From Microcystis aeruginosa NIES-843 (lineage in GTDB: Bacteria; Cyanobacteriota; Cyanobacteriia; Cyanobacteriales; Microcystaceae): a stretch of DNA of 32,000 bases. Position 1 is the stretch's first letter. Each line of letters begins with the position of its first letter. Location: assembly GCF_000010625.1 (NCBI RefSeq), contig NC_010296.1, forward strand, positions 4,620,001 through 4,652,000, in the 5' to 3' direction. The notes under the pieces are model-generated. The model saw nothing but the letters and a program-made list of their open reading frames with translations. It made no database searches and was not told the DNA's origin. The position numbers and the translations under genes are program-made. Positions 1-32,000 of this stretch are shown piece after piece.

Positions 1-1
1 G

Positions 2-1852
2 GCCGATTTGATGGAAACCGAGAAGTTTCTCAAACGAACTCCCCTGAAAAGTCTCGGCAAAGAGGACCTATTCGCTATTAAACAACAGGGATTTAGCGAT
101 CGCCAAATCGCCTTCGCCACCAACACCAGCGAGGACGAAGTAAGAAGTTATCGCAAGGGTTTGGGTATTGTTCCAGTCTATAAAATGGTGGATACCTGCG
201 CGGCGGAATTTGAGGCCCTGACACCCTACTATTATTCCACCTACGAACAGGTAGAATCGGAAGTTTTACCCTCCGATCAACGCAAAGTGATGATCCTCGG
301 TGGTGGTCCCAATCGCATCGGTCAGGGGATAGAATTTGACTACTGTTGTTGTCATGCCGCTTTTTCCCTCAGTCAAGCCGGTTTTGAGACGATTATGGTC
401 AACTCTAATCCGGAAACTGTCTCCACCGATTACGATACCAGCGATCGCCTTTACTTTGAACCCCTGACCAAAGAGGATGTCTTAAATATCATCGAAGCGG
501 AACAACCAGAGGGTTTAATTATTCAATTCGGTGGGCAAACTCCCTTAAAACTGGCGGTTCCCCTGCAAAAATATTTAGAATCGCCTAATTGTCCCGTAAA
601 TACCAAAATTTGGGGAACTTCACCCGATTCGATCGATGCCGCCGAAGATCGAGAACGGTTTGAAAAAATCCTCCGAGAATTAGATATCCGACAACCCCTC
701 AACGGTATTGCCCGCAATTTCCAAGAATCCCAAGCAGTGGCTAAACGCATCGGTTATCCTGTGGTAGTACGTCCGTCCTACGTTTTAGGCGGTCGGGCGA
801 TGGAAATCGTCTATTCCGATAGCGAATTGGAACGCTATATGAAGTACGCAGTACAGATAGAACCGGATCACCCGATTTTAATCGATAAATTCCTCGAAAA
901 TGCCATCGAAGTGGATGTGGATGCCCTGTCAGATGCGACGGGAACAGTAGTTATCGGGGGATTAATGGAACATATCGAACAAGCGGGCGTACATTCGGGC
1001 GATTCTGCCTGTTCTATCCCCCATACGTCCCTGAGTGCCTCGGTTTTAACCACAATTCGACAATGGACGGTGGAACTAGCGAAAGCTTTAAAAGTAATCG
1101 GTTTGATGAATATCCAGTATGCGGTACAGGGGGAGACAGTTTATATCTTAGAAGCGAATCCCCGCGCTAGTCGTACTGTTCCCTACGTTTCCAAAGCAAC
1201 GGGAGTTCCTCTGGCAAAAGTTGCCTCCCTCGTCATGTCAGGCCGAACCCTGACGGAATTGGGTATCATCAGCGAAGCAATTCCCCGTCATATCGCCGTC
1301 AAAGAAGCGGTTTTACCCTTCCAGAAGTTCCCCGGTGCTGATACTCTCCTGGGACCAGAAATGCGTTCTACAGGCGAAGTAATGGGGATTGACAGCGATT
1401 TTGGCAAAGCTTTCGCTAAAGCGGAAATGGCCGCTGGCGTGATTTTAGCCACCAGTGGGACGGTTTTCGTCTCGATGAATGATCGCGATAAAACCCCCAT
1501 GGTTCCCGTAGTTAAGGATCTGCAATCCCTCGGTTTTCGCGTCGTCGCTACTTCGGGAACTCGTAAAGTTTTGTTAGAAAACGGTTGCGAAAATATCGAT
1601 TTAGTGCTAAAGATTCACGAAGGCCGTCCCGACGTTGTCGATTGGATCAAAAATGACTGGATTCAGTTTATTGTCAATACTCCCAGTGGTGAAGAATCCC
1701 AAAACGATGGCCGAAAAATTCGCCGTACTGCCCTCGATTATAAGTTACCAATTATCACCACTATCGCCGGGGCAAAAGCGACGGTAGCGGCCTTAAAATC
1801 CCTGCAATCGCAACCTTTAGAGGTGAAAGCTTTACAGGATTATCTCGCCTAA
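2..1852 (+). CDS. carB: carbamoyl-phosphate synthase large subunit, C-terminal ~616 codons (5' end outside window)
   Basis: The frame stays open to the window edge, so the TTG at 8 is an internal Leu. Motifs of the second ATP-grasp half are present: GGGPNRIGQGIEFDYC, VVVRPSYVLGGRAM, MEHIEQAGVHSGDS and EANPRASRTVP. An MGS-like allosteric tail follows. Stop TAA at 1850-1852. Confidence 0.9.
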   Translation, partial: ADLMETEKFLKRTPLKSLGKEDLFAIKQQGFSDRQIAFATNTSEDEVRSYRKGLGIVPVYKMVDTCAAEFEALTPYYYSTYEQVESEVLPSDQRKVMILGGGPNRIGQGIEFDYCCCHAAFSLSQAGFETIMVNSNPETVSTDYDTSDRLYFEPLTKEDVLNIIEAEQPEGLIIQFGGQTPLKLAVPLQKYLESPNCPVNTKIWGTSPDSIDAAEDRERFEKILRELDIRQPLNGIARNFQESQAVAKRIGYPVVVRPSYVLGGRAMEIVYSDSELERYMKYAVQIEPDHPILIDKFLENAIEVDVDALSDATGTVVIGGLMEHIEQAGVHSGDSACSIPHTSLSASVLTTIRQWTVELAKALKVIGLMNIQYAVQGETVYILEANPRASRTVPYVSKATGVPLAKVASLVMSGRTLTELGIISEAIPRHIAVKEAVLPFQKFPGADTLLGPEMRSTGEVMGIDSDFGKAFAKAEMAAGVILATSGTVFVSMNDRDKTPMVPVVKDLQSLGFRVVATSGTRKVLLENGCENIDLVLKIHEGRPDVVDWIKNDWIQFIVNTPSGEESQNDGRKIRRTALDYKLPIITTIAGAKATVAALKSLQSQPLEVKALQDYLA

Positions 1853-1855
1853 TTT

Positions 1856-1910
1856 CAGTTATCAGTTATCAGTTATCAGTTATCAGTTATCAGTTATCAG
1901 TTATCAGTTA
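1856..1910. repeat. (CAGTTAT) heptamer microsatellite, ~7.9 units
   Basis: Perfect tandem heptamers read directly from the sequence, starting 4 nt after the carB stop. Confidence 0.95.
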
Positions 1911-1914
1911 GAAA

Positions 1915-1974
1915 GGGGATATAGGGGTTTAGGGATTTAGGGATTTAGGGGTTTAGGAATATAGGGGTTTAGGG
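1915..1974. repeat. G-run 8-mer tandem repeat (GGGGTTTA/GGGATTTA variants)
   Basis: Seven G3-4 runs are separated by 4-6 nt AT-rich loops. This fits the G3+N1-7 quadruplex pattern on the + strand. Confidence 0.9.
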
Positions 1975-1990
1975 AAATTTCAGCCAAATG

Positions 1991-2097
1991 CCCCACTACC
2001 CCATCACCCCACTACCCCATCACCCCATCACCCCATCACCCCATCTCCCCATCTCCCCATCTCCCCATCACCCCACACCCCACACCCCACACCCCAC
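1991..2097. repeat. C-run tandem repeat (CCCCATCA/CCCCACTA/CCCCATCT 8-mers, then CCCCACA 7-mers)
   Basis: About 14 consecutive C4 runs with 3-4 nt spacers. The array ends 12 nt before the tldD ATG. Confidence 0.95.
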
Positions 2098-2109
2098 TTC
2101 CTAATTCCC

Positions 2110-3510
2110 ATGACCGATACTCTAAACGATTATAAAAACCTGATTAGTGAACTGATTAACCGTTATAAAAACCGCGTCGATTTCCTGACAATTCGTCTGG
2201 AAGAAGCGCGAGGGACAAATATTCTACTACGTTCCGAACGAGTGGAAACCCTCAGCGAAGGTATTGCTATCGGTGGTCAGGTACGCGCTTGTTATAAAGG
2301 AGGTTGGGGATTTGCCAGCTTTAATCAATTATCCAGTTTACAGGAACGATTAGAAGATGCGATCGCTGCTGCCCGTTTAATTGGGGAAGAAGAAACCCTG
2401 ATTGCTCCGGTAGAACCTGTAATTATCTCCTGTGAATTGCCTTTAACGGGAACAGATCCCCGTTTAGTACCATTAGCCGATAAAAAAGCCCTCTGCGATC
2501 GCTATAATAATTTACTGCGTCAACACCATCCCAGTATTGCCACCACTTCCGTCCGTTACAGCGATAGCAGTCAACATATTCTTTTAGGCACTTCTGACGG
2601 GACTTTAATCGAACAAAAATGGTCAGACGTAGAAATGCGTTTTTCGGCCACCGCTAGGGATGGCGACAGCGTACAAACGGGCCGGGAAACCACAGGATCC
2701 CGAAAAGCTTTCGAGGATCTGGTCAATTTAGAGGAACAGGTGCAAGGGTCGGCTAAACGGGCTGTACAAGCCCTAGTTTTGCCCCCTGTCAAGGGCGATA
2801 CCTACACCGTCGTCATCGACCCCATTTTAACCGGTCTGTTCGTCCATGAGGCTTTTGGCCACCTTTCCGAGGCAGATATGTTATACGAAAATCCTGACCT
2901 TTTGGAAGTGATGAGTATGGGCAAACGTTTCGGACCGGATAACCTGCAAATCTTTGACGGGGCAGGTCCAGAAGGTCATCGGGGCAGTTATTTTTATGAC
3001 GATGAGGGAACCCCCGCGACCACGACTCAGTTAATTAAAGATGGGGTTTTGGTGGGAAGACTGCATTCGCGGGAAACGGCGGGCAAATTAGGCGAAAAAC
3101 CGACAGGTAACGCTCGTTGTCTCAATTATCATTATCCGCCCATTGTCCGCATGACCAACACTTGGATTGAACGGGGAACCACTCCCGTTAAAGAGTTATT
3201 TTCGGGGATAAAAACGGGAGTTTATGCCCAAAATTGGCAGGGAGGCATGACTAACGGCGAAATGTTCACTTTTAGCGCCGGGGAAGCTTGGATGATTCGC
3301 GATGGAGAAATTGCTGAACCCGTTAAAGATGTGACTCTCTCCGGTAATGTCTTTAAAACCCTAGCCAATATTGAGGCAATTGCTGATGATTTCTACTGGG
3401 ATGAGTCAGGAGGCTGCGGAAAAGGGGGTCAAAGTGGTTTACCGGTCGGCTGCGGCGGCCCCAGTCTCCGTATCCGCGATGTGGTGGTGGGGGGAGAAGC
3501 AGATATTTAG
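2110..3510 (+). CDS. tldD: TldD/PmbA-family metalloprotease (TldD type)
   Basis: 466-aa ORF with ATG at 2110. It has the HExxxH-type motif HEAFGH at 2845-2862 and a Gly/Cys-rich C-terminus (GGCGKGGQSGLPVGCGGP), which I recognise as typical of this family. Confidence 0.8.
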   Translation: MTDTLNDYKNLISELINRYKNRVDFLTIRLEEARGTNILLRSERVETLSEGIAIGGQVRACYKGGWGFASFNQLSSLQERLEDAIAAARLIGEEETLIAPVEPVIISCELPLTGTDPRLVPLADKKALCDRYNNLLRQHHPSIATTSVRYSDSSQHILLGTSDGTLIEQKWSDVEMRFSATARDGDSVQTGRETTGSRKAFEDLVNLEEQVQGSAKRAVQALVLPPVKGDTYTVVIDPILTGLFVHEAFGHLSEADMLYENPDLLEVMSMGKRFGPDNLQIFDGAGPEGHRGSYFYDDEGTPATTTQLIKDGVLVGRLHSRETAGKLGEKPTGNARCLNYHYPPIVRMTNTWIERGTTPVKELFSGIKTGVYAQNWQGGMTNGEMFTFSAGEAWMIRDGEIAEPVKDVTLSGNVFKTLANIEAIADDFYWDESGGCGKGGQSGLPVGCGGPSLRIRDVVVGGEADI

Positions 3511-3514
3511 TGAA

Positions 3515-3541
3515 CAGTAAACAGTAATCAGTAATCAGTGA
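3515..3541. repeat. CAGTAA[A/T] heptamer array (degenerate member of the CAGTTAT family)
   Basis: Reads cagtaaacagtaatcagtaatcagtga, directly after the tldD stop. Confidence 0.8.
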
Positions 3542-3590
3542 AAAGACAGCAGAAAACTGCTATTTGATGATGCTCACTTAATACTCAAAA

Positions 3591-3610
3591 CTGATAACTG
3601 ATAACTGCTG
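3591..3610. repeat. CTGATAA heptamer array (reverse orientation of the CAGTTAT family)
   Basis: Reads ctgataactgataactgctg, 26 nt below the tatA stop. Confidence 0.8.
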
Positions 3611-3635
3611 TAGCGGAGTTTCATAAGGGCGAAAT

Positions 3636-3812
3636 CTATCTCATCTTCTCGTCACTGTCTTCAATTTCTTGATCATCTTGATTGATTTCTTCTTTAAATC
3701 CCCGTAAAGTTTTCCCCAAAGCTGCCCCAAATTCGGGTATTTTTTTCGGTCCAAATATCAGGAGAACAACGACAGCAATAATTACTATTTCTGGCCAACC
3801 TAATCCAAACAT
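3636..3812 (-). CDS. tatA: twin-arginine translocase subunit TatA/E (58 aa)
   Basis: Absent from the ORF track because it is under 60 aa. Reverse-strand ATG at 3812-3810 and TAG at 3638-3636. It translates to MFGLGWPEIVIIAVVVLLIFGPKKIPEFGAALGKTLRGFKEEINQDDQEIEDSDEKMR. This shows the TatA signature of an N-terminal TM helix, an FGPKK(I/L)PE hinge, an amphipathic helix and an acidic tail. Confidence 0.85.
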   Translation of the reverse strand: MFGLGWPEIVIIAVVVLLIFGPKKIPEFGAALGKTLRGFKEEINQDDQEIEDSDEKMR

Positions 3813-3878
3813 AATCTTGAAAGTAAAAAGTAAAAAAAGAGAAAGGAGTCAGAATTCAGGAGTCGGAAACTTAACGGT

Positions 3879-3908
3879 GATAACTGATAACTGATAACTG
3901 ATAACTGA
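3879..3908. repeat. (CTGATAA) heptamer microsatellite, ~4 units
   Basis: Reads gataactgataactgataactgataactga, between the lpdA stop and the tatA start. Confidence 0.9.
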
Positions 3909-3910
3909 CT

Positions 3911-5341
3911 CTATGCTGCCACTTCTGCGCGTTTGTAAGCTTCGTCGAGGACTTCTGAGAGAGTCGGATGGGTGTGGATGCGGAAAGCGAGTTCATGGAC
4001 GGATTGGCGTTCAGCGATCGCATTGGCCGCTTCTTGAATTAAATCCGATGCGTGGATACCGATAATATGAACACCGAGTAATTCCCCCGTATCCTGACGA
4101 TAAACGACTTTAGCGATGCCTTCCGTTTCTCCTTCCGCTAAAGCCTTAGAATTTCCCTTAAAATAGGTCTTGACAGAAGCCACCTTATAGCCTTCTTGCT
4201 GTGCCAAAGCTTCTGCTTGCGGTTCCGTTAAACCCACATAACTAATTTCGGGGTGGGTAAAAGCGGCAGCGGGAATACTGCGATAATCGATGGTTTTTGG
4301 GCGATTACAGATATTTTCAATGGCTATTACCCCTTGACCCGAAGCAGCGTGAGCTAACATCATTTTACCCGTAGCATCGCCCACGGCCCAGAGATGGGGA
4401 ACCGGTTCACCGGACTGAATTACCTGCATTTTGTCATTAACGGCAATAAAACCGCGTTTATCCAGTTCTACCCCAACAAATTCCAATCCGAGATTCTTTG
4501 TCGCCGGGATTCTTCCTGTAGCGACTAAACAAGCATCTACTTCTAAAATTTCGATCGCTTCTTTGCTTTTTGCGTCCACCAGTTCAATGGCCACAGGATT
4601 CCCCGGTTTAATACTTTTTGCCAAAACTCCCACATAAGTCTCGATGTCTCTAGGTTTAATCAGAACTCTTTCCGCGATTTTCGAGATTTCTGGGTCAAAT
4701 CCAGGCATGAGACTATCTAAAGCTTCGATCATCGTCACTTCACAACCCAAAGCGGTGTATATATCCGAAAATTCCAGACCGATATAACCACTACCGATAA
4801 TTGCGATCCACTTGGGTAAAGTTTCTAATCTAACGGCCTCATCGCTGGTAAAAACCGTTTTATGATCGATCTCGATCCCCGGTGGGACAAAGGGAACCGA
4901 CCCCGGACAGAGCATAATATCCTTAGCGGTGTAGATTTTTTCGCCACTATCCCCGATGACGCTAACTTTTTGCGGGCCAGCGATTTTTCCCCAACCGTGG
5001 ATAGTATCAACCTTGAGACGTTTAAGACTATTAGTGAGATCGCCTCTAATTTTACTGACAAGGTTGTTAGCATGATCGGCAATTGTTGGACGGTCAAAAT
5101 TAACGCCACCGATGGCAATACCTAGACTTTTCAGATGGTCACTATCGGCTAATTCTCGCACTCGTCCCGAGGCTGCCAGCAAAGCTTTAGAAGGAATACA
5201 ACCGCGATTAACACAGGTTCCTCCCATATCTTTGGCTTCGATAATAGCTGTTTTTAGCCCACATTTGACTGCGTGTAGGGCTGCCCCGTGGCCACCAACT
5301 CCAGCACCGATAATAATTAAATCGTAGTCGAATTCACTCAT
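3911..5341 (-). CDS. lpdA: dihydrolipoyl dehydrogenase (E3)
   Basis: Contains the FAD GxGxxG motif ([13 protein letters not shown]), the redox-active disulfide [13 protein letters not shown], a second Rossmann motif [11 protein letters not shown], and the C-terminal HTHPTLSE. The ATG at 5341 (MSEFDYDL...) gives the usual N-terminus. The ORF-track ATG at 5368 is a 9-codon upstream alternative. Confidence 0.9.
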
Positions 5342-5958
5342 AGTCTCTCTGACTCTCAAAGTTAGCATTATCTCATTTTACGATCCACTGCGATCAAGCT
5401 GTGCTATCCCGGTCAAAAACTGGAGCCAGTTTTTAGCCATCAGGCTCTTGTGCATTGAAACTGGCTATTGGCAATTTTAGGACAAGACGTTACTAGACCT
5501 CTGGTAAAAATCAAAAATTGTTGTTGGGGTTAGGAGCCGGTCGTCAGTAGTCAGGAGAATTTTAAATGCTCTATTCACAGATTTTAGGCTATTTAAGCCT
5601 TATTTTTGCTGTTTTTGAATCCTCAAAAATTAATTATGCAAGGTGTTACTGGTTCTTCGTTACTTGGTATGGTTCGATAGGGGGTCATAAATCGACTAAA
5701 TCCTTATCTGGTAAGAGACTTAATTGATTAGTTCGCTCTAGATCAAAAATAATTGACAAAAATCGCTAAATGCCTTTCTATATAAGGGTTCCATCCCTTA
5801 TAACCCCCGTCCATTGCATAACAATTACCGAAGAGCCGTGTTACTTAACCAAGATATGAATACTAATCCTGCATCGTATCCATAAGTTAGTTTAGTGCTA
5901 GATTGGAAAAATTAGACCTCCCGCCAATACTTTGCCAGATGAAAGACCCATCTTTCTC

Positions 5959-6624
5959 CTACCATAATTTAGGCTCGAAACCAGAATCATTAATAATTTC
6001 TACCGTTTCTCCCGATGGTTTAATCACAAATAAACCCTGTTTATAGGCATAACGATCTACTCCTTCGTCTATTTCTATTCCCGCCACTGCACCATAAGCC
6101 TGATAGTTTCTATAATGGGGAAATGCCTGTTTAAATCGACTTAATTTTTCTAAAAAATCGTTGACATCATCTTTCGATAAACGAGACTTACATTCTACTA
6201 AAACTACCTCGGTTTCATCGACGGCTAAAATGTCAATCTCCATGGCTATTCCTTGCCGTTTTACCCTGGCACGACTGTAGGTTTCTTTGACATCGATACC
6301 TTTGCTACGAAATAGGCCAATAACAGCAGGTTCGACTAATTCCTCGACAAATCTTCCCCAGCGAGTGGTTAAACTATCCACGGCACGACTGGTATTGGCC
6401 ACTGTTTTCTCTAGCTTGGCTAAACGGCGATCGGCTTCGGCCTTGGCTTCAGCAGCCCGGCGATCGTATTCAGCGGCCCGGCGATCGGCTTCGGCAGCCC
6501 GGCGATCGGCTTCGTCCTTGGCTTCGGCAGCCCGGCGATCGTATTCTTGGCGTGATTGTTCAAACTTTTCGTTAGTTTTCTCAAAAAGTTTATAGATATC
6601 TTCGATGGTAATCGGTTGAGACAT
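5959..6624 (-). CDS. hypothetical protein: N-terminal DRRAAEA-repeat coiled coil plus C-terminal PD-(D/E)XK-like nuclease fold
   Basis: 221-aa ORF with ATG at 6624. The N-terminus carries tandem DRRAAE(A/Y) units. The C-terminal half has a D...E-x-K arrangement (MEIDILAVDETEVVLVECKS) typical of restriction-endonuclease-like folds. By recollection only, it resembles cyanobacterial/archaeal DUF3782-type proteins. Confidence 0.5.
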   Translation of the reverse strand: MSQPITIEDIYKLFEKTNEKFEQSRQEYDRRAAEAKDEADRRAAEADRRAAEYDRRAAEAKAEADRRLAKLEKTVANTSRAVDSLTTRWGRFVEELVEPAVIGLFRSKGIDVKETYSRARVKRQGIAMEIDILAVDETEVVLVECKSRLSKDDVNDFLEKLSRFKQAFPHYRNYQAYGAVAGIEIDEGVDRYAYKQGLFVIKPSGETVEIINDSGFEPKLW

Positions 6625-6743
6625 GGTTATTTGTTTTAATCTTTCTTATTTTACTATAATTGTACTAGCAAAGTACAAGTCATTTTAGGGACGGGTGTTA
6701 ATTGAGCAAGTCAATAGTTATACAAATCCGTTGAGTAACGCAC

Positions 6744-6776
6744 AGAAAACGGGTTTCTCGGAGAAACCCGTTTTCT
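6744..6776. terminator. perfect 16+16 nt palindrome with A-tract/T-tract flanks (bidirectional intrinsic-terminator-like hairpin)
   Basis: AGAAAACGGGTTTCTC g GAGAAACCCGTTTTCT. The arms are exact reverse complements. The core stem CGGGTTTCTC/GAGAAACCCG is flanked by AGAAAA and TTTTCT. Confidence 0.55.
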
Positions 6777-6969
6777 ACTCATGCAAAAGGCAAAACGGAG
6801 AATAAATAATCAGTTTTTAATAACTGGATTTAGTATGAGGACGATATAGCGGGGACGGGAACCACAGTTTCTTCGTTGATCATGGTTTCTAACTGTTCAG
6901 CCTGGGATTTGGCTCAATAAATTGATAATTGTAAATAATTGTTACAAATACTTGACTTAAGATATTTCT

Positions 6970-7917
6970 ATGGTGACAGAAACACAGATCAAAGAAAAAG
7001 CGCTAGAGTTGGGCTTCCATGGGGTCGGTATTGCCTCTGTGGACAGCCAAGACTCGGCGGTATCCCATCTAAAAAGCTGGTTAGAGCGGGGTTATCACGC
7101 TGATATGGATTGGATGACTAACCCGAAACGACAGGATATCACAACTCTTTGGCCAGAAGTGCGATCGCTAATTTGTCTCGCCCTTAACTACTACACCCCC
7201 CAGCAACACAGTCAAGAACAAAACCATGGCAAAATTTCCCGTTATGCTTGGGGAAGGGATTATCACAAAGTATTAAGTAAAAAATTAAAAGCCCTCAGTC
7301 AATGGTTAGAAAGTCAGGGGGAGCAAATTCAAACCCGTTACTATGTGGATACAGGACCGGTACAGGATAAAGTTTGGGCCCAAAGAGCAGGGATCGGCTG
7401 GATTGCCAAGAACGGTAACTTAATTACCCGTAATTACGGCAGTTGGGTGTTTTTAGCCGAAATATTAACTAATTTACCTTTAGAACCCGATCGACCCCAT
7501 AGTGACCATTGTGGCACCTGTAGCCGTTGTTTAAGCTCTTGTCCGACCCAAGCAATAGTTAGTCCCTATGTGGTGGATGCTAATCGCTGTATTGCATACC
7601 ATACCATCGAAAATCGTGCTGTAACTTTGCCTACAGAAATTGCCAAGAATTTACAAGGTTGGGTAGCCGGCTGCGATATCTGTCAAGATGTCTGTCCTTG
7701 GAATCAACGTTTTGCCCAAGTTACCGACGTGGAGGATTTTCAACCTCGTCCCGAAAACCTCTCGCCAAGGTTGGATGAATTAGCTAATCTAACTATAGAG
7801 GAGTGGGATCGTCGTTTCATCTCGTCAGCCCTACGTCGAATTAAACCCCAGCAGTGGCGACGTAATGCCCAAGCTAATTTAGCTCATTCCCCTCACCCCG
7901 CACAAGATGACAATTAA
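6970..7917 (+). CDS. queG: tRNA epoxyqueuosine(34) reductase
   Basis: Two ferredoxin-type Cys clusters ([12 protein letters not shown] and [11 protein letters not shown]) plus [11 protein letters not shown] and [12 protein letters not shown] motifs, which I recognise from QueG. Confidence 0.85.
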
Positions 7918-8545
7918 AGTGGTCGTGTTCGATTTTGATGGTACTATCGCCGATACCCACGATACTTTCGTGGAGATTGTCAATCGTTTGGCTAAAAATT
8001 TTGGTTATCAACCCGTCAACGAGGAAGATTTGGCCAGACTAAAAAACCTTAGTTCCCAAGAAATTATTAAACAATCCCAAGTTTCCCCCGTTAAAATCCC
8101 TTTTTTACTCTATCGAGTTAAACGGGAATTAAATAAACAAATTGAATGTCTGAAACCCTTCCATGGCTGGCATCACTGCCTCGCCACTCTTAAAGAAAGA
8201 GGCTATAGATTAGGAATCATAACTTCTAATACCAAAGAAAATGTCACCATATTTTTAGCAAATAATCAACTCTTAAATTTATTTGATTTTATCTGTTCTG
8301 GAACGCCTTTATTCGGCAAACACAAAATTATCGATCGCCTGATTCGAGAAAATAAATTCTGTCCCGATGAAATGATTTATGTCGGCGATGAAACTAGAGA
8401 TATTACTGCTGCCCAAAAAAGTCAAGTGCAAGTGGTGGCCGTCGCTTGGGGCTTTAATTCCCCTCAAATTCTCACTCAATTTAACCCCGATCATCTCATT
8501 CATCATCCCCTAGAATTATTGGATATTTTAGATAGGGCTGGCTGA
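7907..8545 (+). CDS. HAD-IA family hydrolase (phosphoglycolate-phosphatase-like)
   Basis: Shows HAD motif [13 protein letters not shown], motif II ITSN and motif [10 protein letters not shown]. It overlaps the queG stop by 11 nt, which suggests translational coupling. Confidence 0.8.
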
Positions 8546-8612
8546 AAAAGTTTTTCCTAGGGGCAAGGAGAGGCAGTTTGGGCATTTGTACTAAAATTAC
8601 CAATACTCAGTT
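8536..8612. repeat. truncated, diverged third copy of the ~200-bp dispersed element
   Basis: Shares aaaaagtttttcctaggggca(a/g)gg and aattacc(a/t)aat..tcag with the copies at 19259 and 24241. It overlaps the HAD stop codon. Alignment was done by eye. Confidence 0.45.
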
Positions 8613-8632
8613 TAAATATAGACTTCGATCGA

Positions 8633-8718
8633 TGGGGGCAGAGAGACTCGAACTCTCACGAGCTTATAAGGCTCAACGGATTTTAAGTCCGTAGCGTCTA
8701 CCATTCCGCCACGCCCCC
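8633..8718 (-). tRNA. tRNA-Leu (anticodon UAA)
   Basis: The reverse complement folds as a type II tRNA. Acceptor stem is GGGGGCG/TGCCCCC, the D-arm is GCGGAATGGTAGACGC, the anticodon arm is ACGGA-CTTAAAA-TCCGT, there is a long variable arm, and the T-arm is GAGAG-TTCGAGT-CTCTC. CCA is not encoded. Confidence 0.92.
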
Positions 8719-8890
8719 GTTATTTAACCGACAATTTTTTATCATATCACAAATAATTTAATTGGCAAGAGTATTTTCAGCAAATTATTTTAGCCCGCCA
8801 ATTCGATCGCCGCAAAGGGGGAAAGAGGGGGTAAAATAATCAGCAGGTGAATTGCCGTTCACCGACAGCTATTGAGAAAAATCAATCCTT

Positions 8891-9130
8891 ATGCAATCAA
8901 TTCTGACGCAAGAAACCATTATCATCGCCCTGATCTACCTATCTCTCAGTGTTTTGTATTTGCTCGTCATTCCCGCCGTTATCTACTACTACCTCAATAC
9001 GCGCTGGTATGTGGCTTCTTCTTGGGAAAGAGGGTTTATGTACTTTCTGATGAGCTTTTTCTTCCCTGGGATGCTGTTGTTAAGTCCTTTCCTTAACTTC
9101 CGTCCCCAACGTCGTACCCTCAAAGCTTAA
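8891..9130 (+). CDS. ndhL: NAD(P)H-quinone oxidoreductase (NDH-1) subunit L
   Basis: 79 aa with two TM segments. The string RWYVASSWERGFMYFLMSFFFPGMLLLSPFLNFRPQRR matches the conserved NdhL core as I remember it. Confidence 0.8.
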   Translation: MQSILTQETIIIALIYLSLSVLYLLVIPAVIYYYLNTRWYVASSWERGFMYFLMSFFFPGMLLLSPFLNFRPQRRTLKA

Positions 9131-9150
9131 GTTATCAACCAAAAAAACCC

Positions 9151-9456
9151 ATGAGACGCATTGATGTCATCGGGATCGGTATAGGGATGTTTGCTGTGGG
9201 CGGCATCCTCTACATTATCCTACAAAAAACCGGTTTAGATAGTGCTTCGGCGGGAATTTGGAGTCAAGCGGTGTTGGTAGGTGGTGTCATCGGTTGGATT
9301 TTTACCTATCTGTTTCGAGTCGCCACCGATAATATGACCTACGGCCAACAGCGCAAAGATTACGAAGATGCCGTCTTTAAAAAACGTCTGGAAGCGATGA
9401 CTCCCGAAGAAATCGCCCAAATGCAGCGGGAGATTGAAGAAGAAAAAACTAAATAA
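9151..9456 (+). CDS. small membrane protein, DUF3007-like
   Basis: 101 aa with two N-terminal TM helices and a charged C-terminal helix (YGQQRKDYEDAVFKKRLE). Its position right after ndhL matches the conserved cyanobacterial arrangement as I recall it. Confidence 0.55.
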   Translation: MRRIDVIGIGIGMFAVGGILYIILQKTGLDSASAGIWSQAVLVGGVIGWIFTYLFRVATDNMTYGQQRKDYEDAVFKKRLEAMTPEEIAQMQREIEEEKTK

Positions 9457-9775
9457 AGCAGTTAAAACTGATTTATCTGGCATCTGGGCTTGATAATAGC
9501 CCAATTTATCTGATTTAGTCCTTAAAGTCTTTAAATAATCGGTGGGAAATAATTCCACTGCTGTGTAGTTCTGTGAAATTAAAACAATCCTATGATGAGG
9601 CGTTTGTCAAGAGAACTAATGTTAAGATTGTTTTAGAAGGTCATGAAAGAAGCAATAGAAAAAGTCGTTTTAGCAATTAGGGGATAAAATTTCCGTCGAG
9701 AATAAAAATATTTGTTCCCTATCAAGTTGCGTCGATCTATGATATGGATAATCCATTTTTGTAGAAGCGTTGTTT

Positions 9776-11203
9776 ATGAATCAAAATCAGAGCGAGAACT
9801 TGGACGGACTGGAGAAATTTCTAGTTAACCGTCGAGCGGCCCCATCGTCTTCGAGCGGAAACAGAGAGCTAGATTACGATCGATTCTACGATGCTTGTGA
9901 CTCTCTCAAACCCCTGAAAATGAATGATGAAGATAGGAAATATTACACCGACTTCGCCAGTGTGAGAGGCGGTAAAATTATTGACAGGATCAAGAAAGAT
10001 GTTAAAACTTTGCAAAGAAGTGGCAATGATTCTAGTTATCAATTCTTTACAGGACATATTGGTGGGGGAAAATCCACCGAGTTAAATCGACTAACAGGAG
10101 AACTGCTTGAGGAGGGTTTCCACGTGGTTTATTTTATGTCTGATGAGTATTTAGATACTCATAACGTCGATATTCCCGATATTTTATTAGCGATCGCTCG
10201 TCAAGTAGTAGAGAATTTGGAAGAGATAGATATTCGTCTATTTCCGGGCTATTTTCGCCGATTACTGGGAGAAATAGCTGGGTTATTAACCACCCCCTTA
10301 GAACTCGATTCCGTCAATCTAAGTTTGGGGGTAGAACTAGCGAAAATTTCGGCAGAAATCAAGACCAGTCCCAAGGCTCGTAATCAATTGCGTACCTTTC
10401 TCGACTCTCGAACCGCCTCTTTAATTGAGTCCCTAAATGATGAGATTCTCAAACCCGCCATCGAAAAACTAAAACAAAAAGGGAAAAAAGGTTTAGTGGT
10501 GATCGTGGATAACCTAGAACGAATCGCCAATCAAATAATTCCTAACTATAACTGCACCCAACCAGAATATATCTTTATCAATCGGGGGAGCGTGCTGACT
10601 GAAATTAAATGTCATTTAGTCTATACTGTACCGCTGAGTTTACTTTTTTCTGCCCAAGCTGCGATACTTCTACAGCGCATTGGCAAAAGTACCTCGATTT
10701 TACCGATGATTTTGGCGGAAGAACGAGAAGGGACTGTTCACGAACAGGGATTGAAGTTACTCAAACAGATGGTGATGGCGAGAGCTTTTCCCGATGTGTC
10801 GCCAGAGGAACATCTAGAGCCTGATTTAATCACCCAAGTTTTCCAAGATGAAACCGTATTGAATCGCCTCTGTCAAATCAGTGGGGGTCATGTTCGTACT
10901 TTACTGTTAGTCTTACAAAGCTGTTTGCTGGATGATGATTTACCCATCTCACCCAACAGTTTAGAAAGAGTTATTCGCGAGTATCGAGACAATATGCTGG
11001 TGGGGATCGGTAGCAATGACTGGGAAATGTTGCGAAAAATCGATCGAGACAAACAACTCAGCAGTGACGTGGAGAATTATCAAGAATTTCCTCGACGATT
11101 GTGGGTTTTTGAGTATAGAGATGACCAAGGGCGATGGTTTGGCGTAAATCCCATGCTCAAAGAAACCGAACAATTTAAAAAAGAGTCTTCTAGACTAGGA
11201 TAG
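9776..11203 (+). CDS. standalone AAA+/STAND-like P-loop NTPase (~475 aa)
   Basis: Walker A GHIGGGKST at 10052-10078, Walker B LVVIVDNLE at about 10493-10519, and a sensor-2-like ISGGHVRTLLL, followed by a helical C-terminus. The ORF-track start at 9770 is TTG and the first ATG is at 9776. It lies 46 nt upstream of the giant gene on the same strand. Confidence 0.7.
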   Translation: MNQNQSENLDGLEKFLVNRRAAPSSSSGNRELDYDRFYDACDSLKPLKMNDEDRKYYTDFASVRGGKIIDRIKKDVKTLQRSGNDSSYQFFTGHIGGGKSTELNRLTGELLEEGFHVVYFMSDEYLDTHNVDIPDILLAIARQVVENLEEIDIRLFPGYFRRLLGEIAGLLTTPLELDSVNLSLGVELAKISAEIKTSPKARNQLRTFLDSRTASLIESLNDEILKPAIEKLKQKGKKGLVVIVDNLERIANQIIPNYNCTQPEYIFINRGSVLTEIKCHLVYTVPLSLLFSAQAAILLQRIGKSTSILPMILAEEREGTVHEQGLKLLKQMVMARAFPDVSPEEHLEPDLITQVFQDETVLNRLCQISGGHVRTLLLVLQSCLLDDDLPISPNSLERVIREYRDNMLVGIGSNDWEMLRKIDRDKQLSSDVENYQEFPRRLWVFEYRDDQGRWFGVNPMLKETEQFKKESSRLG

Positions 11204-11249
11204 AGATAGGCTCTCGTTCCCAGTTCCCTAACCCCACACTTTCCTAACC

Positions 11250-14200
11250 ATGGTCGGTAACTATAGCGATGATGTGATTATGGCTGACAATGATCGGGCG
11301 GTAAAAGTCTTAACCCGTGCTATTCGTACTGGCATAGGCAAGTTTTCTTTGAATTTAGCCCGTTGTAATTATTCTCAATTAAGAGAATCTATTCTCGATC
11401 GATTTCATCAAGAGAATAGCAGCTTCGATCTAGAAGAACTGACGCTCTCTCCACAAGCCACCAGACTTTTTGAGGAAATTGAAACTGTCTTGCGGCATCG
11501 GGAAAAAACACCATCAGCCCTAATTATTTTGGGGTTAGAACAAGTTGAAAGTCTTGAAACCCTTTTTTCTAATTTTAATCAAGTTAGAACCCAGTTTCAA
11601 AACAGCTTTCAATTCCCTCTCTTGTTATGGGTAACGGATGAAGTGTTGGTTTCGCTCCGACAAAATGCACCGGATTTTGTTAGTGGAGGGAAGTCTTTTT
11701 CCTTTCACTGGACAACCACAGAGTTAAGTGACTTTTTGCATAAAGCAGCGGATGAGTTATTTCGTGCCGTGCTGCAAAATGGGGCGATCGGTTTTTTACC
11801 CTACACATCTATTAATAGTACAAAACTGGCTGATTATCGTCGCCGTTACCAAGAAATCGCCTCAGCTTGGCAGGAACTAGAAAGAAGACAGATTGAATTG
11901 GAACAGAAACTCAGGGCTAGTTATATTTTCGCTCAGGGAGGAGATTGTTATGACCGCTCCTTGAAACCGCAACCGATCGAAATGCGCGTTGAGCTAGTTA
12001 AACAAGCTATCGAAAAATATCAAGAAAGTTTAGTAATTTGTCAGACAATTGCCGAAAAGACCGCCGAAGGAACTCTCGATTATTGCCTTAGTCTTTGTCA
12101 CCATCGTTTGGCTCTGTTAGAAAGCTCAAAAGCCAGAGAACATTGGCAAGAGGAGGAGAAATATCTCAGCAATGCCTGTCAAATCTTCGACAATAAAGAT
12201 GCCGAGATCGCTGCTAAATTACGCAATGAACTGGGGGGGGTGTTACAAAATCTGGAAAAATGGCCAGAATTGTCCCAATTGGCTGCCGACTCGATCGCCC
12301 TAGATAGTCAGTTACAAAATCCACTGCCTCTCGCCCAAGATTATAGTTTTCAAGCCAAAATTGCCCTGGAAAAGGCCAAGGAAACTAAAGAAAAACAGGA
12401 GGAGATACTAGAAGCAAGAAAGGCGGCTAGTTTAGCGCTACAGGCCTTGAAAAGACTAAAAAGAAGTCCGCAAATCCAAAGATGGCATACTGCCCGTTAC
12501 CTGTTGCTTCTGGCCCAGGCAAAAAAACATCTAGAGAAGTGGCAACTGGCGATTAAAACTCTCAAGCGCGTCTTGCAGACGATCGAGGATGCGAGAGATA
12601 AGCTGGCAGCCCACGATCACTATGAACCAGCACTACATATCGAAATTCTCGAAGAATTACAAGAGGTTTTTTTCCATCAGCGGCAATATGAGGAAGCTTT
12701 TCAGAAAAAACAAGAGATTTTGTTAGTTAAAGGGCAAAACGGGCTACTGGCCTTCGTGGGGGCTTCGAGTTTACGTCCTCCGGTTAGTCCCACGGGAGGA
12801 GAAGAAATTCCAGATCGGGCGATCGATGCCTCCGGTCGTCAGCAAGATGTGGAGGAAATTATCAGGAGGCTAAGTCCTCGGAATCAGAAAAAGCTGACGA
12901 TCGTTCTTGGTCCATCAGGAGTAGGTAAAACTTCCATGCTAGAAGCGGGATTAGTTCCCCAATTAAGACAAGAAATCTTCGAGGGCTTGAAAATAATGCC
13001 CTTATTCTTGCGTTTATCAAAAACAAGAGATTGGAGAGAAGAAATTCAGCAGGAGCTAGAAAAAGAAAGAAAACTGCTTAATATTCATGCTTTAGTTCAT
13101 GCAGAGTCAGAAAATACTGCGATCGCTACAGCTATTGAAAGTGATCCAGAAGCATTGATGATCGAGCGGCTGAAAAGTCAGCAAGATCAAGTATTTACCG
13201 TGTTGATTTTAGATCAATTTGAAGACTTTTTCTTTATTTGCAAAAATCCTCAAGAGAGGACGAGATTTTTTGATTTTTTAAAACAATGTTTCGGAATTAG
13301 CAATGTCTTGATTGTTATCTCGTTGCGAGAGGATTACCTGCACTATCTTCTCGAACTAGAGAAATATATTCAAGATAATCAGCAATCAGAAAGAACCACA
13401 GATGCTGATTATCAAGATGTCTTGAGCTATAAAAATCGTTATCCCCTTCATAATTTTACTAAGGAGAAAGCTAAAGAGCTAATTAGGGATTTAACCAGTA
13501 ATTCTCAATTTAAGCTAGAAGATAATTTGATTGAAAAATTAGTCGATGATTTAGCGGGAAATACCGAACAGGTACGACCGATCGAGCTACAGATCGTAGG
13601 AGCGCAACTGCAAGAGGAAGAAATCAGCAGTTTGGCAGAATATATAAAATTGGCAGAGGGAGAGAATAGCCCTAAACATAGCTTAATCAAAAAATACCTT
13701 AATGATGTGGTTAAGGCCTGTGGAGAAAAAAATAAAGAGATAGCCGATCTGGTGTTGTACTTATTAACTGATGAAGATGACAAAAGACCGCTCAAAACCT
13801 TGAAAGATTTTAGGGAAACTATCGAAGATAACGACGATATTCGATTGATTTTAGTCTTGGATATTTTTGTTCAATCAAAGCTAGTCGTAGTTTATAAAGA
13901 AACATCGGAAAAACAATACCAACTCCTGCATGATTATCTATCACGACTGATTCGAGAGCAATCGAAAGCGCGAGAGGAATGGTACAGGGCAAAGATTGAT
14001 AAAATTTCCAGAGAAGCGGCAGCAGCCGAAGCTAGGGCAGCCGCTGCCGAAGCCAAAGTTAAGCTACAGATAGATTTAGACGAGGCAATCAAGGCAAAAA
14101 ACGAGGCCGAACATCAGACAGAGAAGGCGAGAAAAAAATTATATGTGGTTGGTGCAATAGGTTTGATAACGACAATTGGCGCAATCATGTCGGGGTTGGC

Positions 14201-16631
14201 TTGGATAACTAGCGATCGTTTAACCAAGCAGAATAAAGCAGAAATAGATGGTGCGAGGGTCATAAAAAGTTTTAATTCAGGCTATGGGAATTTAGAGAAC
14301 TTGTTCTTTCGCGCCTGGCAAGCTGGACAACAGTTAAACGAACTTGTGAAGACTAATTCTTCTCAAGGATTTGATAGTTATCCGACGACATCCCCTTTAT
14401 TGGCACTTCAACAAACTTTCGAGACTATAGATAAACAGGATATTTATCGATACGATCTAGGCAAAGATGATAACGGTAAGTCTAGTAACATCATGGATGT
14501 TAATTTGCAACCAGATAAAAATATAGTTACTACTATTCATACTAATGGTCAAATTCTACAACGCCAGACTGATGCACAGGGAAACTACTCAAAACAGAAA
14601 GTGAAAGAACTTGCCAATATTTCTAATTTTACCTTTCAAGGTAAGAAGATAGAATTGAAGCAAATTAATCGCATTATTTTTAGTCCTGATGGGCAGAAAA
14701 TAGCCCTAGTGATCGGGGATGGAAATAGACAAATAGTTCTGATTTGGAAAAATTGGGAATCGTCCCCAAAAGAACCAACCCAAAAAGAACCAACTTATCA
14801 CTACGAGCATCCGGGTAATGTCAATCTTCTCAAGTTTGACCCAAATTCGCAATGGCTGATGACAGTATCGGGATCTCAAATTATTTTATACGATACAGTC
14901 AATCAGAAAAAAAAAGAATTCCTCTGGGAGATATCGCCAGAAAAACCGGTAAAAAACAGAATTAGTTTAGAAGATGTGACATCCCAAAAACATAGCCGAC
15001 CATCTCGACAATCATCGGGAAATCCATCATCGATAATTTTGAGTGCCGATCTTAGCCACAATAAGAACAATCCAAAACTAGCTTTAGGATTTAACAGTGG
15101 TGAAACGGCGATAGTTGATTTAAATAACTTAGCGAAAATTAGGACTATTCAGCCCCAGGTACAAAAAGCGGTAATTGCTCTAGATTTTAATTTCGATACG
15201 CAGCTTTTGGCGATCGGCTTTGAAAATGGCAGTCTGGTCAATTTCGACTTGACAAATAATGAGATCAAATCATGCCCATCGGAAGGACTTGTCTTCAGTA
15301 AATTTGAATTTATGCCCGATAGTCTCCTAGCAATTGGCTATAGAAATGGCCTGCTAAAAATTATTAGTAGAGAATGTCAGAAATTATTTCAATTTAAAGC
15401 CCATGACCGCGAGATACAAGGACTGCAATTATCTGGTGATCGTCAATGGTTAACTACCAATTCAGAACTAGAAGTGCGTCGCTGGAAACTAGACCCACGC
15501 CAAGAATTTGCTGTTAATCCTAAAACTTCCCTATATCAAGCGAGCTTGAGCAGTGATGGCAAGCTATTAGCCACTGCCCCCAATACAGGCATTGAACTCT
15601 GGAATTTATCTGATGAAAAAGAACCAGATAAACCATTTTACTCCCAAAACAAGTCTAATGGAAATACTGATCCGATAACCAGCATTAGTTTTCAACCTAA
15701 CAATAACCAGCCAGACCTTTTGGCCACGGGTTCCTGGGGGGGAATTCTTAGCCTCTGGAGGTTCCAATCACAAACTAACCACAGACTACGGGATCAAGCA
15801 GAGGTTTCTGTGCCTAATTCTGACCAGCCAAATTCACCTATCTGGAGTCTCACCTTTAGTCAAGATGGATCGTTGTTAGCAACCGGTTCCCGGGACGGTA
15901 TCATTCAAATTAGGAGTGTGGCGGCTCTCTTGAAAAATGATACCACTCCTCTTTGTCGAATATCTATCAATAGTGACGTATTGAGTATTGCTATTCGCCC
16001 CGATAATCAACAAATAGCTATAGGTTCAGCCAATGGACAAATTTATTTATTGAATTTACTTGATAATGGCGGATGTGTTTCTAATAAACAATTGGAACCT
16101 AAAAAGGATTTTAGCCATTTTGCGGCGGTGGTCACTGTTCAATACATACCCTATAAAGATAATCAATGGTTGTTGGCAACAGGTTCCGATGATCTAACGG
16201 CTCGTCTGTGGAGCCTCGACGGTAAGGAAAAAGTTAGATTTGAAGATCATGATGGCTCCGTAAGAGGAATTGCTTATCTTCCCAAAGACAAAGTTTTGGT
16301 GACCGCTTCCGAGGATCGTTCGGTGCGATTATGGACTTGGAAAGATGATCTCGAATCAATAGACAGTTCACAACCACTAAGTGGAGAATTAATCGCAAAA
16401 CATAATGGTCATATTCGACCAATCAGAGGTATTTTCTTCCGAGACCAACCTCGTCAACTCATCTCCATATCCACTGCACCTAAAATTCGTTTCTGGCCGA
16501 TTCCAGAAAGTAAGGATTATTTACATTCGCTAATGGATAATGCCTGTAAAGAAGTTCCTAATATGGAAGAAAATAAGCAAGAAATGGAGAAGATTTGCTC
16601 AAAAATACCAAAGCAGCCATCAGAACCTTAA
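11250..16631 (+). CDS. giant multidomain protein (1793 aa): degenerate P-loop-less N-module, helical/TPR-like repeats, nSTAND-like NTPase, Ala-rich coiled coil, single TM helix, WD40 repeats
   Basis: ATG at 11250. Walker A LGPSGVGKTSMLEAGLVPQL at 12909-12932 and Walker B VLILDQFEDFF at about 13203-13226. Coiled coil AAAAEARAAAAEAKVK lies at about 13990-14135. A hydrophobic 23-mer YVVGAIGLITTIGAIMSGLAWIT lies at about 14139-14211, preceded by KARKK. From about 14650 to the end there are repeated WD-type blades, for example LLATGSRDGIIQIRS, LLATGSDDLTARLWSL and VLVTASEDRSVRLWTW. Confidence 0.8.
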   Translation: MVGNYSDDVIMADNDRAVKVLTRAIRTGIGKFSLNLARCNYSQLRESILDRFHQENSSFDLEELTLSPQATRLFEEIETVLRHREKTPSALIILGLEQVESLETLFSNFNQVRTQFQNSFQFPLLLWVTDEVLVSLRQNAPDFVSGGKSFSFHWTTTELSDFLHKAADELFRAVLQNGAIGFLPYTSINSTKLADYRRRYQEIASAWQELERRQIELEQKLRASYIFAQGGDCYDRSLKPQPIEMRVELVKQAIEKYQESLVICQTIAEKTAEGTLDYCLSLCHHRLALLESSKAREHWQEEEKYLSNACQIFDNKDAEIAAKLRNELGGVLQNLEKWPELSQLAADSIALDSQLQNPLPLAQDYSFQAKIALEKAKETKEKQEEILEARKAASLALQALKRLKRSPQIQRWHTARYLLLLAQAKKHLEKWQLAIKTLKRVLQTIEDARDKLAAHDHYEPALHIEILEELQEVFFHQRQYEEAFQKKQEILLVKGQNGLLAFVGASSLRPPVSPTGGEEIPDRAIDASGRQQDVEEIIRRLSPRNQKKLTIVLGPSGVGKTSMLEAGLVPQLRQEIFEGLKIMPLFLRLSKTRDWREEIQQELEKERKLLNIHALVHAESENTAIATAIESDPEALMIERLKSQQDQVFTVLILDQFEDFFFICKNPQERTRFFDFLKQCFGISNVLIVISLREDYLHYLLELEKYIQDNQQSERTTDADYQDVLSYKNRYPLHNFTKEKAKELIRDLTSNSQFKLEDNLIEKLVDDLAGNTEQVRPIELQIVGAQLQEEEISSLAEYIKLAEGENSPKHSLIKKYLNDVVKACGEKNKEIADLVLYLLTDEDDKRPLKTLKDFRETIEDNDDIRLILVLDIFVQSKLVVVYKETSEKQYQLLHDYLSRLIREQSKAREEWYRAKIDKISREAAAAEARAAAAEAKVKLQIDLDEAIKAKNEAEHQTEKARKKLYVVGAIGLITTIGAIMSGLAWITSDRLTKQNKAEIDGARVIKSFNSGYGNLENLFFRAWQAGQQLNELVKTNSSQGFDSYPTTSPLLALQQTFETIDKQDIYRYDLGKDDNGKSSNIMDVNLQPDKNIVTTIHTNGQILQRQTDAQGNYSKQKVKELANISNFTFQGKKIELKQINRIIFSPDGQKIALVIGDGNRQIVLIWKNWESSPKEPTQKEPTYHYEHPGNVNLLKFDPNSQWLMTVSGSQIILYDTVNQKKKEFLWEISPEKPVKNRISLEDVTSQKHSRPSRQSSGNPSSIILSADLSHNKNNPKLALGFNSGETAIVDLNNLAKIRTIQPQVQKAVIALDFNFDTQLLAIGFENGSLVNFDLTNNEIKSCPSEGLVFSKFEFMPDSLLAIGYRNGLLKIISRECQKLFQFKAHDREIQGLQLSGDRQWLTTNSELEVRRWKLDPRQEFAVNPKTSLYQASLSSDGKLLATAPNTGIELWNLSDEKEPDKPFYSQNKSNGNTDPITSISFQPNNNQPDLLATGSWGGILSLWRFQSQTNHRLRDQAEVSVPNSDQPNSPIWSLTFSQDGSLLATGSRDGIIQIRSVAALLKNDTTPLCRISINSDVLSIAIRPDNQQIAIGSANGQIYLLNLLDNGGCVSNKQLEPKKDFSHFAAVVTVQYIPYKDNQWLLATGSDDLTARLWSLDGKEKVRFEDHDGSVRGIAYLPKDKVLVTASEDRSVRLWTWKDDLESIDSSQPLSGELIAKHNGHIRPIRGIFFRDQPRQLISISTAPKIRFWPIPESKDYLHSLMDNACKEVPNMEENKQEMEKICSKIPKQPSEP

Positions 16632-16642
16632 TTGCCAAGAAT

Positions 16643-17824
16643 TTAAACAATTCCTAATTGTTTCTCTAGAGCCTCTAAGATAATATCAGCAATAATTTTT
16701 TTGGTGTATCGACAATAGATTGTTTCTGTACTCCGAAAAGTGCCATTCTCATAGTATTTATTAGCGGGAGCGCCACCACCACAGAGCGAAAAATAAGGGC
16801 AGGTTTTTTGACACATTTTAACCCCTGCTTGGATATCTCGATCGAGTTTTTTAAACTTGTCAGTTTGGTCAATTGATCGCAGGTCGTGCTGAGTTATATT
16901 TCCTAAAATAAAATCGCCATAAACATCACTTTTCATGGATAATAGTTCTGGAGAAAAAGTCGAAAAATCCCCATTATGAGCGATATTAATCATGGTAAAA
17001 GGGGTGAATTGACCTTGAAAACTATACTTCTGACAGATCAGGCTGTAAAGATCATCAAATTCCCGAACTTGCAGGAGGTTTTCAGCTTCTTTAACCCTTC
17101 CATAGAATCTTTGCATAAAGTTGCGATAACGCTCGTCAACCCCGTTGTTTTGCAGAGAAGATGAACGATTTGTTCCCTCTATTTCCTCGATATTGAAACC
17201 CACATATCGAATCTTATTTTCGAGGAAAAAATCAAAAATCTCATCGGGATAATCTAAGGATATATCGCTCAAAACTGCGATAACAGAAAAGGGAATCTGA
17301 TTATTTTGTAGTAACTTGATACCTCTCATTGTACTTGCATGAGTTCCCTTGCCGGTGCGAGTTCTACGATGAGCATCATGGATAAAATCCGGCCCGTCGA
17401 TACTAACCCCTATTCTTAGGTCGTATTCTTTGATAAAATCACACCATTCTTGCGTGATCATTGTGGCGTTAGTTTGCAAGGAATGCTCGATTTGATAGGG
17501 ATTAGGATTAATTTCTTGATTTAATTTATCGATGATTTGGATAGCAGCAGTATAAAAAGAAATAGGCACTGTTAGCGGTTCTCCCGCGTGCCAAACGATC
17601 GTAAATCCCCGCAAATCAATCAAATCACTAGCAAAAATATTTCTAAAAATTGGTTCTATCAGTTCTAGGGATAGTTTGTATTTTAGCTGGCGATCGGGCA
17701 AGTAACAATAGTCACAATCTAAATTACAAAAAGTTGTGGGTTGAATAACCACTAACTTGACTGAACCCTTTTCGGAAGGTTTATATCCCCAATTGTCTAT
17801 ATATTGTCTGAGAAGTTCAATCAT
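16643..17824 (-). CDS. radical SAM/SPASM peptide maturase (anaerobic-sulfatase-maturase-like; GRRM/OscB-type cyclophane-forming clade suspected)
   Basis: CxxxCxxC motif (FCNLDCDYCY) at 17705-17728, GEPL, and a C-terminal auxiliary-cluster Cys pattern CQKTCPYFSLCGGG...YCRY. Two candidate substrate genes sit immediately upstream on the same strand. Confidence 0.85.
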   Translation of the reverse strand: MIELLRQYIDNWGYKPSEKGSVKLVVIQPTTFCNLDCDYCYLPDRQLKYKLSLELIEPIFRNIFASDLIDLRGFTIVWHAGEPLTVPISFYTAAIQIIDKLNQEINPNPYQIEHSLQTNATMITQEWCDFIKEYDLRIGVSIDGPDFIHDAHRRTRTGKGTHASTMRGIKLLQNNQIPFSVIAVLSDISLDYPDEIFDFFLENKIRYVGFNIEEIEGTNRSSSLQNNGVDERYRNFMQRFYGRVKEAENLLQVREFDDLYSLICQKYSFQGQFTPFTMINIAHNGDFSTFSPELLSMKSDVYGDFILGNITQHDLRSIDQTDKFKKLDRDIQAGVKMCQKTCPYFSLCGGGAPANKYYENGTFRSTETIYCRYTKKIIADIILEALEKQLGIV

Positions 17825-17989
17825 TTTTACCCGTGGAATTATGATAATAGTTCTCGCTAAAAATAAGATGTAAGGTTTTTGTGTGTCAGGAGTAAGTGTA
17901 TATAGACAAAAATTAGCCTTTACACAGGATTCAAAAATAAGAGGGGCTACATTTAAGCTATTTCAGGAGTGATAATTGCTCGAAAACTA

Positions 17990-18307
17990 TTAGTAATTTC
18001 CCCAATTTGCCCAGTTTCTCCAGCCATTGTACCAATCGCCCCACTGTGCCAATCTTTGTTCTGATTGTTCCTCTAAATTATCTATTGGTTTATTCGGGGA
18101 GTCCGACGCATAATCTTGACTGTTTAATTCCTGTTTATGCAATTCTAGCTGTTCTCTCACCCGATCCAAACGTTCCTGCACACCCAACCTAGAGGCGGCC
18201 TTAGCTTCTATTGATAAGACTTTCGATTGACCGTAGCCGAAAAGTGTTGCTAGAGTCGTAGTCAGCAAAATTGCTAGTTTTTGCCAAAAGTTACGTTTCT
18301 GTCTCAT
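17990..18307 (-). CDS. RiPP precursor candidate A (105 aa) with C-terminal W-x-N/D core
   Basis: ATG at 18307 with GAGG 5 nt upstream. It has a signal-peptide-like N-terminus (MRQKRNFWQK-LAILLTTTLATLFGYG...EAKA|AS) and the leader helix ERLDRVREQL. The C-terminal core WGDWYNGWRNWANWGNY is at 17993-18043. Confidence 0.7.
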   Translation of the reverse strand: MRQKRNFWQKLAILLTTTLATLFGYGQSKVLSIEAKAASRLGVQERLDRVREQLELHKQELNSQDYASDSPNKPIDNLEEQSEQRLAQWGDWYNGWRNWANWGNY

Positions 18308-18355
18308 AGTGCCTCGTGAAAATAATGTAATACATACTACAAATTGTTTGAGGAT

Positions 18356-18700
18356 TTATCGATTAGCTTGAGGTTCATTACCCCAATTGTTCCAATTGTG
18401 CCAAGGAGTAGGGGGAGTGGGAATTGTACCCCCACCAGAACCGCCATCATCTGTTTTTTTAGCGATCGCTTGCCCCCCTATTTTAACCGATTTATCTAAA
18501 GTCTGTGGCTTTTCATCGATAATGCGCTGCCGACCGATCATTTCCCGAACTTTTGCTAATCGCCCCTCTAGATTAGACTGATGATCAGCCTGAGTATCGG
18601 CCGCTAATAGAGCTTTATTCCCACTAGGACTAAAAACAAAAGTGACGAGCGTGGCCAAAATCGTGGTTAATATTTTCGGAAGCAGATGTTTTAAATTCAT
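18356..18700 (-). CDS. RiPP precursor candidate B (114 aa) with C-terminal W-x-N core
   Basis: ATG at 18700. It has a signal-peptide-like N-terminus (MNLKHLLPK-ILTTILATLVTFVF...ALLA|AD), the leader helix GRLAKVREMI and a Gly-rich linker DDGGSGGG. The core WHNWNNWGN is at 18377-18403, followed by EPQANR. Confidence 0.7.
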   Translation of the reverse strand: MNLKHLLPKILTTILATLVTFVFSPSGNKALLAADTQADHQSNLEGRLAKVREMIGRQRIIDEKPQTLDKSVKIGGQAIAKKTDDGGSGGGTIPTPPTPWHNWNNWGNEPQANR

Positions 18701-18821
18701 ACTACACCCGGGAGTTTGAATGGTCTAATTGTAGTCGCTCAAATTCAATCTGTAAACTTTTAGAGGGAGGAAATTAAGAATTCTGCTACATTAATGAATA
18801 TTCTAGACGAGAGACAAAAAA

Positions 18822-19250
18822 ATGACCCTCGATCGAGTGATCGTCGGTTGGCGAGAATGGCTCGATTTACCTGATTTAGGCATTACCAAAATAAAAGCCA
18901 AGATTGATACAGGCGCTCGCTCCTCGGCCTTACACGCTTTTCATCTGCATCCTTTTCGAGATGGCGATCGCAATTGGCTGCGCTTTCAAGTTCATCCCTA
19001 CCAAAAAGATAGTCACCACACTGTCACCACTACCGCAGAAATCCTCGAATGGCGACAGGTAAAAAATTCTGGGGGTCAAAGTCAACTACGTCCTGTTATT
19101 AGAACAAGTGTATTGCTTGGTGGTCGTCAATGGGCGATCGAATTAACTTTAACTAATCGCGATGTCATGGGTTTTCGGATGTTATTAGGACGAGAAGCGC
19201 TGAAAAAAGGCTTTCTTGTCCATCCGAATAAGTCTTTTTTACTGAGTTAA
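18822..19250 (+). CDS. retropepsin-like aspartic protease domain protein (family annotated as 'putative ATP-dependent zinc protease', COG4067-like)
   Basis: 142 aa. The string VGWREWLDLPDLGITKIKAKIDTGARSSALHA contains the D-T-G-A aspartic protease signature and the family's typical N-terminal context. Confidence 0.7.
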   Translation: MTLDRVIVGWREWLDLPDLGITKIKAKIDTGARSSALHAFHLHPFRDGDRNWLRFQVHPYQKDSHHTVTTTAEILEWRQVKNSGGQSQLRPVIRTSVLLGGRQWAIELTLTNRDVMGFRMLLGREALKKGFLVHPNKSFLLS

Positions 19251-19258
19251 GTTATATT

Positions 19259-19454
19259 TAGGGTTTGCGGCAAAAAGTTTTTCCTAGGGGCAGGGTGTGG
19301 GTTTTACCGATTTTGAGGGGGTCAATTACCTAATTTTCAGGGAAAAAGTCCAGGAATTTTCCCCCTGATCACTCCCAGGGCCGGTACTTTTTGATTGACA
19401 AAAAGTCTAAAGATATTATCCAACAAGGTTTTTAGATTTATTCAGCCAGCCCTA
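19259..19454. repeat. ~196-bp dispersed intergenic element, copy 1 (MITE-like or structured spacer element)
   Basis: Near-identical to 24241-24458 in the same orientation. It fills the whole spacer between convergent genes and overlaps the stop of the GH88-like gene. Internal hairpins include ACTTTTTG-attga-CAAAAAGT and CAGGGAAAA...TTTTCCCCCTG. Confidence 0.85.
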
Positions 19455-20879
19455 AGTAGCGGGTAAATCTTGGTATTCAGCCAAAGCATTTATAAAAAAC
19501 AAGTCTCCCCAAATTAAACCCGTATCATAGATTTGGCTGGGTTGAATCGCGGCGGGATGATGATAACAACCATGACGCAATAAACTCATCTCTGGGGCGG
19601 TTTCGTCGGGAAAATAGGCAAAAGAAGTCAAATTCAAGAGAGTATTATCGATCGCCTCTCGATAGGTTCCATAACTAGGATCACTGCTGGGTAAAGCTTT
19701 TAATAAGCGAATCATCCCCGCCACAGCGATCGCCGCTGCCGAAGAATCCTTTTCCGTAGCGGCATTTTTTTGCAAGGCATAATCAAAGTCCCAGGGAGGA
19801 ATAAAATCCCCGGCGCGTCTTTGTCCACCGGGCCAGCGATCGGGCAAATTGTCCAGATAATAATTAATGGCATCCTTGGCAATGGTTAACATTTCTGGAT
19901 CGCCGGTGTAAATATAGGCCGTCGTGGCAGCATAAATAAACCAAGCTTGACCCCGGGACCAAGTGCTATCATCGCGCCAGCCCTGTTTTCCCTCATTAAA
20001 TAAGAAATTTCTATAGGTGGGAGAGTTGACATTTTGATCAAAATAGCCTCTTTGCCAAGTTCCCGTTTTACCCGGGCGACGGTTAGCCCCAAAGGTGCGG
20101 CTAATGGTGCGGATGTGGGAAAGGGCCTTTTCTTGCCAATCTTTTGCCTCCTTGGGGTCAGGATTGTGGAGACTTGCCCAGAGCATTTGTTCTATATTGA
20201 TCGTATGGTCGATAAAAACCTGCCAATGTTCTTGCTGATCGGTGCGATCGGCCTTGCGTAACCAGCCAAAAGTCCCGATATCGGTGTGATAACTCCCTTT
20301 GCCATCCTGAAAAGGTTGCGCTAGTTGTCTGGCGGACTGTAAAGTTATCTCTAAAGCTGCCTGTTTTTCCTGGCCCCGTCCCGACTCAAACCAAGGAGCA
20401 AACACCAGCACATTATTGAGAGCGATGTCTTTGTTCTTCAAACTCGCTTCTTTTAAGGGATCGCTCCATTTTTTCGCGGCAGCTGCCCAAAATCCCGCAT
20501 CCATAGGGTTTGATTCTAAGTCAGCAATTTTCCATAATAAAGCAGCAAAAGCTCCGGCTGCCCAAAAATCAGCCTTTTCTAACTTCCAAGTGCCGGGGGT
20601 GGGACTATTCCTCCTCCGTAGCCAATTGAAGAAATTAAAACCCGATGGCTCTGGATGGGTAAGATAGGGATAGAGAATTCCCCGACGGGCATAACTATCG
20701 AGATAGTCGATCGTGGTAGCTAGTTTAATCTTAGCCAGATCGAGACAGAGCTTAATTCTTGCAGCTAGGGGCATTTTAGCCCGCAATTCCGCCGCCGATT
20801 GGGGACGATGGACAATCCGGACGGCCACCGCACCGATCGCCGCCCCCGTACCCATAATAATTAGCGTGCGTCGCTTCAA
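19452..20879 (-). CDS. glycoside hydrolase family 88-like protein (unsaturated glucuronyl hydrolase-like) with an RR-containing N-terminal signal-like segment
   Basis: DDSTWSRGQAWFIYAATTAYIYTGDP and IPPWDFDY resemble GH88 motifs as I recall them. TTG start at 20879 with AGGAG 8 nt upstream. The N-terminus is (M)KRRTLIIMGTGAAIGAVAV. Confidence 0.55.
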   Translation of the reverse strand: MKRRTLIIMGTGAAIGAVAVRIVHRPQSAAELRAKMPLAARIKLCLDLAKIKLATTIDYLDSYARRGILYPYLTHPEPSGFNFFNWLRRRNSPTPGTWKLEKADFWAAGAFAALLWKIADLESNPMDAGFWAAAAKKWSDPLKEASLKNKDIALNNVLVFAPWFESGRGQEKQAALEITLQSARQLAQPFQDGKGSYHTDIGTFGWLRKADRTDQQEHWQVFIDHTINIEQMLWASLHNPDPKEAKDWQEKALSHIRTISRTFGANRRPGKTGTWQRGYFDQNVNSPTYRNFLFNEGKQGWRDDSTWSRGQAWFIYAATTAYIYTGDPEMLTIAKDAINYYLDNLPDRWPGGQRRAGDFIPPWDFDYALQKNAATEKDSSAAAIAVAGMIRLLKALPSSDPSYGTYREAIDNTLLNLTSFAYFPDETAPEMSLLRHGCYHHPAAIQPSQIYDTGLIWGDLFFINALAEYQDLPAT

Positions 20880-20890
20880 ATTCCCGACTC

Positions 20891-22702
20891 CTAAGCTGGA
20901 TAGATGCGAATACGGCGATTCGGTTCCTCTCCGAAGCTATCGGATTGGAGACGGTAATGTTCCACTAATTCGTGTTGCATTTTCCGCACTTTCGCCGATC
21001 GCGGCAGTAACTCCACCGGTTGGCCGGTAGGGATAACGATTTGTTCCACCGCTAACCGGGCCTCCTCCAAAGCTTCGATCTCGTCATCGCTACCGCTGCG
21101 GGCAAATAAACGCATATCCGCACCTTCCTGATTCATCGGGTCATCAATGCCCAAAATCCGCTTTAAACCGCGAGAAATTTGGGGCAGGGTATTGGATTTG
21201 ATGCCGTGGATGGGAATTTGTCTTACTTTGGCAATTTGCCGCAATTTTGACTGATTTTTAACGTGGGAACGCAGGGCCAGCACTGCGTCGGCCTCCTGTA
21301 AATCTTTGGTCAAAACGATCGGCAAATCTAGGGCCTGTACTACCTGTTCGATCGGGGCGCGACTGACTCCGTAGGGATAGACATAAACCGGCCAATCTTC
21401 GCCATTGGGACCGGGGACGCGGACTTTTTCCGTTTCCGGTTCTTCCTGCAGCCAGGATTGTTCGAGGAGGCGATCAAAATCGTTTTCCCGGTTGAGTCCG
21501 CCTGCACCGAAACGGGCCACGGGAGTCATCCGGCCATCGGCCCGCCATCCCTTGGGTTTATCCATTTCCGGCAGATAATTGCCGCGCAAAGGGGTCAACT
21601 TTTCCGGTTTTGGTTCTTCCTGAGTGACCTGTACTTTTCCCTCCTCATCTACCCAACGGATTTGGGCAATTGCTTCCCGTCCCCGCAGCAGTTGGTCGAT
21701 CGTGGTGGATACGTCCTCGTGGATGACCCAGCGCTGACGTTCCAACATTTCGATGGCAATCTCAAAGGTGGGGGGTGCTTTGCGTTCTAAAACGGTTTTT
21801 TGGGAACCCCGGCGGCGTGCTTCTTCGTCTCCGAGAGTTACTGCTTGAATTCCCCCAACTAAATCCGATAAAGTCGGGTTTTTAATTAAATTTTCCAGTT
21901 GATTGCCGTGGGCGGTTCCCACTAACTGCACCCCGCGTTCGGCGATCGTGCGGGCGGCCAGAGCTTCTAATTCCGTACCGATCTCATCAATCACGATCAC
22001 CTCTGGCATATGGTTTTCCACTGCTTCGATCATGACTTGATGCTGCAATTCCGGACGGGCCACCTGCATCCGACGAGCGCGACCGATGGCCGGATGGGGA
22101 ATATCTCCATCCCCGGCGATTTCGTTGGAGGTGTCGATAATCACTACCCGTTTATTGAGGTCGTCGGCTAAAACTCGGGCTATTTCCCGGAGAGCGGTGG
22201 TTTTCCCTACCCCCGGACGACCGAGCAGCAGCAGGGATTTACCCGTTTCCACTAGGTCGTTAATCAGGGTGATCGTACCGAAAACGGCCCGACCGATACG
22301 ACAGGTTAAACCGATAATTTCCCCGTCTCGATTGCGAATGGCACTGATGCGGTGCAGGGTGCGTTCAATCCCGGCGCGATTATCGCCGCTAAAACTGCCC
22401 ACCCTGGCGATCGAATACTGGATTTCTTCTTTTGAGATCGGTTCGTCCCCCAGATCGATCGCCCCATCGGGAAAACGCGCTTCTGGTATGCGTCCCAAAT
22501 CCATAACTACTTCGATCAGTTGATGCTGCCGCGGGTGTTCCTCGATTTTGCCGCGAATCCGCGCGGGTAGAATTGCCAAGAGTTTGTTTAAATCGTCGGT
22601 CACTGGCATCCGAGAGGAGGGTAGGGTTTCTGGCATTAATAGTAAAAGGTTTTGGCGATAATTGGCTGTTTTTATTGCCAAGATTTTCTTGGGGTCTAAC
22701 AC
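20891..22702 (-). CDS. ycf45: AAA ATPase with C-terminal R3H nucleic-acid-binding domain (Ycf45/SpoIIIAA-like)
   Basis: Walker A LLLLGRPGVGKTT and Walker B VIVIDEIGT. The R3H-like tail is LLPRSAKVRKMQHELVEHYRLQSDSFGEEPNRRIRIY. The start is uncertain: GTG at 22702, ATG at 22636 or ATG at 22609. Confidence 0.75.
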   Translation of the reverse strand: MLDPKKILAIKTANYRQNLLLLMPETLPSSRMPVTDDLNKLLAILPARIRGKIEEHPRQHQLIEVVMDLGRIPEARFPDGAIDLGDEPISKEEIQYSIARVGSFSGDNRAGIERTLHRISAIRNRDGEIIGLTCRIGRAVFGTITLINDLVETGKSLLLLGRPGVGKTTALREIARVLADDLNKRVVIIDTSNEIAGDGDIPHPAIGRARRMQVARPELQHQVMIEAVENHMPEVIVIDEIGTELEALAARTIAERGVQLVGTAHGNQLENLIKNPTLSDLVGGIQAVTLGDEEARRRGSQKTVLERKAPPTFEIAIEMLERQRWVIHEDVSTTIDQLLRGREAIAQIRWVDEEGKVQVTQEEPKPEKLTPLRGNYLPEMDKPKGWRADGRMTPVARFGAGGLNRENDFDRLLEQSWLQEEPETEKVRVPGPNGEDWPVYVYPYGVSRAPIEQVVQALDLPIVLTKDLQEADAVLALRSHVKNQSKLRQIAKVRQIPIHGIKSNTLPQISRGLKRILGIDDPMNQEGADMRLFARSGSDDEIEALEEARLAVEQIVIPTGQPVELLPRSAKVRKMQHELVEHYRLQSDSFGEEPNRRIRIYPA

Positions 22703-22753
22703 ATTTAGGGGTTAGTTGTCAATTTAAAAAATATTATAGTTTTTTGACCAAGG

Positions 22754-23755
22754 CTAGGCCTTCAATTGAGCAACGAGAATAGAAGCGGCTTTAACGGCTT
22801 CTTGGTAGGCTTGCGGGTCATTTTCAAGGTTAGGCTGGTCTAAATGCTCTAAAATTGGCAAAATCAATGAACGGGCGTAACTTCCATAGGCAATACCAGC
22901 GATTTTTTCTCTCAGTCCCAGTTGCTGTAATTTGGTCACGGTATGGTCATTGGTTCCCCCGGCTAACTGCACAAATCCGGCTAGATTGGCACAGAGGACT
23001 TTTTTGGCCATGTTAATGGCCGGGTGGGTGGTTCCTTTGCCGATATCGCCGCTCATCGGTCGGCCGTCAGTCTGCCAAATCAGAGGACAGCTTAGGGGTG
23101 AAATAGTTTCTCGCAGATAGTGGAGGTAATCAATGATATATTCATGATCTTGGCAACTTATGGCGAGGATTTTTAGGTTTTTACTGACAGGTGCGATCGC
23201 TTGCCAGAGTCGAGCAAATTCCTCTCCATGACCGACTTGGGTATGAATTTCGATCGCATCGACTCCCATTTCGATAATTAAGGGGATAATTTCTTGGGGT
23301 TGACAGACACGGGATTTTGTCTCGATTATTTGCCGGGGACAAACGGGTAAGCAGCGACCGCAACCATAACAGCGCTGCTCAATCACTCCTCCCCTATCGA
23401 TAGCATAAGCGGGACAGATTTTTTCGCAGGGACGGGGACAATCGACCGGACAGAGTTGCGGGTTAAAGACAGCTTTACGAAAGTGGGGATCTTCACCGTC
23501 ATTGAGACTGACCATTAACCAAGGTCGTCGATTGGGAGGTAATCCAGCGATTTTGGCGGCGGTTTCGATGCCTTCTTTGGCCGCAACAATCACAGCCCGG
23601 TCGGCGGCCACATCAATACAATCGGCCCCGACGATAGTATAGGTCAAAGCGAGGTTGCGAATCGTGGGCAAATCCTGGTAACTGGCTCCACAGATGAGCT
23701 TGAACCAGTGACCCGCAACTAAGGACTCTAAGGGAGAGGAGTTTTTATCTAGCAC
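22754..23755 (-). CDS. ldpA: iron-sulfur circadian input protein LdpA-like
   Basis: N-terminal WFKLICGASYQDLPTIRNLALTYTIVGADCIDVAAD, plus two ferredoxin-type clusters (CPRPCEKICP and CYGCGRCLPVCP), matches LdpA as I recall it. GTG start. Confidence 0.7.
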   Translation of the reverse strand: MLDKNSSPLESLVAGHWFKLICGASYQDLPTIRNLALTYTIVGADCIDVAADRAVIVAAKEGIETAAKIAGLPPNRRPWLMVSLNDGEDPHFRKAVFNPQLCPVDCPRPCEKICPAYAIDRGGVIEQRCYGCGRCLPVCPRQIIETKSRVCQPQEIIPLIIEMGVDAIEIHTQVGHGEEFARLWQAIAPVSKNLKILAISCQDHEYIIDYLHYLRETISPLSCPLIWQTDGRPMSGDIGKGTTHPAINMAKKVLCANLAGFVQLAGGTNDHTVTKLQQLGLREKIAGIAYGSYARSLILPILEHLDQPNLENDPQAYQEAVKAASILVAQLKA

Positions 23756-24003
23756 TTTTTCATCCTATCGCGCCCAGCCCCTAAATGTCAGCCTTGTGCT
23801 GCTCTGATTCTTACCTAAAGACTGATTATTGATTCTTCTTGGACGTACTAGGCCACCAACGGTAAGTAAAACCGATTTATTCAACAACTTCATTGTCTTT
23901 TTACCAGTAAGTCACCGAAGGGCGGTCGTCTTTCTTTATATTCTTGATGTATAATGATAGTTATATAATGTCAATAGTATGTTTAGATGATTTTTGAGAT
24001 ATA

Positions 24004-24234
24004 ATGACGGATATGGAACTAGGACAGCGTATGCAGAAATTACGAGAAAACGCTGGGTTAACTCAAAGAAAACTAGCGGAACGGTTAGGTGTGACAGTGC
24101 AAACCGTAAGCAATTGGGAAACAGGCCACAGGGAACCCAGAATGAACCCATCGCAAACATTAAAGCTATGTCAATCCCTTAACTGCTCACTTGCACAACT
24201 AGCTGGAGCGATCGCACCATGCCAAGACAACTGA
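24004..24234 (+). CDS. XRE-family helix-turn-helix transcriptional regulator (76 aa)
   Basis: LRENAGLTQRKLAERLGVTVQTVSNWETGHREP is a canonical Cro/C1-type HTH. Confidence 0.8.
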   Translation: MTDMELGQRMQKLRENAGLTQRKLAERLGVTVQTVSNWETGHREPRMNPSQTLKLCQSLNCSLAQLAGAIAPCQDN

Positions 24235-24240
24235 CATATC

Positions 24241-24458
24241 TAGGGTTTGCGGCAAAAAGTTTTTCGGTGGGGGCAGGGTGTGGGGTGTGGGGTGTGGGGT
24301 GTGGGGTTTTACCAGTTTTGAGGTGGCCAATTACCTAATTTTCAGGGAAAAAGTGCCTAAATTTCCCCCCGATCACTCCCAGATCCAGTACTTTTTGATT
24401 GACAAAAGGTCTAAAAGTCTTACCCAACAAGGTTTTTAGATTTATTCAGCCAGCCCTA
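24241..24458. repeat. ~218-bp dispersed intergenic element, copy 2, with expanded (GGGGTGT) VNTR
   Basis: Aligns end to end with 19259-19454. The extra 21 nt are three additional GGGGTGT units within 24276-24306. It also lies between convergent genes. Confidence 0.85.
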
Positions 24459-24553
24459 CTTAAATCGAGCCTGTTAGTGTGTAAGGTTGGGAGACGGCCC
24501 TAGTAGCGATCGCTGTTAGTTGTGTGGCAATCAGGACAGTCGATGATAAAAAT

Positions 24554-24859
24554 TTAATCATACGTTTTTAAATGTAAGCGGTCATTTTTTATCATATTGA
24601 TTCTTCTTGAACGAATGTCATCGGCCTCTACATTCAACCATAACCCCAAACGCTGCTTTTGGCGGGCTTTATAGGAAGCTAACAGCCAAATAGAGCCAGA
24701 AATCAAAGAAGGAGCAAGGACAAAAAAAGTGGCCATGGTTACGGGATGTTCCCGGCCCCAGACCCAATAAATCATCACGGCAAAAATCAAGCCACAGTAA
24801 GCTAGTCCTAGAAAGGGGATGCCAATGACTAAAATGGCGAATCGAGTATCTTTATCCAT
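24554..24859 (-). CDS. hypothetical small membrane protein (~101 aa, 3 predicted TM segments)
   Basis: ATG at 24859; the ORF-track start at 24880 is TTG. Hydrophobic segments are FAILVIGIPFLGLAYCGLIFAVMIYWVW and ATFFVLAPSLISGSIWLLA. I recognise no family. Confidence 0.45.
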   Translation of the reverse strand: MDKDTRFAILVIGIPFLGLAYCGLIFAVMIYWVWGREHPVTMATFFVLAPSLISGSIWLLASYKARQKQRLGLWLNVEADDIRSRRINMIKNDRLHLKTYD

Positions 24860-24994
24860 AAAATATCGGGATGGCAGCAAAGATTTAGCGGATGGGTTCC
24901 GCTTGCCCCTCTCTTTACTTATAAAATCCCGAAAGATATACTGTCACTAGATTTATCAAAAATTTTGCCAGGCGGATTTGGTAAAATTATGTAG

Positions 24995-25576
24995 TTAATC
25001 GAGTTCATCAAACAAAAGTTCCTCTAGAATTGGTCCCATGCCGTCATCATCGGGGGAAACTAATTCAACTTTCCCTTCCGCATCACCGACGGCTAAGAAT
25101 AACAAAGGAGCTAGGGGACTGTAAATCGAGTATTTTTGGTCTTCCGAAAAGAAACTGGCGAGAAATTGCAATTCTTCCGGCTCTGATGACGAGGAGGGTT
25201 CATCGCCATCAATTTCTAAACTGAGAACATTATCTTCTTCTAGGGGCGGTAATTCACCACTAACAGTCAAGGTGTGGGCAGTGGATTTGAGCAATAGGTC
25301 TAATTCTGCTAACACTGCCTTAGCATCGGCGAAAATCCGCTCGATTTCCTCGCTATCTTCGATTAAGAAGGCATCAGATTCTTCTTCCTCCGATTCCTCA
25401 TCCCAAGCTAGAATCATCACCGGGGTATCCACGGGGACAAGAAGCATATAGGTGAGATCATCGGTTTCATAGGCGTTCTCAATATAACAGTCCAGCGATC
25501 GACCTTGCTCATCCCAGAGGGTTATGATATCCGCTTCTTCGAGTTCGTTTTCTTGAAAATTAAATTGAGGGGACAT
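24995..25576 (-). CDS. acidic conserved cyanobacterial protein (DUF1292/DUF3727-like)
   Basis: 193 aa and very acidic. The segment ITLWDEQGRSLDCYIENAYETDDLTYMLLVPVDTPVMILAW resembles that family, by recollection only. Confidence 0.5.
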   Translation of the reverse strand: MSPQFNFQENELEEADIITLWDEQGRSLDCYIENAYETDDLTYMLLVPVDTPVMILAWDEESEEEESDAFLIEDSEEIERIFADAKAVLAELDLLLKSTAHTLTVSGELPPLEEDNVLSLEIDGDEPSSSSEPEELQFLASFFSEDQKYSIYSPLAPLLFLAVGDAEGKVELVSPDDDGMGPILEELLFDELD

Positions 25577-25623
25577 AGGCTCTCAAACGCTAATGATTGA
25601 ATCAGAATATCATGAGATGATCC

Positions 25624-26436
25624 TCAATCAAACCAAGAATTCCGGTGCAAATGTTGAAAACCCTGCACATCAGTTAAATTGTATTGTAGGGGCGTGATGG
25701 TGATAAAATTCTCGCCAATAGCGCGCACATCCGTAGGGACTTCCGGGGGTAAATGGGTATAGTCCGGTTGTTCGATATCTTCCACCACTTCCCCAATTAA
25801 CCAGTAATAACTTTTACCCCTAGGATCCAGTCTTTTCTCGAAGGTTTCTTCGTAGTGTCGCAATCCTTGCCTAGTGATTTTCACCCCCTTGATTTCGCCA
25901 CTACTAACCGGAGGGACGTTCACATTGAGTAAAGTGGGAAGAGGAAAAGGGTTAAGGGCAACTTTCCTGACTAAAGTGAGGGCAAAATCGGCGGCCGGTT
26001 GGAAATCACAAGCTTTAAAACTAGCCAGACTAAAAGCAATACTGGGAATACCCTCGATTAAGCCCTCCAGGGCTGCGGAAACCGTGCCAGAATAGAGGAT
26101 ATCGGTGCCGAGATTAGACCCGTGGTTAATGCCAGCTAAAACTAAATCGGGACGCTCTTTGAGGACGGCACTAAGGGCAAATTTCACCGAATCGGCGGGA
26201 GTTCCCGAGCAGGACCAAGCAATCACATCGGGATGAAAAATTCCTTCCACCTGTTCGGCCCGGATGGGATGGTGTAAGGTTAAGCCATGACCGGTAGCAG
26301 AGCGCTCGCCGTCGGGACAAACTACGGTGACTTGATGGCCCGCAGTAGCGAGGGTGTTAGCGAGGGTGCGGACTCCTAGGGCGGAAATGCCGTCATCGTT
26401 ACTGATCAGTAGTTTTAAAGGGCGATCGCTAGTCAT
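25624..26436 (-). CDS. surE: 5'/3'-nucleotidase SurE
   Basis: [20 protein letters not shown] and [24 protein letters not shown] are SurE signatures. The real start is the ATG at 26436 (MTSDRPLK). The 53-codon upstream extension in the ORF track runs antisense through tRNA-Arg. Confidence 0.9.
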
Positions 26437-26492
26437 AGAAATTTCTGCTCTACTGCGTCGGCTAGTGGTATAATATAATAGTATTTTATTGT

Positions 26493-26565
26493 GGGTACGT
26501 AGCTCAGAGGATAGAGCACCAGGTTCCGGTCCTGGGTGTCGGGGGTTCGACTCCCTCCGTACTCG
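26493..26565 (+). tRNA. tRNA-Arg (anticodon CCG)
   Basis: Cloverleaf: acceptor GGGTACG/CGTACTC, D-arm GCTC-AGAGGATA-GAGC, anticodon arm CCAGG-TTCCGGT-CCTGG, variable loop GTGTC, and T-arm GGGGG-TTCGACT-CCCTC. A TATAAT lies at 26469-26474 upstream. Confidence 0.92.
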
Positions 26566-26574
26566 TTCAGAAAT

Positions 26575-27915
26575 CAGGGGTTGGTATTTTGACACTCCCC
26601 GCTCTAAAGAGACGGGGATTCTTGGTTCACAGAGATTACTTGCTTAGACAGAATTGCTTCTGAAAAAGTAGAGGTATTCTCTCCCCAAGCGTTTATTGGA
26701 TCGAGCCCAAAGGTTCCGGTATGCCCTACCGTACTTAGTCCCCTTTTAAGGATGTTGATTGCGGCGTTTTCATCCCTATCCAAAACACATCCACATTTGC
26801 ACTGATGGGTTCTAGTCGATAAAGATTTTTTGACAGTTTCACCACAGTTTGAACAGTTTTGGCTTGTATAATTCGGTGAGACAGCAATCGTTATCTTGCC
26901 GAATTTAACCCCAAAATACTCTATCCATTCCCGAAACTGATACCAGGCCGCATCATTTATCGATTTAGCTAGACAATGATTCTTGACTAAGTTCTTAACT
27001 CTTAAATCCTCGTAGGCTATCACATCGCTAGAGTGAACTACGCACCTTGCTAATTTCACAGCAAAGTCTTGACGTTGCCTATTTACTTTAAGGTGAGCTT
27101 TAGCTAATCTTTGTCTAGCTTTTTGACGATTTTTACTTCCCTTTTTCTTTTTAGATAATCGCCTTTGAAGTCGTTTTAATCGTTTCTCGGACTTTCTCAA
27201 GAATTGAGGATTATCAACCTTGTTGCCATTGTTATCTGTATAGAAAGAAGCCAAACCTACATCTAAGCCAATACACTTACCTGATGGTTTAACATCTTCT
27301 TTAACGTCACAAGAAAGGACAAATTGACAATAATAACCGTCCGCTCTCCGAATCAACCTAACCCGTTTAATATCGGATTCTTGAAAGTACCCTAAATCCC
27401 AAGTTCCTACCAACTTAAGAACACCAATGTTTTTCTTGTCAGTGAACTTAACAGTTTTAGGGCTAAGAAGCTTCCATCCTGATTGTTTGTATTCAACAGA
27501 GCGAGATTTTTAAAATTGAGGATACCCCTTTTTGCCTGATACTTTACGTTTACAGTTGTCGTAAAAACGACTAATTGAACTCCAAGCACGTTCAGCACTT
27601 GCCTGTCTAGCAGTTGAATTAAGTTCATCGGCAAATTTAAAGTCCTGAGCTAATTCTTTAGAATATCGGTATAAATCGTTCTTACCCGTACCTTTTGTAT
27701 CCATCCATAACCTTACACATTTGTTACGGATGAATTGAGCAGTACGAATAGCATCGTCTATGGCTTGATACTGTTGAGTTTTAGCTTTAACTTTAAACTC
27801 TAAGACAAACATTTTACGCAGGGGGGACTTAGACAAAATCAGTATAGCACAATAAAAGTTAAGTTAACAAGATATAGTTTAAAAAGCCGTCCTAAAAGGA
27901 CGGGGCTTTAACCCA
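26575..27915 (-). mobile_element. IS200/IS605-family tnpB-only (IS1341-like) element; boundaries approximate
   Basis: Contains a tnpB reading frame but no Y1 tnpA. Related subterminal hairpins share the GACGGGG motif at both ends, at 27883-27909 (AAAGCCGTCC-taaaa-GGACGGGGCTTT) and 26597-26617 (CCCCGCTCTaaaGAGACGGGG). Confidence 0.6.
26604..27812 (-). pseudogene. tnpB: tnpB (RNA-guided endonuclease TnpB/OrfB) interrupted by a single in-frame TAA
   Basis: The two ORF-track pieces (27510-27836 and 26604-27413) are in the same frame. Reading through gives ...GYPQF*KSRSVEYKQSGWKLLSPKTVKFTDKKNIGVLKLVGTWDL... with the only stop at 27510-27512. The RuvC D/E/D motifs (GLDVG, AYEDL, DRDENAA) and the zinc finger CSNCG...CKCGC are intact. 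The likely start is the ATG at 27812 (MFVLEFKVKAK). Confidence 0.8.
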
Positions 27916-28079
27916 AAATTTCGGTAAAGTATCATTGGAACTCCCCTGTGGTGGAAAACTGTCATTTGTTAAGCTAAAAGCTTAAATCTACTTAGTTTCT
28001 AACCTTCTTTTTGGGTAGGAGAATTGCCAGATTTTTTTTGCTGCTTCTTGCTTTCAGAAGCTGATAACTGATAGCTATA

Positions 28080-28976
28080 TTAATCCAGAGCGCGACGAAT
28101 TTGAAGACAACACCATTCTTGACGTTTCCACAGGGCAGCCACTGTCCAGCCTTGGGGTTCTAAAATATCTGTAACTGCTTGTGCTTGGGTGACGAGGATG
28201 CCGCTTAAAATTCCCCAAGTGGTGGGTTTTGCCAGACGGTTGATTTCGGGCATTAAAGCGATAATTGTCTCGGCTAAAATATTACAAACGATGCCATCGA
28301 CACCATCGGGAATTAATTCTAATAACTCCTCGACACTACCCTGATTAATAGCTAAATTTTCGGGGTTAATTCGGTTGAGATGGCGATTACTGCGCGTCGC
28401 ATTCACCGCCAGCGGATCTGTATCGACAGCATAAACTTTTTTGGCCCCCAATAAAATCGCTCCGATCGCGAGTATGCCAGAACCACAACCGATATCGGCG
28501 ATAATTTTAGGCTCTGGATGGCTACTTAAACGCATTTCTAGGGATTCTAGACATAATTGCGTGGTTGGATGCGTTCCCGTGCCAAAAGCGGAACCGGGGT
28601 CAATTTTAATCACCAATCTCTGGTTATTTTCGGGGGGATTTAACCAAGCAGGACAGATCAAAAAGCGATCGCCGATCTCGCTAATTTGCCAATGTTGTTT
28701 CCAACTGCTGGCCCAGTCTTCCTCGTCCATTAACTGCCAATGGCTGACAGGTTCGGGAAAACCTAAAATCAAAGCATCCTGCTTTAACCAGAGGCTTAGT
28801 GCCTCTAAATCGAGCAATTGCGCTTTAATTTCTGGTATATAGGCCTTAACCTCTAAAGAGGATTGTTTTTTAGCAGTGGCCGTTCCCGAACAGCCAAAAT
28901 CTTCCAGTCTCCAGAAAACCGTTTCTTCGAGACTAGGTTCGCACAAAACCGTAATTTCCCACCAACTATTAGACAT
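28080..28976 (-). CDS. prmA: ribosomal protein L11 methyltransferase
   Basis: Has the PrmA N-terminal domain (WWEITV...) and the SAM-binding motifs [15 protein letters not shown] and [11 protein letters not shown]. Confidence 0.88.
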
Positions 28977-28978
28977 AT

Positions 28979-29011
28979 ATCAGTTATCAGTGATTAGGGA
29001 TCAGTTATCAG
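28979..29011. repeat. CAGTTAT-family heptamer patch
   Basis: Reads atcagttatcagtgattagggatcagttatcag. Its first 13 nt are the exact reverse complement of 29092-29104. Confidence 0.85.
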
Positions 29012-29068
29012 ATTTGAGTTTTCAGTCAACAGTATTAAGTGGCAAGTTCAGAGCTTTCTTTTCACTTA

Positions 29069-29105
29069 TTACTGATTACTGATTACTGTTTACTGATAAC
29101 TGATT
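29069..29105. repeat. CTGAT[T/A]A heptamer array (reverse orientation)
   Basis: Reads ttactgattactgattactgtttactgataactgat, directly below the serA stop. Confidence 0.85.
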
Positions 29106-29109
29106 TAAT

Positions 29110-30687
29110 CTAGAGTTTCACTGTATAAGCATCACGGATACCGGGGACTTTAGTAATTTCCGAGAGAAGACCTTCTGGTAAAGGATCATCGAGACTCAGG
29201 GCCATAACTGCGTCACCGCGAATAATTTTGCGTCCTACCTGCATACTGGCGATATTGACATTAAAACTGCCTAAAAGTGCGCCAATTTTGCCGATAATAC
29301 CGGGCATATCCTGGTGAAGGGTGAAGAGCATATGATTACTCGGTGGCACGTTAATTGGGAACTCATCGAGGTCAGTAATGCGGATTTCTCCGTTACTTAA
29401 CAGCGCTCCGGTGACGGAATGGGTACCCATGGAACCATTAGCTTCCAAATGAATCGATCCCGAATAGTCGCGGGTGGAAGCATCCCGGGTTTCGATTACC
29501 CGGATACCGCGTTCCTTAGCTTCGATCGCCGCATTAACATAGTTTACCCGTTCCCGGAGGGCTTGGGAAAGTAAACCCTTAATTGCCGCTATCACCAGGG
29601 GTTGACTGTCTTTAGTGGCCAATTCTCCCTGTAAACGGACATTTAACGAGTCACAGCGACCTCCTGCCAACTGGCTAACGAGATTACCCATAGTTTCCGC
29701 TAATTGCAGGTAAGGGCGCAGTTTTTCCATAACATCGGGAGTTAGTCCGGGGATATTAACGGCCGAACGCGCTGGCAAACCGAGGAGGACATCGCGAATT
29801 TGTTCGGCCACATCAATAGCCACATTCACCTGTGCTTCCGTAGTCGATGCGCCTAGGTGGGGAGTGAGGATGACGTTAGATAATTCTCTTAATCTAGATT
29901 CGCCTAAAGGTTCCTGTTCAAATACATCCAAGGCTGCCCCGGCGATTCTACCGGATTCGAGGGCTTCAATTAAAGCCAACTCGTCGATAATGCCGCCGCG
30001 GGAACAGTTAATGATGCGGACCGTGGGTTTCATCTTAGGGAGGGTTTCCCGACCGATGAGATGCTGGGTTTCGGGAGTTTTCGGGACGTGGAGAGTGATA
30101 AAATCGGACTCAGCAAAGAGTAATTCCAGATCTACCAAGGTGCAACCGAGTTGATCGGCGCGTTCTTTGGAAATAAAGGGATCGTAGGCGAGAATTTTCA
30201 TGCCTAGGGATCTAGCAACGGCGGCGACGTGGGAACCAATTTTACCTAAACCGACGACTCCTAGGTTCTTTTTATAAACTTCTGTGCCGATAAAGCGATT
30301 TCTTTCCCATTTATTCGCTTTTACCGACTGATTGGCATCGGGAATATGACGGGAGAGGGATAACATCATGGCCAAGGCGTGTTCGGCAGCGGCGATCGTG
30401 TTACCTTCGGGAGAGTTAACGACAATAATACCCTGACGAGTGGCCGCGGGAACATCGATATTATCGACTCCTACCCCTGCGCGGCCGATAATTTGCAGTT
30501 TGCTGCCCGCTTCGACGATTTCTTTGGTGACGCGGGTACTGGAACGGAGCATCAGTGCGTCGTATTCGGGGATAATTTGAATGATTTCCTCAGCGGATAG
30601 TCCTGTTTTCACGTCCACTTGGGCAACCTGTGACAGAATTTCTACTCCTACCGGATCGATCGAATCGGATACCAGAACTTTGGCCAT
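29110..30687 (-). CDS. serA: D-3-phosphoglycerate dehydrogenase
   Basis: 525 aa with the NAD-binding motif GVVGLGKIGSHVA, the 2-hydroxyacid dehydrogenase catalytic region (RGGIIDE, TPHLGAST) and a C-terminal ACT domain. Confidence 0.9.
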   Translation of the reverse strand: MAKVLVSDSIDPVGVEILSQVAQVDVKTGLSAEEIIQIIPEYDALMLRSSTRVTKEIVEAGSKLQIIGRAGVGVDNIDVPAATRQGIIVVNSPEGNTIAAAEHALAMMLSLSRHIPDANQSVKANKWERNRFIGTEVYKKNLGVVGLGKIGSHVAAVARSLGMKILAYDPFISKERADQLGCTLVDLELLFAESDFITLHVPKTPETQHLIGRETLPKMKPTVRIINCSRGGIIDELALIEALESGRIAGAALDVFEQEPLGESRLRELSNVILTPHLGASTTEAQVNVAIDVAEQIRDVLLGLPARSAVNIPGLTPDVMEKLRPYLQLAETMGNLVSQLAGGRCDSLNVRLQGELATKDSQPLVIAAIKGLLSQALRERVNYVNAAIEAKERGIRVIETRDASTRDYSGSIHLEANGSMGTHSVTGALLSNGEIRITDLDEFPINVPPSNHMLFTLHQDMPGIIGKIGALLGSFNVNIASMQVGRKIIRGDAVMALSLDDPLPEGLLSEITKVPGIRDAYTVKL

Positions 30688-31010
30688 AATCTTTATAACG
30701 TGCTTTTTTCAGTCTACGGGCAAATGCTAGACCAATATTCGGGTCTAGCCGCAATAGCCCATTTTAGAAGCAAAGGGTGCAGTCTATGGCAAAATTAGCG
30801 AAAAGATTTTAGGTTGTCCTTCTCTTTGTCGTCCATGGTGTTGATGTCAGTCTCTTGCCGTTGTCACTGAGATATGGCTAATTTAATCACGGTGGCGATC
30901 GAGTTTTCTGCTTCTTTTTCTAGGGCCTTTTCTAGGGCTGCCATTGCTTCTGTTTGAAAATTTCTAAGTAGCTGGTTATAATTAAATTAAGAATAGATTT
31001 TAGGTTCGAT

Positions 31011-31073
31011 CCCCCCTGCCCCCCTTGATAAGGGGGGTGCCGATAGGCGGGGGTATCCCCCTTAATAAGGAGG
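31011..31073. repeat. cluster of short C-run/G-run hairpins
   Basis: CCCCCCTT-gat-AAGGGGGG (31019-31037; 8-bp stem, 3-nt loop), then GGGGG-tat-CCCCC, then CCCCCTT-aat-AAGGAGG. Confidence 0.7.
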
Positions 31074-31121
31074 CATCTGATAATTTTTAACGCCTACCTA
31101 CTTATGATATTCACACAGTAG

Positions 31122-31158
31122 AGAAAAAGCCAAAAACCTCCGTTAAGGATAACGGAGG
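31122..31158 (-). terminator. rho-independent terminator of ilvB
   Basis: On the - strand, 26 nt after the ilvB stop: CCTCCGTTA-tcct-TAACGGAGG (perfect 9-bp stem) followed by TTTTTGGCTTTTTCT. Confidence 0.8.
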
Positions 31159-31184
31159 CTGGTTAATTAATTAACAATTTTCAG

Positions 31185-32000
31185 CTACAATTTCGCCCCA
31201 CATTCAGGACAGAATTTATTATTCCAACTGTTAACCGCGCCACAACTGGGACAATTGAGCATTTCACAACCCCCGGTGACAATTTTCGGTAAACCAATCA
31301 TACGGGCATTACTTTGACCGGGGGCGACCATGGGATAACAATTTTCATCCTTAGTCACGATCGCATTGACCAAAACCGGACCATCATGGGCCAACATTTC
31401 GGCAATTTTTGCGGCTAATTCCTCTCGATGGCGAATAGTAATGCCTTTAATGCCGTAAGCTTGGGCTAACAGTTCCACATCCGGCATTCCCGCTTCCATA
31501 TTGGAATTAGAATAACGTTCCCCATAGAAAGCTTCTTGCCATTGACGTACCATACCCTGCCAACCATTATTAATAATAATCGTCTTGGCATGAATATTAA
31601 ATTGGGTTAGGGTGGCCAATTCCTGTAGATTCATTTGGAAACTGGAATCACCACTAATACAGATGACCTCCTCATCGGGAATAGCCACCTTTACCCCCAT
31701 CGCAGCCGGTAAACCGAAACCCATCGTCCCCAATCCCGCGCTAGAAATCCAACGTCGGGGTCCATTTTTGAGGAATTGGGCCGCCCACATCTGATGCTGG
31801 CCCACATCGGTGGTATAGTAGGCGTGGGGTGCTTGACGACCCACCTCAACGATCACTTCTTGGGGGGAAAGTCTGCCTTCTGGTCGAGGTACTTGCAGGG
31901 GATAATCTTGTCGCCAGCGCTCGATCTGGGCTAACCAAGCTTGGGTGCGATCGGAATTAGTGGGATAATCAAATTCTCTGGCTTTTTGGAGTATTTGTTC
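31185..32000 (-). CDS. ilvB: acetolactate synthase (AHAS) large subunit, C-terminal 271 codons (5' end outside window), with a C-terminal zinc-ribbon extension
   Basis: The ThDP-binding region [14 protein letters not shown]...[14 protein letters not shown]...[12 protein letters not shown] is present. I translated 31857-32000 by hand and the frame stays open to the window edge (the 'M' at 31856 is an internal GTG Val). The tail is CPSCG-x10-CPECG. Confidence 0.88.

Follow-up and report, generated by a model that had tools for sequence, protein, structure and literature searches.

From bacteria to humans, switches for innate immunity and cell death are built around STAND NTPases. To our knowledge, all characterised members are soluble proteins that either contain an effector that can be recognised or recruit one, and the characterised STAND-WD40 proteins, for example Apaf-1, all sense cytoplasmic ligands. 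A locus of Microcystis aeruginosa NIES-843 raises the question of how two neighbouring NTPase genes might act when no effector can be recognised in either product. We analysed this locus within a stretch of 32,000 nucleotides, here denoted the window.

The sequence-only reading of the locus had described two genes (here denoted g1 and g2) that lie in the same direction 46 nt apart, and the ORF coordinates agree. The two translations match BAG04874.1 and BAG04875.1 exactly. The open reading frame of g1 spans 9770-11203 of the plus strand, with the ATG at 9776. Upstream of g1 we noticed a terminator-like hairpin that follows a DUF3007 gene, and a search of the plus strand between g1 and g2 revealed no terminator-like site. 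Another ORF of 475 aa in the window (19452-20879) was considered as a paralogue of g1 and ruled out, as it has no similarity to g1. The motifs quoted earlier for both proteins were all located in the translations, and their positions are given with those of the other features below.

Features of the g1-g2 locus, with nucleotide positions counted from the first letter of the window
Feature	Residues (aa)	Nucleotides	Strand	Description or evidence
5' leader of the g1-g2 unit, probably with its promoter		9504-9775	+	Hairpin at 9485-9503; gene-free stretch
g1	475 aa in all	9776-11203	+	ORF; soluble AAA+ ATPase, Orc/Cdc6-STAND neighbourhood; BAG04874.1
g1 Walker A (GHIGGGKST)	93-101	10052-10078	+	GxxGxGKST in 66/66 homologues
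g1 Walker B (VVIVDNLE)	241-248	10496-10519	+	hhhhDNL[DE] in 65/66 homologues
g1 SGGHVR, sensor-2-like motif	369-374	10880-10897	+	SGGHxR in 66/66 homologues
g1-g2 intergenic spacer		11204-11249	+	46 nt; without terminator-like site
g2	1793 aa in all	11250-16631	+	ORF; multidomain nSTAND1 protein; BAG04875.1
g2 alpha/beta domain, family-specific	1-178	11250-11783	+	Five beta-alpha units; AF2 pLDDT >90; absent from Pfam
g2 TPR-like helical solenoid	187-505	11808-12764	+	AF2 helices 187-496
g2 nSTAND1 NTPase module	529-898	12834-13943	+	PF20703, E 7.1e-32, 111.9 bits against a gathering score of 27.1
g2 Walker A (GPSGVGKTS)	554-562	12909-12935	+	GxSGVGK[ST] in 66/66 homologues
g2 Walker B (LILDQFED)	652-659	13203-13226	+	DQFE[ED] in 59/66 among the matches listed
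g2 charged Ala/Glu/Lys-rich helical linker	899-962	13944-14135	+	Sequence
g2 single hydrophobic transmembrane helix (VVGAIGLITTIGAIMSGLAWI)	966-986	14145-14207	+	Kyte-Doolittle 1.97
g2 WD40/beta-propeller region, about 700 aa	about 1060-1760	14427-16529	+	Pfam WD40 122 bits and many propeller models
g2 C-terminal two-cysteine motif (DYL...C...C)		16515-16598	+	Divergent copy in the window

The AF2 model of g1 (pLDDT 78) has an alpha/beta core and a C-terminal domain of helices and a beta-hairpin; between the two Walker motifs it carries a helical insertion of about 100 aa. Foldseek returned as best matches Orc1/Cdc6, Apaf-1, CED-4, plant NLRs, PAB2304, TnsC and RdrA, in line with the proposal that g1 is an AAA+/STAND-like ATPase. 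The matches to Orc1/Cdc6, Apaf-1, CED-4 and 2qen had a probability of 1.0 and E values of 4e-6 to 6e-4, with modest TM-scores of 0.25-0.52. Together, Foldseek and the model indicate an ASCE P-loop core, a helical lid and a winged-helix-type C-terminal domain. The Pfam scores of g1 are all below threshold (ATPase_2, PF01637, 24.5 against 33.2 bits; NPHP3_N, 20.7 bits against a cut-off of 24.8; nSTAND5, 19.1 against 34), and many g1 homologues have precomputed PF01637 or PF13401 matches. Residues D245, N246 and L247 are invariant among the homologues. The SGGHVR motif sits at the start of a helix within the lid region of the model and is covered by a weak profile match to region 195-257 of RFC3; SGGHxR may represent a sensor 2 motif. 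Homologues of g1 number more than 2400 at about 50% identity. Across cyanobacteria g1 is the most conserved component, with a mean pairwise identity of 68%, and its tree is largely vertical. In one homologue, g1 is joined to an extension that contains CHAT; further CHAT genes and a C11 peptidase lie at that locus.

The assignment of g2 as an nSTAND NTPase with a WD40 array is supported by Pfam, PF20703 scoring well above its cut-off. Residues D655, F657 and E658 are invariant in the family alignment, and neither gene carries a degenerate P-loop, both being intact in 66 of 66 homologous pairs. The Pfam WD40 and beta-propeller models cover about aa 1230-1760, and the region of ~700 aa as a whole is enough for two propellers. 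We looked for DNA-level tandem repeats and homogenisation of the WD40 repeats in g2 and found none. At the C-terminus, C-x-[YFW]L-x-C is present in 49 of 52 complete WD40-type homologues. Other relatives have the C-terminal module swapped for TPR, CHASE2, kinase, Roc-COR, dynamin, NACHT or an AsnC-type ligand-binding domain, such that a constant N-terminus is joined to a variable C-terminus. One further protein, P0171, in which the N-domain and nSTAND1 are fused to PEP carboxylase, is probably a gene-calling or assembly fusion and was not used.

Between the NTPase and the WD40 region lie a linker and a hydrophobic helix. Among Microcystis alleles of g2, variation and indels are most pronounced in the linker, which may be coiled-coil-like. 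An equivalent of the helix, of 21 or more residues and with Kyte-Doolittle values of 1.7-2.6, occupies a conserved position in 56 of 64 homologues; about 6 of 64 WD40-type homologues do without it and nonetheless keep the C-terminal Cys motif. K/R counts flanking the helix average 3.7 on the N-side and 1.9 on the C-side, a positive-inside bias, and are 4 versus 3 in the g2 of the window. The number of transmembrane helices in relatives tracks the type of C-terminal domain: one precedes WD40 or TPR, the CHASE2 variant has a helix, CHASE2 and then further helices, the kinase variant has two helices before a kinase with intact motifs, and the Roc-COR, dynamin and NACHT variants have none before the C-terminal domain. 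These counts fit a cytoplasmic N-terminus of g2. Hydropathy and domain logic suggest that the WD40 region would be extracytoplasmic, and hydropathy, K/R bias and domain-dependent helix counts are together consistent with g2 being a bitopic receptor.

The sequence-only reading had missed four features: the N-terminal module of g2, the conserved transmembrane helix and, both described below, the ftsQ-ftsZ synteny of one lineage and the strain-variable presence in Microcystis. Over aa 1-528 Pfam gave weak TPR matches and otherwise no family. Foldseek, run with a model of the whole N-region and dominated by the TPR part, matched the TPR domains of LGN/Pins, kinesin light chain and Rap/NprR; the TPR part of the model resembles peptide-binding TPRs. 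Word-indexed homologue searches with the N-region recovered 2 and 9 proteins, and an exhaustive HMMER search was needed; it yielded 826 representatives of the alpha/beta domain (clusters at 50% identity). The domain lies at or near the N-terminus in 150 of 150 listed of these representatives, and nSTAND1 is present in all 30 relatives scanned that bear it. Pfam gave no match for the domain in 18 of 18 members scanned, and a sequence-profile search of the PDB with it gave none either. Its invariant polar residues are N14, R23, C39, N40, Y41, E97, N110, R113 and D142. The strand-helix order of the domain and its 'GLE' and 'WVxDE' motifs had raised the idea of an inactivated P-loop or iSTAND. Sequence comparison does not support it, the hhalign probability being below 2% with both the g1 and the nSTAND1 profile. 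Membership of the g2 N-terminus in EACC1 or the EADs was discarded, there being no Pfam match and the description of EACC1 not fitting. Among Microcystis alleles the N-module is the least variable part of g2 (0.1-0.3% amino-acid difference). We also observed that this constant module of roughly 500 aa sits where relatives carry an effector or adaptor.

Scans of both proteins with Pfam, NCBIfam and PADLOC detected no nuclease, protease, TIR or CHAT, in keeping with the earlier view that the pair lacks a recognisable effector. Comparison of g1 and g2 with PADLOC-DB v2, including Avs and bNACHT, gave 0 families at E <= 0.1, and Pfam found no GT4 or HEPN in either protein. Likewise, Pfam detected no N-terminal EAD, Death-like adaptor or known effector in g2, and no third gene, such as a matching EAD-effector gene, recurs across the 80 cyanobacterial loci described below. 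A search of the literature under nSTAND1, EACC1, transmembrane STAND and division-linked WD40 retrieved no description of the g1-g2 pair. Profile, defence-database and literature searches thus assign the pair to no characterised system.

We sampled 80 cyanobacterial loci out of more than 600. The sequence-only reading had made its case dependent on the pair being kept together in other genomes, and it is: a g2-family ORF lies beside g1 in 75 of the 80 loci, in the same order and on the same strand, in many genera and several paralogous lineages, and in at least 74 of 80 the gene immediately after g1 encodes both the N-module and nSTAND1. A reciprocal look-up centred on g2 recovered g1 34 nt upstream. 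Given more than 2400 g1 homologues and the same order in 75/80 loci, the pairing is far beyond chance. In 29 of 76 pairs g1 and g2 overlap or are separated by no more than 60 nt, and in 23 the stop and start codons overlap; since the gap exceeds 300 nt in 34 of the 76, co-transcription is not universal. The long gaps are AT-rich and hold no small ORF or conserved sequence beyond close relatives, and the neighbourhoods of the 80 loci revealed no conserved third gene. One orthologous lineage (33/80 loci, from Oscillatoriales-type and Nostocales genera) stands head-to-head with ftsQ-ftsZ. The divergent ftsQ-g1 spacers (142-2468 nt) showed no widespread 9-mer as a shared regulatory motif, and only sporadic GTAN8TAC sites. 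At two ftsQ-adjacent loci, L022 and L033, g1 occurs without g2.

Paralogous copies of the pair exist in several genomes. Most Microcystis strains lack it: seven of eight contexts are without the pair, IS elements stand at the empty site, and synteny between the window and pair-less strains runs through the 5' leader and ends at 9808. Among 15 Microcoleus/Tychonema orthologues, dN/dS is 0.08-0.23 for every module; all modules, the WD40 region included, are under purifying selection at about 0.15, and there is no hypervariable sensor. Mirror-tree and partial correlations of g1 with each g2 module all lie at about 0.45-0.6 and do not discriminate between the modules.

We propose that g1 and g2 form a conserved cyanobacterial NTPase signalling module, in which g2 would be a membrane STAND receptor and g1 its partner or output; we give this proposal an even chance. 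The pair is probably a transmembrane signalling switch. In the proposed mechanism, g2 is a single-pass receptor whose cytoplasmic N-module (alpha/beta domain and TPR) would serve as output or adaptor and is followed by the nSTAND1 NTP switch, and the charged linker and transmembrane helix would join this cytoplasmic part to a double WD40 propeller acting as the sensor beyond the membrane. A ligand on the propeller would lift autoinhibition, upon which nSTAND1 would exchange its nucleotide and oligomerise. Oligomerisation would cluster the N-modules, which could then engage the obligate soluble partner g1, and ATP-driven assembly of g1 would be the output or amplifier, an enzymatic effector not being involved. 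Co-occurrence and translational coupling suggest that g1 and g2 may interact physically; the membrane topology, the direction of signalling and the biological role of the pair are likewise inferred. Two paired NTPases could work as a two-step or checkpointed switch, as had been suggested from the sequence. With respect to the role, we lean towards envelope, division-linked or cell-state signalling over classical abortive infection. A wider claim, which we consider unlikely, is that the pair embodies a new transmembrane mode of signalling: a single-pass STAND receptor would read a periplasmic or lumenal signal with beta-propellers, or with TPR or CHASE2 in relatives, and pass it on by NTP-driven oligomerisation to an Orc/Cdc6-like partner by way of the alpha/beta-TPR adaptor. 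On this view an ancestral copy tied to ftsQ-ftsZ would link the state of the envelope or of neighbouring cells to division or cell fate and would not serve phage defence.

A conflict role is better fitted by the membership of a predicted counter-invader clade, the seven absences among eight Microcystis contexts and the CHAT fusion. On such an account, g2 would be an NLR-like protein of an abortive-infection or programmed-death system: WD40 would sense a molecule of a phage or another invader, nSTAND1 would oligomerise, and a cryptic effector would kill or arrest the cell. This effector might be the alpha/beta domain, in which C-N-Y, E, N, R and D residues are invariant, or g1, for example by runaway ATP hydrolysis. 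The account draws on the definition of nSTAND1 within predicted conflict systems that have N-terminal effectors or EADs and C-terminal sensors, and the alpha/beta domain occupies the position of the relatives' effectors with a conserved polar constellation. Paralogous copies in several genomes, the strain-variable distribution in Microcystis together with the IS elements where the pair is absent, the variable C-terminal modules and the g1 homologue with a CHAT extension, whose locus has CHAT genes and a C11 peptidase, point the same way. Nevertheless, PADLOC has no match and neither protein contains a known effector domain, all modules including WD40 evolve under purifying selection without a hypervariable sensor, and g1, 68% identical on average, follows a largely vertical tree. 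Synteny with ftsQ-ftsZ across families is unusual for defence islands, C-termini of the CHASE2, kinase and AsnC type are typical of signal transduction, and intracellular phage proteins would be out of reach of an extracytoplasmic sensor. We regard the counter-invader account as somewhat unlikely. That g1 and g2 are neighbours by descent only, with no joint function, is barely credible: gaps above 300 nt in 34/76 pairs and the two loci with g1 alone (L022 and L033) would suit it, but order and strand are held in about 75/80 loci of several paralogous lineages and many genera, 23 pairs have overlapping stop and start codons, the alpha/beta domain family is confined to g2-type proteins, and the reciprocal look-up recovers g1.

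Two other readings keep the pair as a functional unit and change the part played by g1 or by the helix. By analogy with MoxR, g1 might be an upstream licensing or chaperone ATPase that remodels or loads g2 and sets its activation threshold, the output then coming from the C-terminal module or the N-domain. The place of g1 as first gene of the operon and most conserved component, its AAA+ fold of the loader or initiator type, the signalling enzymes (kinase, Roc-COR, dynamin) that relatives can have as C-termini and the thematic precedent of MoxR-vWA-iSTAND ternary systems all agree with this reading. It is nonetheless quite improbable, as most C-termini are non-catalytic repeat arrays, probably across the membrane, and neither g1, g2 nor the neighbourhoods supply a vWA-like co-chaperone. 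It is also decidedly unlikely that the hydrophobic helix is a mere anchor or oligomerisation element and that g2 is wholly cytoplasmic, a soluble or peripheral STAND protein like Apaf-1. The cytoplasmic ligands of the characterised STAND-WD40 proteins, the retention of WD40 and the Cys motif in the helix-less homologues (about 6/64) and the moderate K/R bias (4 vs 3 in the window) speak for a cytoplasmic g2. Against it, the helix has 21 or more residues with Kyte-Doolittle values of 1.7-2.6 and is positionally conserved in 56/64, and the number of helices suits the compartment of each C-terminal domain, with two before the kinase and CHASE2 flanked on both sides.

The g1-g2 family is distinctive in its size, in a sensor behind a membrane helix, in a strongly conserved N-module in the effector's place and in a second intact ATPase that always accompanies g2. 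If the proposed signalling module is real, it would add a receptor class to bacterial signal transduction and would offer a tractable case of two chained NTP switches. Linkage to ftsQ-ftsZ in filamentous cyanobacteria provides a concrete phenotype to seek, and the strain-variable pair in bloom-forming Microcystis provides natural knock-outs. If instead the counter-invader account holds, either the alpha/beta domain or g1 would represent an immune effector of a new kind.

The nearest described relatives of g2 are the nSTAND1 conflict systems, a clade predicted to belong to counter-invader systems (Kaur, Burroughs, Iyer & Aravind, eLife 2021; PMC8195603). Like g2, these have the PF20703 module with an intact P-loop and the order N-terminal module, NTPase and C-terminal repeat sensor, and they occur mainly in cyanobacteria and other colonial or multicellular bacteria. 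Their N-termini carry EADs or effectors (TIR, caspase, trypsin, kinase) and their sensors are often FGE or lectin domains, whereas g2 begins with the alpha/beta domain and TPR. Unlike the described systems, g2 has a transmembrane helix between NTPase and sensor, and an active AAA+ ATPase, g1, as its obligate neighbour. Judged by its predicted anatomy, the g1-g2 pairing with a membrane helix and a novel N-module would be a variant not described for nSTAND1 systems. The pairing of two STAND-like NTPases is reminiscent of the nSTAND2 operon; there, one partner is an inactive NTPase that carries GT4 or HEPN effectors, whereas g1 and g2 are both intact and effector-free. Avs1-7, bNACHT and CARD-NLR-like proteins share with g2 the STAND logic of sensor repeats and an NTPase. 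These proteins are single cytoplasmic polypeptides of defence islands with a fused nuclease, protease, TIR or Sir2, whereas the g1-g2 pair is PADLOC-negative and effector-free, has a transmembrane helix and shows purifying selection on all modules.

The Apaf-1/CED-4 apoptosome offers a likeness in NTP-driven oligomerisation, in a double WD40 sensor and in a non-catalytic N-terminal adaptor that recruits an executor, and the g1 model resembles the nucleotide-binding modules of Apaf-1 and CED-4. Apaf-1 has NB-ARC, CARD and a caspase partner, whereas g2 has nSTAND1, a non-CARD adaptor, an ATPase partner and propellers probably outside the cytoplasm. The MoxR-vWA-iSTAND/VMAP systems (Kaur et al. 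2020, 2021) likewise place an AAA+ ATPase beside a STAND-type protein and combine a constant core with variable modules; g1 is Orc/Cdc6-like and not MoxR-like, and no MoxR or vWA domain was found in g1, g2 or the window neighbours, or recurring across the 80 loci. The best structural neighbours of g1 are Orc1/Cdc6 and the archaeal ATPase_2 (PAB2304, PDB 2qen), with which it has in common Walker A and B, a putative sensor-2-like lid motif and a winged-helix-like C-terminal domain. It differs from ATPase_2 and Orc1 in a sub-threshold PF01637 score, in TM-scores of no more than 0.33-0.45, in the helical insertion of ~100 aa and in having no evidence of DNA binding. Finally, bitopic bacterial receptors with a beta-propeller or CHASE2 domain outside the cytoplasm, such as PknD-type Ser/Thr kinases and CHASE2 receptors, resemble the proposed g2 architecture in that a cytoplasmic module is joined via a transmembrane segment to an outside sensor. 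These receptors transduce by a kinase, cyclase or GGDEF, whereas g2 would do so by a STAND NTPase and an AAA+ partner.

The sequence-only reading had proposed a two-gene NTPase module, made up of an ATPase gene (g1) and, 46 nt downstream in the same direction, a gene (g2) for an nSTAND NTPase ending in a WD40 array. Both ORFs are present, on the + strand, the motifs quoted for the two proteins were all found at their expected positions, and Pfam recognised the nSTAND1 domain and the WD40 and beta-propeller repeats of g2. The mechanically called g1 ORF begins at TTG 9770; the ATG at 9776 was taken as the start. No terminator-like site was found between g1 and g2, and such a site lies at 9485-9503, 3' of the DUF3007 gene upstream of g1. 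Exact look-up in Microcystis aeruginosa NIES-843 identified g1 as BAG04874.1/WP_012267485.1, annotated 'AAA family ATPase', and g2 as BAG04875.1/WP_012267486.1, annotated 'nSTAND1 domain-containing NTPase'; nSTAND1, to which g2 belongs, is a previously known and annotated family.

Features of the gene pair and its surroundings in the window
Feature	Position	Strand	Basis or remark
g1	9776-11203	+	ORF, 475 aa counted from ATG
g2	11250-16631	+	ORF, 1793 aa
nSTAND1 (PF20703)	g2 aa 529-898	+	Pfam, E 7e-32
WD40 and beta-propeller models	g2 about aa 1060 (or 1230) to 1760	+	Pfam
Single hydrophobic helix	g2 aa 966-986	+	sequence VVGAIGLITTIGAIMSGLAWI
Two-cysteine motif LDxLLxRGCxWLxDYLxxNPxVxxxDRxLC	16515-16598	+	g2 C-terminus, divergent copy of the homologues' motif
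GrrM/OscB-type cyclophane-forming radical SAM/SPASM peptide maturase	16643-17824	-	TIGR04261, 598 bits vs cut-off 310
Two small ORFs beside maturase	17990-18307, 18356-18700	-	signal-peptide-like N-termini, Trp/Asn-rich C-termini
tRNA-Leu(UAA)	8633-8718	-	about 1 kb upstream of g1
tRNA-Arg(CCG)	26492-26566	+	further downstream of the pair

When one genome of each GTDB species was scanned with the g1 profile, more than 600 stretches matched, and the best 80 loci were retained. A g2-family ORF is present at 75 of these 80, so the proposed pairing is conserved; at least 74 carry a g1 homologue followed by a same-strand gene with the g2 N-terminal module (N-module, aa 1-528) and nSTAND1, usually also with WD40 repeats. 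Two of the exceptions are contig ends, two (L022 and L033) carry only g1, and one (L052) is a fusion. A reciprocal start from a g2-type protein led to a g1 homologue (42% identity) 34 nt upstream. Of 76 pairs, 29 have overlapping stop and start codons or a spacing of at most 60 nt, and in 34 the gap exceeds 300 nt. All-against-all clustering of neighbouring ORFs at the best 80 loci detected no third gene travelling with the pair. At L022:9989-11365 and L033:9989-11365 an ftsQ-adjacent g1 is followed by a convergent GH15/phosphorylase-kinase-like gene in place of g2; therefore g1 can persist alone beside ftsQ. At a Moorena locus (L090:1-7922), a full-length g2 of 1695 aa (N-module, nSTAND1, WD40) is followed in tandem by a second, short g2 of 973 aa without WD40; some loci thus have duplicate g2 genes behind a single g1.

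All Pfam matches of g1 are below threshold (ATPase_2, 24.5 bits vs 33.2; NPHP3_N; nSTAND5), and NCBIfam and PADLOC searches gave no useful match. More than 2400 homologues make up the family; nearly all have 430-480 aa, their identity to the window protein is about 50%, and those with an organism name are without exception cyanobacterial. The motifs GxxGxGKST, hhhhDNL(D/E) and SGGHxR are invariant in an alignment of 24 members and occur in 66/66, 65/66 and 66/66 paired homologues, respectively. The g2 P-loop is likewise intact in 66/66, so that these pairs speak against a degenerate P-loop in either protein. The AlphaFold model (pLDDT 78, pTM 0.76) shows an alpha/beta P-loop core, a helical lid and a C-terminal helical plus beta-hairpin domain, with a helical insertion of ~100 residues separating Walker A from Walker B. 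Its top Foldseek matches in the PDB (probabilities ~1.0, TM-scores 0.25-0.52) are Orc1/Cdc6, yeast and fly ORC subunits, Apaf-1, CED-4, plant NLR resistosomes, the archaeal PF01637 protein PAB2304, TnsC and RdrA; a profile search against PDB sequences gave no significant match. On its motifs, model and structural neighbours, g1 is a predicted minimal AAA+ ATPase of the Orc/Cdc6-STAND neighbourhood, in which Pfam, NCBIfam, PADLOC and the structure model revealed neither sensor repeats nor an effector.

Apart from weak TPR hits, the first 528 residues of g2 match no Pfam family. A structure model built from a 68-sequence alignment (pLDDT 89.7) divides them into five beta-alpha units (aa 1-176) and a TPR-like solenoid (aa 187-496), which in structure comes closest to the peptide-binding TPRs of LGN/Pins, kinesin light chain and Rap/NprR. 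With aa 1-200 as query, an exhaustive HMMER search found the alpha/beta domain in 826 representative clusters; it stands at or near the N-terminus in 150/150 among the matches listed, and nSTAND1 was also found in 30/30 members scanned. There was no Pfam match to the domain in 18/18 members, no PDB sequence match, and no profile similarity to g1 or nSTAND1; as judged from sequence, it is a separate family of its own. Most of the residues that never vary in it are polar (N14, R23, C39-N40-Y41, E97, N110, R113, D142). The representative search also returned P0171 (1932 aa), in which the N-domain and nSTAND1 run into a full-length PEP carboxylase; this architecture is probably a gene-calling or assembly fusion and was not taken as real.

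Across the g2 family the N-module and nSTAND1 are constant and the C-terminal module varies. In g2, nSTAND1 is followed by a charged Ala/Glu/Lys-rich linker and then the hydrophobic helix, which has an equivalent in 56/64 homologues and is flanked on average by 3.7 K/R on its N-side vs 1.9 on its C-side. One TM helix precedes the WD40 C-terminus of most members, as in the window, TPR C-termini (P0219, P0247) and CHASE2, an extracytoplasmic sensor domain, which has further TM helices after it (P0231). Two closely spaced TM helices precede a Ser/Thr kinase with intact HRD, DFG and APE motifs (P0257, at locus L040). None precede Roc-COR (P0134), a dynamin-type GTPase (P0235) or HEAT repeats with an AsnC-type ligand-binding domain (P0276), and none lie between nSTAND1 and a second NACHT (P0191). 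The number of TM helices fits the compartment that each C-terminal domain requires. This fit is the strongest argument at hand for a membrane-spanning helix with a cytoplasmic N-terminus, an orientation that would place the g2 propellers outside the cytoplasm. About six WD40-type homologues have no TM helix. The two-cysteine motif is common to 49/52 complete WD40-type homologues, including the few that lack the helix, and may provide a disulfide, a metal-binding site or a capping helix.

The pair is head-to-head with ftsQ-ftsZ at 33 of the best 80 loci (Pfam-confirmed), in genera that include Microcoleus, Tychonema, Lyngbya, Limnoraphis, Okeania, Trichodesmium, Cylindrospermum, Mojavia, Iningainema and Fischerella. 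In the g1 tree these copies fall into a small number of clades, in keeping with a single old lineage of orthologues; further copies in those genomes are paralogues located elsewhere. The window copy, a long-branch outlier, does not adjoin ftsQZ; it is flanked by housekeeping genes (queG, a HAD hydrolase, tRNA-Leu, DUF3007) and, immediately 3' of g2 and on the other strand, by the maturase gene. The two small ORFs beside the maturase end in WYNGWRNWANWGNY and WHNWNNWGNE with repeated W-x-N motifs and look like its precursor peptides, making up a RiPP cluster of an already known kind. A further 475-aa ORF (19452-20879, - strand) equals g1 in length but shows no resemblance to it, and matches nothing in Pfam or NCBIfam. 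Apart from the two tRNAs, no Rfam family reached its gathering score in the window.

The pair is dispensable in Microcystis, where 7 of 8 distinct contexts of an identical DUF3007 gene lack it. In the pair-less loci L081 and L083-L088, position 9808, which falls 11 codons inside g1, is exactly where similarity to the window stops. Just past this junction L083 and L085 have IS1 or ISL3 transposase genes, and in L087 a remnant ORF of 39 aa is called where g1 begins in the window. From these traces, the pair seems to have been repeatedly lost or rearranged in IS-rich Microcystis. The sole other Microcystis context with the pair (L082) also has the RiPP cluster. About 5 kb upstream, beyond queG, it carries a VMAP-type ternary conflict system (caspase-VMAP protein, AAA ATPase, FGE-sulfatase protein) and a DUF3368/UPF0175 pair; this region (L082:1-5492) is a plasticity zone.

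Mean pairwise identity is highest for g1 (0.68), followed by nSTAND1 (0.57), the alpha/beta domain (0.50) and the TPR region (0.47). Microcystis alleles hardly differ in the N-module (0.1-0.3% of amino acids) and differ by 1.6-1.9% in the WD region, and the linker is the sole hot spot. In 15 Microcoleus/Tychonema orthologues dN/dS is 0.08-0.23 in every module (g1, 0.10). Neither set pointed to a diversifying sensor, and homogenisation of the g2 repeats at the DNA level was not seen.

In STAND proteins the sensor arm varies, an NTP switch sits in the centre and the N-terminal output is constant. The anatomy of g2 follows this logic with two twists, the predicted membrane helix and the obligate second ATPase, and on these grounds g2 is best read as a putative membrane STAND receptor whose clustered N-terminal alpha/beta-TPR modules would engage g1, with ATP-dependent assembly of g1 as output or amplifier. 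By analogy, g1 may instead act upstream, as a MoxR-like licensing factor.

We lean towards a signalling role because selection is purifying, the g1 tree is largely vertical, synteny with ftsQZ is seen, and relatives carry signalling-type C-termini (CHASE2, kinase). That the pair is a counter-invader system seems less likely to us but is a serious alternative, with several observations in its favour: nSTAND1 proteins are predicted components of conflict systems (PMC8195603), the pair is accessory in Microcystis, and its paralogues are common. In Scytonema hofmanni UTEX 2349 (L052:8853-21299), moreover, the first 440 aa of an ORF of 1094 aa are a g1 homologue and the extension partially matches CHAT (caspase-like), with CHAT-domain ORFs on either side, then a coiled-coil protein, a Reg_prop beta-propeller protein, Hsp70 and a clostripain-family (C11) peptidase; this is the only such fusion among the best 80 loci. 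If the pair did counter invaders, the g2 N-terminal domain would be the prime candidate for a cryptic effector, because of its conserved polar constellation. Pfam, NCBIfam, PADLOC and the searchable literature hold no description of the pair as a characterised system, nor of the conserved association of g2 with an Orc/Cdc6-like ATPase, the g2 N-terminal domain, the ftsQZ linkage, or the membrane helix and the way in which the TM count depends on the C-terminal domain. The defining components of EACC1/EACC2, MoxR-vWA-iSTAND and nSTAND2 systems were looked for and are absent. These systems, all from the Aravind group, are its closest thematic precedents: EACC1 and EACC2 with a constant component and variable C-termini, the MoxR-vWA-iSTAND systems as ternary assemblies, and nSTAND2 as a two-STAND operon.

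Follow-up and report, generated by a model that had tools for sequence, protein, structure and literature searches.

This locus raises the question of what a radical SAM maturase and the two small genes preceding it make, and what the product does for its producer. The chemistry of triceptides is well described; their role for the producing organisms is not addressed in the literature consulted. The genes lie in a 32,000-nt stretch of the Microcystis aeruginosa NIES-843 genome (the window). Judged from its sequence, the locus is likely to be a GrrM/OscB-type triceptide maturation system. The enzyme family, the cyclophane chemistry and an antiSMASH rule are already known. The precursors, with Gly-poor cores of stacked W-x-N/D motifs (W-stack precursors), are a rare and unannotated class, possibly already noted in Nat Chem 2020, JACS 2022 or ACS Chem Biol 2024.

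Table 1. Features of the locus, with positions counted from the first letter of the window
Feature	Position	Strand	Basis
P-loop ATPase, 477 aa, Walker A GHIGGGKST	9770..11203	+	weak ATPase_2/NPHP3_N similarity (Pfam)
nSTAND1 NTPase (STAND), 1793 aa	11250..16631	+	Pfam; linkage across genera
STAND, predicted TM helix, about residues 966-990	14145..14219	+	hydropathy and charge rules
GrrM/OscB-family cyclophane-forming radical SAM maturase, 393 aa	16643..17824	-	TIGR04261, Pfam Radical_SAM, AF2 model, Cys pattern
Maturase, codons of C338, C342, C348 and C371	within 16712..16813	-	
Maturase, CxxxCxxC motif CNLDCDYC, residues 33-40	17705..17728	-	
Precursor B, 105 aa	17990..18307	-	ORF, translation, relatives, HHalign
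Precursor B, core WGD-WYN-G-WRN-WAN-WGN-Y	17993..18043	-	
Precursor B, leader helix VQERLDRVREQL	18146..18181	-	
Precursor A, 114 aa	18356..18700	-	ORF, translation, architecture of relatives
Precursor A, core WHN-WNN-WGN	18377..18403	-	
Precursor A, leader helix LEGRLAKVREMI	18536..18571	-	
Promoter-like site TTTACA, 17 nt spacer, TACAAT	18728..18756	-	consensus scan, 10/12 matches, consensus match only
RimB-like retropepsin-type aspartic peptidase, 142 aa	18822..19250	+	PF05618, 128.7 bits

ORF calling and translation place the maturase and both small upstream genes on the minus strand, at exactly the coordinates claimed in the first-pass annotation. Precursor A consists of a signal-peptide-like N-terminus (about residues 1-33), a leader helix, a Gly/Pro linker, a core of three W-x-N units and the follower EPQANR; it ends in TPWHNWNNWGNEPQANR before the stop codon. 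Precursor B has a signal-peptide-like N-terminus and a leader helix, followed by the pre-core motif RLAQW; its core of five W-x-N/D units lies at the C-terminus, which reads QWGDWYNGWRNWANWGNY up to the stop codon. These runs are not due to chance. The window holds 510 stop-to-stop frames with a length of 30 aa or more, and only precursors A and B (three and five units) have at least three W-x-[ND] inside 20 residues; 100 shuffled windows reach two at most (per-position expectation 0.0014). On sequence grounds, both small ORFs are real precursors.

Neither precursor matches a curated family in NCBIfam-type HMMs or Pfam. The GrrA/OscA1 model TIGR04260 also fails to match five other W-stack precursors; three Gly-rich precursors, used as positive controls, score 50-128 bits against its cut-off of 31. 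When profiles of 20 W-stack and 16 Gly-rich precursors are compared with HHalign, the W-stack and GrrA/OscA1 leaders align with 95% probability (E 3.8e-8), over the 29-column leader helix only. The leaders of A and B had been described as divergent; their sequences do differ, but the family architecture of basic n-region, hydrophobic core and conserved helix is common to both. Relatives of precursor B form 22 representative clusters in 1.84 billion proteins, and the architecture is identical in all 22. Signal-like features are found across 16 W-stack precursors, with an n-region charge of +2 to +4 (0 in one case), a hydrophobic core (H12) of 1.8-3.0 and small-x-small sites; signal peptides and STAND topology were called by hydropathy and charge rules only.

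The maturase scores 598.5 bits against TIGR04261 (GrrM/OscB; cut-off 310) over the full length of the model (1-363 of 363), and the clade name GRRM/OscB given in the first-pass annotation is correct. Pfam PF04055 (Radical_SAM) matches at 70.4 bits. Other maturase models score below their cut-offs: anaerobic sulfatase maturase TIGR03942 (182 vs 349.45 bits), AmcB (313 vs 425), YhhB (160 vs 445), FxsB (130 vs 370), XyeB (74 vs 450), DynA (159 vs 450) and DarE (107 vs 650). C33, C37 and C40 of the CxxxCxxC motif are invariant among 27 homologues. The C-terminus had been called a Cys-rich SPASM tail. It does contain family-conserved Cys, but only four (C338, C342, C348 and C371, in the pattern CxxxCx5CGGG...C); Pfam SPASM scores 18.6 bits, below its gathering score of 21.5. 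The four residues are invariant in the family and fall on the Aux II ligand positions when aligned with anSME; in the same alignment all four Aux I ligand positions are without Cys, as they are in ChlB. This pattern fits one auxiliary cluster. As a novelty it was rejected, since at least one other triceptide maturase, ChlB, has it too. An AF2 model of the maturase (pLDDT 82.7) finds its best structural matches in anSMEcpe and the triceptide maturase ChlB (TM 0.73-0.81).

Stacked W-x-N/D precursors accompany every close relative of the maturase (62-70% identity). More widely, 59 GrrM-like loci have 1.5 kb or more of upstream sequence, and 51 of them contain an aromatic-x-N/D ORF; the W-x-N tails are kept beside homologues, as the triceptide reading had anticipated. 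Across 16 W-stack precursors, N (77) and D (19) are the only residues at the third motif position, and x varies freely (G, R, N, S, H, P, D and others); of 80 pairs of successive motifs, 63 are contiguous. The Gly content of W-stack cores is 0.11-0.19 (W about 0.31), in contrast to 0.25-0.46 Gly in OscA-type cores. In an NJ tree the W-stack maturases are monophyletic and occupy their own branch. We infer that these loci form a cyanobacterial clade of their own, marked by Gly-poor cores and a conserved pair of precursors, A and B. Across genera, A has a short core and a Pro/Ser-rich follower, and B ends in WGN-Y/F/W; the earlier proposal of two products from one enzyme fits this pair. The dense all-Trp core exists as described, but it belongs to a recurring subfamily and is not a one-off.

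The cluster is seen in only a few Microcystis sequences. In strains with identical or near-identical maturases, precursor A differs by whole 9-bp W-x-N units and by substitutions at x, with W and N fixed; the precursor B core is invariant among the Microcystis variants. The promoter-like site precedes the start codon of precursor A by about 28 nt, and a single promoter probably serves both precursors and the maturase. The 171-nt spacer that separates precursor B from the maturase was considered as an attenuator or terminator; this was rejected, as there is no terminator-like site and the spacer folds no better than its shuffles (z -0.91).

The STAND gene is convergent with the maturase gene and abuts it, with 11 bp between stop codons; the ATPase gene is directly upstream of STAND on the same strand. 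STAND consists of an N-terminal region of about 520 aa, the nSTAND1 domain at residues 529-898 (PF20703, 111.9 bits vs 27.1), a coiled coil, one TM helix and WD40 propellers at about 1240-1740 (122 bits). The TM helix has a basic N-flank and is conserved in hydrophobicity, not in sequence. As it lies between NTPase and sensor, the WD40 half is predicted to be extracytoplasmic. The N-terminal 520 aa have no Pfam, NCBIfam or PADLOC match and no significant BLASTP similarity to the neighbouring ATPase; a homology search with this region returns only three relatives, at 30% identity. No defence-system model in PADLOC or NCBIfam matches STAND or the ATPase. Within Microcystis, dN/dS is 0.44-0.93 in the TM-linker and WD40 half of STAND, 0.06-0.10 in its N-terminus and at most 0.16 in the maturase. 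No covariation is evident between precursor A core variants and WD40 variants in the few Microcystis strains compared. Both the signal peptides of the precursors and this conserved NTPase partner were overlooked in the first-pass annotation.

STAND and the ATPase appear to be members of the system by virtue of conserved linkage and position. Precursors A and B, maturase, ATPase and STAND are kept together in Microcystis, Xenococcus and Crocosphaera, and ATPase orthologues (41-43% identity) hold the equivalent position in the latter two. STAND adjoins the maturase in Microcystis, Crocosphaera, Xenococcus, Pleurocapsa, Leptolyngbya and another cyanobacterium. Single TM helices directly follow the NTPase domain in every GrrM-linked STAND examined; the C-terminal part is WD40 or an unassigned domain, predicted to lie outside the cytoplasm. 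No paper connecting an nSTAND1 NTPase with a radical SAM peptide-modification operon was found in the searchable literature. Whether the peptides are functionally coupled to the STAND module is finely balanced.

The strongest alternative keeps the triceptide chemistry and makes the product a free-standing secreted natural product (an antimicrobial, a metal- or surface-binding peptide or a structural envelope peptide), with STAND and ATPase co-inherited in a mobile or recombining island. Several observations are in its favour. In cyanobacteria the STAND operon converges on the maturase gene and is not co-transcribed with it; nSTAND1 is not detectable at five W-stack loci with 6-8 kb flanks (L011, L015, L028, L034 and L100); and an ABC transporter stands beside the module in Xenococcus. 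At a further locus (L153) a homologous ATPase and nSTAND1 pair, without TM helix or WD40, has no radical SAM gene nearby, so the association is not obligatory for the NTPase family. In addition, nSTAND/WD40 genes are very numerous in cyanobacteria.

Against co-inheritance, the linkage holds while maturase identity falls from 100% to 57% and flanking genes become wholly different. It also survives in Crocosphaera, where the set is still together but the precursors have been relocated beyond the STAND operon, apart from the enzyme. nSTAND1 is found beside 9 of 14 W-stack GrrM loci and none of 27 Gly-rich loci (Fisher 5.7e-6, with loci treated as independent despite shared phylogeny). The linkage recurs, with the genes arranged differently, in three or four unrelated lineages: TIR and nSTAND1 genes are co-directional with precursor and radical SAM genes in Arenicellales, Methylumidiphilus, a soil metagenome and Dehalococcoidia, which represent independent GrrM lineages. 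TIR domains are confined to these non-cyanobacterial counterparts, which include proteobacterial and Chloroflexota versions. Furthermore, the conserved module contains no protease and no exporter at the loci examined in other genera. The free-standing product is a credible reading that we nevertheless consider somewhat improbable.

A second alternative accepts that the maturase acts on the peptides and changes the outcome: bonding through a different indole carbon, cyclisation of alternate motifs only (if contiguous rings clash), or larger or darobactin-type fused rings. The W-stack enzymes are only 46-58% identical to Gly-rich-associated enzymes and sit on their own branch, contiguous motifs leave no spacer, and regiochemistry varies among triceptide and daropeptide enzymes (PMC11002830; title of PMC11851443). 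However, conservation is strict at precisely two positions, W at i and N/D at i+2, and x varies freely; the GrrM/OscB score is very high, and near-contiguous pairs such as WRNGWRD occur in the Gly-rich substrates of close relatives. A different ring chemistry is therefore unlikely, although not all of the back-to-back motifs may be cyclised.

A third alternative, that the enzyme is a sulfatase or cofactor maturase or is unrelated to the small ORFs (which would be exported Trp-rich proteins or non-genes), can draw on anSMEcpe as a top or near-top PDB match by structure and sequence and on the lack of a curated family for the precursors, but is effectively refuted, and retains a negligible probability, given an anSME HMM score of half its cut-off, the missing Aux I Cys, the absence of a sulfatase gene among the neighbouring genes in the window, small ORFs conserved in position, architecture and motif over dozens of loci, and a leader in common with proven GrrA substrates.

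The triceptide reading, which the first-pass annotation had proposed, is thus supported by family score, leader homology to GrrA/OscA1, contiguous W-x-N/D tails and the reported chemistry of OscB. Under this reading, the cytoplasmic maturase would bind the leader helix of precursors A and B and abstract the Asn/Asp C-beta hydrogen by 5'-deoxyadenosyl radical chemistry. Each W-x-N/D motif would yield one three-residue cyclophane with a loss of 2 Da, giving up to three rings in A and five in B and a rigid, protease-resistant poly-indole tail. The modified peptides would then leave via Sec. A cytoplasmic radical SAM enzyme, anSME, modifies Sec-signal-bearing sulfatases ahead of export; this order is a precedent for the one suggested here. 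After cleavage by signal peptidase, about 75-85 aa would remain as the product.

The exported tails might then work with the WD40 sensor of the membrane STAND, whether as its ligand, its co-receptor or a bait, and not as free-standing antibiotics. It is a tentative proposal that they are dedicated partners (ligand, self-signal or bait) of this sensor, with RiPP modification wired into an immune, allorecognition or cell-death switch and the number of W-x-N units and the x residues forming a specificity code. A specific assignment of the peptides as ligand and STAND as receptor is doubtful.

The RimB-like peptidase gene, oriented divergently to precursor A, lies beside the cluster in every Microcystis contig examined and is absent from the loci of other genera; its score against NF052261 is 123 bits (cut-off 200). 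As a leader protease it was rejected, being a Microcystis-only neighbour with an NCBIfam score below cut-off; at most it is a candidate for the processing protease, and it is probably no more than a neighbour. An exact-match look-up with this protein returned cluster-bearing contigs only and no empty site.

Since the precursors look exported, the product may be a periplasmic or surface protein of about 80 residues with a stapled tail and not a small antibiotic. W-stack precursors, made up almost wholly of contiguous cyclophane motifs, offer a stringent test of stapling density and a route to rigid poly-indole peptides. Their recurrent pairing with TM-anchored nSTAND1 proteins (TIR/WD40) provides a testable hypothesis of native function, in which peptide and receptor act in an NLR-like manner. 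For Microcystis bloom biology, the cluster varies exactly where specificity would be expected.

The nearest known system is the OscB/OscA (GrrM/GrrA) triceptide system of Oscillatoriales, reportedly described by Nguyen and colleagues in Nat Chem in 2020 and by Purushothaman and colleagues in ACS Chem Biol in 2024. In both systems the enzyme belongs to the same curated family, the motif logic is aromatic-x-Asn/Asp and the precursor genes lie immediately upstream of the enzyme gene; the precursors begin with a hydrophobic N-terminus, continue with an ExRLxxI/V leader helix and finish in a C-terminal repeat core. Unlike the Gly-rich, spaced cores of OscA type, those in the window are Gly-poor and contiguous; the precursors fail TIGR04260, the enzyme falls in a separate clade, and this clade has an A/B precursor pair and an ATPase and nSTAND1-TM-WD40 partner absent from Gly-rich loci. 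OscB is reported to link Trp-C7 (or Phe-C4) to the C-beta of Asn/Asp two residues downstream (PMC11002830). Characterised OscB substrates are Gly-rich with spaced motifs, according to the title of Purushothaman 2024 (cited in PMC11851443).

The window maturase shares a radical SAM core and a reduced SPASM-like C-terminus with XncB/XyeB, MscB/FxsB, YhhB, AmcB and ChlB, all of which act on omega1-X2-X3 motifs. ChlB (9GM3/9GMC) also has the CxxCx5CGGG...C pattern without Aux I Cys, and is the top structural match by TM-score (0.77-0.81). Enzymes that form three-residue cyclophanes (3-CyFEs) differ in their preference for aromatic residue or acceptor (PMC11002830). In all characterised triceptides, the core peptide is proteolytically released just before the first cyclophane motif (PMC12912966). 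DarE and DynA are rSAM/SPASM relatives and form cross-links at the Trp side chains of short ribosomal peptides bound for the cell envelope, and a common origin of darobactin/dynobactin maturases with 3-CyFEs has been proposed (PMC12912966); each of their products derives from one short core and has a fused bicyclic scaffold of W-x-W type, whereas tandem independent W-x-N rings are predicted here. Together with ChlB, anSMEcpe (4K36) is the closest solved fold, but anSME converts Cys/Ser to formylglycine and carries two auxiliary clusters, whereas GrrM has none of the four Cys that ligate Aux I.

The nSTAND1 clade occurs in the conflict systems that multicellular bacteria possess (Kaur, Burroughs, Iyer, Aravind; PMC8195603). 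The window STAND resembles nSTAND1/TIR conflict systems and NACHT-WD40 receptors in joining an NTPase to C-terminal WD40, in the TIR genes or fusions of its non-cyanobacterial counterparts and in a sensor half that evolves fast within the species. Unlike those systems, it has no PADLOC model, carries a TM helix between NTPase and sensor, and is linked to a radical SAM peptide-modification operon.

Three successive ORFs on the minus strand occupy 16643..18700 of the window: two small precursor genes, A and B, followed by the gene for a GrrM/OscB-type radical SAM maturase, here called rSAM. ORFs re-derived on this strand match every coordinate of the first-pass annotation exactly. Its reading of the region as a triceptide-like locus holds, by family membership and precursor conservation. 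The window has 510 stop-to-stop frames of 30 aa or longer, and only precursors A and B contain three or more W-x-[N/D] motifs per 20 residues; the maximum in 100 shuffled windows is two, and chance is ruled out as the source of these runs. A promoter-like site (10/12 matches) lies 28 nt 5' of precursor A, and neither a terminator nor a significant hairpin was found in the spacer between precursor B and rSAM, consistent with one transcript for all three genes.

Features of the window and of compared loci (handles beginning with L denote loci or contigs outside the window)
Feature	Location	Strand	Description
P-loop ATPase	9770..11203	+	477 aa, 5' of STAND gene
STAND protein	11250..16631	+	1793 aa; nSTAND1 residues 529-898; WD40 propellers about 1240-1740
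STAND C-terminal half	14130..16631		residues 961-1793
Radical SAM protein (rSAM)	16643..17824	-	393 aa; CNLDCDYC = residues 33-40
Family-invariant Cys of rSAM	16712..16813		C338, C342, C348, C371
Precursor B	17990..18307	-	105 aa, C-terminus ...RLAQWGDWYNGWRNWANWGNY
Precursor A	18356..18700	-	114 aa, C-terminus ...TPWHNWNNWGNEPQANR
Precursor A core	18377..18403		variable among Microcystis strains
RimB-like peptidase	18822..19250	+	retropepsin-type aspartic peptidase, divergent from precursor A
475-aa ORF	19452..20879	-	no Pfam or NCBIfam match
603-aa protein	20891..22702	-	SpoIIIAA-like AAA ATPase + PTPase-like domain + R3H
Loci with A-core variants	L081 9602-9952; L082 496-840; L090-L092; L145 4514-4867
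GrrM + nSTAND1 linkage	L148, L151, L001, L044, L041, L098, L048; window 9770..16631
Second Microcystis GrrM paralogue	L055 5974-7134; L014 6001-7131		51% identity
Candidate tailoring enzymes in GrrM loci	L088 2254-3054; L016 7179-7811; L004 4591-5097; L009 7433-7945
ORFs 3' of rSAM, STAND-less loci	L011 7251-8063; L015 7162-7980		~270 aa
Dehalococcoidia small ORF	L048 5647-5964		105 aa
ATPase + N-domain-nSTAND1 pair	L153 7629-11604		TARA marine contig

rSAM scores 598.5 bits (cut-off 310) on TIGR04261, titled 'cyclophane-forming radical SAM/SPASM peptide maturase GrrM/OscB' in NCBIfam. Scores on the AmcB model (313 bits, cut-off 425) and the anaerobic sulfatase maturase model (182 bits, cut-off 349) fall under their cut-offs, as do those on the YhhB, DynA, FxsB, DarE and XyeB models, all lower than 182. 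By this profile-HMM classification, proposed as a check in the first-pass annotation, rSAM is a GrrM/OscB enzyme and not a sulfatase maturase; at the level of sequence, its family membership is secure.

An AlphaFold2 model of rSAM (27 homologues as input, pLDDT 82.7) finds its best structural matches in anSMEcpe (4K36) and ChlB (9GM3/9GMC), with TM scores of 0.73-0.81; the latter is a triceptide maturase, complexed with its substrate in these entries. The C-terminal part had been described as a Cys-rich SPASM tail. Just four Cys in this part are invariant in the family. Alignment places them on the Aux II ligands of anSME, and none of the four Aux I ligand positions is Cys in GrrM-family enzymes. 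ChlB has the same Cys pattern, with Aux II-type Cys kept and Aux I Cys absent, so the trait is common to rSAM and another triceptide maturase. Because both GrrM-family enzymes and ChlB are without Aux I Cys, the name 'SPASM' probably overstates the cluster content of the GrrM family.

About 100 loci encoding relatives of rSAM were surveyed. Of these, 59 GrrM-like loci have 1.5 kb or more of upstream sequence, and in 51 of the 59 one to three small same-strand ORFs end in aromatic-x-N/D repeats; repeat-tailed ORFs thus adjoin homologous maturases, as the locus reading had anticipated. Most of the repeat-tailed ORFs are Gly-rich (GGFRNGGFRN...) and match TIGR04260 'GrrA/OscA1' at 50-128 bits. 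Precursors A and B and five similar peptides do not match this model. Their type, here called W-stack, has a Gly-poor core of contiguous W-x-N/D units. Its layout is that of the family: the n-region is basic and leads into a hydrophobic core, after which come the conserved helix h-E-x-R-L-x-x-V-R-E, a polar spacer terminating in (L/I)(A/S)QW and the motif core. Profile-profile comparison of the leader helix in 20 W-stack and 16 Gly-rich peptides gives 95% probability (E 3.8e-8). Together with the layout, this indicates that W-stack peptides are relatives of GrrA that have diverged and carry another kind of core.

In 16 W-stack precursors, motif position 3 holds only N (77 cases) or D (19 cases), the middle residue is unconstrained, and 63 of 80 adjacent motif pairs are contiguous. 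With precursor B as query, phmmer run exhaustively against 1.84 billion representatives returned only 22 proteins, all of W-stack architecture. The homology and conservation of the precursors and their motif constraints are thereby shown.

In a neighbour-joining tree, rSAM sits in a monophyletic cyanobacterial clade with a relative at 70% identity and enzymes from Xenococcus, Crocosphaera, a Chroococcidiopsidaceae MAG, Pleurocapsa and Leptolyngbya PCC 7375. Its sister is a large Gly-rich clade; non-cyanobacterial W-stack lineages branch deeper. Every member of rSAM's clade has W-stack precursors, and the A/B pair recurs throughout: A-type precursors have few motifs and then a Pro/Ser-rich follower, and B-type precursors end in WGN-Y/F/W. 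This recurrence supports the earlier suggestion of two distinct products from one enzyme.

Microcystis contigs with rSAM identical or near-identical to that of the window differ in precursor A. Its core reads WHN-WNN-WGN, WHN-WGN-WGN, WHN-WHN-WNN-WGN, WDN-WHN-WNN-WGN or WHN-WTN-WGN-WGN, and strain EAWAG127a has seven motifs behind an unchanged leader; alleles of 3, 4 or 7 motifs thus occur. The differences are indels of a 9-bp unit and substitutions at the x position; W and N are constant. Cross-linking through W and N, with x free, would be expected to leave such a pattern. The precursor A core is a fast-evolving cassette; the precursor B core is invariant in the same comparison.

Simple sequence rules (no trained predictor) give Sec signal peptide or signal-anchor features in all 16 W-stack precursors, a trait overlooked in the first-pass annotation. 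The n-region charge is +2 to +4, with one exception at 0; next comes a hydrophobic core 12 or more residues long, with small-x-small sites after it. Gly-rich GrrA peptides have similar N-terminal features. anSME, a related enzyme, acts on signal-peptide-bearing sulfatases in the cytoplasm, ahead of export; a 'modify, then export' order for W-stack peptides therefore has a precedent.

Convergent with rSAM, across a gap of 11 bp, lie genes for an nSTAND1-TM-WD40 NTPase (STAND, PF20703) and a P-loop ATPase; this partner was also overlooked. STAND has a single hydrophobic helix (residues about 966-990) whose N-flank is basic. All GrrM-linked STANDs examined have one strong transmembrane (TM) helix directly C-terminal to the NTPase domain. 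The linkage is recurrent. In Xenococcus, two precursors and rSAM are followed by convergent STAND and ATPase genes; in Crocosphaera, rSAM and the convergent pair are followed by precursors A and B. STAND adjoins rSAM without the ATPase in Leptolyngbya and the 70% relative, and is split in Pleurocapsa. Genes flanking the module are unrelated from genus to genus.

Independent GrrM lineages, whose nSTAND1-linked rSAMs all score above the TIGR04261 cut-off, show the same association. Arenicellales and Methylumidiphilus MAGs encode a TIR-like gene, nSTAND1, precursor and rSAM on one strand; a soil metagenome contig reads precursor, rSAM, TIR, TIR, nSTAND1-WD40; and in a Dehalococcoidia MAG a TIR-nSTAND1-TM-WD40 fusion lies directly 5' of a small ORF and rSAM. 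The 105-aa product of this ORF, whose tail reads ...FDKCFLNQGTWCCTHAEPPGDDPVLE, has neither a signal peptide nor a W-x-N run and so may represent another type of substrate.

With adequate flanks, nSTAND1 was found in 9 of 14 W-stack loci versus 0 of 27 Gly-rich loci (Fisher 5.7e-6, kinship ignored). Its absence from the other five W-stack loci counts against or limits a STAND partnership, as does the cyanobacterial arrangement, which is convergent and not operonic. The same holds for the TARA marine contig: it carries a homologous ATPase and N-domain-nSTAND1 pair without TM/WD40, has photosystem genes in its flanks, and shows no rSAM within 9 kb of the pair. The NTPase core is thus a module that also serves with other sensors.

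Parts of the module are under sharply different selection within Microcystis. dN/dS is 0.16 or less for rSAM (identical in 3/4 comparisons), 0.06-0.10 for the N-terminal 520 aa of STAND, 0.22-0.28 for the ATPase and 0.44-0.93 for the TM-linker and WD40 half of STAND. The C-terminal half of STAND, predicted to be extracytoplasmic, shows a mosaic identity pattern against contigs L081 and L090-L092. No covariation of A-core and WD40 alleles is visible among the few Microcystis strains compared, a further point against or limiting the STAND partnership.

The RimB-like peptidase flanks the cluster in all Microcystis contigs seen and not in other genera, so a processing role is putative. The neighbouring 475-aa ORF and 603-aa protein were seen solely in Microcystis contigs and are therefore probably unrelated to the cluster. 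A second GrrM paralogue is present in the Microcystis genomes LEGE 91341 and LSC13-02, away from any aromatic-x-N precursor; the enzyme either is an orphan or acts on substrates encoded elsewhere. In L055, the one locus inspected for this, an MltA-like gene lies 5' of the paralogue.

Some GrrM loci contain candidate tailoring enzymes. In a W-stack locus from Chroococcidiopsidaceae, a gene for an Asp/Asn beta-hydroxylase (PF05118) lies 5' of the precursor. Inspection of Gly-rich loci by eye shows, on the 3' side, an ORF resembling a 2OG-oxygenase and membrane ORFs resembling fatty-acid hydroxylases. STAND-less W-stack loci in Isosphaeraceae and Binataceae MAGs carry ~270-aa ORFs directly 3' of rSAM; these ORFs have no Pfam match, their N-termini look alike, and they may be an alternative partner.

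OscB is reported in a review (PMC11002830) to form three-residue cyclophanes of two kinds, Trp-C7 to Asn/Asp-Cbeta and Phe-C4 to Asn-Cbeta. By analogy, each motif would receive one Trp-C7 to Asn/Asp-Cbeta ring, giving three in A and five in B. The peptides would be exported by Sec to the compartment predicted for the WD40 domain. Gene linkage and this shared compartment suggest that the stapled tails may work together with the sensor of STAND, as its ligand, a self-signal or a bait.

In the literature searched, no paper links STAND NTPases to radical SAM peptide modification. The enzyme family is already annotated and its chemistry described, and antiSMASH has a triceptide rule in version 7.1 and later (PMC10767862). 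New are the unannotated class of contiguous, all-Trp precursors (W-rich GRR precursors were possibly mentioned earlier in the primary triceptide literature), the variation of the core from strain to strain, and the recurrent pairing with predicted membrane-anchored nSTAND1/TIR/WD40 proteins, which is the aspect deserving experiment.
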